This document shows positions 1 through 64,000 of a stretch of DNA of 64,000 nucleotides, piece after piece; position 1 is the first letter of the stretch, and every line of letters starts with the position of its first letter. Both the position numbers and the translations under genes were made by a program. Origin of the DNA: Carcharhinus amblyrhynchos (taxonomy: Eukaryota); contig OZ336878.1 in the NCBI GenBank assembly GCA_965287045.1, positions 43,586,001-43,650,000 of the forward strand, given 5' to 3'. A model generated the notes under the pieces. The model searched no databases and had not been told where the DNA came from. It saw nothing but the letters and a program-made list of their open reading frames with translations.

Positions 1-286
1 CACCCATGCAGCATCAAGGACCTGGGTTCGATTCCAGGCTTGGGTCACTGGCTGTGTGGAGTCTGCATGCTCCCCTCCCGCTGTCTGAGTGGCTTTCCTC
101 CGGGTGCTCCGGTTTCCTCCCACAGTCCGAAAGAGGTGCTGTTAGGTGCATTGGCCATGCTAAATTCTCCATCGGTGTACCTGAACAGGCACTGGAATGT
201 GGCGACTAGGGGATTTTTCACAGTGACTTCATTGCTCTGTTAATGTAGGCCTACTTGTTACACTAATAAGTAAACTTTAAACTTTC
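1..286 (+). mobile_element. tRNA-derived V-SINE (HE1-like), tail type B
   Basis: B-box GGTTCGATTCC, V-domain 'tttcctccgggtgctccggtttcctcccacagtcc', tail 'gggatttttcacagtgacttcattgc...ctaataagtaaactttaaacttt'; 5' end cut by window edge. Confidence 0.8.
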
Positions 287-390
287 TCCCCTATGTACTC
301 AATGAACAGTATACTTTGTCTGTATGATGCACAAGAAGCAATACTTTCCACTGTATACCAATTCATGTGACAATATTAAATCAAATCAAA
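287..390 (+). mobile_element. Rex1/Babar LINE 3' tail fragment
   Basis: Similar to the 3' end at ~58440-58545 ('atactttccactgt...tgtgacaat...aaatcaaatcaaa'). Confidence 0.6.
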
Positions 391-2560
391 GATAACAGGG
401 AGGGTGGTACATCTATCAATGTGCGTCAAGGATGTTGGAGGAAAGCGCAGCGGTGTTTGGGAGAGGGTATGTGGACATGGCTTTTATTACCCCAGTTAAT
501 GTTGCAGTCTTCATGCACATGGATGCATGAATGAGAAGAGAACTCATCTCCAGAATGGGCTTCATCATGGTGGGGTGGGGGAAGTCAATGGACAGGTCAA
601 TGCTCACTACAGGGCTTCACATTGGCTGAAATGCTTAAGGCTGGAGAAACAACTAAAAGGAAATGCTGACAATTTAGCCACAGATCACCTCTGGCATACA
701 TGGTGCTGGCTCCAAGCAACCCTGTACTGTAGTCCAGCTTTGGAGAAAGTAGCAACGGCATCAACTTCCTGTCTGCCTACTATGACATTCGTTATATCTA
801 ATGAGTTGACAAGATCGAGATTGCACGTGGCTCACTGTCACACCCCCATGCAGAAATCACTCTCGTGCTGCCCCACTTTCCAAACTATACTCCAGACTGG
901 AAGCTCCAGCCTAATCTCAAGTTGCATCAAACCAGTTCACTGTAACATAAAGTGAAAAAAATGAATGCCATGCCAATTCTCCACGGTTGGTTTCTGACCT
1001 TGGCCTGGGACACACCAGAAAAAATGTCGAGCATTTAGGAAATTGGAGGATATTTCTCTCATTGAAGTATTAGTGCCTAGCTATACAATAATTTGGAAAA
1101 GTTTTCACATGTACCTATTACACTGGTGAGAAAATGAAAGTAAAAGATCTGGAAAAACAAAATGTTAGTCTGCACATCACATCATTTTCAGTATTATATG
1201 TGAAGTCATGACAGTAATTGAGAATAGAGCAACTAAACATTATCCACTTACCAACCGGTCAACTGGTTTAAATGGACAATAAGGAATAACTTTGTCTTCT
1301 CCTCTGCCAGATGGATTACTGGGAATTGGAGAGATGAAACTATTAAAGAATATAAACATCCATTTTTGCACTACGCGCCATAAAAAGATTCATGGCTATT
1401 CCTTAGAATCGGGCCATTTCCATTTGCTGATAGTTACTAATTCCTTCAGTTGAGCTGCAATTAGAATCCAGTCTGCTTTGCAATTCCACAATGTTGTGCT
1501 ACATTAAATAGGCCCCAGAAGAATATTTTGGTCCTTCAAAATACTTTGAGGCATTTTTAGCTTCATTCCCATGAAGGGAGCATGTAATATATTTTTTTCC
1601 CAGGAATGTGAGGGATTGTAGTTCTCAGAACTCTCTGGAGCATGGTGGGAGTGTTTGTCAATGATTTCTTTGGCATTTCTTGGCAACTTAAAACAAAATT
1701 AACGCACAAGATAAACTTTTTTTTCTCCGTCACTTCTACTTTTGTATTGGATTCCATATTATTTTGATCTTAATTTCTAATAGTAAACTTGTCCAGTCCA
1801 AAAGCAAAATACTGGGGATGCTGGAAATCTGAAATAAAAACTGAAAATGCTAAACAACTTGAAGTGAAGAGGGGAGGTTGAGCGGGGGTGAAGGGAAGAT
1901 GTGTTATCTCATGCTAGAGTTGGCAGAACTGGTGAAGGATGAGGTTACTTAAAACTTACCTTTTTAGGCTTCCTTCTTGCTCCAGGCCATTTCCTTGCAA
2001 GCCACAAAACATAGAGACTCATAACCCAGCACAGTTCTCTGCATGCGGTGTCAGCCACATGTGTCATTAGTTGAAGGTAAGCCGCAGGAAACCATTACCC
2101 ATGTAATAGTTAACCCACTTAATCTTTAGCCTAAAAAATGGACTCCAAAATTGAACACTTACACAAGTATATATGGTACTAATTCATTGACACAATGAAA
2201 AATAATACATTGTCCCGTTGCCCCTCTGCACCCCCACAACCCTCGCCAGCCACTGGTCATAAGAAGGTCTTGGAATCAGGGAATTGATGGGCCAAATGGC
2301 TTCCTCTTGTGTCATAAATGTTCCAAAATTAATTAAATTGCATTGGATTGTAACCGTTCAGCAGATTCCTTGTTTCCTATGATACTTTTTTCTTATTTTT
2401 AAAGCAAACAAAATATTGGCAAAAAATGTGTAATGCAAGGTCATTTGAGAATGAAATTATATCAATCTGATTAACAATTTCTGAAAGTGTAGATCATTGA
2501 CGAAGACTCTCACACAAAAATAATATGCATTTCTAATTACACACAGTACATTAATTGCAG

Positions 2561-2762
2561 GTGGAGCATTTAGACAAGGCTTCTCCCTATATCCTCATCA
2601 ATCAAAGCCCAACTATAATTGACAATCTGAGAGATGGACGTTTTGGCATCTACATCACTGCCCGGAACTTAAAAGCCTCAGATGTGGACAGCAAAGATGA
2701 GGAGCTGATTTACACAATTCTCCGTCCACCTTACTATGGATATTTGGAAAGTACAACCACAG
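2561..2762 (+). CDS. FREM1: FREM1-family gene, first visible coding exon (last CSPG repeat)
   Basis: ttgcag|GTG..ACAG|gtactc; VEHLDKASPYILINQSP..GRFGIYITARNLKASDVDSKDEELIYTILRPPYYGYLESTTT matches FREM1 motif GIYITSRVLKASDPDT..GHLENTTTG; phase 0/1. May be a FREM1 paralogue. Confidence 0.92.
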
Positions 2763-3663
2763 GTACTCACTTAATTGGTACAAACATGAAAATCAAAGTA
2801 GTGACTTTCTAAAGAATTATAAAATTATTGTACAGTATTGTTTACAAGTAGCAATGCAGTCAGGTGCTTTGTTATAATGTGATATCTATCGTACATTCAA
2901 TTGTCTATTTGATAATTATCTTCTTTACAAACACATTATTTCTTAATATGTTAGAGATGGAAAACATTAGTGTGACTAGATTAGACTTAAGGAATCATGC
3001 GTACAAATCAGGTAGACCCCATCAGTAAAGCTAGGTGCAGTGCCATGATGTAGATCTTTTCCCACTTGTTCTCCTGTCATTTCAGGAAGCCTGCACCTAT
3101 CATCCCAACTCCCATGTTTGAGTGGTTCCATAGAAAAATGATGAAAATTAAGTTTCTATTAGTTTCAATACATTTACTTAGATTAATTTCCTCTCCTCTA
3201 TAAAGGAACTCACGTGTTTTATGAGGATGCACTAAGAACTTTACAACATTCTCTGCAAAATCACTGCGGAATTGGTCCTATACTCATTCCAATATGATTT
3301 GCATTGTTCTTCGTATTGAAATGTGAATTTCACCTAGTTTAGGTAGATTGCTATAGGCCACTGTACTAAAATGTTGGTTACAGATCACTTACAGCTCACA
3401 ATGAGTTGGAAGAAATCAAGCAAAAGTTTCTGCGTGGCACTGAATAGGCAGCCTTTTGGCTCAGATCAAACATTAGATCAAATCCAAGATGGGGTTCAAG
3501 GCCTTATCTTGTCAGCTTGGATCATGTTTGTCTTCCTCCTGGGAACCAATTTTGGATTCAGTTGGATTTACAAATAATATGTTAATAAATGTTACTAATA
3601 TCCCTTGCTTCAGTAATGATGAAGATGAATTATTTTGATGCCAAAGGGTTTATTTTATTGCAG

Positions 3664-3808
3664 GTGGATACATTCAAGGCACATTTACCCAGATAGAGGT
3701 GGACAGACGTACAATTCGCTATATCATCAATCCCTCTATAGAAGTGACATCTGACAGTTTTGAGTTCAAAGTATCTGACACTGCAGGAAACTCGAATGCA
3801 CCAAAAAT
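3664..3808 (+). CDS. FREM1: FREM1-family exon (end of last CSPG repeat)
   Basis: ttgcag|GT..AAAAT|gtacgt; GYIQGTFTQIEVDRRTIRYIINPSIEVTSDSFEFKVSDTAGNSNAPK; phase 1/2. Confidence 0.92.
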
Positions 3809-4664
3809 GTACGTTTGTAGAATGTCCAGTCTTCCAAACATTCTTCAGGGCAATCCCAGGCTTTTGATGTTTCAGGCAAATGAAACGCAAAAAAAGTTGC
3901 ATAGTGGAATTTGTTTTTTTCCCAGATGTGCTGCCTTGAAGTGATTCTGTTCTGTTTCTGTTTCCTCAAGGGGCAGTATTTTATATTAGGTGTGCAGTGA
4001 TGGTACATCTGGAAGCATGCATTTCATTTCCGGAGTGTGTAGGGCAGTGAGGTCTTCACACCTCTGTGATTAGTTACATGCTGAGAGTGTGCAGTCATGA
4101 GAATGGGAGATCTGATGCAGCAGTAGACATAAAAGGTGTCATTACGTCTAAAGGGACACGTATGATTTCAGCGGTGGAGGTTTGCAGCAGGAAACATTAA
4201 ATGAAACAGTTAGAATTTGAAGGCCCTGAGAGTAATGCTGAGCTGGGTGCAGCAAAGGGAATTGGTCATGTTGAGGTCAGGGGGTTCTCTCTTCAGCCAC
4301 TGTTGCTTGGAAAGTGGTATCATGAACAAAAAAGCCATAAATGCAGATGAAGCAAAACTTATTAGTCACCATAGTCAATGCATCCTTTGTGCAATTGCTT
4401 CAAACGTAATGAATGGCATGGCTGCAAAAGACACTTTAACCTCAAAGAACCACATCTTGACTTTGGGTGCATGTTGAACGTTTGGTAATGCCTTTCTCAC
4501 ATAATAGAAACACAGCCACTACTCATGCTTGACACACCTAACGTCCAAGGAAACTGGATCTTCTGGTTCCCAAGTGTTTGAAATAATGACATTTTTGGGC
4601 TGGAAATGCTGGAACTTCATTGAGTGTGTTTCTTACAGCTGGTGAACTGCATGGTACTGTTGCG

Positions 4665-5417
4665 TGGCATATTGTCAGCAGGCGACGGTGCAGAGGGACC
4701 TGGGGGCCCTTGTGCATGAGTCGCAAAAACCCAGCCTACAGGTGCAGCAGGTGGTCAGGAAGGCAAATGGGATGCTGGCCTTCATAGCGAGGGGGATTGA
4801 ATATAAAAGTAGGGAGGTCTTGCTGCAACTGTACAGGGCACTGGTGAGGCCGCAGCTGGAGTACTGTGTGCAGTTTTGGTCACCGCACCTGTGCAAGGAT
4901 ATTTTGGCCTTGGAGGGAGTGCAGAGGAGGTTCACTAGGCTGATACCGGAGTTGAGGGGGTTGAGCTATGAGGAGAGGCTGAATAGACTGGGTTTGTACT
5001 CGTTAGAGTTTAGAAGGATGAGGGGAGATCTCATTGAGACGTATAAGATGATGAATGGGATGGAGAGGGCAGAGGTGGAGAGGTTCTTCCCGCTCAGAAA
5101 GGACAGCAGGACTGGAGGGCACAGCCTCAAGATAAGGGGAGGGACAGTTTAGAACGGAGTTGAGGAGGAACTTCTTCACTCAAAGGGTGGTGAATCTCTG
5201 GAATTCTCTGCCCGTTGAAGTGGTTGAGGCTACCTCGCTAAATATATTTAAGACGCGGGTAGATATGTTTTTGGTAGGCAAGGGGATTAAGGGTTATGGG
5301 GAGAAAGCGGGAAAGTGGAACTGAGCCACAACAGATCAGCCATGATCTTATTGAATGGCGGGGCAGGCTCAAAGGGCTAGATGGCCTACTCCTGCTCCTA
5401 TTTCTTATGTTCTTATG
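4665..5417 (+). mobile_element. CR1 LINE 3' fragment inserted in the 3' LTR
   Basis: ORF2 end QRDLG..LYRALVRPQLEYCVQFWSP..RRMRGDLIETYK; tail 'cctactcctgctcctatttcttatgttcttatg'. Confidence 0.95.
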
Positions 5418-5546
5418 TACTTGACTGCAGTGTAGCAGTAAATATGGCACCCCAGATGTTCCTTCAGATCACAATTAGTTCCAAGCTCTCAAGAATAATA
5501 TATATATTGGAAGAGCATAATATATCCCTTTCTTTCAAAAAATATT

Positions 5547-6635
5547 GGGGGCGATTCTTCCAAAAGTGCTGAATTGGTGGAAAAACTTGTAGATCGCGAC
5601 TGTTTATTCAGCGTAACTTTAGACCTGAATCGGTGCAATGCAGAGGTCACAATCTTGAATCTCATTAAAAATCTGGGGGGGGGGTGGTGGGGTGGTGGTG
5701 GGGGCCTATTCACACTGGAATCTGACAGTTCCGGAACTCTGCGCATGCACAGTGGCCCCGGTCTGTCAGCCTCCCCATTTGCTGGCCAGCTCAATCGCTG
5801 GCCAGCCTGGGACCCCCGCAATGCTGCCCCTCCAGCACCCCCCATGATTCAATTGCAGCCCCCACAACAATTTCCAGGCCAACCCTGACCCTCCCCCCCC
5901 GCCCCCACCCCCCATCAAGCACTCTGATGTCCAGTCCACCCCAGCAGTGGTGATCCCCCCCCGCCCAGGGTCAGAGCCCCTCTGTTCACCACCCCCCCAT
6001 CCCCGGGAGGCAGGCCGCACCAATCACTGTCTTCCTTCCATGCCAGACAGATCCCAATGCAGAGAAGCAGCAGGACCCCACAACCCCACCAATCTCCCCT
6101 AGGCTCCGCCCAGAATAGACCATGCCCCTGACATCCAATGGGCAGTGCCAAGATACCCCCTGGGCATGGGCACTTTGCCCCTTGGGTAGCACCAGGGCCA
6201 CAGGCTGGCACTGCCAGAATGCGCACGCCCAGGGGTACCACCCCCCTGCACCCGACCCCCTGGGGGGGCGCCGACTGCCTCCCCTTCATTCAGGCAGGGT
6301 CTCCTGCTAGTTCCTGAATGTGGGAAGCTACTCTAAAACCCAGCTGGAATGAAGTATTCCTGGCCGGATGGGAGATTCTATCGGGCTCGGCAAGTTCTGT
6401 GCCGGGCCTGATAATCAAATGTAAAATTTATTTAAAATACTTCAAAAAAAGATTAAAATCACTTATCTCTCTTTCCGTCGGTTTCCAGCACGGTCTCGAC
6501 TTCGACTGTTCGATGGCTCTGGGAGATATGCATTCATCATGAAGGCATGTGCAAATCCTGCGAAATGGCTGACACACAATTTTCTATACCGAACCCACCA
6601 GAAAAGTTATGGGTCACAATGGGAGAATCGAGCCC
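5547..6635. mobile_element. GC-rich non-autonomous DNA transposon (PIF/Harbinger-like)
   Basis: Imperfect TIRs 'gggggcgattct'/'agaatcgagccc', 3-bp TSD ATT (5544-5546, 6636-6638), no coding capacity. Confidence 0.6.
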
Positions 6636-6789
6636 ATTGTTTCAGTATCTGATCCAATCATTACCTTTTTTATGCTGTGCCTTGCCTAAAGAAGATTAAT
6701 AATTGATGTTTATAATTAAACTGAACACTTTTAGAGCCTTTGCCATGTTTCCCTTTCTCAAAAACATCAGCCACTGTATTGCTAAAATG

Positions 6790-7603
6790 TTGTGCTGCTG
6801 CTTCTGAGTTAAAGCTGCACACACTGTAGTTGGTCTTTGGCTTCTTGTCAAGCGCTTCTTCATGAATCTGCAGCTTATGTTTCTATTCCAATGCGTGCAT
6901 CTTCCTTCCACTAGTTTTTCAGCTTCCTGCTGTGCCCACTCTGCTTGGCTTCTTACATTTTCGTGTTTCCTCTTTCAAACTCTCCAGCATTTCTTGCAGT
7001 TCGTTATTGGCCTCCAGTAATCATCCTCCCACTGGGATATAGTGTTAAACTGATCTTCACTTCACCAAGTTGCTGTCTGAAGTCAGCACTATTATTCTTT
7101 TCTTCTTAAGTCTCTTCTATTTGAAACACGTGCCGCTGAAGTTTTGAGCTGAGGTCCAGGAGCTCCCTCTTGGATGCCTCCTGTGCTCACAGTGCAGCCA
7201 GCAGTTTCTCTTCAGCATGCTTCCCTGCAGCTTGCCATGTTGGCCAGAATTCTCTGGCCGCTCGTGCCCACCACTGCTGCAAGAGAGGTTGGAGAATTTG
7301 GCGCTGAGCCAAATCCCCATTCACTGCAGCGGAACCAGAGAATTCCGCTGGTATGAATGGTCAGGGAATCACAGCCCTGATGTCTTCCTCAGCCTTCAAC
7401 CTTTCCAGATCAATAATTTTATTCTTTAGTTCTAACTCTTGGAGTGTTGTAACTTTTTGGAAATCTATTTCCTCAGCTCCCTGAACTTTCTGAATTAGCT
7501 TTCTTTCCTTTTCAGTCAAGAGATTTTTGTGTTTTTCAAAATTAGCCCTGAGAGTTTAGCTATCTGGCCTCAACCCATCTATTTAGCTTTGTGTGTTATC
7601 TAT
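6790..7603 (-). pseudogene. CEP83: Intronless CEP83 (CCDC41)-like coiled-coil fragment, disrupted
   Basis: Minus-strand translation across stops and frameshifts: NTQS*IDGLRPDS*TLRANFEKHKNLLTEKERKLIQKVQGAEEIDFQKVTTLQELELKNKIIDLERLKAEED..KHAEEKLLAAL*AQEASKRELLDLSSKLQRHVFQIEET*EEKNNSADFRQQL..NNELQEMLESLKEETRKC-RSQAEWAQQEAEKLVE..KHKL..AKDQLQ..AALTQK. Colinear with recalled CEP83 (IQSELDGLQSD..LVEKDRELIRKVQAAKEE..SQAEKAQLEAEK..KHKL..AKEKLQRAAIAQK). Confidence 0.82.
7242..7377. mobile_element. ~135-bp MITE interrupting the CEP83-like segment
   Basis: Same family as 9822-9955 ('gaattctctggcc..gagaatttg.cgct.agccaaatc.cc.ttcactgc'); removing it rejoins EEDI-TWQ. Confidence 0.65.
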
Positions 7604-7619
7604 CGAAACAATGGAATTT

Positions 7620-8197
7620 TCTTCTTCTTAGGCAGTCCATCAAGGTGGAGGATGATTTGCTTCCATGTTAGAAATGAGTTCTCAGGTCCGATACATGACC
7701 TACAGTCTCTGTCATAGGTTGGGCAGATAGAGATTGGAGAAGAGGGTGGATAGGGTGCCATGTCTTCCTTTTGCATCAACGCTTGGCTTCAGCTTGCTCT
7801 CGGTGATCAAACTCAAGGTGTTCAGCTTCTTCTCAGATGCTTTTCTTCCACTTCACATGGTCTTGGGCCAGGGATTCCCAGGTGCCTGTGGGGATTTTGC
7901 ACTTTTTCAAGGAGGCTTTGAGAGTATCCGTTTCCACTGGCCTCCTGAGACTGGCTGACCGTGTCAAAGCTCTGAGAAGCTTGTTTCGAGAGCCTCCTGT
8001 CAGGCATGTAGAGAATGTGGCCAGCCCAGCAGACCTTGAACGAAGGTGATCAATACTCCAATGCTGGGGATGTTAGCCTGAGCAAGAACACTGACGCTCG
8101 TGTCTGTCCTGCCAGTGGATTTACAGGATCTTGTGGTGGTATCCTCCAAGGTTTTGAGGTACTAGCTTTTGAGCCGTATAGGAGGGCAGACATCACA
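7620..8197 (-). mobile_element. RTE-clade LINE 3' fragment
   Basis: Minus strand VMSALLYGS..IHWQDR..SVLAQANIPSI..CWAGHILYMPDRRLSKQ; (GAA)n-like tail at 7620. Confidence 0.8.
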
Positions 8198-8319
8198 TGC
8201 CATGAATTTATCCAACATGTAGGTCTGTGACTCTGGCAATCACTTTCTTGCTTCTGATTGGAAGATGCTTTTCAATGTGTGTACTGTCTTTGGTCTTAAT
8301 TGCTGCCTCCTTCCTCTGT

Positions 8320-8640
8320 TAATATAAGCTGCCGCTCTTCACAACTGCTCAGTCTCAGGATGACAGGAGCATCTACCTCATTGATGTGGAACATACCGTT
8401 AATGGCTTTTCCTGTGATTTGACTTGTTCCTAGCTGTTGTATTTCAGTTCACTCGTCTGTTGTCAGTACGACATTGCTCGGTTTCAGAGCATCTTTTCTT
8501 GGATAACCATTTTCTTTCAATTTTCAGACAAAATTTTCTGGCATAGATCGAACGGGATGATGTTACTCTATTGTCTGGTATTGATCTTCAGATTGGCGCT
8601 TGTCGACTTGTTTTTCATCTGTCCCCTGATCAGAATGGTT
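8320..8640 (-). pseudogene. Gypsy aspartic protease remnant
   Basis: LKINTRQ*SNIIPFDLCQKI (decayed KIDTGAQxNILP, site at 8574-8582), LKPSNVVLT..IQQLG, PVILRLSSCEERQLI. Confidence 0.7.
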
Positions 8641-8691
8641 GTGTGAATCGCTTTCCTGTGGGAAGTGTCATATCCAGACAATTTATACAAT

Positions 8692-8761
8692 TCGCTCTCT
8701 GCTCTCTTCACAGATGCTGCCACGCCTGCTGAGATTTTCCAGCATTTTCTGTTCTTATTTC
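8692..8761 (+). mobile_element. Penelope-like terminal-repeat fragment (family 2)
   Basis: 'cacagatgctgcc..cctgctgagattttccagcattttctg' shared with 22830-22870 and 59470-59520. Confidence 0.55.
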
Positions 8762-8879
8762 ATGAAATTATACCATTCCTATGTCTACTGTTTTCTCAAA
8801 TTGTCATCATCTTCCAGAGTATGGATGTTTTGCTTTCTTTTCCTTCCCGTTCTACCTGTAGCTCTGACTCTGATGACTC

Positions 8880-9585
8880 ATTTCTCATCTTCGTTCCTTG
8901 TTCTGCACACCTCTAACCAGCATTCAGCCTTGGCACAATCTCTAAAATTTGATCTGTAAGCGTGACATTTTTTTCTGTCTGTGAAAACATGTAGTCACTC
9001 ACGACTCCTGTACATCTTTCTCCCTATTAGGTGTATGTTCCTTTGTGGCTTTTTCATTGCCCCAACCCAGCTGCCTTTCTTTGGCTTAACTGTAGACTAA
9101 CCATTTACATAGTCAGCATTTATGTCTTGACTACTCCTGGTAGTGTGTATATCCTGCAAAATTGTGAGCTTGTGCTTTTTAATCAAATTTTGTTTGTACT
9201 TCAGGATATGCAGAGCCCCACATGAGCTGATCTCTCAGCCTTTCACCTATTCTGTGAAATGTGCATTTCCTGACTGTACTCTTCAATCACTTGAGGGGAT
9301 TCATTTCTTCAGTTCACTCTAGGGGATTTTCACAGTAATTTCATTGAATGTTAATGTAAGCCTATTTGTGATGCTAATAAATAAACGTTAAAACTTTAAC
9401 CTCAATCTTGTTAAATTAAACAAGTTTCTCCTGCCCACAGAAGGATGTAACTGACCCTTTCCTTTCCACTATTGCCTTTTAGAAAGCTGTTAGATGTCAG
9501 TTTGCACTTTTGTTTAAACTTCTCAAATGCCTCCACAACCTCACCAGCTTCCCAAATTCATTTTGGGCTGCAGCTGAACTTTCAT
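8880..9585 (-). pseudogene. Gypsy gag remnant with Zn-knuckle relics
   Basis: MKVQLQPKMN-WEAGEVVEAFEKFKQKCKLTSNSFLKGNSGKERVSYILLWAGE; VRKCTFHRIGERLRDQLMWGSAYPEVQ; KCHAYRSNFRDCAKAECWLEVCR (decayed CPAYGxxCxxCGKxNHWxxVCR); SINE tail inserted at ~9318-9400. Confidence 0.78.
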
Positions 9586-9821
9586 TACTGCAACAGTAGC
9601 TATTTTCTTTTCACACTATTCACTCCGTTTTATTTTCACAATCTCTCTTTGGGCGCTAATTCAGATTGATTTTTCTCAATCTAATTTAACATTTGGAATG
9701 TTTGAGTTCTGGCCGTCCACTGTTGCCATGTTCTGTCGGGGGTTCCCAAGAGTTTGAAACAATCACACTTTCAGATTCAAAATGCTGGAACTTTGTTCCG
9801 TGCGCTCCATACAACACCCTG

Positions 9822-9955
9822 ACCGGAATTCTCTGGCCATTCAGTCCCCACCGCCACTGCCAGACAGGACAGAGAATTTGACGCTCAGCCAAATCTCCCT
9901 TCACTGCGGCGGGATGGGAGAATCCCGCTGACATGAACAGCCAGAGAGTTCCACT
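9822..9955. mobile_element. ~135-bp MITE inserted in the 5' LTR
   Basis: Similar to 7242-7377. Confidence 0.6.
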
Positions 9956-12510
9956 CCTCCCTGTGTTACTGTTGTTCTGATACGTTGTTGCTCAGCCTGT
10001 TTGCAGTGCAGCAGTAAATGTGGCACCCTGGATGTACATTTACATAATAATTCGTTCCCACACTCTGAGAAATAATGTCATAATATAACAGAAACTTTAA
10101 ATGCAGAGTTGAATGGTCCTACCTTCAATCTCATAGGTACAGTGCAGAGAGTAGTTAGAAAGCCAATCCAAATCTTGTGCACACTAGCTGTAAAGCCTCT
10201 TCTCAAGGTTTTCTCTCCAGATAAAATCTCTTTGGCTTAGACAGATCAGGATTCAATGTATGCATTCTTGGTTTGAATGGTTCTGCTCTGCGTGGGCACT
10301 GCATTTGCTCATCGTGCTGTTGAAGAACAATGAAATTGCTTTCTTTGATTGCTGTATTAGAAAGGGAACTATAATCTGAACATTACTGTCTGTGCTAAGC
10401 TCACAGCAGCAGTCTAGTTGGAATGTTATGAAACAACAATTTACTGAGTCTTGATTAGCCCTCATGTCCCATCTGTCCATTTGGTGAACAGTTCAGAATT
10501 ACTGTACGGTGAGTTTTATAGCTTGAGTGCTGTGGTGCTCCAGATGTGTATCACACTGATTAAACTTGTTATTGTTGGCAGATATCCTCAGTAGCCAGTG
10601 AATGCCCCATATTCCAAAGTTAATGCATTACATGTACATTATTATTCCGAGCTTCCACTACTATACTGCTTTGGCTTTGTGCATGAACCTTGCCTAATTG
10701 GTGGAGGGTAAGGGCTAGAAAATCACTGTGTAGGTGAAAATTAATGGGATGTGGCAAATATCGCTTCAAGCTCTGAAAGGCATTTAACCCATTGACAGCC
10801 AGCGATGAGAAAGGAGCGCCAAACAAAAATGAATTGAAAGACAACCCGATATGCAGACATGGAACAAACCCTTGCAAGTAAATGAGAGAGACGAGAATCT
10901 CACCCATGTTTCATGGGCAGCAACGTGGCTTTGTGTGCTGCTTGTTAAGGATGTGTATGTATACGTGCTTAGTGGTATTCACTCCACAAGAAAGCACAGC
11001 AGGAAGGAATTTGGGTGAATAGGGGTGAGAGACAGTGGTAGCGTTGAAGCAATGAGAAATTAGCAATGCTGCTTCCAGATGTCCCAGATGTCAATGTGTG
11101 AGCAGCAAAGGTTCTGCGTTTCCTAAATCTGCAATTTAATGGCCATAGTGGTGGCCCTTTCCATTGACTGAAAAGTCAGTAGAAACACCGCCAGGGCCAT
11201 TTCCATCAACCTGACAGGATTAAATGTCTATCAAGCAGTCAGCCACCTGTCATCAGCTTTCCCAGGCATTTGATGGTTGGCAACTCGTCAAAGCCAGCTT
11301 TATCACCAGCAGCAATGGCCCCATTAGGATTGCTAGAGGCTGCAACCAGCGATGGAAGCCCGTGGAGAGAGAGTGGGGTGGGATCGCCGGGGCCAGTCAG
11401 GGGGCTGCGTGTGGGGGCTTTGCCAAAGGATGCCTGATTTGGAAGCTTCCGCCCACCCCCCGACCAACTCCTCAGCCCACAGGGAGGCCGTCAGGGTGGA
11501 CTGGCTACCATTCCACGTAGTGAGTCCCACCCCTCCTGTTGGCTAAACACCAGATGCAGTGGGATTAGCTTCTAGTGATCTTTAACTGTTTAGTTGACCT
11601 ATGAGTGGGAAGGCCACACTCTAACCTTCTTGCCCCTTACTTAATTGGTGTGAATTGGGATGACACCAGGTTCCCAGCTCATACTTTCCCACCCAATTAT
11701 ACATTTCCCCCCTTGCCCGTCACCATGTCCTAGTCTCCCACCAGAGTAGGGGAGGGGGAGGGGATTGGGCATTCGCTTCCACCTCACATTTGCAAAGGAA
11801 AGCTTTGATCACAGATCACATTCCATACATTCATGCTCAGATCCTCCAGCACCACCTAGAGCCATCTTATGCTGGACTCCCATTCATTGTCACCTATCGT
11901 AAATAAGCTCTTAAAACAATTTTAAAATAAACTTGTCGTGGAAGAATGACTTGATTTGGCAACTGTTGCTGCTTTGTAGTTGTCCTTTGTTGCTGATATG
12001 TGACACCTGAGCTAATAGAAATGATGCACAAGTGATGCTGCAGTCCAGCACCCAAAAGGTCTTGTTTTGTGGCTGGTGAAATGGGTGCAGAGATGCATGC
12101 AGATGGTGCAAGCAGAATTGCCCTGGATGGCACTCACACTGTCCCCATAAAAGTGCAATGCAACATGCCTAACATGAGCATGGATCATTCACTGTAACAG
12201 CTGACTGACTTTCACAACATCTGGCAATGTTGCATAACACAAGGTGATCTCAGCAGAGAGTAGGCACACACAGCATCTGAGAAATAGCATTCAGAAAACT
12301 GCAATCCCGCTGCAGAAAAGCTGAGACTGCTGTATACACCTGGATGAATAACAGATGTAATATTGACTATCATCGTTGATTTGTATATGAATTGGTTGGG
12401 TGATTTTACTTATGATCTCTTTGTGGGATCTATATGGCTCTTTTACCTCTTATGACCAACAGGTGAGGATTCTATACCTTTTATTAAAGCAATGTTGAAA
12501 TTTTGTACAG

Positions 12511-12640
12511 AATGGAACTGAAGTGGTCCAGAATTGAAATGTCTTCAAGTTGCTACAAAGCCTGTGAAGACATCGGAACTCTCTCCATTAAGGTTACCAG
12601 AAAAGGATACAGTGCTGATCCTTCTTATGTTAACATAAAG
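12511..12640 (+). CDS. FREM1: FREM1-family exon (Calx-beta start)
   Basis: gtacag|A ATG..AAG|gtacag; MELKWSRIEMSSSCYKACEDIGTLSIKVTRKGYSADPSYVNIK; phase 2/0. Confidence 0.93.
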
Positions 12641-13954
12641 GTACAGAATCTACAGTTGTTTACGTCCTTTGTACTATGTTTGAAATTGTTTCAGATTGTT
12701 CTAGTTTTGTCTGCACTTAAAGGTATAGGCTGCAAAGTTGTCTATTTAATTTCACTGCACTAAATATAAAATGCAGTCCTGCTTCAACTTGGAAATAGTA
12801 AGCACGTTTCCCAGAATTTTCTTTGGACTCAAATTTACTGGGAACATTCTCAATATGCATTCCTAACAGGCAAGCTCCAACATGGGAGCATAAGCATTGT
12901 AAAATCAAGTCAAAAAAGATGCGATGTTTGCCCAAACTGATTGAAGAAAGGTGTGTTACAATCTCCGTAGGGATCAATAACTTCAAACAAGAGACAGGAT
13001 TTTATGGCCTCGCTCATCCCAAAACTGTAAAATCCCACCTGAGGTCAATAGACCTCCCATGCTCCGCCTCTCACCTGTTCCTATTCCTGTGGCAGGCGGG
13101 CAGGTAAAATTCCAGCCAAGATTTGAATTCCCAGCAATTAACCACAAGATTTCAAGTTTTAAGACTTTCAATACACTAAACTACAAAAAAAGATATCCCC
13201 CTTTAAGTTTTGAATGTGACTGAAAACCCCATGCTATAATTGTATTTCACTTCAGAGAATTGCACTATTTACAGGAGCCAGTGCAACATCACTCTCCTTT
13301 TCCAACAGTTTTACTTCACCCCGTTTCGAAGCAGTTTCCAGCGAGTATATGCTCAATGGAAAGAAATACTTCTAAATGGCAATGTTATTCAAAAAGACTT
13401 TTGAATAAGAAGGCAAAATTGATGGTGTGAACGTTGAACAAACATCACATTGATACAGCTAGGGTACAGGAAGAGTTGTCTGTGTGAATATTGGATGCTA
13501 CATTTGGGTGCTTACAACAACATCTGCATTTCTAAAGTAACTCATTTGTCAAGATGCGCACCAATTGACCATTGAGATATGATAAGGTGTCATATAAATT
13601 CAGTTGTTTTCTTGGTAACGTTTTTCTAATGGTGTGGTGAACTGAATGCAGTTTAACCAGAGCCTAGCCAACTTACGAGTTCAACATCACTTCCTTTTTT
13701 AATATTCAAAGTTGCTGTATATAAAACTCAAAACCAATTTGCTATTTTCTTGCCTTAACTCTCACCAATGTTGAAATTTGCATCCCTAGATCTCTGTGTT
13801 CCTGTAATCTATTTAGAGTTAGAATTTATTTTTCATTGTCCTTTGTCTCCAAAAAAGTAATTACGTTTTCTGAAATGACAGAGTGCATCAAGACAGAAGT
13901 GAATTATGTATCACATAGTGCACTGAATAACAACACAATGTTTGTCTCCTGCAG

Positions 13955-14027
13955 GTTCAAGGGTTATCAGCTACAATTGGTAGAGACTTCACTCATAGCT
14001 CAGCAAGTTTAATTCAGTTTGATCCTG
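13955..14027 (+). CDS. FREM1: FREM1-family exon (Calx-beta)
   Basis: ctgcag|GTT..CCTG|gtaagt; VQGLSATIGRDFTHSSASLIQFDP; phase 0/1; absent from ORF track. Confidence 0.93.
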
Positions 14028-14229
14028 GTAAGTTACGTTAATAAGATCGGGCACTGTTGAAATATGAGTACAGTATTATTTGTTACCATGGGAATAAAAG
14101 GTTCCAAAGACAGGACTGCTGTTTGTTTCAAGTGTGCATTCTGGGTGACCCCAGGCAGCTGATCCATTTGGAGTACAGTAGTCTCCTGTTACAGAGTGGA
14201 GGTACATGTGGCATATGTCGTAATGATTC

Positions 14230-15262
14230 ATCCAGTGTCAATTTCTCACCTGAAAATTGGACAAGCGCACAAATTTCCTGGCCCACTGCGCTGTTTGAGT
14301 AGCGAAGCAAGCTGGGAAATGTAAGCGGGAAGGCTGTAGTGAGAGTTATGACCAGTAACCAGGCGGTCACAACTCACCCGGGCCATTTTTTTATGGCAGA
14401 ATCAGCCTTGTGCCAGGAAATAGTGCGAGGTTGATTACTGTATTCAAATCTTCATTTGAATGTCATTATACCATCCCGGGCTCACTAATGTGTTCCACCC
14501 CACCAGGGAAGGTTCCCACCAGCGGGAATTAAAGCTGTTCTCAGTCAACCAGGTGTGATGGCCTCACTGGTGGGGGCAGAGGCATTGGAGTCCACTGGAA
14601 GGTCAGGGATAGGGGTTGCCACTTGGGCAGTGCCAGCCTAGCACCCTAGCACTTCCTAGTGGGCATCCTGGCTCTGCCCCCCTAGTACTGGGCCTGAGGG
14701 AGGCAGGGCTTTCTGAGTGTGGGAGTGGGGGTTACTGGTGTGGGATGAGGGAACCACAGCGCACTCTGCACAGCAATTGGTGGGGGGAGGGAGAGAGGGG
14801 CAATCAGGGTTGGCCATAGGGAGGGAGCGTCCAGAGCTGGCCATGGGGAGGGGCATGATAGGAACTGGCCATAGGGAGGGGTTTGTTGGGCTGGCTATCA
14901 GTAGAGAAGTGTCAGCAATCGGGTTGGGGTTTGGGGAGGCTGGTGATGTGGCTGAGGGGATCGGGGGGCTCAAGATTGGGGGGAACAGCAATCGTTGGGA
15001 TGGGGAGGATTCGGGGAAGCCGTTGGGAGGCTGGCGATCAGGAGGCTAGCGATGGGGGACACCCAGCACGCTGATGCCAGCCTCCCGGGTGAGAATAGGC
15101 CTCCCACCCCTCCCCCGCCAGCGTGAATTTCCCAACAGACTCTGTGAATCACAGAGTGCCGGAAATTCACCTGATCAAATGCTCCCAAAAAAACGAATGG
15201 GAAAATCTCTTGCTTTCCTGCTGGTTGGGCACTTAGTATTTTCTGGGGGGACAGTCGCCCCT
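14230..15262. mobile_element. Degenerate GC-rich MITE-like element
   Basis: G-rich interior and 'cacttag..ttttctggg..agtcgcccc' end resembling 5547-6635; left boundary uncertain. Confidence 0.4.
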
Positions 15263-15425
15263 ACATTTTGAGGCTAGTGCGCCTAGGGACATTTGTTCTG
15301 CAAATTAATTAATGAAATATCACACATACCAGGCACATCCCTTCTTTGCTAAAGTTGGACTGAAAAGCATTCAGTCCAGATGAGCCATAAATGCAAACCA
15401 ACAAGCTGATTCATTTGACCTAAAA

Positions 15426-15572
15426 CAGGGGTCTCCAAACTACGGCCCGCAGCAACAAATTTTATTCATTCATTTATAAAACTTCATTTATAAAAATTCA
15501 TTTATTTTTGGCCCGCGAAAATGTGTAAAATATATGCTGTGGCCCTCATACTGAGAAGTTTGCGGACCACTG
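15426..15572. mobile_element. hAT-Charlie-like MITE
   Basis: TIRs 'caggggtctccaaact'/'agtttgcggaccactg'; perfect 8-bp TSD ACCTAAAA (15418-15425, 15573-15580). Confidence 0.85.
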
Positions 15573-18476
15573 ACCTAAAAGAACAGGAATAAACAGAATG
15601 AATGCAGTCAATTTCTTGTGTTTCATGTAAAATAACAAATAACGCTACTAATAAGCTGTGCATGACCCCAATTTCATCCAAATGTTCCAAAGCTAACTGG
15701 TCCCCAACTTTTGTTACAAGCTGCATCTGTTCACGTGCCCATCAGGTATCCCTGATAGGAAAAGATAAAGCAAACTGTTCGTGGTGTAATATTGAGGGAC
15801 TGGGTTGGCATGTTAACCATCAATTAAAGGTGCTACTCTGAAAGGCCCTTTTCCTGAAAGTGGGAGCAGGAATCACCAAATTGTCTGCATTAAGGAAGCT
15901 TCTGGCTAGCCATCTGGACAAAGATGACACCTAATGGTGTGAAATGCTTAAGATTGCTGATAACCATCCCTTCTTTGTTTACAAATTAACATTCCAAATG
16001 TGATTGATTTTAATTTTATAATAAGAGGCTAACTATAACATTACATAAATATTATAAATGAACAAAATTGAGTTTGAACAATACAGGCTAAAGTCCAAAT
16101 TGGTGCACTCGCACATCAAAAAGTGCTGCTTTCTCACAAAATACAATGTAAGTAGTCAAAATATGAGAACTTTGGAATTAGAAAAGAAGAAATGAGGTGA
16201 CAACAAGCAGAGCAGACTATTCAGCCATTCTAAAAAGCATCTTAGCCTTCAAATGCTCACACCTTCAGATAGAATTTTAAGGATGGTGAGCAATCAGCAC
16301 TCGCCATCCTGAGAGTTGGCGTGTAACCCACTCTCGGAAGTCCGTTGCCATTTAACGCTCACTTGAGCATTGATTGGCAGTGTGTCGGACTTCCGTTTGT
16401 CGTTGGAAGGAATTCCTATCCATGCGAGCTGTCCGCCAGTTAGATTGGCAGACAGCTCTGTAATCCGACCAGGCACACTGCTGCAATGGCCAGAACATTG
16501 TATGTTTTCAAGTAGCAGTTAAAGGTAGCACTTGATGCAAAGGGGATCAAAGGATATGGCGGAAAGTGGGATCAGACTATTGACTTGGAAGATCGGCCAT
16601 GATCAGAATTAATCATTGCCATTTCGAAGGGCCAATTGGTCATCTGCTCCAATTTTCAATGCTTCTATGTTTCTAAAAGGTACTGCAGCACTCTGCAAGA
16701 AAGTCACGTCCTGGGATTGCTGGAGAGGTAAATCATCAGAACAGGAGAGTAGGGGACATCCTGGGGGGATCAGCGAGGGAGGCCACAATTGCAGCATTGG
16801 AGGGTAGGCCAGAAAGGGAGGGAGACCAGAAGCTTCAAACTTCCAGAGGGGAGGCGTTGGGTCCATTTGTTCCTTTGAACAGGAGAAGGGAGTGCACTGG
16901 TATGGGGTTTTAAAATGAATTTCTTTTATTGAACAGAATTTAACATGACAGAAGCGAAAAGAAAAAGCACACTTTGGCTTTGAAACAAGCCAAGCCCTGT
17001 ACTATACACCCTGAACTGAGCCTGAACGGGATCTTGAAAACAAATGAAGACTGAACATACAGTTCCAAACAATATTTCAATCCTTATCTCGTGTTTGGAA
17101 ATTTTTCTTGCAGTCTGTCTCTGTCTGGAAAAAAGACAATTCTTCCAGCTGCTGTTGTTTGCCTGAATTGTGTAATCTTCAGTGATGCGGTCAATTTTCA
17201 GCCAACCCAGCATGCCTTCTGAGTTTTAAAATGTAGTCAAGTTAGCAGTCAATTTTTTAAGCTTAGCAGCGTTAGTTACAAAGGCAAAAGTATCTTAAAA
17301 TGAAGTCTTTGCATAGACTGAAGAAAACAGGGCTAAACATACATAGGATCCCTCAGGAGGCTAACCGAAATCTGAAGGATTTCAAATTGAAGTGTCCCCC
17401 CTAAACCCATCTCTCCATCCAGGATGCAGAGAAGCTTTTTTTCTCAGTTTTCCAGCATACCCACGTCAGCCAGCCTAAAAGGGGAAAGCCTTTAAGTGGA
17501 CCTTATAGGACTTTAATAGGTGAAAGGGCAGATTTCCTGCCTGAGGACCTTCCCACCGCATCCTAAAATTGTGTCTGGGTTTGGAGAGGGGAGCAGGCTC
17601 CTGGGGAAACGCTGACCTTTTAATTAAACACTCCCCCCATCCTGCCTCAGAACCCATCACTGGGGGAGTGGAGGGGGTGTAAATTTTGTCATTTTAATTC
17701 TTACCCATGTCCCTCATTCAACAAGGTAATGTGTCCAGGGGGTTGCAATGCTCAAGGTTCTCATTCAACAAAGGGGAATGCTCACAGGTAGAGGGTGTGC
17801 ATGGCAACACAGTGTTATTTGTGTCCAAGGCAGCAGTGAGGCCAGTATGTGTGAAGTGGGAGGGAGGGGTGAGGACAATGATGTCCGGGTCACTGGGGGA
17901 TGGGGAGGCCAGCAATGTCTGGATTATTGGGGGATGGGGAGGCCAGCAACATCGGTAGGGGACAGGGAGGTGGGGAGGGGTGAGAGGCCAGCAATGTCTG
18001 TGGGAAGTTGTGAGGGGCAATAGGGGGTGGGGAGATGAGAGGTCAGCGAAGTTTGTGGGGGATGGGATGGGTGGGTGGGTGAGTGGCCAACAGTCTGTGG
18101 GGGGGAGTTGAGGCCAGCTATCTCAATACTGGGAGGATTTTTTAGTGATCTTCCAGAGATGTGTGCATGCATGGGGTCCTGCTCATCATGCCGATTTCAA
18201 TTTCTTCAACGACAATAGCTCCCCACCCTGGTTTTTAATGATAATCACACGAGGCCTCTGCATTGGACAAAGTGCGGGAGATTCATTTTGGAAAACCCGC
18301 TTTAAAAAACCAGTGTGATTTACTCCAGATTTCACACAAATTCGGCACTTAGAGTTGTTTTTGGAGAACTCTGGTACTCTGTCATGTAAGCAATGTGTAA
18401 ACATGGAATTTGTTGAAGAATGCAAAATCTATTGTGTAAAGTTGTCTCGTGATTAAAGCTTCATCTTTGAATGCAG

Positions 18477-18626
18477 GTGTATCTCTGAAGGTTTGGAACA
18501 TTTTCATTAAAAATGATGGACTTGAAGAGAACAATGAAAAGTTGAAAGTAGAGCTAAAGACACCAATCAATGCCATCATTGGACTGAAGGACAACTCTTT
18601 GGTGGAAATTATAGATTTGCGTGGAG
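18477..18626 (+). CDS. FREM1: FREM1-family exon (Calx-beta end)
   Basis: atgcag|GT..GGAG|gtacaa; VSLKVWNIFIKNDGLEENNEKLKVELKTPINAIIGLKDNSLVEIIDLRG; phase 1/1. Confidence 0.93.
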
Positions 18627-19599
18627 GTACAAGTTTTAAATGTCACAACTAATGCACTAAAAACAAGTTACATTTATATAAAGCTGCATCAATTTGCATT
18701 TATATAGCAAACTCTGCAACAAACAATATTTTGACCACCTTCTCTCTTTTTCAAAATCTAATTCCTGCCTCTGAATTTCCATCCTTTTCTTCCTGACTTC
18801 TGCAATGCACCCCCCACAACCCGCCCAAGACATCCGATATCCTGAGTTTCCCAGTTTCTCCCTGGACGCATCCAACAATCCATCCCATGACTGCCTGACC
18901 CTGATCTATGTCCTTGCACCCCTCAAGCTCTCCAATCTCCACCCCCTTACTCTTTAGGATTGCTATTACCCCAACTGTTCAGCTATAAGGCCTCTGATTC
19001 CTCACGCTCAGGTTTCCGATCTCCTCCCCACTGGTACTGGCAGTCCACCTCGTAAAATTCATACTCCTGTGCCCCACCCTGCCCCAATTCACCATCTCCT
19101 GCCCCTTTATCTACTCCATTCTCCGAATCAAACCCCATGCAACTGCCCCCCCCCCCCAAATGAAGCTCCTCTGCCCCATCCTCCTTCGACCCCCTGCTGA
19201 GGTGAACACCCTCTACGCCTGATTGTTTCCTCTCCCCACCATTCTTGACCAAACTCCCGACCGAGTCTGATTGAATCACCTATTCCACCACATCCCAAGT
19301 TGGATAACTCCCTGCACTCTCCCTGGTCCCCATTGCAAACTTATCAGCTGTTACCGAGCCTTCACCAACTTTCTCCCCATCCGAATGGAAGATTGGTGGC
19401 TTCTAGGTCGGGAACCCATAGCATGTGGAGAAATCCTGAATTACTGTTGCTGCACAACTTTCTGATTAACCCATTCGCTGCTTGTCAGGTAAGCAAACAA
19501 CCCTCCCATTGATTTTAGTTATAATAGCTGACAACAGGATTAAAGGAGATGTATTACATTAAGTAATAATGAAATGAGGTATGATTTGTTCACCTATGC

Positions 19600-19848
19600 C
19601 ATATGTGGAGTTTGCACATTCTGCCTGTGTCTGTGTGGGTTTCCTCTGGGTGCTCCGGTTTCCTCCCACAGTCCAAAGAGGTGTGGGTTAGGTTGATTGG
19701 CCAAGCTAAATTGTCCCTTAGTGTCAGGAGAACTAGTTAGGGTATTTGCATGGGGTTATGGGGAAAGGCCTGGATGGGATTGTGGTCAGTACAGTCTTGA
19801 TGGGCTGAATGGCTTCCTTCTGCATTGTAGGATTTTGTGATTCTATGA
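19600..19848 (+). mobile_element. V-SINE (HE1-like), 5'-truncated, CR1-type tail
   Basis: V-domain plus 'ggcttccttctgcattgtagg..ttctatg'. Confidence 0.8.
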
Positions 19849-20392
19849 AACATACCACCAGCTCTTTGTTTATTTATTTATTGATTTCTCATTTCGTTCT
19901 CATAAAACAAAGTCTATTTTTTAACACTTCTACTTTGGAGTTAAAACTTTGATGAACTTTTAAGCCAAATGGCTTTTTCTTTTAAAGGGAATTCTTCTCA
20001 CCTTGTATTAATCCAGATTTACTTGTTTTACTCAATGACTTTCATTGTTTGAAAACTGGTTTCTAGGCAGAGGAGAGGAGCCCTCCATGAAATTTTGAGG
20101 AAGCCTATTAACATCTCAGGGCAAAGTTTCTTGTTTCAGCTCCAGGGACTATTGGATCATTCAGGTGCAGCAACAAAGTGAAAACACGGTTTGGGAAAAG
20201 TTTAAGTTCATCCAACTTTCAGTTTATTAATTTAAATTGGTAGACAGTCAGCAAGGTTCCGCAGTTCCTCCCACTCGACCATCCTGTAATTGCATGACCT
20301 GGCAGTCCAATTGTCTCATGTGCGATAAGAGAAAAATCTGTTCCACAAAGTCTGGTCTGCATGGGCAAATTTATTAAATTGTGTCTCTGCAG

Positions 20393-20697
20393 GCAGATGT
20401 GATGGAGTGGACTTGGGAAGCAATGAAGAGGATTTTAACAGTCAGGTGGACAGTGGTGTAAGCGAACTTCCAAAGACATCTGTCAAATTGCCCATTGATG
20501 AAAGAGAAGGAATATTCAATGAGGAAGAAAGATTATTGACAGAGCCCGGGCTGTCCCAGGATCGCCATACTTCCCCTCCCAGGGGTGATGTCCCTCAGAC
20601 TGACCATTATTTGGACTACCATGGAACATTGATCAGAGATGGTGTTTCTCCAGTAACACCCAGAGCACAGCTTCAGGCTATTGGAAGCGGCAGAGTG
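20393..20697 (+). CDS. FREM1: FREM1-family exon (linker with RGD)
   Basis: ctgcag|GC AGA TGT..AGAGTG|gtatgg; RCDGVDLG..PPRGDVPQ..QLQAIGSGRV; RGD at 20581-20589; phase 1/0. Confidence 0.85.
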
Positions 20698-20921
20698 GTA
20701 TGGAAGAATGGAGAATTCATATTGAAAGAATTGTTTGATTGCTCTTCACATTGATTTTCTTTTATTTGAAATGTGTATTTAGATACTGTAATCTCTGAAT
20801 TGTTGTAAAAATATGGAATTAAATGGGCAAAATGATACTAATTTGACATTAGTATCTGTTTTACATCATTCATCCTGGTGATTATAAAGCTGTGACTAAT
20901 TTAACATGCAATTATTTGTAG

Positions 20922-20969
20922 GTTCCTCCATCTTCAATTCAGAGAACGAATGGGGAGATTGTGTGGACA
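20922..20969 (+). CDS. FREM1: FREM1-family 48-nt exon
   Basis: ttgtag|GTT..ACA|gtaagt; VPPSSIQRTNGEIVWT resembles FREM1 VRPSSVYRNGTDIIYN; phase 0/0. Confidence 0.88.
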
Positions 20970-21131
20970 GTAAGTTTTTCTGAAAATACGAATATTTATT
21001 CCTCAGCAATTTTTTTGAGAAGAGCTTAACATTTAAAGAGTTACATTAGAGGGAGGAAAGGTGAATAATGGCAAAAGAATAGAGACAATTGATGTTGGGG
21101 AAGTTTATCATGATTCTTTACTCTTTTACAG

Positions 21132-21281
21132 TACCATGGGATGGTGCCAATACGAATAGAAGAGAAAAAGGTTCCTGTCTCCCCCGAGTTCCCATTCCGT
21201 CCAATTCAGGGACAGGACCTGCTCCAAAGAGACTTTCCATCTGTAGCTGAAAATACTCAATCATTCAGCAACAAAGACCAG
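21132..21281 (+). CDS. FREM1: FREM1-family exon
   Basis: ttacag|TAC..CAG|gtagat; YHGMVPIRIEEKKVP..SNKDQ resembles YHGIVSLKLE; phase 0/0. Confidence 0.85.
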
Positions 21282-22609
21282 GTAGATTTTTTCACTCTGT
21301 ACAACTCACTGTAGCCACAGGAGGGATTCACATCTTTTCCCAGAGTGATTCTTAATACTATTTTCTTCGGTCATTAAAGCAGGACTTTTGGTATTTGTTA
21401 CTCACGGCATGAAGGAGAAAAAATATTTGCCAGTCCTTTTTTTTGCACTCTTCAGTAGTCTTGGTGCCAGATATGCTGTTGTTAAATGGGAGATTCAGCG
21501 GGACTTTGGAGGGAACAGAGTCTCTGCCCACCTGTAAGAAGCACAGTGCTATACCAAAGGGGGTGGAACTTTTCCGTCCTGCCCTTCAAGGCAATTGAAG
21601 CAGGCAGGGAGTGGACCACGCAAAGGGCCTTTGACTTTTGACAAGAATTTCCAGTTTTGGGGTGAGCACAGCTAAAAAATCCTGCCTGGCAACTCCGATC
21701 ATAAGAAGTTCCCAGGCCTTCCAGCTTGTGAGACATTGCCAGCTATTCAGTGGTGAGACCAGGTTTACCAGGCAGCCATAGCAAAGCAGCTAACATTTTT
21801 TCACGTTGTCAATACTTTTGCAGTGCTTCAACCTTCTGTTTTTTGGGGGAATGGGGGATTGTGAGTTATTGGGATCCCACCCTTAGAATCAGGAAGTTGT
21901 GCTAGAATCCCAATCCTTTTGATTAGGACAGGCCTTGAGATGTTCTTCCTGATGACAAAGGTCCTCATCAGCCCCACAGAATGCAAAGAATTTCCCCTCA
22001 GCCCTGATAGTTCACCAAGGCCAGCAGCAGGAGTTTCTGCTGGATTGATGCTGGAAGATGTGCCAGGGCGACAGGCCTACTCATTATCAGGGTGTATAGT
22101 TTGAGTGAAGTCAAATACCTGAATTAAACTTGCAATGTCATCTCCTCCTTCTTTCGTATGGCTTTAGGAGCAGAAGCTGTCTTCACAGTTTTAATGTGAA
22201 ATTTCTTAACCAATGTAATGCTTTGCTGCTGAACAAATGTCGCCTTCAAACCCAAGTTAGGAACAAGATGTAACTATATGCAACATGGTTTGGTCAGGTT
22301 TTCTGCAGTCACAGCCAGACGAGGTTTTGCAATGTGATTTGTATATCAGGTGGTCACATCAACCATATCTGGTCCATATTCTATTGACTATCAACCATTT
22401 GCTTCATAGGACATAATGGTTCAAGATAATAGCCTGGAATTTTAGACTTGAAGGTACCAGGAATCAGGAAAAGAATGGGATTTTCAGAGCGGGGAGCCCC
22501 GAGAACTGCTTTTGCGCCAGCCAATGTCAGGAAATGGTGAGAGGCAGCCATAAGGGCTGCTAGGTGCTGAGGTAGGCTATTTAAAAGACCCCCCCCCCAC
22601 CCCCCTGCC

Positions 22610-22912
22610 CACATCTTCATCTGTCACAGCTTACCCTCTGATTTCAGTTTCTCTGCCATTCACACCCTTTATTCTCTCTATAGACTGCCATTAGCAGCAC
22701 TTCACCCTGATTTCTGTGGCTATGACTCAGTCCATCACCCCACAGTAAAAATATCTCCCACTTTCTATGCCTTTTAGCTTTGACAAAGGATCATCTGGAC
22801 TCGAAATGTCAGCTCTTTTCTCTCCTTACAGATGCTGCCAGGCCTGCTGAAATTTTCCAGCATTTTCTCTTTTGGGTTCAGATTCCAGCATCTGCAGTAA
22901 TTTGCTTTTATT
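22610..22912 (+). mobile_element. Penelope-like element 3' terminal repeat (family 2), degenerate
   Basis: 'ttgacaaaggatcatctggactcgaaatgtcagc..cagatgctgccaggcctgctga..ttcagattccagcatctgcagtaatttgctttt'; reverse fragment at ~1795-1860. Confidence 0.6.
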
Positions 22913-23376
22913 TAAAAGACTTCCCTTGGCACTGTGAGAATTGGTTTCAGTGAAAATAAAAACGGAATGGCCCTCCCTTTCACACCCTCCTCACCTCCCA
23001 CACATTTCACATGGCTCCCACCCATATTCAATGGTCCCTCATGTTCCCCATGACAAGCTATATGGATTTCTAAACTCTCAACAAAGTCTTTTTCTCTATT
23101 CTTGGTCAAGGGTTTGGAAATCCATTAGGATACTAGAACACTTAGGTCCCAGAGGAAACATAGCTTGATTGAGAACTCCAGCTCTCTGATTTGTGATATC
23201 AATGCAGAAGGTACAGAGGTTTCAACTGCTTGCAGCTTCAGCTGCAGAAACTTAAAAAGGCCTGGATGATACTTCTATTGCCCTATAAAATAACTTTTCT
23301 TTAACATAATGAAAGTTTACGAATGAAGGGGAGACTTATTAAAGCTTTTTTGTTTGCACATCCAGTGTCACCATAT

Positions 23377-23590
23377 AGAACATAGAACATTACAGCGCAG
23401 TGCAGGCCTTTCGGCCCTCGATGTTGCGCCGACCTGTGAAACCAATCTGAAGCCCATCTAGCCTGCACTATTCCAACATCATCCGTTGTTTATCCAATGT
23501 CCATTTAAATGCCCTTAATGTTAGCGAATCCACTACTGTTGCGGGCAGGGCATTCCATGGTTTTACTACTCTCCGAGCAAAGAACTCAGT
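23377..23590 (-). mobile_element. CR1 LINE 3' tail
   Basis: (TAGAACA)n tail; reverse complement of the 3' end of 28864-30887. Confidence 0.85.
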
Positions 23591-23917
23591 ATAGTGGGTC
23601 AATGGACATGGAAAGGCCACTGTTTGACATGAGGACATGACGGGCCCCCATGATGGATTAATTCAGAGTTTTCTTGATACAAAGGTGGATCGCATATTCT
23701 CTTCCATCATCATGAGTCACAGGTCACACCAGACTAGTCGAGTCTTCACTGTGGGTCGGCTCCAGATGTTCGCTTTTATTCCTCTTTGGAATATTCTCTG
23801 GCTTTCAGCCAATGGGGTCACAGGGCTGGGGATCGTAGCAGTCAAGAAGGATAGGCCAGGTCACCTTAGGTGTCCATTTCTTAGATGCCCTGGGTGCACA
23901 TATCTCCTTTCAAGATA

Positions 23918-24243
23918 TCATAGAATCACAGATTACTACAGTGCAGAAGGAGGCCATTCAGCCCATCGAGTCTGTACCAACAACAATCCCACCCAGACCC
24001 TATCCACATAATCCAACATATTTAACCTGCTGATCCCCTGACACTAAGGGGCAATTTACCGTGATCAATCCACCTAAGTTGCACATCTTTGGACAATGGA
24101 AGGAAACTGGAGCATCCGAAGGAAACTGATGCAGACACGGGGGAGAATGCGCAAACTCCACACGGTCACCCAAGTCTGGAATTGAACCTGGGTCCCTGGC
24201 GCTGTGAGGCAGCAGTGCTAACCACTGTGCCACCATGCCGCCC
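23918..24243 (-). mobile_element. V-SINE (HE1-like), CR1-type tail
   Basis: Reverse tRNA head 'ggcggcatggtggcacagtggttagcactgctgcctcacagc', V-domain and tail. Confidence 0.85.
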
Positions 24244-24493
24244 AGGAATATCAGTCCAGGAAATCTAGCTGAAACTGGGGAAATACTCAAACACAATGGG
24301 TGGCATTCTGCAAAAATTGTCATGATGGTGAGATTAATGGAGTGATCCACAGCAGTCTCTAAGGTGCATGCCCACCACAACGATCCTACACAGTTACATT
24401 TTGGACAGGTGAGATTTCTGTGTTGATACTGAGGGGGGCAGGGACTAAATACGTTGGTGAGCCCAACTTCAGAGTGCTTGGGTGCCATTTCAC

Positions 24494-24794
24494 AAAGTTT
24501 ACTTATTAGTCATAAGTAGGCTTACATTAACACTACAATGAAGTTACTGTGAAACTCCCCTAGTCGCCACATTCTGGCATCTGTTTGGGAACACAGAGAG
24601 AATTCAGCATGGCCAATGCACCTAACCAGCATGTCTTTTGGACTGTGGGAGGAAACAGAGCGCCTGGAGGAAATCCATGCAGACGTAAGGAGAATGTGCA
24701 GACTCTTAAGAGATACTCACCCAAGTCAGGAAACGAACCGGGGCCCCTGACACTGTGAGGCAGCAGTGCTCACCATTGTACCACCATGCTGTCC
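24494..24794 (-). mobile_element. V-SINE, tail type B
   Basis: Reverse head, V-domain and 'gtaagcctacttatgactaataagtaaactttg' tail. Confidence 0.8.
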
Positions 24795-25004
24795 TGAACT
24801 TACAGTGAACTGCAACACTACCTCCATCACCCTGCAGACATTCGGACCCCACTACCTCATTGGAGGCATGCTCATGAGCATCGGGGCTCTCCCAATGAGT
24901 CACAGTCCCGCTCAGACTCCACTGTCCTGGCACTGCCCTGTCACACTGGCAGTAAAAAATCTGACAACACCAGGTTTTAGTCCAACCTATTTATTTGATA
25001 ATAT

Positions 25005-25045
25005 ACTCACAAGCTTTCGAGGGACACCCTCTTCGTCAGGTGAAT
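25005..25045 (-). ncRNA. Minimal type I hammerhead ribozyme motif (mirror copy)
   Basis: Reverse complement of 25694-25734. Confidence 0.7.
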
Positions 25046-25693
25046 GGAGAGTTCTGGCCTCAGACAGAGCATATAAAGCACAGACAGTTTAGAGATTACT
25101 GATTAGAATGCAAATCTTTACACCTAACCTGCTGTTCAAGACCTGAAGTGGCTGATAATGTGAGTGGAAGGAGCACTGATCACAGTTTAAAGAGATGTGT
25201 ATTGTCTCCAGACAGTACAGTAAGTGAGGTTTTGCAAACCCAGGCAAGTCACGGGGGTTACAGATAGTGCGACATGAACCCAAGATCCCTGTTGAGACCG
25301 TCCTCATGTGTGCGGAACTTGGCTATCAGTCTCTGTTCAGCGACTCTGCGCTGTCGTGTGTCATGAAGGCCGCCTTGGAGAATGCTTACCCGAAGGTCAG
25401 AGGCTGAATGCCCGTGACCTTATGAAATCACATGAGGACGGTCTCAACAGGGATCTTGGGTTCATGTCGCACTATCTGTAACCCCCGTGACTTGCCTGGG
25501 TTTGCAAAACCTCACTTACTGTACTGTCTGGAGACAATACACATCTCTTTAAACTGTGATCAGTGCTCCTTCCACTCACATTATCAGCCACTTCAGGTCT
25601 TGAACAGCAGGTTAGGTGTAAAGATTTGCATTCTAATCAGTAATCTCTAAACTGTCTGTGCTTTATATGCTCTGTCTGAGGCCAGAACTCTCC

Positions 25694-25734
25694 ATTCACC
25701 TGACGAAGAGGGTGTCCCTCGAAAGCTTGTGAGT
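25694..25734 (+). ncRNA. Minimal type I hammerhead ribozyme motif
   Basis: AUUCAC-CUGACGA-A-GAGGG(UGU)CCCUC-GAAA-GC-UU-GUGAGU: core boxes, 5-bp stem II, 6-bp stem I, palindromic AAGCUU in place of stem III. Confidence 0.72.
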
Positions 25735-26662
25735 ATATTATCAAATAAATAGGTTGGACTAAAACCTGGTGTTGTCAGATTTTTTACTGTGTTTACGCCA
25801 GTCCAACGCCGGCATACCCACACACTGGCAGTGGCCAACTGATGCTGCCTGGCCACCCAACTGGCATTGCCTGGGTGTCGGATGGCCACTGCTGGGGTTC
25901 CAAGTGGGCCCTACCAGGTGGGCATTGCCCGATGGGCACGACCCAGCCATGGCTCCAACTACAGTATGTGCGTGAGTCTGTGTGTGCATATGCATGTGTA
26001 TGTGTGTATCTTTTGGGGGTGGGGGCGTGGTAGGAGGTGAGAGAGGAACATATCAAGCTCCAAGAAGCCATCCAGCAGAGCATAAATATTGATGGAGGTG
26101 AACATTCCAACCCTGCACTTACATCAAACCTGGCATGGTGATGCTGAGTTGGCAATCCAATGTCATCACGCTGGTCTCCAATAGTACAGAAGATAGGTAG
26201 GTGTCAAAACTGGCAGCCTGCCCATCATCATAAACTAATTAAGCTTATTAGCAACCCAATAGACTGTTACTTGGCATTGTCTATTCCATTTTTCAGGTTG
26301 AAAGACTGCAAGTGGGACTAAGGCCACTTCTAGCAGTAGACTGTGCTGGTGAAGATGGGAGAGTTTCTCAGTTCTTTTAAATTAATTTAATAATTGATAT
26401 TCAGCCTGAAGTAGGAGATATTGTCAGGGAAGAAAGCCGACTTCTTCAGGCTAAGCTGAAGTTTTTAGATTCCAGTATTGGACCCAGAGATTACTGTCCA
26501 CCCTGGGCATTGTCCACTCTGGAGGAGACTGCTCTTCCAGTGAGGAGGAGAAGGGGGAGGGCAGCTGGCCAATGACAGGTGTGCCCTGTAGTCCAGCAAG
26601 GTGAGGAACCTGCTGCTATGCAAATGGGTGGTGAGAAGACACATCAACAGCAGGCAGAGAGA

Positions 26663-26975
26663 GGCACAGTGACACAGTGGTTAGCACTGCTGCCTCACAG
26701 TGCCAGGGAACTGGTTCAATGCCGGCCTTGGGTAACTGTCCATGTGATGTTCTCCCTGTGTCTGCATAGGTTTCCTCCATTTGCTCCGGTTTCCACCCAC
26801 TGTTCAAAAATGTGGAGGCTAGGTTGATTGGCTGTGCTAAATTACCCCTTAGTGTCAGGGGGGGTTAGCAGGGTAAATACATGGAATTACAGGGCTAGGG
26901 TCTGGGTGGGATTGTTGTTGGTGCAGGATTGATGAATGGCCTCCTTCTGCACTGCAGGGAATCTATAGTTCCATG
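26663..26975 (+). mobile_element. V-SINE (HE1-like), CR1-type tail
   Basis: tRNA head, V-domain, 'ggcctccttctgcactg' tail. Confidence 0.8.
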
Positions 26976-26997
26976 ATGACTGTATCCTGCCAACACA

Positions 26998-27760
26998 GTG
27001 TACAGGGTGAAGATGACCTACCTCCAGATGTCAGAGTGTCAGTGTCTTAAAAGGCCACATTTCCTCAGGGAGACTGTCAATCACAGAGTAATGTGCTGGC
27101 TGACTAGATTGACTCAAATTGTGTTGGTGGCTACCCTAGGCCTACTAAATTGAAAGTTACATTGGCCTTGAACTTTTTCACCTTTGAGTCCTTCCAAGAG
27201 ACCGTGGATTATGCAGCAGTGGCCATCATTACATCAAGGTTTTCACTAGTGCAATATTCAAGCACGTGAATTAATATTATTCAGTGCAGACAACACCAGT
27301 CAACCAGATGGAGTTTTTGCTACTATTTTACACCTGTGACAATCAAAGCAACTTTGGGGCAGCCAGGGGCTTTTGCAATCAGAGAAGCTTTCCATTAGAT
27401 AAATGTGCAATTTTGCCTGTGACCATGTGTCTGGTATCCTGGGAGCTGTCATGATTCGTAAGTACTTAGGCATTCCCAGAGATGTGTGCACTGGAACCTT
27501 TGGAAAGCTGGCTTCTGGGAGACAAAGGATATCATGCAAGAGATAGTTTGTGACCTCAGTCAGAAATCCATGAACAGAGTCTGAGAGATCTTACAGTGAG
27601 AGACACACTTCCACCAGGGCCACCACTGAACTAATCATTAGTCTGCTCAAATTGACATTCAGACATCCAGACTGCAATATTCATGTCTTTATGTCCCATT
27701 GATGGTCATGGCCAACTACATGGCAGAGGACGATATAATAGAGTGAACTGCATCTTTTGA
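26998..27760 (+). mobile_element. PIF/Harbinger transposase remnant (HARBI1-like)
   Basis: VYRVKMTYLQMSECQCLKR..KLKVTLALNFFTFESFQ..YPGSCHDS..GDKGY..VTSVRNP with stops and frameshifts. Confidence 0.75.
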
Positions 27761-28474
27761 CAAGGACAAGTATGAGGAGGAGTCAGATCATGAAGAGGGT
27801 AAACCACGCCAGACAGCTGCAGAAGCTGGTGTGCAGGAGGCATCAGATGGCCGAGAGCTGTGGGTCTCTATTAATGTGAAGATTTGCCCATTAATGTGCA
27901 GACCATTTTACCAGACCATCTTTGTCATATGGCCAATAGTTTGACTCCATTGCTTTGCTGTTAGCTCAAGCATCTCTTCCTCCAGTGAAGGAAAAATGGT
28001 TAGGTTTCAGCTCCAGGTCCCATCCTGTCCGTGTATTACCTCCCATTATTATGTGTCCTTTCCTCTGCAAAGACAAAAAAACATTGCAATTAATTATCTA
28101 TGGAAAAATCATGCTTTTAGTTGTATATCCAACATGTTCATTGGCAGACAATACTTATCAATAATCCTTGCTAACTGATGTATTTTGTACTTCAGAAATC
28201 TCCCTGTCCCTCAGAATAAAATTGGCATATCTGCTTTATGATGTCTGATGCACTTGGATATGACACACACCACACCCTCAGCCTTTCCATAAAAGTCCTT
28301 CTGTGAAAGTCACCCAGAACACTGTGAGAAGCCACTCATCCTTTTACCAACCATATCCTTCAACAACTCCATGGCTGCTGGCTTTGTCTGTGACATCCAT
28401 CCAGGTGCCACACTCTTTCCTAATTACCCTATCTACTTGCTTTGTCATCTTAAAACATTTATGAACATCATCAA

Positions 28475-28785
28475 ATCATAGAATTCCGACAGTGCAGAAG
28501 AGGCCATTTGGCCCATTGAGTCTGCACTGACTCTCTGACAGAGTACCTTACCTTATCCCTCTCCCCTTTACCCCACACATCTTCATGGCTAATCCATCTA
28601 ACCTACACATCTTGGGAACACTAAGGGACATTGCACCTAAACTGCACACCTTTTGACTGTGGGAGGAAAGCGGAGCACGCATGCACGCAGACATAGGGTG
28701 AATGTGCAAGTCACCCAAGGCTGGAATCAAACCTGGGTCCCTGGAGCTGTGAAGAAGCAGTGCTAACCACTGTGCCACAATGTCA
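28475..28785 (-). mobile_element. V-SINE (HE1-like), CR1-type tail
   Basis: Reverse head, V-domain and tail. Confidence 0.75.
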
Positions 28786-28863
28786 CCTGTGCTAACCAAT
28801 GTGCTACCAGGTCCCGCTAACCTTGCACCTCCTTAGAATCATACCAATTGGATTATTCTGCCT

Positions 28864-30887
28864 TTCAGGCAGGGAGGAAGTGGTCGCGCGAGGGAACCGT
28901 GGTGTACTAAGGAAGTTGAATCTCTGGTGAAGAGGAAGAAGGAGGTTTATGTAAAGATGAGACATGAAGGCTCAGTTAGGGCACTGGAGAGTTATAAATT
29001 AGCCAGGAAGGAGCTAAAGAGAGAGTTAAGAAGAGCTAGAAGAGGACATGAGAAGACTTTGGTGGATAGGATCAAGGAAAATCCTAAAGCTTTCTACAGG
29101 TATGTCAAGAATAAAAGATTGGTTAGGGCAAGATTAGGGCCAGTCAGAGACAGCAGTGGGAAGTTGTGCGTGGAGCCTGAAGAGATAGGAGAGGCACTGA
29201 ATGAGTATTTTTTGTCAGTATTTACGCAGGAAAAAGTCAGTGTAGTCGAGGAGAATACTGCAATACCAGGTAGTAGACTAGACGGGATTGAGGTACATAA
29301 GGAGGAGGTGTTGGCAATTTTTAAGAGTGTGAAAATAGATAAGTCACCTGGGCCGGATGGGATTTACCCTAGGATTCTCTGGGAGGCTAGGGAGGAGATT
29401 GCAGAGCCTTTGGCTTTGATCTTCATGTCATCGTTGGTTTCAGGTATAGTGCTGGAAGACTGGAGGATAGCAAATGTTGTCCCCTTGTTCAAGAAGGGGA
29501 GTAGAGATCATCCTGGGAATTATAGACCAGTGAGCCTTACTTCTGTTGTGGGCAAAGTTTTGGAAAGAATTATAAGGGATAGGATTTATAATCATCTAGA
29601 GGGAAATAAGTTGATTAGGGTTAGTCAACATGGTTTTGTGAAGGGTAGGTCATGCCTCACAAACCTTATCAAGTTTTTTGAAAAGGTGACCAAAGAGGTG
29701 GATAAGGCAGTTGATGTGGTGTATATGAATTTTAGCGAAGCGTTTGATAAGGTTCCCCATGGTTGGCTATTGCAGAAAATGCAGATGCATGGGATTGAGG
29801 GTGATTTAGCAGTTTGGATCAGGAATTGGCTAGCTGATAGAAGACAGAGGGTGGTGGTTGATGGGAAATATTCAACCTGGAGTTCAGTTACAAGTGGTGT
29901 ACCTCAAGGATCTGTTTTGGGGCCACTGCTGTTTGTCATTTTTATAAATGGCCTAGATGAGGGTGTAGAAGGATAGATTAGTAAATTTGCTGACGACACC
30001 AAAGTTGGAGGAGTTGTAGACAATGAGGATGGATGTTACAGTTTGCAGAGGGACATAGATAAGCTGCAGAGTTGGGCCAAGAGGTGGCAGATGGAGTTTA
30101 ATACGGAAAAGTGTGAGGTGATTCACTTTCGTAAGAATAACAGGAGTACAGAATATAGGGCTAATGGAAGGACTCTTAGTAGTGTTGACGAGCAGAGAGA
30201 TCTCGGGGTCCATGTGCATAGCTCCCTGAAAGTTGACACCCAGATTGATAAGGTTGTTAAGAAGGCGTATGGTGTGTTAGCTGTTATTGGTAGAGGGATT
30301 GAATTTCGGAGCTGTGAGGTCATGTTACAACTGTACAAAACTCTGGTGCGGTCGCACTTGGAGTATTGCGTACAGTTCTGGTCGCTGCATTATAAGAAAG
30401 ATGTGGAGGCATTGGAAAGGGTGCAGACGAGGTTTACCAGGATGTTGCCTGGTATGGTGGGAAGGTCTTGTGAGGAACGGCTGAGGGACTTGAGGTTATT
30501 TTCATTGGAGAGAAGAAGGTTACGAGGTGACCTGATTGAGGCATACAAGATGATCAAAGGATTGGATAGGGTGGACAGTGAGAGCCTTTTACCTCGGATG
30601 GTGATGGCTAACACAAGGGGACATAGCTTTAAATTAAGGGGTGGTAATTATAGGATGGATGTCAGAGATAGGTTCTTTACTCAGAGAGTAGTAAGGTTAT
30701 GGAATGCCCTGCCTGCAGCAGTTGTGGACTCGCCAACTTTAAGGGCGTTCAAATGGTCAGTGGATAGGCATATGGATAACATTGGAATAGTTTAGGTTAG
30801 AGGGGCATTAGATTGGTTCCACTGGTCGGCGCAACATCGAGGGCCGAAGGGCCTGTACTGCACTGTTATGTTCTATGTTCTGTGTTC
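28864..30887 (+). mobile_element. CR1 LINE (HER1-like), 5'-truncated, RT region
   Basis: ORFs 28927-29976 and 30043-30795 separated by an in-frame TAG: [34 protein letters not shown]; (TTCTATG)n tail. Confidence 0.97.
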
Positions 30888-32140
30888 ATAAATGAACAGG
30901 CAATTTGATGCTCTATTAGGAGAAACATCAGTTTCTCTGGAAAGAGGAGCAGTGTGAGTCCAGTAGGCTCCTTTATCTGTACCTTTGTGATGACAAGGTT
31001 TCAGAAGTAGTTACTCTTTTTATGCCAGTAAATATGTAAAAGCAACAGGTGGTGTTTCATGCAGGACGTGGGGGTCTTGTCTTTTGGTTGGAGGGTTGGC
31101 AAGAGCCCCACATTCCATCCTGTCCACCGATGTTAAATGTCTCTCAGGCAATTATGTGGCCAGATGTGGACTTTGCCTGGGATCGGAGATACCAGGATTA
31201 GAAATCCCACCACCTGAGAACTGCTGACCAGAGGCTGGCAGATGTTCATTGCAGGCAGTGCCAGCCAAAGGCAGGTAACAGCAATGCATCTCAGGAGAGA
31301 CCTAGGATTGCCGAGCAACCCAGGCCATACATAGGTGAATGAGCGTGGGGGTCATAGGTTGGGTGGAATGGGGTGACTCAGCAAGGTACCCCACCCTTCC
31401 ACAATGCTATGCCCTTGATCAGGCTCTGAATGTTTTCAAAGGAGGAACTTCCTCAGGAGACCAACTTTGCTGTATTTCTCATGAGGACTACCCCGTTTAG
31501 GTGCAGGATGAGAAGGCCTCCAGGCCCAGCCTTAATCAGGGCTGAGGCTGGAAGATTGTGGAAACCCCACCTGCCACACTCTCAGTCTGCCCCATGTTTT
31601 TGAGTTGATATTAAGAGAAAGTTGATATTTTTCTTCCCGTTATCCTCTATATCCCTCCATGAAGGCTCAAAATACATAACTATCAGCACTACCAGTCCTC
31701 AGTACCTCCCAGATGTGATTATTCTCCACATGTGAGGCTGAGACAGCGAGCATTGGCAGCCACAGAGTGCATATTTACTGAGCCTTTAATGTCCATATAG
31801 TTTCCAGGAAGGACATTAGATCATGACTAGGATGGGAACCTGATCACTTTTTTTCCCTTGAAGCCTAGGGGCCCTGTATCTAATTACTGTTTCACAGTCC
31901 AGTGTCCCAGTTGCGATCTACTAACTTGGAATGGAAGGAAGAAAGAATTAAACCTGGAGTAATATTCATTTCCTGCACTGCATAAACTTAATGCTTACAT
32001 TTTTTATTAACATTAAGAAATATAGTTTTGCTATGCAGTTAAGTTTTGCTCTAACTTTGAATCCAGGAGTTTTATTTTATTTTCAAACTTCAACATATTT
32101 GAAACAAATAATCAGTGATTACAGTTTTGTATACTTACAG

Positions 32141-32256
32141 GAAAACCAGCACATTGAATGCCCTTCAGGCTGGACTCAACACAAGAAACATTGTTATATC
32201 ATGGATCCTGAGAGAAATGCAACCTGGGAAGGAGCTGAAATAGCCTGTAGACAAAT
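32141..32256 (+). CDS. FREM1: FREM1-family exon (C-type lectin start)
   Basis: ttacag|GAA..CAAAT|gtgagt; ENQHIECPSGWTQHKKHCYIMDPERNATWEGAEIACRQ; phase 0/2. Confidence 0.93.
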
Positions 32257-33234
32257 GTGAGTAACTTCTGTCAATTGCCAAATAAGGTTTCACTCCGTGA
32301 AGTTCATTTCAAAATCTCCAAGGCATCTACTTAAGGATATCAAGTTTAAGTGTAGGCATCAATGATAAGAAAGCCGAAGACTGTTCTATCAAGAACAATG
32401 GGCACCACTTTCTAACATATTTCTAGCAGTAACTGCTTAGCTATGACAGTTCCAGTACCTATAAGCAATTGGTGAAAGCACGTTGCTGTGGCTGCACTAA
32501 GTGGTTTTAGTCAGTAATTTATATTGTTTGATTACATTAAATATCCACATCGTTAAAAAGTTCCTGATAATGTTTCAGACCTGTAATTACTGAAGGATAT
32601 ACCACAAAGACTTCTTTTCTTTTCAAAGTAAAATTAATCTCGCTCCTGATCTCAAGTCAGCTAACCTAACAGAGGTCTAAGGATTGCAGCTGAATAATAC
32701 AAGACTGTTTTACTTTCTAAAGTCTGACTGTAGGTATTGTATTGTTTTGGACATTTCAGAAAATAGCGTGAGCACAGTTAATTTCTTATGTTTATAAAGC
32801 AACTAACAATCCAAAGATAATTATAATATTTTAATAAGAGCCCGCATCTATTCTTTTTTCATCTTTTGTATCCTTTTTAGTTTAGTTAAAGAGGCACAAT
32901 ACATAATCTCAGGACACCACCAATATATGAAACAGAAGATTAGATAAATCATGGTGTCGTAATAGAGAGAAGACAAGTTTGGATTGTGAAAACTGTTAGA
33001 TTGCAGAAGGATGAGGGACTGCATGATCTTAGATTTTCCACAACTTTCGATACCCTTAAAAAGAATGAATTAAGATGGGAGATGATTTGATAGGTCTGGA
33101 TTTCACCATAGTGTGACACAAGGAGGAGGAGGAGGAGGTCACAATAGTTGTGAAAAAAATAGTTTATCTAAAGACAACAAGATGGTTAAAGTAAAAGCAG
33201 GCAACATGCAGTACCAGGTGGACAATGACCTTTT

Positions 33235-33602
33235 AACTTTTTTATTCATTCGGGGGCATGGGCATCACTGGCAGGCCAGCATTTATTGCTCATCCCAAGT
33301 TGCCCTTCAACTGAGTGGCTTGCTTGACCATTTCAGAGGGCAGTTGAGTGTCAACCACATTGCTGTGGCTCTGGAGTCCCACGTAGGCCAGACCAAGTAA
33401 GGACAGCAGATTTCTTTCCCTAAAGGATATTGGTGAACCAGATGGGTTTTTCCAACAATCAGCAATGGTTTCATGGCCATCAGTAGATTTTTAATACCAG
33501 ATATTTTTATTGAATTCAAATTCCACCATCCGCATTGGAGGGATTCGAACAGGCTGAGTTCCGAATTAACAGATTAGCGCTAATGCCACTAGGCCATTGC
33601 CT
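33235..33602 (-). mobile_element. tRNA-headed SINE (second family)
   Basis: Reverse head 'ggcaatggcctagtggcattagcgctaatc..gttcgaatccc'; related copy at ~48965-49340. Confidence 0.6.
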
Positions 33603-33674
33603 GCTTAAGGAGAATTTAGTGTGGAATGGAGCTTGCTTTTTCTTTTTGCTTTAATGGGCACAGTCCTCAGATTC

Positions 33675-34050
33675 AGCCCATGGTTCAGTGGTAGCACTCT
33701 CCTCAGAGTCAGGCATTAGGGGTTCAGGTTCCACTCCAGAGACTTGAGCACAAAATAGGCAGACACTCCAGTACAGTGCTGAGGGAGTGCTGCATGGTCA
33801 GAGGTGCTGCTTTCCGATAAAGATATAAAATCATGTCCCAGTTTGCCTTCCTGGGTCAATGTAAATGATCCCATGTCACTAGTCAAAGCATATATATCCT
33901 TTCACTATCATCACTGAAACAAACTATCTTTGTCATGATCACATTGTTGCTTGTGGCAATTGCTGTGCATATATTTGTTATGCAATTCCTACATTGCAAT
34001 AGTGTAGTAATTAGAAGTAGTTAATTAGCTGCAACTCCCCTATATAAATG
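33675..34050 (+). mobile_element. DeuSINE (SacSINE1-like)
   Basis: Head 'ggttcagtggtagcactctcctcagagtcag' plus Deu-domain-like 'actccagtacagtgctgagggagtgctgcatggtcagaggtgctg'. Confidence 0.65.
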
Positions 34051-34310
34051 AAAATCATCCAAATATTTATTTTTGTACTGATACAGAATGCGGCATAAGT
34101 CAGTGGTCAAAATAGGAATGCACTTACACTGTGGTTTCCAGTCTATTGCTGATAAAATATTTTGATATTATTTCTAATATGTTTCTTACTAGAATCTAAC
34201 TTAATTGTCTATTTTACTGGTATTGTTGCAAAGTGAATTGTAAAAAATTAACTGTTATTTTCTAAAGAAAACAAATCTTTTCAAGGATTCCTAATATTTT
34301 CTGCCTATAG

Positions 34311-34396
34311 GTCACATGCCAGTTTAGTCAGTGTACATTCCAAGAAGGAAATGAAATGGCTTTGGAACTTTGCTAAGCGACAGCCATTCTGGATCG
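34311..34396 (+). CDS. FREM1: FREM1-family exon (C-type lectin)
   Basis: ctatag|G TCA..ATCG|gtatgt; SHASLVSVHSKKEMKWLWNFAKRQPFWI; phase 2/1. Confidence 0.93.
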
Positions 34397-34569
34397 GTAT
34401 GTATATGTGGAGAAATTAAATTGTGATGCCTGAACTCACAATACATTCTTCCTAATGATAGAAAAGCAGTAAATTGAAAAGGAAAGCATTTGGTATGCGT
34501 CTTTGGATAGATTTTCATCCTTGACTTAAATAATATTAAAGTAGTATGATGTTGAATTTCGAACATCGG

Positions 34570-35285
34570 CGGAATAGACCACTCAGCTCCTTGAGCCTAC
34601 TCTGCCATTCAACTAGTTCATAGCTGATCATCCAACTCAATGTCATTTTCCTGTGTTATCCCTGCATCCCTTGATGTCACTCACCTAGAAATTGACTTCT
34701 GTCCAGAATGTACTGAATGCACTTCCACAACCCTCTGGGGTAGAGAATTCTAGTCCGAAATGGCTTGCTTCTTATTCTGAAACTGTAGGTGCTGGTCATA
34801 GCCTCCCATTTCTTGCCCTCTCCCCCATCACTTCACAGGCACTGCCTAGCCCCTTCAGAATTTTGTAAGTTGCAGTGAAATCATCACTCATTATCCACAC
34901 TCCAGAAAATACAGGCTCAGTCTCCTCAACCTTTCCTCATAGGACAATCCCACCGTCCCAGGATTCAGTCTGGTGGACCTCCTCCTATAACCAGTATATC
35001 TTTAGGTAAGGAAAGCAAAACTGTACACAGTCCTCCAGGTATGTTCTAACCAAGGTTCTGTACAATTGAAGTAAGACATCTTTATTCCTGTACTCAAATC
35101 TCCATGCAATAAACGCCAATCTGCCTTCCCTATTGCTTGTCACACCTACATGTTCATTAGTCACAAAGCTAGCAAGGACACCCAGGTCCCTTTGGACACT
35201 GCCAATCTCTCCCCATTTAAGAAATATTCTGCACTTCCACTCCTCATACATGATCTCACATGTTTTCACATTATATTCCATTTGA
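34570..35285 (-). mobile_element. Old CR1 LINE 3' fragment
   Basis: ORF 34985-35341(-) VQRDLGVL..LLQLYRTLVRTYLEDCVQF. Confidence 0.85.
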
Positions 35286-36469
35286 ATATTTGGTTGATTG
35301 AACATTTGAAACATTTGTAGCCAAAACCATAGATTAAACATTACTTCTATGATGTAACACGCTATGAAAATACTGTTTAGTCCAACTTGGTCAATTTTTC
35401 TACAGAAAACACATATGTTTTTCTCATTGTTTTGTTACATAGAGCATAATTACCTTTTCCACTTTAGGCAAAATAACTTCTCTTGTGGGATCAAATTATT
35501 TTTAATCATTGAGTTCACAGCAAAGTTCGTACAGGATCTCTTTTAAAAGTATAATTATGTTGAAAGGCCCCAGAGGTTTGTTGGAATGGAAGGGCAGGAG
35601 TTGGTAAAGTGATGACTTGGGAACCAAGAGATGGGGATCTATCCATTTTGTGTTATGTGAAGTTATAAACTTGAAGTGATGGCTAGAATATAATGTGCAC
35701 TCACCTTGATAAATAACATCAAGGGAAGAACATGTTTATGAGTGGATCCGTCCTAATTCCCCATCATTATTACCTAGGGCTGAATTTTACAGTGCTCACC
35801 CCTACTCATTGCCGGTTAGAAAAGTTGGTAATGATATGGTCATCTTCAAAAAAGGTTGTCCTGCAGCAATAATACCCAGTGTAAAATCATGGAGAACATT
35901 TCTCAAAATGGTTCAGTGTAAATGGAGTCTCCTAAATATTTCAAAACGAAGCCTGTAGCTCTGCATGTGCAATCCCAATTTTGCTCAGAAGGATGAAGAT
36001 CAACAAAAAGTTTTCACCAAAAAAAGTTGTGGATGAGTTTGGCATTGCGGATCATTTTTAAGAGATGACTTTCATCTGAATCATGAACAATGGCCTTAAC
36101 TAGTCAAGCGTGGGACTTCCACTGCTCTGGAAGGAGCTGTGGGACCTGCTGACTAATCTGATTGGCCGGCACCTCTTGCAGTCCGAGCAGTGCTTGAACT
36201 TATTGGTGGGTGTTGCTCGCATTGCAAACACCTCCATGACGAAGACCAGTGGTGACCAGAGCCAGTCAAGTCCTGAGAATTTTGCTCGAGGTGGGGAGGA
36301 ATCAGGCATCTGAGGAAGGGGTACAAGGGGAGGTAGGGGTACTGGTTTTGAAGGCCAGAAGGAGAAGGTTAAGTAGCAAGGGGAAGATAGAGAACATGCC
36401 CCAGTGCACATGGGACACCATCCTCTCCCACCCTGAAGGATGTACCCACCTTCCTTCCAACTCAAAGCA

Positions 36470-36830
36470 TATGAATTAGGTGCAGGAGTAGAAAACTCAT
36501 CCTCTCAGGCCAACTCAGCCATTCAATAAGATCTGACTGTAACTCTCCATCTACCCTCAATGACCTTTCACACCTTTGCTTTTCAAGAATCTATCTACCT
36601 CTACCTTAAAAATATTGAAAGACTCTGCTTCCACTGCTCTTTCAGGATGAGAGTTCCTCACACTCACTACCATCTAAGAGCAAAACCTTCTCCTTTATCC
36701 TATATGAGGGACACCTTTGGCCCCTGGTCATAGATTCTTCCACACGAGGAAATGTCCTTTCTACATCCACCCTATCAAGACCCCCTCAGGATCTTATCTG
36801 TTTCAATCAAGTCTCCTCTTACTCTTACTT
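36470..36830 (-). mobile_element. Old CR1 3' fragment
   Basis: 'attaggtgcaggagtag..gccattcaataagatc' tail-type sequence. Confidence 0.7.
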
Positions 36831-37245
36831 TTCTCAAATCCATTATGAAAGTAGTTTCGTAAAATGAAACTGCAAATGCCAAAATCATCCATAACTTCTT
36901 TTTGGCATAAGCTTTTGCTCACCTTCGTCTTTTTGGTGGAAAATTGGGATTGCACATTTGGAACTATAGGCTTCATTCTGAAAGATTCCATTTTTATGCT
37001 GATCATTTTCAGATATGCTCTCCATGGATTTAAAATGGAATGAAACAGTGTATTCGGTAAAATTCATAAATTACTGCCTTAGAATTTTAATATTTTAACA
37101 TAGCTTCCGCAAAAGTATGTTGATAGTTTTGGTTAAAAAAAACATTTAATTCATTCAAAACAAATGTGTACTATGTTAATATTATGCCATATGGAGTGCA
37201 GTGTGTACGTTGTGATTGTGTCACATTTTTGTATATTTACTGCAG

Positions 37246-37454
37246 GCTTAAGGGATGAGATTGGTTCAGGAAAATGGACATGGGTTAATGGAAGACCAGT
37301 AACCTTTACAAACTGGAAGAAAAATAAATCTTCACGGCTGGGAGAGGTTCAGCCAAGCTGTACTCTTGTCCGGGGTAAAGGCAAATGGGTGACCAGACAA
37401 TGCAATGAAAAACAGGAGAGGTATATCTGCTGCATGTCTATACCGAGACCTTAA
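37246..37454 (+). CDS. FREM1: FREM1-family terminal coding exon (C-type lectin end, stop)
   Basis: ctgcag|GC TTA; LRDEIGSGKWTWVNGRPVTFTNW..SCTLVRGKGKWVTRQCNEKQERYICCMSIPRP*; WIGL motif spans the splice. Confidence 0.93.
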
Positions 37455-37764
37455 CTAGCTCACTACAAAATGGGCCATGTTTCATGAACATCAGACAATA
37501 CATTTCTGAAAATATGATATTCAACATCTCTATCTCTCTGTCCAAATTATGGCCATATCACAAGCCTGTGTATTGCTCTCAGGCTATTCCACTACTGACG
37601 TAATTGCCAGTGAGTTGCTCAATCAGAGAACACACACTGTTGTTCATGCCCTGTCTAGTCACTCATTATAAAATAATCAAAATGTATTTTGAATGTATCA
37701 GTTAATGACAAATCATGTTACTAACCATCAGAGTGATAGCATCCTGAAACATTTAAATAATTAC

Positions 37765-37770
37765 AATAAA
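37765..37770 (+). promoter_or_regulatory. Candidate polyadenylation signal (alternatives at 38567 and 39161)
   Basis: AATAAA about 310 nt after the stop in AT-rich sequence; usage unverified. Confidence 0.35.
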
Positions 37771-39404
37771 AGTTAACTTTCAGAAGCAAGTACAACATAA
37801 AACAGTGAACCATAACAGAATAATAGCTTAATTCGAGGCAAGCCCAGTGTGCACTTTAATCAGTAGTATTCTTTTATTTGTCAATGGCACTGCTAGTTCT
37901 TCTCCTTCAGCTGCAGGGGGAAGCAAATTATTAATCACAATTTAACTCAGATAGGAGTTACTCTGGTCCTTAAGCTACGAGGCATTTATCAATTTGTTGA
38001 CAATTATTCTTTCTGTTCAGTATTTTCAGTAAAATCACAGACGTATTCTAAAGGAATGAGTTTGTGACTTTATTTAAGATAATGACCATACCTTTACAAG
38101 TGTAATTATGATGTTGCTACACATTACAAAGGCAATTCTTACCCATTTGTGCCATTTCAGTGCAGACATCAGATGCTTGTGGCTGGAATTCTTCCCACTC
38201 CTCTTACATTCTCATCTTAATTACTATTAGCATAAAATGATAACCAAGTTTGGCTACAATGTTGTACTGGATATCCATTGCTGTTGATGATACAGCACAT
38301 ATCAACAACACTTCAGAGAAACTGACAATGAAACTATAGCATGTATAAAAATATTACTTCTCAACACAACTGAATGCTTTGTTGTGTGACCAATACGAGT
38401 TGTACATTAGTTCCTTATGTCTTGTTAAATGCAAATTAATCTCATGGAAATCAACTGCAATTAATTCTCCCTAAGACCTCAAAACTGTGAAACTCCTTTC
38501 TGCCTTCAGCTATCACAATCTTCTCTATTTTCAAGTTGAGGAACCTATTATCTAATTACTTCAGTGAATAAAATTAGCAACTTGCATCAATAATACATTT
38601 TTATATCAATTTTGCTTTTAATTTGCTTCCAAATTGTGAGTTGTAGAAGTCTTTAAAAATCAACATTGGTCCCAAATATGTTATACTTTTTAAAATTCCC
38701 ACACATCATGTAATGTAATTTCAAAACAACAAGAAGATCAGCTTAGCCTACTCAGAAGAACTTCTGTACGTTTTATTAAGAACCTTTTATGCAGTTGCAT
38801 ATCTAAGAATATTATTATATAGTGATTTTTAAAAATGTTACACAGAAATTTATGCCGCATAAGGAAAGACCTGCAAGATTTTTGATTAAAAGGCTGTTCT
38901 ATGAAGAATTTACAAATAATGATTTAGATTACATGAGTGATAACATGGTAAACAATGGAATATGTGTTGGTTCAATTGTTGTTCCACAAAGTAACTAAAT
39001 TTTCATTGATAAATGCAGATAATACAGTGGCAGCCTCGGGTGATGGCTCTAGCCTTTGTGTCGTAAATACGATTGTTTCAATCATGTTCAAGAAAATATG
39101 AATTTTTATGTCATGAATTATTATGAAATGTTCTGCGAGATCCAACATGTATCAAAATATATTAAACAATTTAAATGCCAAAAATAACTTTGTTTGGCTT
39201 TACTTAGTCTTTGGTTAAGCACATCTAATTTGAAAACTAGAAGAGAATGAACGCATAGGCCATAGTTAAAGAGGTTAATGGTATGTTGAACCTATTGTTT
39301 ATATTGGATAAATTGCCCTTTTATATTGTGGAAAATAATCCAAAACAAGTTGCATGTCATTTTGCTTCTGCAATCCTCCATCCATTCAAAATCCATTGGC
39401 CCAG

Positions 39405-41600
39405 CAGGACACAGGATTTACCCTAGGATTCTCTGGGAGGCAAGAGAGGCGATTGCAGAGCCTCTGGCTCTGATCTTCAGGTCGTCGTTGGCCACAGGTG
39501 TAGTGCCAGAAGACTGGAGGATAGCGAATGTTGTCCCATTGTTTAAGAAGGGGAACAGAGACTTCCCCAGGAATTATAGACCAGTGAGTCTTACTTCTGT
39601 TGTGGGCAAGGTTTTAGAAAAAATTATTAGGGATAGGATTTATAGTTATTTAGAGAGTAATGAATTGATTGGAGATAGTCAGCATGGTTTTGTGGAGGGT
39701 AGGTCGTGCCTTACTAACCTTATTGAGTTTTTTGAGAAAGTGACCAAAGAGGTGGATGGGGGTAAGGCAGTTGACGTGGTATATATGGACTTTAGTAAGG
39801 CGTTTGATAAGGTTCACCATGGAAGGCTTCTGCAGAAAATGCAGATGTATGGGATTGAGGGTGATTTAGGTAATTGGATCAGGAATTGGCTAGCGGATAG
39901 GAGACAGAGGGTGGTGGTTGATGGTAAGTATTCGTCATGGAGTTCAGTTACTAGCGGTGTGCCTCAAGGATCTGTTTTGGGGCCACTGCTGTTTGTAATT
40001 TTTATAAATGATCTGGATGAGGGTATAGTTGGGTGGATTAGTAAATTTGCTGATGACATCAAAGTCGGAGGTGTGGTAGATAGTGAGGAAGGGTGTCATA
40101 GTTTACAGAGAGACTTGGACAAGTTGCAGAGCTGGGCCGAGAGGTGGAGGATGGAGTTTAATGCGGAGAAGTGTGAGGTAATGCACTTTGGCAGAAATAA
40201 CAGATGTGTAGAGTATAGGGCTAACGGTAGGACTCTGAATAGTGTGGATGAACAGAGGGATCTAGGTGTATGTGTACATAGATCCCTGAAAGTTGGGAAT
40301 CAAGTAGATAAGGTTGTTAGGAAAGCATACAGTGTCTTGGCGTTTATTGGTAGGGGGATTGAATTTAGGAGCCGCAGCGTCATGTTGCAACTGTACAAAA
40401 CTCTGGTGCGGCCGCACTTGGAGCATTGTGTGTAGTTCTGGTCCCCACATTATAGGAAGGATGTGGAGGCTTTGGAGAGGATGCAGAGGAGGTTTACGAG
40501 GATGTTGCCTGGTATGGAGGGGAGGTCCTATGAGGAGAGACTGAGGGATTTGGGGTTGTTTTCATTAGAAAGAAGGTGGCTAAGGGGGGACCTTATTGAA
40601 ACATATAAGATGATTAGAGGTTTAGATAGGGTGGACAGTGATAGCCTTTTTCCTTGGATGGAGAAAGCTAGCACGAGGGGGCATAGCTTTAAATTAAGGG
40701 GTGGTAGTTATAGGACGGATGTCAGAGGTAGGTTCTTTACCCGGAGGGTGGTGAGGGATTGGAATGCCCTGCCTGCTGCAGTTGTAAATGTGCCTAGTTT
40801 GGGGGCGTTTAAGAGATCCGTGGATAGGTTTATGGATGGAAAGAACATAAGAACATAAGAAATAGGAGCAGGAGTAGGCCATCTAGCCCTTCGAGCCTGC
40901 CCCGCCATTCAATAAGATCATGGCTGATCTGTCGTGGCTCAGTTCCACTTTCCCGCCCTCTCCCCATAACCCTTAATCCCTTCTCTTATCAAAAACCCAT
41001 CAACCCGCTTCTTAAAAATATTTAGCGAGGCAGCCTCCACCACTTCAACGGGCAGAGAATTCCAGAGATTCACCACCCTTTGAGTGAAGAAGTTCCTCCT
41101 CAACTCCGTTCTAAACCGCCTCCCCTTTATCTTGAGGCTGTGCCCCCTAGTCCTACTGTCTTTTTTGAGCGGGAAGAGTCTCTCCACCTCCATCCTATCC
41201 ATCCCATTCATCATCTTATACGTCTCAATGAGATCTCCCCTCATTCTTCTAAACTCTAACGAGTACAAGCCTAGTTTATTCAGCCTCTCCTCATAGCTCA
41301 ATCCCCTCAGCTCCGGTATCAGCCTAGTAAACCTCCTCTGCACTCCCTCCAGGGCCAAAATATCCTTGCGCAGGTGCGGCGCCCAAAACTGCACACAGTA
41401 CTCCAGCTGCGGCCTCACCAATGCCCTATACAGCTGCAGCAAGACCTCCCTACTTTTATATTCAATCCCCCTCGCTATGAAGGCCAGCATGTAGATGCTT
41501 AAAGGGATTGGTTTAGGTTAGCAGGTCATTGCTTTTTAATTGGTCGGCGCAACATCGTGGGCCGAAGGGCCTGTTCTGCACTGTAATGTTCTATGTTCTA
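39405..41600 (+). mobile_element. CR1 LINE (HER1-like), interrupted by an antisense CR1
   Basis: RT ORFs 39326-40435 and 40463-40858; its tail 'ggccgaagggcctgttctgcactgtaatgttctatgttcta' resumes at 41491-41600. Confidence 0.95.
40842..41490 (-). mobile_element. Young CR1 3' fragment nested in the previous element
   Basis: Open ORF 40939-41490(-); closely similar to 4665-5417 and 44951-45215. Confidence 0.95.
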
Positions 41601-43024
41601 CATCTATCATAACGGTCCTTTTCATAATTTTTAAGCATCTACATGACTAGTATGGAGATGTTATGGCACAGTGGGTAGCACACTGTGTACTCAATGTGAC
41701 CACTACCTTTGAAAAGGACTTTGAACCTATGTGACTCACGTGATGAAGGAACCATTTTGTTTTTTTTTAAAACCACCAAGCAACTGCTTGCAGACGAAGA
41801 GTTCCACCAACAGCCATCAAATTAGCTGCAATCCATCAAGCAGCCAGGTTAATCAACAGCAGTACCTCATAAGCAGGGACACCCAAGAGAAGGACACCCC
41901 GTATCTGTTCCAACCACAGAACAGTTCAGAACCAACCTCCTAGAAATTCAATTACAAAAAACCTCACAGCCTGTTGAGAACATAAACCCTTTAAAAACCC
42001 TTCACTAATTTAAACATTGATTTTATCTAAGAAACCTCAGGGTATGCATGAAAGAAACTGAAATAATTTTAAGCTGTAACAGTATTACCTTCCTCTGTAT
42101 CAAATTTTTGTTTGTACGAGGATGTGCACAAAATGTGTGAGTGAAACAGTGTGTCACTTGTGTGATAATAAATCATCTTTATTTTTAAATTCAAAAGTAC
42201 TTGCTGCTAGAATTATTTGATTTGGACATGCTGAGGGTAAAAATTCATCTCTTATATTCCAACATACTGATTATGGGCAGAGAAAGGAAACATGTAAATT
42301 CTGTCTGTGACAATACCATAAAGATGTTTCTGCACATGTTACCACGGGGGTCTCAATACTTCTTAATTTTTCTTTAATGACAGTTATGTGACCCCCGACA
42401 TCAGCAACTGATGAGGAAACATGCTGCCGAGAGTGGTCCCACCCTGCATGATTGCACATGGAACACATGACCCTCACACGCACTTACAATTTTCACTGTA
42501 TTTGCACAACAGGTGACTCTTGATATCTAAGAGAACGTGGTGCCCACTTCTTGTCCTGCTGTTGGGATCCACAATCTTCTACATAAAGCCTGTCTGAGGT
42601 GTCCTTTGTAACAACAGATATCTAATGATGTCAATGAAAGCAATGCTGACACCTTCACAGTAATGAATATAGTGCCAGCTGGCACATGATCATGGCTGTC
42701 AGATACAAACAGGACTTTGAAGGACAATCCTTAGAGGTTTAATCTGAAATCTTTCAGAAATCCACAAAGCTTCATTTGAATAATTTTTTTCTCATCTGCC
42801 CCAATATACCAGTAATGCCTCATCCCTTTCCACCTCACATATTAAAATCTGTCTGTTGTGCTCCTTGACATTTGTATTCATGCACTTTGTCCTTCAAGAA
42901 TATGAGCAACCCTCTGTCAAAACTGTGAGAATGAAAGAGATATTAACTCAAAGGGAAATGTTAACCCAAACTTGAGAAACTGGATGCAACATTGGTTTTA
43001 TGTACTGATTTTAATTTTCAATGA

Positions 43025-43852
43025 AGTCACTTGCCATGCCAGAAACTCCAAGGTGTTTTATGACACTAGCTGAGACCTTAACTTTTTACCTTTGAATTTA
43101 ATACAGGTAAGCATGAGGTGTTTCACTCCAGATATAATTCAAGTGATTCACTAGGAAGCTTTTATCAAACAAAGTTTATTGAAGAATATAATTAAAATAT
43201 AATCAGAAAAATAGCATAACTTTTACCAGTTAAAAGAGAATAACCACAATATTGTGTGAATCCTAACAGCTATCTGTACTGTTTCAAATCAGACAAACCC
43301 CATAAACATCCATCCCTTTCTAGATTTGGCACATAAAGTACGAATTCTCATGTAATGCTGGATTTTGCAGCCTTTTAACACCTGCTATGAATTAGCCCTT
43401 CGGATGCTGAATTAGAATGCTGAGGCTTTCCGGTCCTGGAATGTTCAGCACACTTTAAGTGAGAGATACACTGCTTGCCTCTAGCTGCTAGCTAGCAATT
43501 CATGATAGCAGGATTTCCAACACCAGAGAGAAACGTTCTGTCTCAAGGCTTAACAGCTTCTGACAAAGGTGAAACTAAAACTCTGGACTTTATTATGGAA
43601 AAAGACTGTCCTTCAGGCATCACCTGCCCTGGCAATCATTCACCACCAGCAATTCAACAGGTCCTAAAAACTCAAGGACACTGCATTAGGCTAGATTAAA
43701 CATAAACATTGCTTTAATTATCCTGCTTCAGCAAATAAAAGATACCAGCTACAGGCAAAACGGTGCCAACATAAACCCACCAGGGTCTGTTTGAAAAAAA
43801 CTGCAGAGAAGCATGATTAAAATACATTTCTTGAAGGCACAGTATCATCACA
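43025..43852. mobile_element. Probable solo LTR (same family at 63858-64000)
   Basis: Shared 'ccaa.gtgttttatg..taagcatga..tataattcaagtga..actagg.agcttttatc'; ends in CA; boundaries approximate. Confidence 0.45.
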
Positions 43853-44950
43853 CAGCAAAGAGTCGTATCAGACTAGATGTAAAATCAGTGATCCATCTAA
43901 TCCTGTGCGTTTTCCACTTGACAAAAAAGGTTAAAATTATTCTTCACTGCATTCCATTTTCTTATTGATATAGATGGAGGATATCTTGATAAGTGGTTTT
44001 GAAATTTGCATAGTATTTATGTGTATATGCAAGGTACAAGGGCAAAGCACATTACATCATTTATTGGGTGAAATAATGTGCATACCACCTGGACAGAAAC
44101 AATATAAATGATTTAGCCTCGTTGCAGTTCCTGGTGGAGCTTTGATCTCATGCAGGAAGTGTTCAGCATGTTACATTTCTCCAATTGCTTTTAAGGGATG
44201 ATTTTCCAAGTTAGCACCATAGAGGGGGACCTTGCCTGGCAGCTGCGCATGTTATAAAATCATTGGCAAAGTGTCCTGAATTTTGCAACATGCAATTCCA
44301 GCAGGCAAGGTTGCCCACTGGTGGCACAAATTCAGAAAATTCCATCTTTTGGCAAAGCATGTAGAAATGATAAAAACCCTGAAATGCTAATAAAATCTGG
44401 AGCCACAATTTCCAGTGGTTTGATATGTTTGTATTTTGCTGCAGGACATACACCATGAATTATTAAAATATTAATAAACAAAAAAAAGTCAAATCATTAA
44501 TGTCATTTTAGCTCAAACATAAAACTTTCTTATTAGCTTCTCAAGCTTGCATGTACACATTTTAAAAGGCAAATCAGTTTACCTGTCTGAATTCTTTTAA
44601 AGTTTAAAGATTGAAGATTATCAGTTAATGTGTGTGTCCAGTGAGGTGCATTGAAAAAGGTAATGTGGGAAAATTATAACTGCCTTAGATGATGAAGATC
44701 CTTGAATTGCAAGTGGATAGTGAGGGGTAAGGTTATTGGTTAGTATAGTGACTGACTCTTGTGATGCCCCCAGTTAGCACCTGGAAGGAAATACAGGATA
44801 ATAATGACCTTCACTGCCAATATAGCACAGGTAGCTGGTTCTCATTACAGCTCAGATTCCAGGTGATGACCTGGAATAGCATCTTGTTATAGCCATTTGC
44901 ATACCTGTGTATATAAGCAAACCGGAATAAACCAATTTTGCTCAGTTATT

Positions 44951-45215
44951 AGAACATAAGAACATAAGAAATAGGAGCAGGAGTAGGCCATCTAGCCCTT
45001 CGAGCCTGCCCCGCCATTCAATAAGATCATGGCTGATCTGTCATGGCTCAGTTCCACATTCCCGCCCTCTCCCCATAACCCTTAATCCCCTCTCTTATCA
45101 AAAACCCATCAACCCACATCTTAAAAATATTTAGCGAGGTAGCCTCCACCACTTCAACGGGCAGAGAATTCCAGAGATTCACCACCCTTTGAGTGAAGAA
45201 GTTCCTCCTCAACTC
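44951..45215 (-). mobile_element. CR1 3' tail fragment
   Basis: Nearly identical to 40842-41105. Confidence 0.92.
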
Positions 45216-46423
45216 ACACCACGTGAAGATCAGATCTTTTGTCCTGTAATAATATCACAGTTTGGCGATAGGATTACAGATTCTCGAGCCAAATATATTC
45301 AGTTGCGAAGATGCCAACAAACCAGCAAAGAAACTGAGAGTGTTTTGAAAACTAAGGAATAGGTTTATAAATCCTGTTTTAGAGAAAAAAATAGTTTGAG
45401 CTTTGAAAATGGCTGCATCAATGGGTATTATTATGTGACTGGGTAGGTATAATCTGACAAAGTATTTTGGTGTGTATGCAGAGTGGCTTGAGAGGTTTTA
45501 CTCTCCTAATAATAGTCAGAATTTTACTGGCTTGTCCCGTCCATTGATGGGTAGAGTGAGCTGGTAAAATCTTGACAGAGTAGAGAAATCAGGATCAAGC
45601 CCCATTTCTCGGCTCTCGTGATTTTACAAGAGACAGGTTTCTTCTGAGGCCAGCCTCTCATTGGAAATGGGTGAGTAGCTGAATAATTTATTCAGATTTA
45701 TTTAAATTAAGATTAGCATCTGTTTAGCAAGTCCGGTACACAATCGTCTGGGTTCACTTGCCTCTGTGGCCTCGCCAGGAGAGATTCTCTATGGTGAGGA
45801 AAATACCTGCTCCTCAAAAAGGGGAACAGTCATGTTGGCTTTGCTAGTGGAACCAGTGGTCATCGAGGCCCCCAGGGAGGGTGACACTAAAAGGGGGTGC
45901 CCCTTGGACAGTGCCACCCTCACACCTTGACAGTATCAGCCTGGCACTTGGGTAATGCCCAGCAGGCAATGCTTGGAGGAGGCTAAAGGGGCAGGATAGG
46001 GGTGGAGCCTGAAGGAGACCGAGCCTGGAGAGGGCATAGCCCGAAGGGACGGCCCAATCAGGGAGGGGGGTGGTGGTCACTGCATACCCTTCAGAAGTAA
46101 TTGCATTGAGGGAAGGGGGGGTGCTGTTGCTGCTCTGCAGATGTAAAATCTGATCCAGTGAGGGAAGGGTCTGCTGCTGCTCTGCAGATACAATTGGATC
46201 GGGGGAGGGGGGAGCAATTAGCCTGGGTACCGGGATGCAGCAAAGGCTAGATGTCCATCTGTTGTAGGGCTCCTGATCGGCTGTAGGTCCCCCCATTGTG
46301 GGGAAAGAGGTAACTGGTTAAGGCTGAGGCCTGACAGCTCTCTCTTTGTCTGTCTAACCCTTGAAACATCAGAGATTTGCACATGCACAGTAGTTCCCTT
46401 TACAGGCTGGCTGGCAAATTAAG

Positions 46424-46600
46424 ATGTGGAGATGCCGGCATTGGACTGGGATAAACACAGTAAGAAGTCTCACAACACCAGGTTAAAGTCCAACAGGTTT
46501 ATTTGACAGTAAGGCCACTACTTGTGAAGGGGCAAACCCCAAAAGCTTGTGGATTTACTATCATATAAACTGGTTGGACCTGCTGTTGTGAGACTTCTTA
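46424..46600 (-). mobile_element. Palindromic Penelope-derived mini-element (family 1, older)
   Basis: 13-bp TSD CTGGCAAATTAAG (46411-46423, 46601-46613); inverted 'cagtaagaagtctcacaaca'/'tgttgtgagacttcttactg'. Confidence 0.8.
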
Positions 46601-47269
46601 CTGGCAAATTAAGCCCAGCTCATTGCTTTGCAGCAGCTACAAACAGTCTACGCAATTTTTTGAATGACTACATATGTTAGATTGGGCATGAAAACTTGCC
46701 AAAAATGGTTCAGGAATTCTCTCATAGCTAGACACTTAGAAGAATTCTCATAAAAATTCACTCGCTATCTTTGAAGTTCCAGCTGATATTCCACTTCCTA
46801 TCAGTTAGTGGGAGAAAGAAAAAGATCAACCTTTCGATGGAGGCAGGTCCAGAAGTGTATGAAATGCTCAAGAATTCATTGACTCTTACTAAGTGAAAAG
46901 ACATATTACTGTCAAATATTTTGTATAGCTTAAGTGGCGCTATAGTCCCAAACCATTGGAGATTGCTGAAAGCAATCAGTTGGAACATGGAATTACTTAC
47001 CCAGTTAGGACATTGAAGAGTTTATTGTGGCTTTGAAAAGTCTGTCATTATAGTTTTGGGAATTTCAAGAGAAGGCATTGCTAGGCAGATTAGTGTGCAG
47101 TTTAAAAAGTGATCACATTCATGGTAAGTTGCTGACAATGCTGTTTCATATACTGGTGTTTTTTCAAAGCCAGCTGAATAAGCTGAAGGCCCCAACCAAG
47201 GCAGTTAGTAGTAGCAGTGGGATTAGGAAGTCCTGTTACTGGCTTAGGCCAACATTGGACACATAATTG

Positions 47270-48690
47270 TCCATTTCCAAAGACTGAGTGCTATAACTGC
47301 AAGAAGAAGAATCATTGAAGGCATGTTGAAAAAATATAAACAAAGAAAACTCTGACTGGATGGGATGGCAGTCACTGCATATGGTGTTAATCAACAGCAG
47401 GTCAATGTGGGGTCAATGAGAAAATCCCCATAATCTCCATGTACTGGTTCCAGTTGCACACAATTATCAATGTGTAAAATTGTCCATCATTGTCATGAAG
47501 GGTGAAAACCCAGCATAGCTAACAAGAGATACAAGTAAAACTGGAATGAGATGTTTCACATAGAAGCAAAGTTTACAATGTAGGACAATGTAATTGCCAA
47601 GTCTTGAGTGTCACCAGTAAACCTTCAAAGATGCAAAGCCAATGTACAGCTTCAAAGGAGCATTAGACCCATTTACTGCAGGCCCCATCCAGTACCTATT
47701 GCTCTAAGGTAAAAAGTAGAGGCAAGAGCTGAAAAAACTTGAGACTAAGAACACAATCTCTGAAGTAGAACAGTGTAATTGAACTACTCCCATCATAGTA
47801 GTATCAAAGCTGGATGGTAGTGTAAGATTATGCTGATATTATAAGGAATGTACTGAAACGTAATCAACCCGCTACTTTGCCAGCTGTGAAGCATCTGTTC
47901 ACAATCTTGCTGGGAGGCCAAATTTGTTCAAAATTAGATCTAATAAATATTGACCTGCAACCTGAATCGGACCATGAATCTAAGTCTTATTTGACCATTA
48001 ATATACACTTGGATCTGTTTCAGTTTCATAATTTAAGCTTAAGTTTATTTTTTAGTGCCAACAGTAGGCTTACATTTACACTGCAACAAAGTTACTGTGA
48101 AAATCGCCTAGTTGCCACACTCCATGTCTGTTTGGGTACATTGAGGGAAAATTTAGCATAGCTAATGCACCTAACCAGCACATCTTTCAGACTGTGCCAG
48201 GAAACTGGAGCACCTGGAGGAAATAGACTGCCATTGGTGTTTCTTCAGCCCTAAGAATTTTTCAAGGAGTAATGAAGCAGATTTTGCAAGGAATTCAGGG
48301 AGTAGTGTTCTCTTTGAAAGAAGTAATTTTTTCAGCTCTAAACAGGCAGACCCATAACAGGCTGAAAAAGGTGCTCCAATGCTTGGAAAAGCATCGAGTT
48401 TTGGCAAAAGCACAAATGATTCAAAATGCTATAGAGTATTTGGGTCACAGGGCAGACAAAGATGGATTACATTCTACCAGGACTAAGGTTCAAGCAATAA
48501 GAAAAGCACTGCACACTCAGAATATTTCTAAGCTTGGATATTTTTGGGCTTCTACAGTAAGTTTATACCAAATGTGCAATCGTATTGCATCCATTGAATG
48601 GGCTCTTGAGGGAGTTCCATGGAATTGGACAAGTGAGTGTAACAAGGCATTCCAGTTGTGTGAAACCAAATTAGTAGGTTATTCCTCTTG
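47270..48690 (+). mobile_element. Degenerate Gypsy gag-pol fragment with inserted SINE (~48035-48225)
   Basis: CYNCKKKNH Zn knuckle; RT-like PHPVPIALR*KVE, TPIIVVSKLDGSVRLC, CSKLDL, MKQILQGIQGV, IEYLGH. Confidence 0.8.
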
Positions 48691-50394
48691 ATAAAGATTT
48701 AACAGCCCATAACTTGTTTCTGAACTCATATTTGTAAACACATACAGAAGGAGTTCAAGATCTGAGTAATGAGATGAATGAGAAACAAAATCTCTACTGC
48801 CTTTCAACTGCTCTTGCTCACACATATACTCAAATCTACTTTTTGATAACTATTTGCTCTTACTGAGTCAAGAGACCACAGCACGTTTCCAAGGGTCCAA
48901 ATCCTAATTTCGGTTGATGTTCAGATCTGCCAGTTAAGTATACAATAAAGTTGCATGTTTTTTTATATGTTCCGGGGATGTGGGCGTTACTGGCTGGGCC
49001 AGCATTTATCACCCATCACTGAGGAGATTTAAGAGTCAACTATATTGCAGTAGATCTGGAGTCACATTTAGACCAGACAAATCTCCTCCCCTTGAGGACA
49101 ACTCGCTCGCCATGGCCCACTGCGATTCCATGGCAGGCAAGGTGAATATCGCAGGATATTCAGATAGGATTTACAACAATCAACAATGGATTCATGGCCA
49201 TCATTAGACTTTTAATTCCAGATTTTGTTATTGAATTCAGATTTCACCATCTGCCATGGTGGGATTCAAACCTGGGTGTCCAGAGCATTGCCCTGGGTCT
49301 CTAGATTATTAGTCCAATGGTAAAACCACAATGCCACTGCCTTATTTTAGCTCTGCCAATCAAGTAGATAATTAAGATGGTACCAGGACACTGCCCAATG
49401 CATTCTTGATGCCGTCACTTCCTCTGCACACTTTTAGTGACTTTAAGGCCTCCCACTGCAGGCGATCTGGAGCCTCATTTATATCTTTCAGACTCCACTG
49501 TGATTTTAAGTGCTGATTGAGACAGTGATGACAAGTGCTGGAGCCAAATGTGAAAGTTTGCAGAGAGCAGAATTGTGATTAGAGTGATAAATTGATATGT
49601 TTTAAATTCTTTTAAGATTAATTATAGTTTAAAAGGAGTAAGAGTAATCTTTCAGGCCCCAGAAGGAAACTTTAAGAGTTCCCTGCTCATGTCTCCCAAA
49701 CCGTGATTGTGCCTTTTACCATTGGTCTTAGTATCAGGATCTTTTAACTTGGGATCCCTGATAGCCTCCTGCTATCCAAAATCCCAATCCTACACCCACA
49801 GGCCTTCTCATCAGTTACTGGATACTGGTTTTTTGAATGGTTTTAAGACTTCTGAAGTTCACAATGAAGGAAACTGGACACCCACCTCAACCATTACATG
49901 TCACGCTTAAATCCCTGAATTAAAATCTAATCTGTGGAAATAAGTCTGGAGTGGAAACAGGAAATCTAGAATAATGGAAGAAATAGAAAAGTTGCCATGA
50001 CCTTTCTTGTATGATGGCAGCCAAGTTTCCCCATCCCTGTTTCTCTACCTACTTCTGTTAATGTGATCAAATCGAGAAATGTGCCTTCCTTATATTGCTT
50101 AGAAGTCAGCAATGATTCTTATATTTTGACATGTAGGGCAAGATTTTACAGCCTTCCTCAAGTGAGGAGATTTCCATTGCCGAAACCTCGTCCGCTGTGA
50201 TTCTATGGCAGGCCAGATGGTGGAGTTCTGGCGGTATAATTCAGCAATATCACAGGATATTCAACTCATTGGAAACATTTGCAATCAATTATGCATGTAA
50301 ATGATACAATTTACTTCATGTTCAATTGTAATTTTTCATTTAATCCCTGTAAGTCAAATCAGGACTTAATTCAGGCCATAAGACAGGGCTTGAA

Positions 50395-50775
50395 GTGCAC
50401 AAGATTATGAGAGGTATGGACAGAGTGGATAAAGATCAGCTGTTCTCCTTAATTGAAGGGTCACTTATGAGGGGTCGTAGGTTCAAGCTGAGGGACAGGA
50501 GGGTTGGAGGGTTGGAGGGTTGGAGGGTTGGGAGGGGGAGTGTGAGGAAAATCTTTTTTACCCAGAGGGAGGTGATGGTCTCGAATGCGCTGCCTGGCAG
50601 GGTGGTGGATGTGGTTTGTCTAATATCCTTTAAAAAGTACCTGGATGTGCAGTTGGCATGTTATAACATTCAAGACCGAGTGCTGGTAAATGGGATCAGG
50701 TAGGAGTTCAGATGTTTCTCACATGTTGGTGCAGAACCAATGGGTCGAAAGGCCTCTTCGGCACTGTGTGATTCA
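50395..50775 (+). mobile_element. CR1 3' fragment with (GGAGGGTT)n expansion
   Basis: KIMRGMDRVDK..FFTQREV..NALPGRVV. Confidence 0.8.
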
Positions 50776-51578
50776 CTTTCCCCCACTGTTTTCGAGCACA
50801 GCTTTATTTGTACCTTAAACTTAAGTCTGACAGCTCAATCAGCTCCCAATTCTACTGTCCAAACAACCTCCAATCCTACTTTCCAATTAGCTACAGCAGT
50901 TAAAAAAAGTTAATAAAAAATCTTCTTAAGTTTTTGATCAGACATAAAACAGCCACAAGTCACTGTCTCTGATAAACCTTCCATCCTGAGTTGACCAGAT
51001 TTGAATTATGAAATTTTATAGGAGCAATCCTATCACAGAACTGTTACAACACAGAAGGGGGCCATTCAGCCCATCACTGCACTGGCTCTTACATTAATGT
51101 AATGTGTGTACCTTATCTCTGTACTGGCTCTCTCAATTGGAAATGAATGAAGAAATGCAAATAGCTGTTTACAAACGTTAGCCATTCCTTCAGCTGGTTG
51201 AAAAGGTTGGCATTGATCAAATTAAAATGGGAAAGATAAAGCTCCTCAAAATATAAATCCTGATTTCAATAACATCTAAAAAATAACTTTGTTTATGGGG
51301 AGTGGGAATGGAAAATTTTACCCTAAAATGACGAGAGAAACCGAGGATGCAGGATGAGAGAAATAGTAATGAAGAAAGCTGACCAGGCACTGCACCCCTC
51401 TCTGGCGGGAATGTTTCAGGATCTGGATGATGAATCAGATGATCACAGCCAGTCATTGCTGGGCCACTATGTGACCTCCAGGCTGAAGAGAGGAAAGATC
51501 AATTAGGGTTTGATTAATCATTGCTAATTGCTAGCCAATGACTGTGTGCGCATGCGCACGTATGTGTGTGCGCAAACA

Positions 51579-51773
51579 CAGTAAAAAGTCTGACAACACC
51601 AGGTTTTAGTCCAACCGATTTATTTGATAATACTCACAGCTTTCGAGGGGACTGCCTCTTCGTTCACCTGACGAAGAGGCAGTCCCCTCGAAAGCTTGTG
51701 AGTATTATCAAATAAATCGGTTGTCAGACTTTTTACTGTGTTTACGCCAGTCCAACGCCGGCATTCCCACATC
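51579..51773 (+). mobile_element. Palindromic Penelope-derived mini-element (family 1)
   Basis: 11-bp TSD GTGCGCAAACA (51568-51578, 51774-51784); arms match the pLTR of 24950-25822. Confidence 0.88.
51663..51703 (+). ncRNA. Minimal hammerhead ribozyme motif
   Basis: UUCAC-CUGACGA-A-GAGG(CAGUCC)CCUC-GAAA-GCUU-GUGAG. Confidence 0.68.
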
Positions 51774-52287
51774 GTGCGCAAACATCCAGTGAGAACAGGT
51801 TGAGGTTGCACTGTCACGCACGCCTACTATGGTCAAGTAGACAAAACATACTGGCCAGGCTTATACATGAAAATTAACCATCTGGGCAACTTAGCGAAGG
51901 GTGTATTGTGAGTACACTAATCTGGGTCCCTCAATATGTCAGACGCTTAGCAGAGTTAGAAGAAAACTAGATGCTTTTTCTAAAAAAAGAGGACAATGAT
52001 ATTTAGAGTTGAAGTGGAACCCAGAAAGATGCTAGGGCTAAAATTGTCTCCACTGAAAAGATGGGTTAAATAAAAGGCATGCCGATTGCCACACAGTCTG
52101 TTCTCCGACCAAAGCTGAATCTTACACCCATCAGCTTAGTAAGCAGAGAATGTAGTGTGAGTGAATATTTCCAGAAGAGAAAAAAAAACACAGCAGGGAG
52201 AGTCAGGAAACAGGAATATTAAAAAGAATAATTGCAAGTTATAGTTTATGGCAGACCTGATCAATAACCTCCTGTATGGGTGACATG

Positions 52288-52563
52288 TTGGCACAGTGGT
52301 TAGCACTGCTGCCTCACAGCACCAGGGCCCCAGATTCACTGTCTGTGCAGAATCTGCATGTTCTCTGTGTCTGCCTGGGTTTCCTCCGGGTTCTCCAGTT
52401 TCCTCCCACAGTCTGAAAGATGCGCTGGTTGGGTGCATTGGCCATGCTAAGTTCTCCGTCAGTGTACCCAAAGTGTGTGACTAGTGGATTTTCACAGTAA
52501 CTTCACTGCAGTGTTAATGTAAGCCTACTTGTGACACTAGTAAATAAACTTTTAACTTTAAAC
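52288..52563 (+). mobile_element. V-SINE, tail type B
   Basis: Head, V-domain and 'gtaagcctacttgtgacactagtaaataaacttt' tail. Confidence 0.85.
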
Positions 52564-53599
52564 TGACTCTGCCTTGTGAGCACAAAGGAACAGCTATCTG
52601 ATTAACCATGAAATTACCACACTGGCACTCATTTCATCAGGAAACCAAATGCTTGCTTATTTCAATCCATTCACTGTCGAAAATCCAACAGCACAATATC
52701 GCACAGGTTCACCGAACAAATCAGTGCATTCTACAACCTCAAAAGAATATCCAGTAAACAAGGGATGGTAGCAAAGGAAATAAAGAGCGATGGGTGGGGG
52801 GGGAACTCCAATAATTTCACGCTAAGGGGACTATATCTTTTTATATTTAATCGTAATGAAAATTAAGCCAACACAGCTGTGAGTAAATATGGCAGAGTGG
52901 CTCTGATTCCTAATAAGTTACTAGCTTTAACTGGATAATTTGTTACAGCTGGTGACCCCTGTGACCCACATGCAAAGAACAGCAGCATTTTGGAACGCAT
53001 TCATGTAATAAGATGGAAACCAAGGATAAAAGACTCTATCCTGGTATCAAGTAATTAATGACGTCTACAGTGAGATGCGGCCAACAGCTGTGAAAGAGAT
53101 GGAGGGGGTGGGCGAATCAATCTAGCAATTAGGAACAATAGCAAATCACTGAAACATATCATTTTTTTGAAATAGATTTCTAATAAACTTGTGTCTGATT
53201 CAGGCGCTTTAAAAACAAATGCCGATAATTATACATGCAACAGGATTATTGTCCTGCGCTTAATCGAGAATAACATTGGCGCTGGTGTTGGAAGCGGACT
53301 GCCAGGGACACAGGTGTCCTGTGGTTGTGCTCAGAATACTGGAATGTTCCTAACTTCCAGCCTATTAGCTTTACAGCACCTGCAATTCATTTGCCTTATT
53401 GTTCTGCCACCTGTATAGCATAGCATTAAATACTGCACACACTCAAGGGCAATCTCGAGCTTGTGTCAATGCTATAGGGGCAATATCAGCAAATTCACTG
53501 GACGGGAGGAGCTTTGGTTCGTAAACTTTGGACCCTTTTGGTGGAGGAGGAAAGAAATTTACACTTTGGGTGATAGTATAAATGAACTAAAATAAAAAT

Positions 53600-53885
53600 T
53601 GTGATTTATTTATTACTATGTCCATGTCACAGGTAGGCTCACATTAACACCACAATTAAGTCACTGTGAAAATCCCCTAGTCACCACACTCCAGCGCGTG
53701 TTCGGGCACACCAAGGGAGAATTTAGCATGGCCAGTGAACTTAACCAGCATGTCCTTTGGACTGTGGGAGGAAACCCATACAGACACGGGGAGAATGTGC
53801 TGACTCCACACAGACAGTGACCCACGCCGGGAATCAAACCTGGATCCCTAGCGCTGTGCAGCAGCAGTGCTAACACTGCCACATT
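53600..53885 (-). mobile_element. V-SINE, tail type B
   Basis: Reverse-oriented relative of 52288-52563. Confidence 0.8.
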
Positions 53886-54949
53886 GTATATTGGCAACAT
53901 GAGGCTATTTTCAAACACAATGCAAACGTCCATCGAATCCCTGCAGTGCAGAAGGAGGCCATCGAGGCTGCATCGACTCTCCGAAAGAGTGTCCCACCCA
54001 GACCCAGAAACGTTCATTGTACGAGTCAAAAATACTGAGTCAGTCCCACAGGCGTGGCGCGGGTGCAAAGAATGCCAGGGGTCAAACATGTCTACCCCTC
54101 TGCCCCACAACATATTGGGGCAAATGTTCCCATTCCGCCCGCCACGGGAATTGTAGTAGGCATAGAGTGGACCATGGAAAGGTCTGTTAACTCGGGCAGG
54201 ATTTTCCAGTTTCGGAGCGAGAGCGGCTGGAAAATCCTGCCACTGACTTTAACACCGTCAATACTGCAAAACGTCCAAGGTGCTACACAGGATTGTTATC
54301 AAACAAAATAGGGTACTGAACCCTATAAGAAATAGCAGAACAAATGACCAATATCTTTGTAAAAGAGATAGGTTTCATGGAGCGTCTTCAAGAGGGAAAA
54401 AGAGATAGAGAGAAGGAATGGTTAAAGAGAGGGATTTCCAAAGCTAAGGGCCTAAGTAACTAAAGGGCAGTAACTAATAATGTAGCGATTAAAAGTGGGG
54501 ATGCTGAAGTGCCAGAGTTGGAGGTACAGTTTTATCAGAGAGTCATTAATCTGGCAGAGAGTATAGGGAGGTGGGCGGGATGGGATCAAGGCCATGAAAG
54601 GATTTAAAATAAGGATGAATATTTTAAAAATTGAGATGTTACTGGACCAGAAGCCAATGTCAGTCAGTCAGTGAGCACAGGATAGATGACCTAGACTCGA
54701 TATTCACTGCATTGGTAATTTGTTTGTTGCAGACTGTGAGCTGTCCCCTTGAGCAGCCTGAAGGGAACCTGCGATGAAAATGTTAAGGATTGTGGTGACA
54801 TTCAGAGTCACTGGTGAAGCATAACCTCCTGATCCTGGGGATGCAAATCCAGCTGCAAGAGACTAGCCTAGTAAAGCATGGCCTTGTGACTCATCAACTT
54901 TTACAGATGCCTCCCACCCATTTACAGATTTCTCTAACAGAAATCTTTG

Positions 54950-56400
54950 TCTTTGTCTCTTCGCTAGACACGGATGAGGTCCCAGAGGATTGGAGGATAG
55001 CAAATGAGGTTCTGTAATTTAAGAAGGGTAGCAAGGATAACCTGAGTAATTATAGGCCGGTGAGCTTGACATCCGTGGTAGGGAAATTGTTGGAGAGGAT
55101 TATTAGAGATAGGGATATATGCACCTTTAGAACTGAATAATCTCATTAGCAATAGACAGCATGGTTTTGTACGAGGGAAGTCATGCCTCACAAATTTGGT
55201 GGAGTTTTTTGAGGAGGTGACAAAAACGACTGACAAGGGAAGGATGGATGTCATCTATATAGATTTCTGTAAAGCAGTTGATAAGGTCCCTCATGGCAGG
55301 CTGATGCAAAAGGTTAAATCTCACGGGATAAAAGGAGAGCTCGCTAGATGGGTGGAGAACTGGCTTGGTCATAGAAGACAGACGGTAGCAGTGGAGGGGT
55401 CTTTTTCCGGCTGGAGGTCTGTGACTAGCGGTGTTCTACAGGGCTCTGTACTGGGACCTCTGTTGTTTGTGATATATATAAATGATTTGGAAGAAGATGT
55501 AAATGGTGTGATCAGTAAGTTTGCAGATGACACAAAGATGGGTGGACTTGTGGATAGTGATGAACATTGTCAGAGAATACAGCAGGATATAGATAGGTTG
55601 GAAAATTGGGCCGAGAAATGGCAGATGGAATTTAATCTAGATAAATGCGAAGTGATGCATTTTGGTAGAACTAATGTCGGGGGGAGCTATACAATAAATG
55701 GCAGAACCATCAGGAGTATAGACACACAGAGGGACCTGGGTGTGCAAGTCCACAGATCCTTAAAGGTGGCATCACAGGTGGAGAAGGTGGTGAAGAAGGC
55801 ATATGGCATGCTTGCCTTTATAGGACAGGGCATAGAGTTTAAAAGTTCGCATATGATGTTTCAGCTATACAGAACGTTGGTTAGGCCACATTTGGAATAC
55901 TGCATTCAGTTGCCACACTACCAGAAGGATGTGGAGGCTTTGGATAGAGTACAGAAAAGGTTTACCAGGATGTTGCCTGGTCTTAGCTATGAGGAGAGAT
56001 TGGGTAAACTGGGGTTTTTCTCCCTGGAAAGGGGGATGAGGGGTGGCCTAATAGAGGTGTATAAAATTATGAAGGGCATAGATAGGGTGAACAGTGGGAA
56101 GCTTTTTCCCAGGCTGGAGGTGATGAACACAAGGGGTCACAAGTTCAAGGTTAAGGGGGCAAGGTTCAACACAGATGTCAGAGGGACGTATTTTATACAG
56201 AGGGTGGTGGGGGCCTGGAATGCACTGCCAAGCAAGGTGGCTGAGGCGGATGCACTGGGATCGTTTAAAGACTTATCTAGATAGCCACATGAACAGACTG
56301 GGAATAGAGGGATACAAACAAATGGTCCAGTTGGGCTCATGAGCGGCACAGGCTTGGAGTGCCGAAGGGCCTGTTCCTGTGCTGTATTGTACTTTGTTCA
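54950..56400 (+). mobile_element. CR1 LINE, 5'-truncated
   Basis: VPEDWRIAN; ORF 55196-56284 with [14 protein letters not shown]; CR1 tail at 56360-56400. Confidence 0.95.
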
Positions 56401-58545
56401 CAAAGAAAACATTCTTTCTGGCAGTATCACAGGTTAGTAAGGCTCTGACCAAGGCCGCAAGGAACTACAAAGGGTCGTGAACAAAGCCCAGCCCATCACT
56501 TAAACCAGCCTCCCATCCATTGACTCTGTCTACATTTCCCGCTGTCTTAGAAAAGCAACCAGCATAATCAAGGATCCCACAGACACACCAGACACACACT
56601 CTTCCACCTTCTTCCATCAGGAAGAAGATACAAAAGTCTGAGGACACTTACCAACCAACTCAAGAACAGCTTCTTCCCTGCTGCCATCAGACTTTTGAAT
56701 GGACCTACCTCGCATTAAGTTGATCTTTCACTACACCCTAGATATGACAGAAACACTGTATTCTGCACTCTCTCCTTTCCTTCTCTGTGATATAATCTAA
56801 GGCGATCCATCAAAAATGCCAAACGACAGTATCAGACCAAGCTAGAGTCCCAAGCTAGCCACACGGACCCCCACCAACTATGGCAAGGTCTGCAGCACAT
56901 AACAAGCAACAAGATGAGGGCAAGTAAAATCACTGGCACCAATGCTCCCCTCCTCGATGAGCTCAGTGCATTCTATACTCATTTTGAACAACAGGTCAGC
57001 GAGAGCACGCACCCCACTCCGGAAACTTCAGATGAACCTGTATTGAGGTCACCATTCCAGATGTCAGAGCAACCTTCTCAAAAGGTCAATCCACGGAAAG
57101 TGAGTGGCCCAGATGGGCTACCCAAACGAGCACTCAGATCCTACCTGGCTCAGCTGGCAGGGATATTTGCAGGCATCTTCAACCTCTCTTTACAACAATC
57201 TGAGGTCCATCTCTGCTTCAAAACGATGACCATCATCCTGTTACCTAAGAAAAACCCAAGCAGTGTGTCTTAATAACTCTCGTGTGGTGATTCTGACATC
57301 CATCATTATGAAATGTTCTAAAGGTTAGTCATGGCACGAATCACTTATGGCCTCTCAAATTGCCTGGATCCACTACCACTGCAACAGGTCAACAGCAGAT
57401 GCCATCTCCCTGGCCCTGTATTCAACTCTGGAACACATAGATTACAAAGAAACCTACATCAAATTCCTATTTATTGACTACAGCTCAGCCTTCAATATCA
57501 TTATTCCTACGAAACTCATCTCCAAACTGTGTGACCTGGGGCTTGGTTCCTCCTCCTGCGACTGGATCCTGAACTTCCTAACTCACAAACTGCAATCAGT
57601 AAGGATAGGCAACAACACCTCCTCCGTGATCATCCTCAACACCACTGCCGCACAAGGCTGTGTTCTCAGCCCCGTACTATACTCCTTATAAACCTATGAT
57701 TGCGCGGCCAAATTCCCCTCCAATTCAATTTTCAAGTTGGCTGATGACACCACCATTTTGGGTCAGATCTCAAACAATGACAAGATGGAGTACAGGAAAA
57801 AGTTCAAGAATCTAGTGAACTGGTGCGACAACAATAATCTCTCCCTCAATATCAACAAAACAAAGAAGATAGTCATCGATTTCAGGAAGCGTAATGGAGG
57901 ACATGCTGCTGTCTACATCAATGGGGGCAAAGTAGAAATGAGGGAGCTTCAAGTTTTTAGGTGTCCAGATCACCAACAACCTGTCCTGGTCCCCCCATGC
58001 TGACACTATAGATAAGAAAGCTCATCAATGCCTCTATTTTCTTAGAAAACTAAGGAAATTTAGCATGTCCACTACAACTCTCACCAATTTTTACAGATGC
58101 ACCACAGAAAGCACTCTTTCTGGTCGTATCATAGCTTGGTATGTCTCCTACTCTGCCCAAGACCACAAAGAACTACAAAGGGTTGTGAACAAAGCCTAGT
58201 CCTTCACTCAAACCAGCCTCCCACCCACTGACACATCCCGTTGCTTTGGCAAAGCAGCCATGCACTCCAGACATTCTCTCTTCCACCATTTTCCTTAGGG
58301 AAAAAGATACAAAAGTCTAAGGTCACAAACCAACCGATTCAAGACCAGCTTCTTCCCCGCTGCCGTCAGACCTTTGAATGGACCTACCTTGCACTAAGTT
58401 GATCTTTCTCTACACCTAGCTATGACTGTAGCACTCTCTCGTTTCTTTCTCTATGAATGGTATGCTTTGACTGTACAGCACGCAAAAATAATACTTTTCA
58501 CTGTGTGTTAATAGATGTGACAATAATAAATCAAATCAAGTCAAA
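56401..58545 (+). mobile_element. Rex1/Babar LINE, degenerate, with extra 3' segment at 56401-56790
   Basis: [39 protein letters not shown]; tail 'gtgacaataataaatcaaatcaa'. Confidence 0.9.
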
Positions 58546-59064
58546 ATCACTGCTTCTCAGGAATATCCAGGAAAGTGAGCCTAGGCCTATAGACCCTATG
58601 GGTTGAATAAAGCTTTTCCGTTCTTCAGCCCCTCACTAGCCATCATCCGACAAGCCCAGCTGTTGCTTGGCCTATTTCTGCAGCGTGGCCACAAAATTCC
58701 AGTCAAAATGTTTTAAATTCCAGACCAGGCAATTTTGAGAAACCCCTTTCCATTCATACATTAGAAGCACCATTTGTATGAAACCCATTTGCTAATCCTC
58801 CACTCCATGTCTCAAAACGTGACTCCAGATTTTAGTAGGAAAGTAAAATAGCTGACAGTGAGGAAGGAGTGCTGATTAACAGATCACTAACTGAGGTTGG
58901 AGGGGACAGGAAATCTGACAACTCACCGCAAAACTAAGCCCCGTGTCCAGCGTACCTCGTGTCCTTTCTCCTCCCAGAGTTTTCTAGTTTTGACTGATGC
59001 TGCTTTAAGGATAAAGACTTGTTTAGAGGTTTAAAATGGCCTCTTAGCAATGGGCACTAAACCA

Positions 59065-59527
59065 AAAGAAAATACGGCAGAAATCAGCAGCTAAAACAGA
59101 AAATTCTGGTAAAACTCAGCAGCTCTGGCAGCTTCTGGGGAGAGAACGAAGAGAACAAAGAATAAAGAAGAGTGCAACACAGCTACAGGCCCTTCAATCC
59201 TCCAAGCCCATACTGGTCATGATGCCCCAACTGAACTAAAAAAAAAACCTTCTGCCCTTACTCGGTCCGTATCCCTCTATTCCCTCCCTATTCATGTACC
59301 TTCTAGGCACCTCTTAAACGTTGCTAATGCGCCTACTTCCACCACCTCCTCCGGCAGCACCTTCCAGGCACCCAGTACTCTCTGCATGAAAAACAGAGAG
59401 AGAAACAGAGTGAACGTTTCCAATCCAATAAGAAGTCATATTCAGCTCAAAACATTAACTCTGTTTCTCTGTCCACAGTGGTTAGCAGAGCTGCTGAGCT
59501 TTTCCTGCATTTCCTATTTTTATCTCA
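59065..59527. mobile_element. Inverted Penelope-like terminal repeats (family 2) split by a CR1 tail (~59170-59390, minus strand)
   Basis: 'aaactcagcagctctggcagc' versus 'gcagagctgctgagcttttc'. Confidence 0.55.
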
Positions 59528-60026
59528 GCAGCGGGCACTAGCTTTTGCTTGCACCCATTTCAGGGGGAGGCTGGGCAGCGGTTTTGAGTCCAGATGTGTT
59601 TCGTTACTTAGATCAGCACCGTGCCCTTGAATCTCTGTTGCCCAGGGTGACAGAGTTTTAAAAGGAGCCTGCCATTGAATCTGACAGAAGCATGTCCCCA
59701 CTTGAGGAATCGTCACAATTCCTGTCATGATTTCCCTGAGAAGGTGGCAACAGTGCAATCAAACCCTCAGTGAGGCTGACACATTGACACCTCAAACTCT
59801 AGCATGTTAATCTTCGGTAAACTTCACCGGCTTGCTTGCCACACGGCAAATTGGAACATAATACAGGTTAGTGCAGTGAGGGTACAGTCCCCTCATATAC
59901 TAACAATATCCTCGGGGTAAGCTGTCCTGCTGCAGGAGAGTCATGGCGCTCTGCCAATAGTGCAGGCTGAGATCAGTAGTAACAGCAGGTTATAAGAAGA
60001 GTTAAAGAACTGCTTACTTTATTCCC

Positions 60027-60350
60027 AGGACGGTGGCACAATGGTTGGCACAGCTGCCTCACAACGCCAGGGACGTGAGTTCGATTCTGGCATCGGGTCA
60101 CTGTCTGCGTGGAGTTTGCATGCTCACCCTGTATCTGCATGGGTTTCTTCTGTTGCTCTGGTTTCCTCCCACAGTCCAAAGATGTGCAGTTAGGTAGATT
60201 GGCCATGCTAAATTGACCATATTGTCAGGGGGATTAGCAATGTAAATATGTGGGGTTACCAGAATAGGGCCTGGGCAGGATTGTGGTCGGTGCAGACTTG
60301 ATGGGCCGAATGGCTTCGTTCTGCACTGTAGGAATTCTAAGATTTTATGA
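60027..60350 (+). mobile_element. V-SINE (HE1-like), CR1-type tail
   Basis: Full head, V-domain and tail. Confidence 0.85.
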
Positions 60351-60459
60351 TAACAATTGGCCTCAAGATTGTACCTGACAAGGGACACGTTGCATCTTTC
60401 CAACTTTCAGCTTTTCAAGCCACAGGTCAACAGAGTTCCAATGAAAGGAAATATCATAA

Positions 60460-60792
60460 ATCATAGAATCCCTACACTGCAGAAGGAGGCCATTCAGCCC
60501 ATCGAGTCTGTACTGACCACAATCCCACCCAGACCCTATCCCCACAACCCCATGCATTTACCCTAACCAGTCCCTCTGACACTAAGGGGCAGTGTAGCAC
60601 GGCCAATCCATCTAACTTGCACATTTTTGTACTGTGGGAGGAAACTGGAGTACTCGGAGGAAACCCACACAGACAAGGGGAGAATGTGAAAACTACACAG
60701 ACCAGGACTACCCAAAACTACCCAAGCCAGGAATCGAACTCGGGTCTCTGGCGCTGTGAGGCAGCAGTACTAACCATTGTGCCACAGTGCTG
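60460..60792 (-). mobile_element. V-SINE (HE1-like), CR1-type tail
   Basis: Reverse full-length copy. Confidence 0.85.
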
Positions 60793-61714
60793 CACATGGC
60801 AGGGGGCACACTTCATCTTTCCAACCTTCAGTCTTCCCTTGCCAAATATCAACAGATGTCCAATGAAATGAAAGAGAAGCACAAAGGAGGGAGAAGTAGC
60901 AGAATGAGGATAAAGAGATACAGCAGCTCCAGGGGAATAATTACAAGAAGGTCTGGACCCACCGGGGTGAGAAAGTGGAGGAGACTGTTCCTCGCACCCC
61001 ATGGGAGGGGGCAGCCCAACTGGCATAGTCCCCACCACTGCAGGAGCATCCCTCTTCCCCACTGCTGACATCACACGGGAACAACATCTGGGGAGCCAGT
61101 AAAACAGGCCGACCAGCCCTCCAACTGAGTCCAATAGCTGGGAGGACCAGGAAATACAGTGAGAGGGAGGCAAATTGTGCCTCAGTTCTCATTGAGGCAG
61201 GGTGATGGTGGGCAATTATTGAGGAGAGACCAGAGCAGGATCCATGTCTGAGAAGAAAGGTGGCGAGAAATGTAACAGGATCTGAAACGAGATCTCAAAA
61301 TTAAGATCCGCACCTTGGCAATTACTTAAAAGTGACCTTTCTGCCTCCCCCACACTAAACTCTTTACCCTGAGATAACCAATTCATGGTAAAATCATGCC
61401 CTTTGTTCTGTGCTCAGATTTCCCTGAAAATTAAGTTATGCCTGAATGTTTGGTTTGAAAGGTTGATTTAATACTGGTACCAGCAGTGGAGGTGGAGTTG
61501 AGAGAATTTTCTGAACATCAGGCTGCGATATATCCCATGGCCACATGAGGGCAGCAGTGAGCAAGGATCACCAAGCGCCTCTGCGAACAGTGTATTGGTG
61601 AATGGGAAAGTCTTACAACATGCTCTAAATTACAATCAGCATAAATTGAGTGTAAAATAATAATTACTTAGGGGAAATCCGATAAAAACAAACAAGAATT
61701 TGTTTGCCTCATCT

Positions 61715-62023
61715 GGCCCAGTGACTAGCATTGCTGCCTCACAGCGCCCAGGCACCTGGGTTCAATTCCGGCCTCAGGTCACTGTCTGTGTGGAGTTTGC
61801 ACACTCTCCCTGTGTCTGCATGAATTTCCTCTGTGTGCTTCGGTTTCCTCCCACAGTCCAAAGATATGCAGGTTAAATTGATTAGCCATGCTAAATTGAC
61901 CCAAATCTCAGGAGATTAGCAGGGTAAACATATGGGATTATGGGAATAGGGCCAGGATGGGACTGTGTTCGATGCAGACTCGATGGGCTGAGTGGCCTCC
62001 TTCTGCACTGTAGGGAGTCTATG
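61715..62023 (+). mobile_element. V-SINE (HE1-like), CR1-type tail
   Basis: Head, V-domain and tail. Confidence 0.8.
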
Positions 62024-62409
62024 ATCTGCTTCCCCACCATGGGAAACAGGCAGTCAAACGTTTGCAGTTGCTGGATCTATGATTCCCCCTCGTCTTCATC
62101 ACTTTGCTCCCCCTCTCTGTCTCCCCCTGTTTCCTCTCCATATTGGTGTCAAATCTTCCTTTGTGCTTGAGGGTGGGAAAAAATATTGCCCACTGTGAAT
62201 CTTTATCGGAATGGGGAGTGAGTTGTTGGCAATAATCCCATGTGAAGAATTTCTTCTCTGTTTTTAAGCACTGTTTCCTGATTTCTATAATTAGAGCTGC
62301 TGAACAAACTTAACTCCAGTTGAGGACTGAGTGATGTATGATCAGTTGTGTGGCAAAGGCAGAAGTCATTACTACATATGAATTAATCTCACCATATAGT
62401 GGAATCGAG

Positions 62410-63857
62410 TCATAAAGGTCTACAGCACAGAAAAGGACCTTCAGCCCATCTTGTCTGCATCAGTCAAAAACAACTACTTCATTGTTCTCATCCCATTTTC
62501 CAGCACTTGGCCCATAGCCTTGTATGCCTTGGCATCACAAATGCACACCTAAATTTTCCTGAAGCGTTATGAGAATCTCTGCCTCCACCACCTTTTTAGG
62601 CAGTGAGTTCCAGATTCTCAACACCCTGTGGGTAAAATAGTCGTTCCTCACATCCCATCTAAACCTTCTGCTCTTTACCTTAAATCTACGACCCCTGGTC
62701 ACTGATCAATCCGCTAAGGGGAAAAGTTTCTCCCTGTCTACCTGTGTCCCTCATAATTTTATACACCTCAATCATGTCCCTCCTCAGTCTCCTAAGCTTT
62801 AAGAAAAGCAACACCAGTCTATCCAGTTAACTAAAACTCTCCAGCCCAGACAACATGCTGGTAAACCTCCTCTGCACCCTTTTCCAGCACTATCACATCC
62901 CACCTATAATGCACTCAATACTCTAGCTATGGTTTAGTCAATGGTTTATACAGTTCCAGTATAACTTCCCTCTAAAAGTGTATGCCTCAACTAATAAAAG
63001 CAAGTATATCATGATACCATTTCATCCACCTGTTCTGCTACATTAAAGGACCATTTTACATGCACACTAAGATCACTCTGATCCTCAGTGCTTTCCAGGG
63101 TCCTGCTGTTCATCATGTGTCCCCTTGCCTTGTTTGTCCTGCCCAAGTGCATTGAATTCCATTTGCCACTGATCAACCCATCTGACCAATCCGTCTATAT
63201 CCTCCTGTAATCTAAGGCTATCCTCCTCACTATATATCACCCCACTAATTTTCTTATCATCCATCAACATCCTGATCAGCCACAAAAACACCCCTCGACC
63301 ATCACCCTCTGCTTCCTGTCACTCAGATAATTCTTGATCCAATTTGTCAAATTTCCTTGGATGTCATAGGCTTTTACCTTTGCTATTAGTCTCCCACGTG
63401 GGACCTTACCAAAAGCTTTGCTGAAGTCCAGGTAGACTACGTCAAATTCATTACCCTCATCGAAACACTTGGTCACCTAGTCAAAAAATTCAATCAAGTT
63501 GGTCAGACATGATCTCCCCTTAACAAAACCATGCTGAATTGGTCTTGATTAATCCCTGCCTGTCCACACACAGCCCACCACTGAGTTTAGGCTGAATGCC
63601 TGTAGTTTTCTGTTTTACTCCTTCCTTCCTGCTTGAAGAAAGCTACCACATTGGCTGCCCTCCAGCCCTCCGACACCTCTCCAGTGGCCAGAGAGGAATT
63701 GAAAATTATTGCCAGTACCCCTGCTTTTTCTTCCCTTGCTTCACTCAATAGCCTGGGATACATTTCATCCAGCCCTGGAGATTTATCTACTTTTAAGCCT
63801 ACCAGACCAATCAGAATTCCTGCTCTGTCTATGTTAATTTATTTCATTGTATCACAG
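62410..63857 (-). mobile_element. Degenerate CR1 LINE
   Basis: Minus-strand ORFs DVVYLDFSKAFGKVPRGRL and LQEDIDGLVRWVDQWQMEFN. Confidence 0.9.
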
Positions 63858-64000
63858 TTGTTATGGTTCAGGTCAGAAATTCCAAAGTGTTTTATGGAGC
63901 CCACTTGGATCATAAGTTTTGCATCTTGAATTTGGCTGGAATAAGCATGATAGGTTTCATTTCAGGTATAATTCAAGTGACCTACTAGGGAGCTTTTATC

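What the first reader, a model, noticed from the sequence alone, without database searches (positions are those of the whole stretch)
4555..10090. Gypsy LTR element whose pol is replaced by a captured, intronless CEP83-like segment
Seen in sequence: a 5.5-kb unit bounded by TG..CA and a perfect 5-bp TSD (GAAAC at 4550-4554 and 10091-10095). Two ~220-bp degenerate direct repeats appear once nested insertions are removed (4555-4664 plus 5419-5524, versus 9729-9821 plus 9956-10090; roughly 70% identical by eye). A TGG-starting PBS-like site follows the 5' LTR and a PPT precedes the 3' LTR. On the minus strand the order is gag, Zn knuckles, protease, then ~225 codons colinear with the C-terminal coiled coil of CEP83, with no RT, RNaseH or integrase. 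Established: LTR elements can capture spliced host mRNA by template switching, and CEP83 is the centriolar distal-appendage protein needed for ciliogenesis. Inference: this is a non-autonomous, gene-capturing LTR element that was mobilised in trans. I know of no description of such a family. The ORF track misses it because of decay and six nested insertions.
Basis: partly seen in the sequence, partly recalled or inferred. Interest (0 to 1): 0.92.

Follow-up and report, generated by a model that had tools for sequence, protein, structure and literature searches.

The report
Shark retrotransposon family carrying captured CEP83
This is one long-dead copy of a shark jumping-gene family that swapped its own copying enzymes for a spliced middle piece of the centriole gene CEP83, joined in reading frame at both ends, and then spread that cargo to at least 70 places in the genome.

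Summary
Confirmed and extended. Window 4555-10090 is a decayed Ty3/Gypsy element: LTRs 70% alike, tRNA-Leu primer site, polypurine tract, 5-bp TSD, gag, protease, seven nested insertions. Its RT, RNase H and integrase are replaced by host CEP83 mRNA (about aa 333-565 of 691), crossing five splice junctions of the host gene on C19, with no poly(A). At least 71 loci carry this same segment with the same two switch points, so one capture was amplified in trans; pol-bearing relatives with the same LTR exist. Both switch points show microhomology and keep the pol reading frame, as does a later internal deletion. All 56 copies tested are broken and decay neutrally. The capture predates the lamniform-carcharhiniform split, probably about 200 million years ago (rate assumed). 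The mechanism is known (LTR-mediated retroposition); no CEP83 case was found in the literature searches. The scan noted the same kind of family with SUDS3 in rays, on other DNA. Best reading: passive cargo of a successful non-autonomous element. A working Gag-protease-CEP83 fusion is not excluded and not shown.

The parts
4550..4554 (.). target-site duplication, copy beside the 3' LTR (GAAAC)
   Evidence: identical to 10091-10095
4555..4672 (-). 3' LTR, downstream part; ends CA, 3 nt shorter than in most family copies
   Evidence: LTR profile hit E 2e-22 (the profile includes this LTR)
4673..5418 (+). nested young LINE 3' fragment (CR1-like, label recalled), 94-95% identical to its best matches elsewhere
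5419..5524 (-). 3' LTR, upstream part
5525..5537 (-). polypurine tract directly before the 3' LTR
   Evidence: a like tract precedes the 3' LTR in most of the 18 other copies printed
5541..6636 (.). nested 1.1-kb repeat with terminal inverted repeats (MITE-like, label from its shape)
   Evidence: hits in 6 loci, including the unrelated C19 stretch
6637..6793 (-). element 3' untranslated region and the last ~11 codons of integrase (approximate borders)
   Evidence: the same sequence follows integrase in pol-bearing relatives
6794..7240 (-). captured CEP83 mRNA, downstream part (host exons at C19:4489825-4496870, joined without introns)
7241..7378 (.). nested 138-bp MITE-like repeat, same family as 9822-9955
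7379..7603 (-). captured CEP83 mRNA, upstream part; starts 29 nt before the end of host exon C19:4487174-4487288
7604..7621 (-). 5' switch point: last codons of the RT stub joined in frame to CEP83
7622..8203 (-). nested LINE 3' fragment (RTE-like, label recalled) with an 8-nt duplication; later than the capture
   Evidence: 39 other matches among 40 scored, 69-76% identity
8204..8310 (-). protease-RT spacer with an internal deletion of about 60 codons, then the start of RT
   Evidence: read by eye against P0121 and P0138
8311..8660 (-). aspartic protease, decayed
8690..8762 (.). nested SINE-like fragment
8890..8991 (-). nucleocapsid Cys/His knuckle region, decayed
9185..9566 (-). gag capsid region, decayed, interrupted by a SINE-like fragment at about 9319-9400
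9719..9728 (-). primer-binding site for tRNA-Leu (AAG/TAG); 3 nt lost in this copy
9729..9821 (-). 5' LTR, downstream part
9822..9955 (.). nested 134-bp MITE-like repeat
9956..10090 (-). 5' LTR, upstream part; begins TG at the family's start position
10091..10095 (.). target-site duplication, copy beside the 5' LTR (GAAAC)

Best explanation
In an early shark germ line, a spliced CEP83 mRNA was packaged with the RNA of a single-ORF Gypsy element. During minus-strand synthesis the reverse transcriptase left the element about 11 codons before the integrase stop, copied about 690 nt of CEP83 across five splice junctions, and returned to the element just inside the start of RT, each time at a short shared word. 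The product kept both LTRs, the tRNA-Leu primer site, the polypurine tract, gag and protease. It was copied again by RT and integrase from autonomous relatives, in one short burst, to roughly 80-150 places; one sub-lineage also lost about 60 codons before RT. CEP83 was a passenger. The kept frame is chance or reflects a general need for an uninterrupted ORF, not a use of the CEP83 peptide. Every copy has since decayed neutrally. Shown: anatomy, single capture, junctions, frame, copy spread, neutral decay. Inferred: the template-switch steps, supply in trans, the age, and that the cargo was passive.
For: Intronless against the host gene, five junctions crossed in the window; 58 of 58 loci cross at least one junction and 46 cross three or more. 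Among the 64 candidates scored with full-length CEP83, non-host hits cluster at aa ~330-566; the few ragged ends beyond that are not matched at DNA level. Switch points are shared and map onto pol-bearing relatives, with 5 shared nt plus a nearby 10-nt block at the 5' side and 4 nt at the 3' side. 60 of 71 loci have a same-strand LTR or gag/protease hit; poly(A) in 0 of 42. Copies form one star-like clade (support 98; 94/92). Departure from the commonest state is 0.159 at fourfold and 0.163 at zerofold sites; 0 of 56 copies are unbroken. Host differs from the commonest state at 12 of 74 fourfold sites, about the same as the copies' own decay, so little time passed between capture and burst. 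Published precedent: PMC5131818 (passages).
Against: Three of three junctions keep the frame: 5' switch in 22 of 30 copies, 3' switch in 21 of 25, and the spacer deletion in 7 of the 14 copies read by eye, the commonest single length (read-through in L085). The automated spacing count for that deletion was not clean (41 nt in 3 copies, 42 nt in 2, other lengths in 3). One in 27 by chance if the junctions are independent. The longer 10-nt shared block would have given an out-of-frame join and was not the one used. Of 226 codons tallied, only one non-arginine codon differs between the commonest state and all elasmobranch proteins; the other eight are arginine codons, read as CpG decay. That fits a short stem but also purifying selection.
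Confidence: 0.75

Rival explanations
1. The fusion was used. The element made a Gag-protease-CEP83 polyprotein, and the coiled coil helped it spread, for example by tethering particles at centrioles or basal bodies of germ cells, or by oligomerising.
For: All three junctions keep the frame up to the element's own stop. Almost no amino-acid change on the stem. High copy number. Captured genes under purifying selection are known in crocodilian ERVs (PMC4299795, passages).
Against: No selection signal among copies. Rare variants fit a neutral star model; the 20-35% class has a small excess (21 synonymous against 13 +/- 3 simulated). Changes shared by the four closest pairs are 41 non-synonymous or stop to 23 synonymous, close to the ratio of about 2 that chance sharing gives. 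No sites separate the two sub-lineages (13 against 7 copies). The fragment lacks both ends of CEP83, and truncated CEP83 mutants failed to reach the centrosome (review PMC8621283, passages). The family also has plain internal-deletion copies without cargo, and only 1 of 12 gag-picked loci carries CEP83.
Confidence: 0.12
2. The frame was selected only for RNA stability or for translation of the element's own Gag and protease (no early stop); the identity of the cargo is irrelevant.
For: Frame kept at the capture junctions and at the later deletion; gag through protease reads in one frame in L085.
Against: Not testable on decayed single copies; frames of the cargo-free deletion copies were not measured.
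Confidence: 0.25
3. A LINE-made processed pseudogene of CEP83 landed in a Gypsy element, or the copies arose by DNA duplication.
For: A LINE fragment lies next to the CEP83 piece in the window. The window copy and L031 on the same contig share a long branch (support 100).
Against: The piece replaces pol rather than interrupting it. It ends in mid coding sequence without poly(A) in 0 of 42 copies. The LINE fragment is absent from other copies. Window and L031 flanks do not align beyond repeats. Loci lie on more than 20 contigs.
Confidence: 0.02

Closest known systems
LTR-mediated retrocopies of metazoans (Tan et al. 2016, PMC5131818; passages read)
   Same: Part of the element's ORF replaced by spliced host mRNA, microsimilarity at the switch points, no poly(A) or own TSD, and re-copying as a non-autonomous element.
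   Different: Those cases are young and have one to a few insertions. Here there are at least 71 loci, 15-20% decayed, with both junctions in the element's pol frame.
Maize Bs1 and human FAM8A1 in HERV-K (as cited in PMC5131818)
   Same: Host exons captured inside an LTR element; Bs1 has 1-5 copies with the same switch points.
   Different: Far fewer copies; other hosts and element classes.
CrocERV29 with KIT-ligand and CrocERV31 with nectin3 (PMC4299795; passages read)
   Same: Old vertebrate LTR lineages that amplified a captured mRNA (9 and 6 copies).
   Different: Those are retroviral, keep pol, and their cargo ORFs are intact and under purifying selection. Here it is a Gypsy element, pol is lost, and the cargo decays neutrally.
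K02A2.6-like single-ORF Gypsy elements of amphioxus and acorn worm (P0138, P0122, P0121)
   Same: Best full-length matches to the gag profile; same gag, knuckle, protease and RT start.
   Different: The amphioxus proteins carry RT, RNase H and integrase, and none carries host cargo of this kind.
SUDS3-carrying Gypsy families in rays
   Same: Reported as pol replaced by spliced host mRNA and amplified to over a hundred copies in a cartilaginous fish.
   Different: Other gene and other genomes; a Pfam Sds3 search of this genome gave one match. Whether it is the same Gypsy lineage was not tested.

Membership tests
Ty3/Gypsy LTR retrotransposon | Direct LTRs with TG...CA ends and a 4-6 bp TSD | tested here: met
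   70.3% LTR identity, far above shuffles; perfect 5-bp TSD in the window. No clear TSD could be read in the 13 other LTR pairs printed; most had poorly defined starts.
Ty3/Gypsy LTR retrotransposon | tRNA primer-binding site and polypurine tract | tested here: met
   10-nt match to host tRNA-Leu 3' end in L043, 7-9 of 10 in seven other copies, 3 nt lost in the window; tract before the 3' LTR.
Ty3/Gypsy LTR retrotransposon | gag and protease of Gypsy type | tested here: met
   Profile of 8 copies finds gag proteins and polyproteins with Retrotrans_gag, RVT_1, RNase H and integrase domains; these hit the window. Direct Pfam scan of the window: nothing.
Ty3/Gypsy LTR retrotransposon | Order protease-RT-RNase H-integrase | tested here: met
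   In pol-bearing relatives with the same LTR and in P0138/P0122. In the window only the RT start and integrase end remain, in that order.
Ty3/Gypsy LTR retrotransposon | Placement in an RT phylogeny (named clade) | not tested
   No RT tree was built.
Autonomous element | Own RT, RNase H and integrase | tested here: not met
   No such hit inside the window unit. 5 of 58 CEP83 loci had an RT-range hit in the stretch fetched; those inspected were on the other strand or alignment overhang.
LTR-mediated retrocopy | Introns lost against the parent gene | tested here: met
   Five junctions crossed; host exons have canonical GT-AG borders.
LTR-mediated retrocopy | Cargo replaces element ORF, with microsimilarity at the switch points | tested here: met
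   The longest shared word near the 5' switch (9 nt in a 25-nt window) was reached by 1 of 32 other host windows, so the excess over chance is modest.
LTR-mediated retrocopy | Co-transcription from the LTR | not testable with these tools
   No RNA run holding the stretch was listed, which is no evidence either way.
LINE-made processed pseudogene | Poly(A) tail and own TSD | tested here: not met
   0 of 42 copies with an A-run of 8 or more after the segment.
Functional retrogene | Intact frame under purifying selection | tested here: not met
   0 of 56 copies unbroken; equal decay at fourfold and zerofold sites. 15 further loci were not scored.

The most novel reading that the evidence does not exclude
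A Gypsy lineage of early sharks gave up its pol for an in-frame centriolar coiled coil and used the Gag-protease-CEP83 product to tie its particles to germ-cell centrioles or basal bodies, gaining transmission. Together with the SUDS3 families noted in rays, cartilaginous fishes would hold a class of cargo-bearing non-autonomous Gypsy elements selected for their host-derived peptides.
Probability: 0.12. Interest if true: 0.85.

Novelty: new member of a known kind. Interest (0 to 1): 0.5.

Why it matters
It shows that a single template-switch capture can be amplified to about a hundred copies in a vertebrate, well beyond the few copies in the published cases read here. It explains a cloud of apparent CEP83 pseudogenes as one event, which matters for retrocopy counts in sharks. 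The copies jointly preserve an early-shark state of a ciliopathy gene, and their insertions can serve as phylogenetic markers. The kept frame at every junction gives a concrete test of whether such cargo is ever more than a passenger.

Tried and rejected
Pfam on the window's gag, protease and CEP83 frames: nothing significant; on 8 other copies the best hit was a weak Gag_p24_C, E 0.0026, in L032. Protein search with the window's own 63-aa CEP83 frame: none; identification came through the host exon. tRNA scan of the window: none. TSDs in 13 other LTR pairs could not be read. Segmental duplication linking the window and L031: flanks do not align. Sub-lineage-specific CEP83 sites: none at p<0.005. 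Exact tree placement unresolved: grouping with carcharhiniforms only just rejected (AU p 0.045), grouping with rays not rejected (p 0.23), placement outside all elasmobranch genes not rejected (p 0.16). SUDS3 cargo in this genome: one match. No RNA holder listed. One paper on CEP83 domain mapping was not held. Literature searches: CEP83 + retrotransposon + LTR gave 2 papers, unrelated by title and abstract; CEP83 + pseudogene + shark gave 0; searches listed no such family. Repbase and Dfam were not available, and no supplements were read; the retrocopy tables of PMC13320880 (passages only) may list these loci.
Full report
Observation. The window is G000:C9:43586001-43650000 of a 2.9-Gb shark genome; its CEP83 is closest to Mustelus, 97% over the span compared. 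GAAAC flanks the unit at 4550-4554 and 10091-10095. With nested insertions cut out, the two LTRs align at 149 of 212 positions, K2P 0.38, score 184.5 against a shuffle maximum of 76. The 5' LTR starts exactly where other copies' 3' LTRs start after the polypurine tract. The 3' LTR ends 3 nt short of the family end; a small terminal deletion explains this better than a chance TSD (inference). The family's primer site matches host tRNA-Leu over 10 nt.

Retroelement part. Pfam sees nothing in the window's own frames. A profile of the gag piece from 8 other copies found 96 proteins at E up to 0.001. Of 19 scanned, several are gag proteins or polyproteins with RT, RNase H and integrase in Gypsy order, named K02A2.6-like or hypothetical in amphioxus, acorn worm and an electric ray. 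These hit the window at 9566-8311 in the order gag, knuckle, protease, and no RT core, RNase H or integrase hit lies inside the unit. Decayed pol-bearing relatives exist in the genome and share the LTR; all matches but two short ones had stops inside.

Captured part. A host exon on C19 found 112 proteins, nearly all named CEP83, and catshark CEP83 maps along C19:4457649-4518033. The window segment matches six host exons, crossing five junctions with the introns absent. It covers about aa 333-565 of 691.

Family. Of 82 loci examined, 71 carry the segment: 58 of 69 and 13 of 13. 70 were picked by CEP83 similarity and 1 came from 12 picked by gag. All matches lie within positions 87-783 of the spliced host stretch. 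60 of 71 have a same-strand LTR or gag/protease hit in the stretch fetched, and 0 of 42 show poly(A). In an independent search 28 of 39 non-host hits were already known (counted by eye), which suggests about 80 copies as a low estimate. The locus itself is real and shared: contigs from four other organisms bridge the 5' LTR-flank junction at about 94-99% identity.

Junctions. Copies share both switch points. In pol-bearing relatives the 5' point lies about 15 codons into RT, with 5 nt shared with CEP83 and a 10-nt shared block 9 nt further into the host sequence; the 3' point lies about 11 codons before the integrase stop, with 4 nt shared. The excess of similarity is modest: 1 of 32 other host windows did as well. 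The 5' join keeps the pol frame in 22 of 30 copies and the 3' join in 21 of 25; single copies L100 and L085 read through the 5' join in one frame. A sub-lineage that includes the window has also lost about 60 codons before RT. That join is in frame in 7 of 14 copies read by eye, though the automated count was not clean. The 10-nt block would have given an out-of-frame join. It may have served as a docking site behind the DNA end, a known mode of strand transfer (recalled).

Seven later insertions lie at 4673-5418, 5541-6636, 7241-7378, 7622-8203, 8690-8762, about 9319-9400 and 9822-9955. Each is a repeat found elsewhere. For five, most other copies show the flanks adjacent; for 5541-6636 and 9319-9400 that test gave no usable pair. 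Their class names are recalled or taken from their shape.

Age and selection. Eight other LTR pairs give K2P 0.34-0.49. At an assumed 0.8-1 x 10^-9 per site per year (recalled, not measured) the window copy is about 190-240 million years old. The copies form one star-like clade outside the lamniform-carcharhiniform group and outside rays (Stegostoma and Carcharodon left out for gaps; 24 and 12 of 56 copies used). They keep ancestral residues where galeomorphs changed and share some shark-specific ones. The exact position is unresolved, and projecting copies on the host frame may pull them toward the host. Decay is neutral: 0.159 at fourfold against 0.163 at zerofold sites, and 0 of 56 copies are unbroken. 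Rare variants fit a neutral star simulation, with a small excess at 20-35% frequency. Host and copies' commonest state differ at 12 of 74 fourfold sites, about equal to the copies' own decay, so the burst followed the capture quickly. That leaves little branch length on which selection could show.

Mechanism. Two template switches during minus-strand synthesis made a non-autonomous element that kept all cis signals, gag and protease. Autonomous relatives supplied RT and integrase. The cargo was most likely passive (0.75). Selection for an unbroken ORF alone is possible (0.25, overlapping with the first), and a used CEP83 peptide is less likely (0.12). Truncated CEP83 mutants failed to reach the centrosome in patient studies (PMC8621283, passages), which weakens the tethering idea but does not test this fragment.

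Comparison. It works like, and meets the tested features of, the LTR-mediated retrocopies of Tan et al. 2016 (PMC5131818, passages), which include secondary re-copying. Crocodilian ERVs with KIT-ligand and nectin3 are the nearest vertebrate precedent for amplified cargo (PMC4299795, passages). No CEP83 case appeared; repeat libraries and supplements were not seen. Earlier notes of this scan describe SUDS3-carrying Gypsy families in rays and a KMT2D capture in a shark; none mentions CEP83.

Verdict. Real, and correctly read by the first stage. A new, old and unusually numerous member of a known kind, with one unexplained feature: the frame is kept at every junction. Interest 0.5.

Noticed in passing
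L085:4998-6590 (G000:C6:100066498-100068090): The first ~140 nt of the CEP83 segment occur twice, 97% alike, on both sides of gag-protease: a recent local duplication. Gag through protease reads in one frame here, with stops.
   Followed up: partly
window 6790-7600 and L031:3424-4054: The window copy and L031, 2.3 Mb apart on C9, share 19 derived changes in 395 sites (median pair 1.2%) but not their flanks: a later re-copying or gene conversion. L044/L099 and L103/L117 are similar pairs.
   Followed up: partly
L126, L134, L135, L076: Same Gypsy family with plain internal deletions, gag or protease joined to the integrase end, and no CEP83; the lineage made many non-autonomous forms.
   Followed up: no
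L116:3500-5800, L107:1160-3200, L096:2986-3566, L122:1409-1810: CEP83 segment next to Gypsy gag, pol or LTR on the opposite strand: inversions or nested insertions of the same family.
   Followed up: no
window 47726-48691: Weak RT-like remains of another LTR element on the plus strand (E about 0.003-0.01; ORF).
   Followed up: no
window 28837-30795, 39290-41517, 55082-56284: Long LINE reverse-transcriptase-like frames (CR1-like, label recalled); no host gene was evident among ORFs of 130 aa or more.
   Followed up: no
G000:C39:823942-10980659: About 45 near-identical tRNA-Leu-type 3' ends spread over an 11-Mb contig: a large tRNA gene cluster (two confirmed as tRNA-Leu).
   Followed up: partly
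P0010, P0014: CEP83 is named '-like' in basking shark and sawshark records; whether extra copies in those genomes are the reason was not checked.
   Followed up: no

Follow-up and report, generated by a model that had tools for sequence, protein, structure and literature searches.

Transducing retroviruses carry gag-onc fusions in which a spliced piece of host coding sequence replaces pol in frame with the viral ORF upstream, and they need a helper to replicate. LTR-mediated retrocopies of animals have been described by Tan et al. (2016; PMC5131818). In the portion of PMC3597677 consulted here, which deals with host fragments in transposons, the string "centrosom" did not occur. No report of a CEP83-carrying element was found in the CEP83/retrotransposon and shark-genome literature, a scope that excludes most subscription journals and the repeat databases, and CEP83 was not mentioned in the shark-genome papers on retrocopies and LTRs that were listed. 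The chimera described here represents a gene capture of a known kind in an element that is itself probably unreported.

We analyzed a 64,000-nucleotide stretch of cartilaginous-fish DNA (the window), in which the fusion of a Gypsy element with a piece of CEP83 is real. The CEP83-carrying chimera occupies the minus strand from 10090 to 4555 as a complete LTR element with a 5-bp target duplication. It is antisense to the host gene in whose intron it lies; the exons of this gene (3639-37454, plus strand) give cadherin-like and C-type lectin matches, and we take the gene to be FREM1. Further along the window, a 361-nt inverted repeat with 100% complementary arms 118 nt apart (24950-25789) overlaps an apparent host exon (24751-25092) and either arose by very recent duplication or is an artefact of assembly. 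The components of the element are as follows, in its own 5' to 3' direction.

10091-10095, minus strand: left copy of the 5-bp target-site duplication, GTTTC, identical to the 5-mer at 4554-4550
9729-10090, minus strand: 5' LTR, starting with TG and ending with CA, about 225 nt without its insert
9820-9958, no strand given: later MITE-like insertion in the 5' LTR, missing from the 3' LTR, with a terminal inverted repeat, 75% identical to 7241-7378
9713-9728, minus strand: primer-binding-site-like sequence, with TGG immediately after the CA of the LTR
8896-9590, minus strand: decayed gag, by tblastn to the N-termini of intact Gypsy polyproteins and collinear weaker blocks
9319-9408, no strand given: later SINE-like insertion within gag, repeated elsewhere in the window
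8694-8762, no strand given: short repeat inserted between gag and protease, with further copies at 22812 and 59153
8323-8594, minus strand: decayed aspartic protease, with an active-site block (8594-8532, triad decayed) and a C-terminal block (8391-8323) in different registers
8244-8322, minus strand: what is left of the protease-RT linker, about 50 codons short of the reference length
8203-8243, minus strand: first motif of RT, its frame broken once near 8224
7620-8197, minus strand: later insertion of a LINE 3' end with a visible (AAG)n tail, its 5' edge uncertain by about 6 nt
7601-7618, minus strand: six-codon spacer continuing the RT motif in the frame of CEP83, with the Gypsy/CEP83 switch at its 3' end
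6786-7600, minus strand: intron-less internal CEP83 fragment, corresponding to residues 376 to about 607 of the Cetorhinus protein P0020 and 335 to about 566 of the Scyliorhinus protein
7241-7378, no strand given: MITE-like insertion of 138 nt that interrupts the CEP83 fragment after P0020 residue 451
5553-6635, no strand given: later 1.1-kb insertion bounded by inverted repeats (arms 5540-5562 and 6620-6642)
5525-5536, minus strand: polypurine tract, by sequence, preceding the 3' LTR
4555-5524, minus strand: 3' LTR, interrupted at about 5422-4690 by a CR1-like insertion
4550-4554, minus strand: right copy of the 5-bp target-site duplication, GTTTC, flanking the end of the 3' LTR

The element has the hallmarks of Ty3/Gypsy elements, namely TG...CA LTRs, a primer-binding-site-like sequence, a polypurine tract and a target duplication within 4-6 bp. 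The LTRs matched each other in two blocks, 10076-10002 against 5499-5426 (75 nt, 77% identical) and 9813-9741 against 4637-4565 (73 nt, 75% identical); the first bases of the 3' LTR have decayed, and its last 4 nt align inexactly with the end of the 5' LTR. Seven later insertions account for about 2830 of the 5536 bases, their boundaries being approximate. An Rfam search of 4400-10300 returned no match. The 138-nt MITE family has just two copies within the 64 kb (7241-7378 and 9820-9958), both inside the Gypsy element, and is also found in the library protein P0002, about eight codons from the site it occupies in the CEP83 piece of the window; this distribution may reflect a target preference or the existence of many copies.

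To obtain Gypsy references, genome contigs were scanned with a degenerate RT-motif pattern, yielding five loci. Two of these, L001 and L005, each encode an entire polyprotein in a single ORF (1336 and 1361 aa) containing RVT_1, RT_RNaseH, Integrase_H2C2 and rve domains, with the RT-RNase H-integrase order present. Gag and pol thus form one ORF in the Gypsy clade of the element (two of two full-length references). The two ORFs, complete and of animal type, are borne by contigs of bacterial MAGs in GTDB (L001 at 113-4123, L005 at 460-4545), most likely as host contamination.

The gag, protease and RT sequences of the element are homologous to those of Gypsy elements and stand in Gypsy order. The gag N-terminal match at 9569-9426 gave tblastn E values of 1e-5 and 3e-5 to two intact Gypsy polyproteins, evidence that is independent of the RT-motif pattern used to fetch the references. 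The score of the protease active-site block (8594-8532) was reached by 5 of 3000 random segments, and that of the C-terminal block (8391-8323; 36.0) by 2 of 3000. The peptide PVILRLSSCEERQLI, which the initial annotation had read as the protease end, corresponds to this C-terminal block, running up to 8323 on the minus strand. Between the LTRs no RT, RNase H or integrase was left (best E 0.36), and on this ground the CEP83 piece has taken the place of a part of the internal ORF and does not merely split it. Pfam searches in six frames and with 13 short pieces of the element (plus four from a second Gypsy remnant) revealed no relevant family, a word-seeded search with the gag piece alone gave 0 matches among 5 candidates, a PDB sequence search with the protease region gave chance intein matches only, and ESM Atlas gave no usable match for gag. 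The second remnant, separate and likewise decayed, lies at 47500-48700 on the plus strand and comprises a linker and RT (E 3e-6 to 1e-5 against the reference RTs).

The captured part of CEP83 spans about residues 335-566 of 691. Its match starts at 7600 with all 14 chondrichthyan CEP83 proteins tested (one per species, taken from 17 rows). A HMMER search with 7618-7043 against 1.84 billion representatives yielded 15 matches, and a profile search yielded 491 among 7999 candidates, of which the 120 listed comprised 108 named CEP83, 1 uncharacterized and 11 unnamed proteins; no Pfam domain was present in these 120 of 491. A word-seeded search with the CEP83 piece alone gave 0 matches among 110 candidates, and a PDB sequence search gave nothing. 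The nearest hosts are chondrichthyan, with 105-121 of 186 residues identical compared with 91/186 for turtle, and the best amino-acid identity to the closest hosts is 121/186 (65%). Other parts of CEP83 were not found between the LTRs.

Splice points were located from two kinds of evidence. Five short fish-like ORFs align only to about residues 341-391 of turtle CEP83 (two more exon-limited ORFs were excluded as possibly mammalian), and an exon-skipping protein, P0003, enters at the same start and exits at 519; together these point to three splice points. The window copy runs continuously over all three without an intron, indicating that the CEP83 piece is mRNA-derived. The piece is internal, cut at both ends and without poly(A), no A-run longer than 6 following it, and the region 3' of it (6786-6636) matches neither CEP83 nor reference pol. 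A two-codon deletion at 7436-7435, at the end of an inferred exon, is due to chance or to a splice variant. The start of a 333-aa tree-shrew "CEP83-like" protein (P0016) corresponds to Scyliorhinus residue 344, close to that of the captured piece; this protein has an apparent internal repeat and is probably a partial gene model.

Next to CEP83, the Gypsy sequence ends within RT. The first RT motif (8243-8203) scored 34.2, a value reached by 0 of 970 null segments. The peptide HLPIRSKKVI, which had been taken as the linker preceding RT, is present on the minus strand at 8267-8238, but its score as a linker (16.0 against a four-row reference block) was at chance level, being matched by 54 of 500 random segments, and the linker reading was rejected; the overlapping bases fit the first RT motif. 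This peptide and the protease end are both on the minus strand, as annotated, but in different registers. The linker itself measures 50 codons between landmarks that are 98-103 codons apart in the references, and a PRRVP-like block at 8293 fitted only when one column was omitted (score matched by 2 of 3000 random segments, compared with 290 of 3000 ungapped).

The RT motif is interrupted by the LINE-like insertion (8197-7620, 578 nt), which from its motifs and its tail we presume to belong to the RTE clade; Pfam supplied no family name for it and ESM Atlas gave unnamed clusters only. The hexamer AAATTC flanks it (8209-8204 and 7619-7614), a borderline target duplication with a chance of 2-4% when anchored, an unanchored test being at chance level (4507/20000). 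Judged from the sequence, the LINE piece is an insertion inside the RT motif that followed the capture of CEP83. The six codons between its tail and CEP83 (7618-7601) scored 12.5 against the RT motif, which 3 of 50000 random segments reached at fixed frame and column and 734 of 50000 (1.5%) with 3 frames and 9 columns free; these and the other RT-motif values are to be read with the caveat that the motif tests were picked after inspection of the window and that the reference RTs had been selected by means of the motif itself. The other two frames of the spacer scored at most 1.0 against the RT motif, and its codon scores against CEP83 were zero or negative. The fit begins at the column where the left flank of the insertion stops, as the target duplication predicts.

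The spacer thus continues the RT motif in the frame of CEP83, placing the switch a few codons inside RT. RT and CEP83 share one frame, with no indel across 55 further codons, and as far as the bases can be read the junction is locally in frame from the RT motif to CEP83. The annotated position at the start of RT is therefore supported, except that the switch lies inside the first RT motif and not at the protease linker; CEP83 similarity does begin within a few codons of the insertion and in the same orientation, 18-20 nt after the tail at about 7620. At the junction, three of four reference RT motifs read Glu-Lys where CEP83 reads Asp-Asn; under the genetic code, GAR-AAR and GAY-AAY are identical at 4 of 6 bases. 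An in-phase microsimilarity at the 5' switch is likely, judged from codon phase rather than from host or parent-element DNA.

The element has since decayed. Across 190 aligned codons its CEP83 fragment shows 4 stops, and its reading frame is broken at least 5 times. The divergence of the LTR pair is 0.14 +/- 0.025 per LTR, and simulated neutral decay at 0.145-0.20 substitutions per site, run without CpG effect or host drift, produced 3.3-4.7 stops. In this simulation an amino-acid identity of 65% corresponds to about 0.2 substitutions per site, slightly above the LTR-pair figure. Since the stop count falls within the simulated range, the decay looks neutral, with no sign that the piece was protected once integrated; any selection that acted earlier would leave no trace in a single copy.

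Four library proteins (P0002, P0004, P0005 and P0013) are other decayed, frame-broken and intron-less pieces of the same CEP83 stretch. As protein sequences without flanks, they are 69-80% identical to their best host compared with 49-60% to the window copy. The window copy shares at most 3 derived residues in 83 columns with any of them; in simulations, 3 or more were shared by about 40% of independent pairs and 5 or more by 7-9%. A closer tie to P0005 was considered on account of its 3 shared derived residues and a tail fit of 7/9 (5-6/9 for hosts) and was not accepted. In a tree of copies and hosts, all nodes placing the copies had a support of 20-60% and the copies did not group; with such low support the tree defines no clade and gives no date for them. 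The four pieces may be paralogous copies of the element, deep orthologues or separate retrocopies.

The structure of the element, its intron loss, the replacement of pol, the local frame and the decay are direct observations; to account for them we favor, with a probability of roughly 0.78, an LTR-mediated retrocopy formed by template switching, the in-frame junction being a by-product of codon-phased microsimilarity. In the germ line of an early shark or elasmobranch, a Gypsy particle would have taken up a spliced CEP83 mRNA together with its own RNA. By two template switches, the reverse transcriptase would have put 0.7 kb from the interior of the CEP83 coding sequence in place of about 840 pol codons (RT beyond its first motif, RNase H and integrase). 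The 5' switch would have occurred where the Glu-Lys codons of the RT motif were in phase with the Asp-Asn codons of CEP83, a phased similarity that would by itself yield an in-frame junction. The product would have retained both LTRs, the primer site and the polypurine tract, and would have been integrated, antisense in the intron, by enzymes of a helper element. If its donor was intact, the new element would briefly have encoded Gag-protease-RT stub-CEP83. The copy would afterwards have decayed neutrally and gained seven more insertions.

Whether this capture gave rise to a fusion polyprotein, as the initial annotation suggested, was considered separately. In a clade with a single ORF, an in-phase junction means that an intact donor would yield a Gag-protease-RT stub-CEP83 reading frame, and we regard it as somewhat more likely than not that this frame was continuous at formation. 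The present copy has no continuous ORF from gag to CEP83, owing to many stops, frame breaks and insertions. With about 50 linker codons missing and so many frame breaks, a one-frame state at capture is unreadable from a single copy. The statement that the frame cannot be established accordingly holds for gag-protease-RT continuity at capture, but not locally, where the spacer makes it readable. The proposed fusion is likewise supported at its junction, but no fused Gag/CEP83 protein was present among the 15 HMMER matches or the 120 of 491 profile matches listed, all predicted proteins.

A less likely course, which we hold to be doubtful, is the same capture with a fusion that could never be translated, either because the donor was already short of the roughly 50 linker codons and carried a frame break or because the spacer is merely RT-like. 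Three shifts of register separate the end of the protease from the tryptophan of RT, and with frame and column free the spacer score is reached by the 1.5% of random segments given above, both of which agree with this course. However, frame breaks are equally dense in the CEP83 piece, which originated from an intact mRNA, so that the majority probably arose after integration, and the spacer fits at the exact column and frame predicted by the target duplication (3/50000).

That the fusion was selected is very unlikely. A non-autonomous Gypsy family would then have spread because Gag-protease-CEP83 helped it, for example in particle assembly at the centriole. In its fuller form, which we judge equally improbable, a family with in-frame Gag-protease-RT stub-CEP83 would have arisen near the shark base and spread to many loci, selected because its coiled coil brought particles or RNA to the centrosome of germ-line cells. 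The five decayed copies, which branch off close to the elasmobranch CEP83 base without any supported grouping, would then be relics of a burst. The in-frame junction in a single-ORF clade accords with such a family, and many copies are hinted at by the four other intron-less pieces, of which P0002 has the same MITE family inserted at a site about 8 codons more 3', the best-scoring of 1452 windows. By chance alone, however, one third of junctions would be in frame, and more with phased microsimilarity; the derived residues shared among copies are no more than expected for many independent pairs; and the database matches are bound to the captured stretch, which was all that the query spanned. 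In Ty3/Gypsy elements, moreover, the protease releases domains in the pol position, which lie inside the particle, and a domain at the RT position would be expected to fare likewise. In the sources as far as consulted, foamy-virus capsids assemble at and travel to centrosomes via motifs of Gag itself (PMC7828637), a precedent for the targeting idea, whereas the long coiled coil of CEP83 extends across the distal appendage (PMC11984956) and the captured part is the middle of that coil, and no paper was found in the CEP83 literature consulted showing that this part targets centrioles alone. Nothing shows that the in-frame fusion was useful, and the suggestion that it was selected or directed particles to centrosomes is unsupported, the decay fitting neutrality.

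The least probable account is a LINE-made CEP83 processed pseudogene (or an RTE-CEP83 chimera) landing in a resident Gypsy element, with deletions later taking pol and the 3' end of the retrocopy: LINEs are abundant in the window, one LINE 3' end lies 18 nt from the CEP83 piece and the four other decayed pieces could be ordinary retrocopies, but RT-like codons stand between the LINE tail and CEP83, there is no poly(A), CEP83 3' end or pol remnant, at least one additional large deletion is required, and the LINE-tail-then-mRNA order of the window is the opposite of that in LINE chimeras.

As an LTR-mediated retrocopy, the element represents a very old capture in a cartilaginous fish in which both LTRs, the target duplication and the 5' switch are still readable and the junction is in the phase of pol. 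If it proved to exist in many copies that share these junctions, with the CEP83 part under selection, it would be a retrotransposon using a centriole scaffold domain; otherwise it is a well-preserved dead retrocopy.

Compared with the single-ORF Ty3/Gypsy elements L001 and L005, it has the Gag N-terminus, the protease blocks and the first RT motif in the same order, but unlike these intact elements it has lost everything after that motif. It differs from the transducing retroviruses in being no retrovirus, in having no env and in showing no sign of selection on the host piece. Maize Bs1, as presented in the sections of PMC5131818 drawn on here, is likewise an LTR element with spliced host coding pieces in its internal region; Bs1, however, combines pieces of three genes, exists in 1-5 copies whose switch points are shared and is backed by protein evidence, whereas the window element carries one gene and is dead. 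The closest likeness in those sections is to the LTR-mediated retrocopies of animals, which share with it a partial, doubly truncated piece of spliced mRNA replacing part of the internal ORF, both LTRs, the sense orientation, the absence of poly(A) and a genic insertion site. Loss-of-function changes are also shared with the older of those retrocopies (14 of 21 older copies). The window element is much older, with LTRs about 24% different, and comes from a cartilaginous fish, a group outside that study (the word "shark" does not occur in the sections drawn on). Frame is discussed there relative to the parental gene and not as a gag-pol fusion, whereas the junction in the window is in phase with RT.
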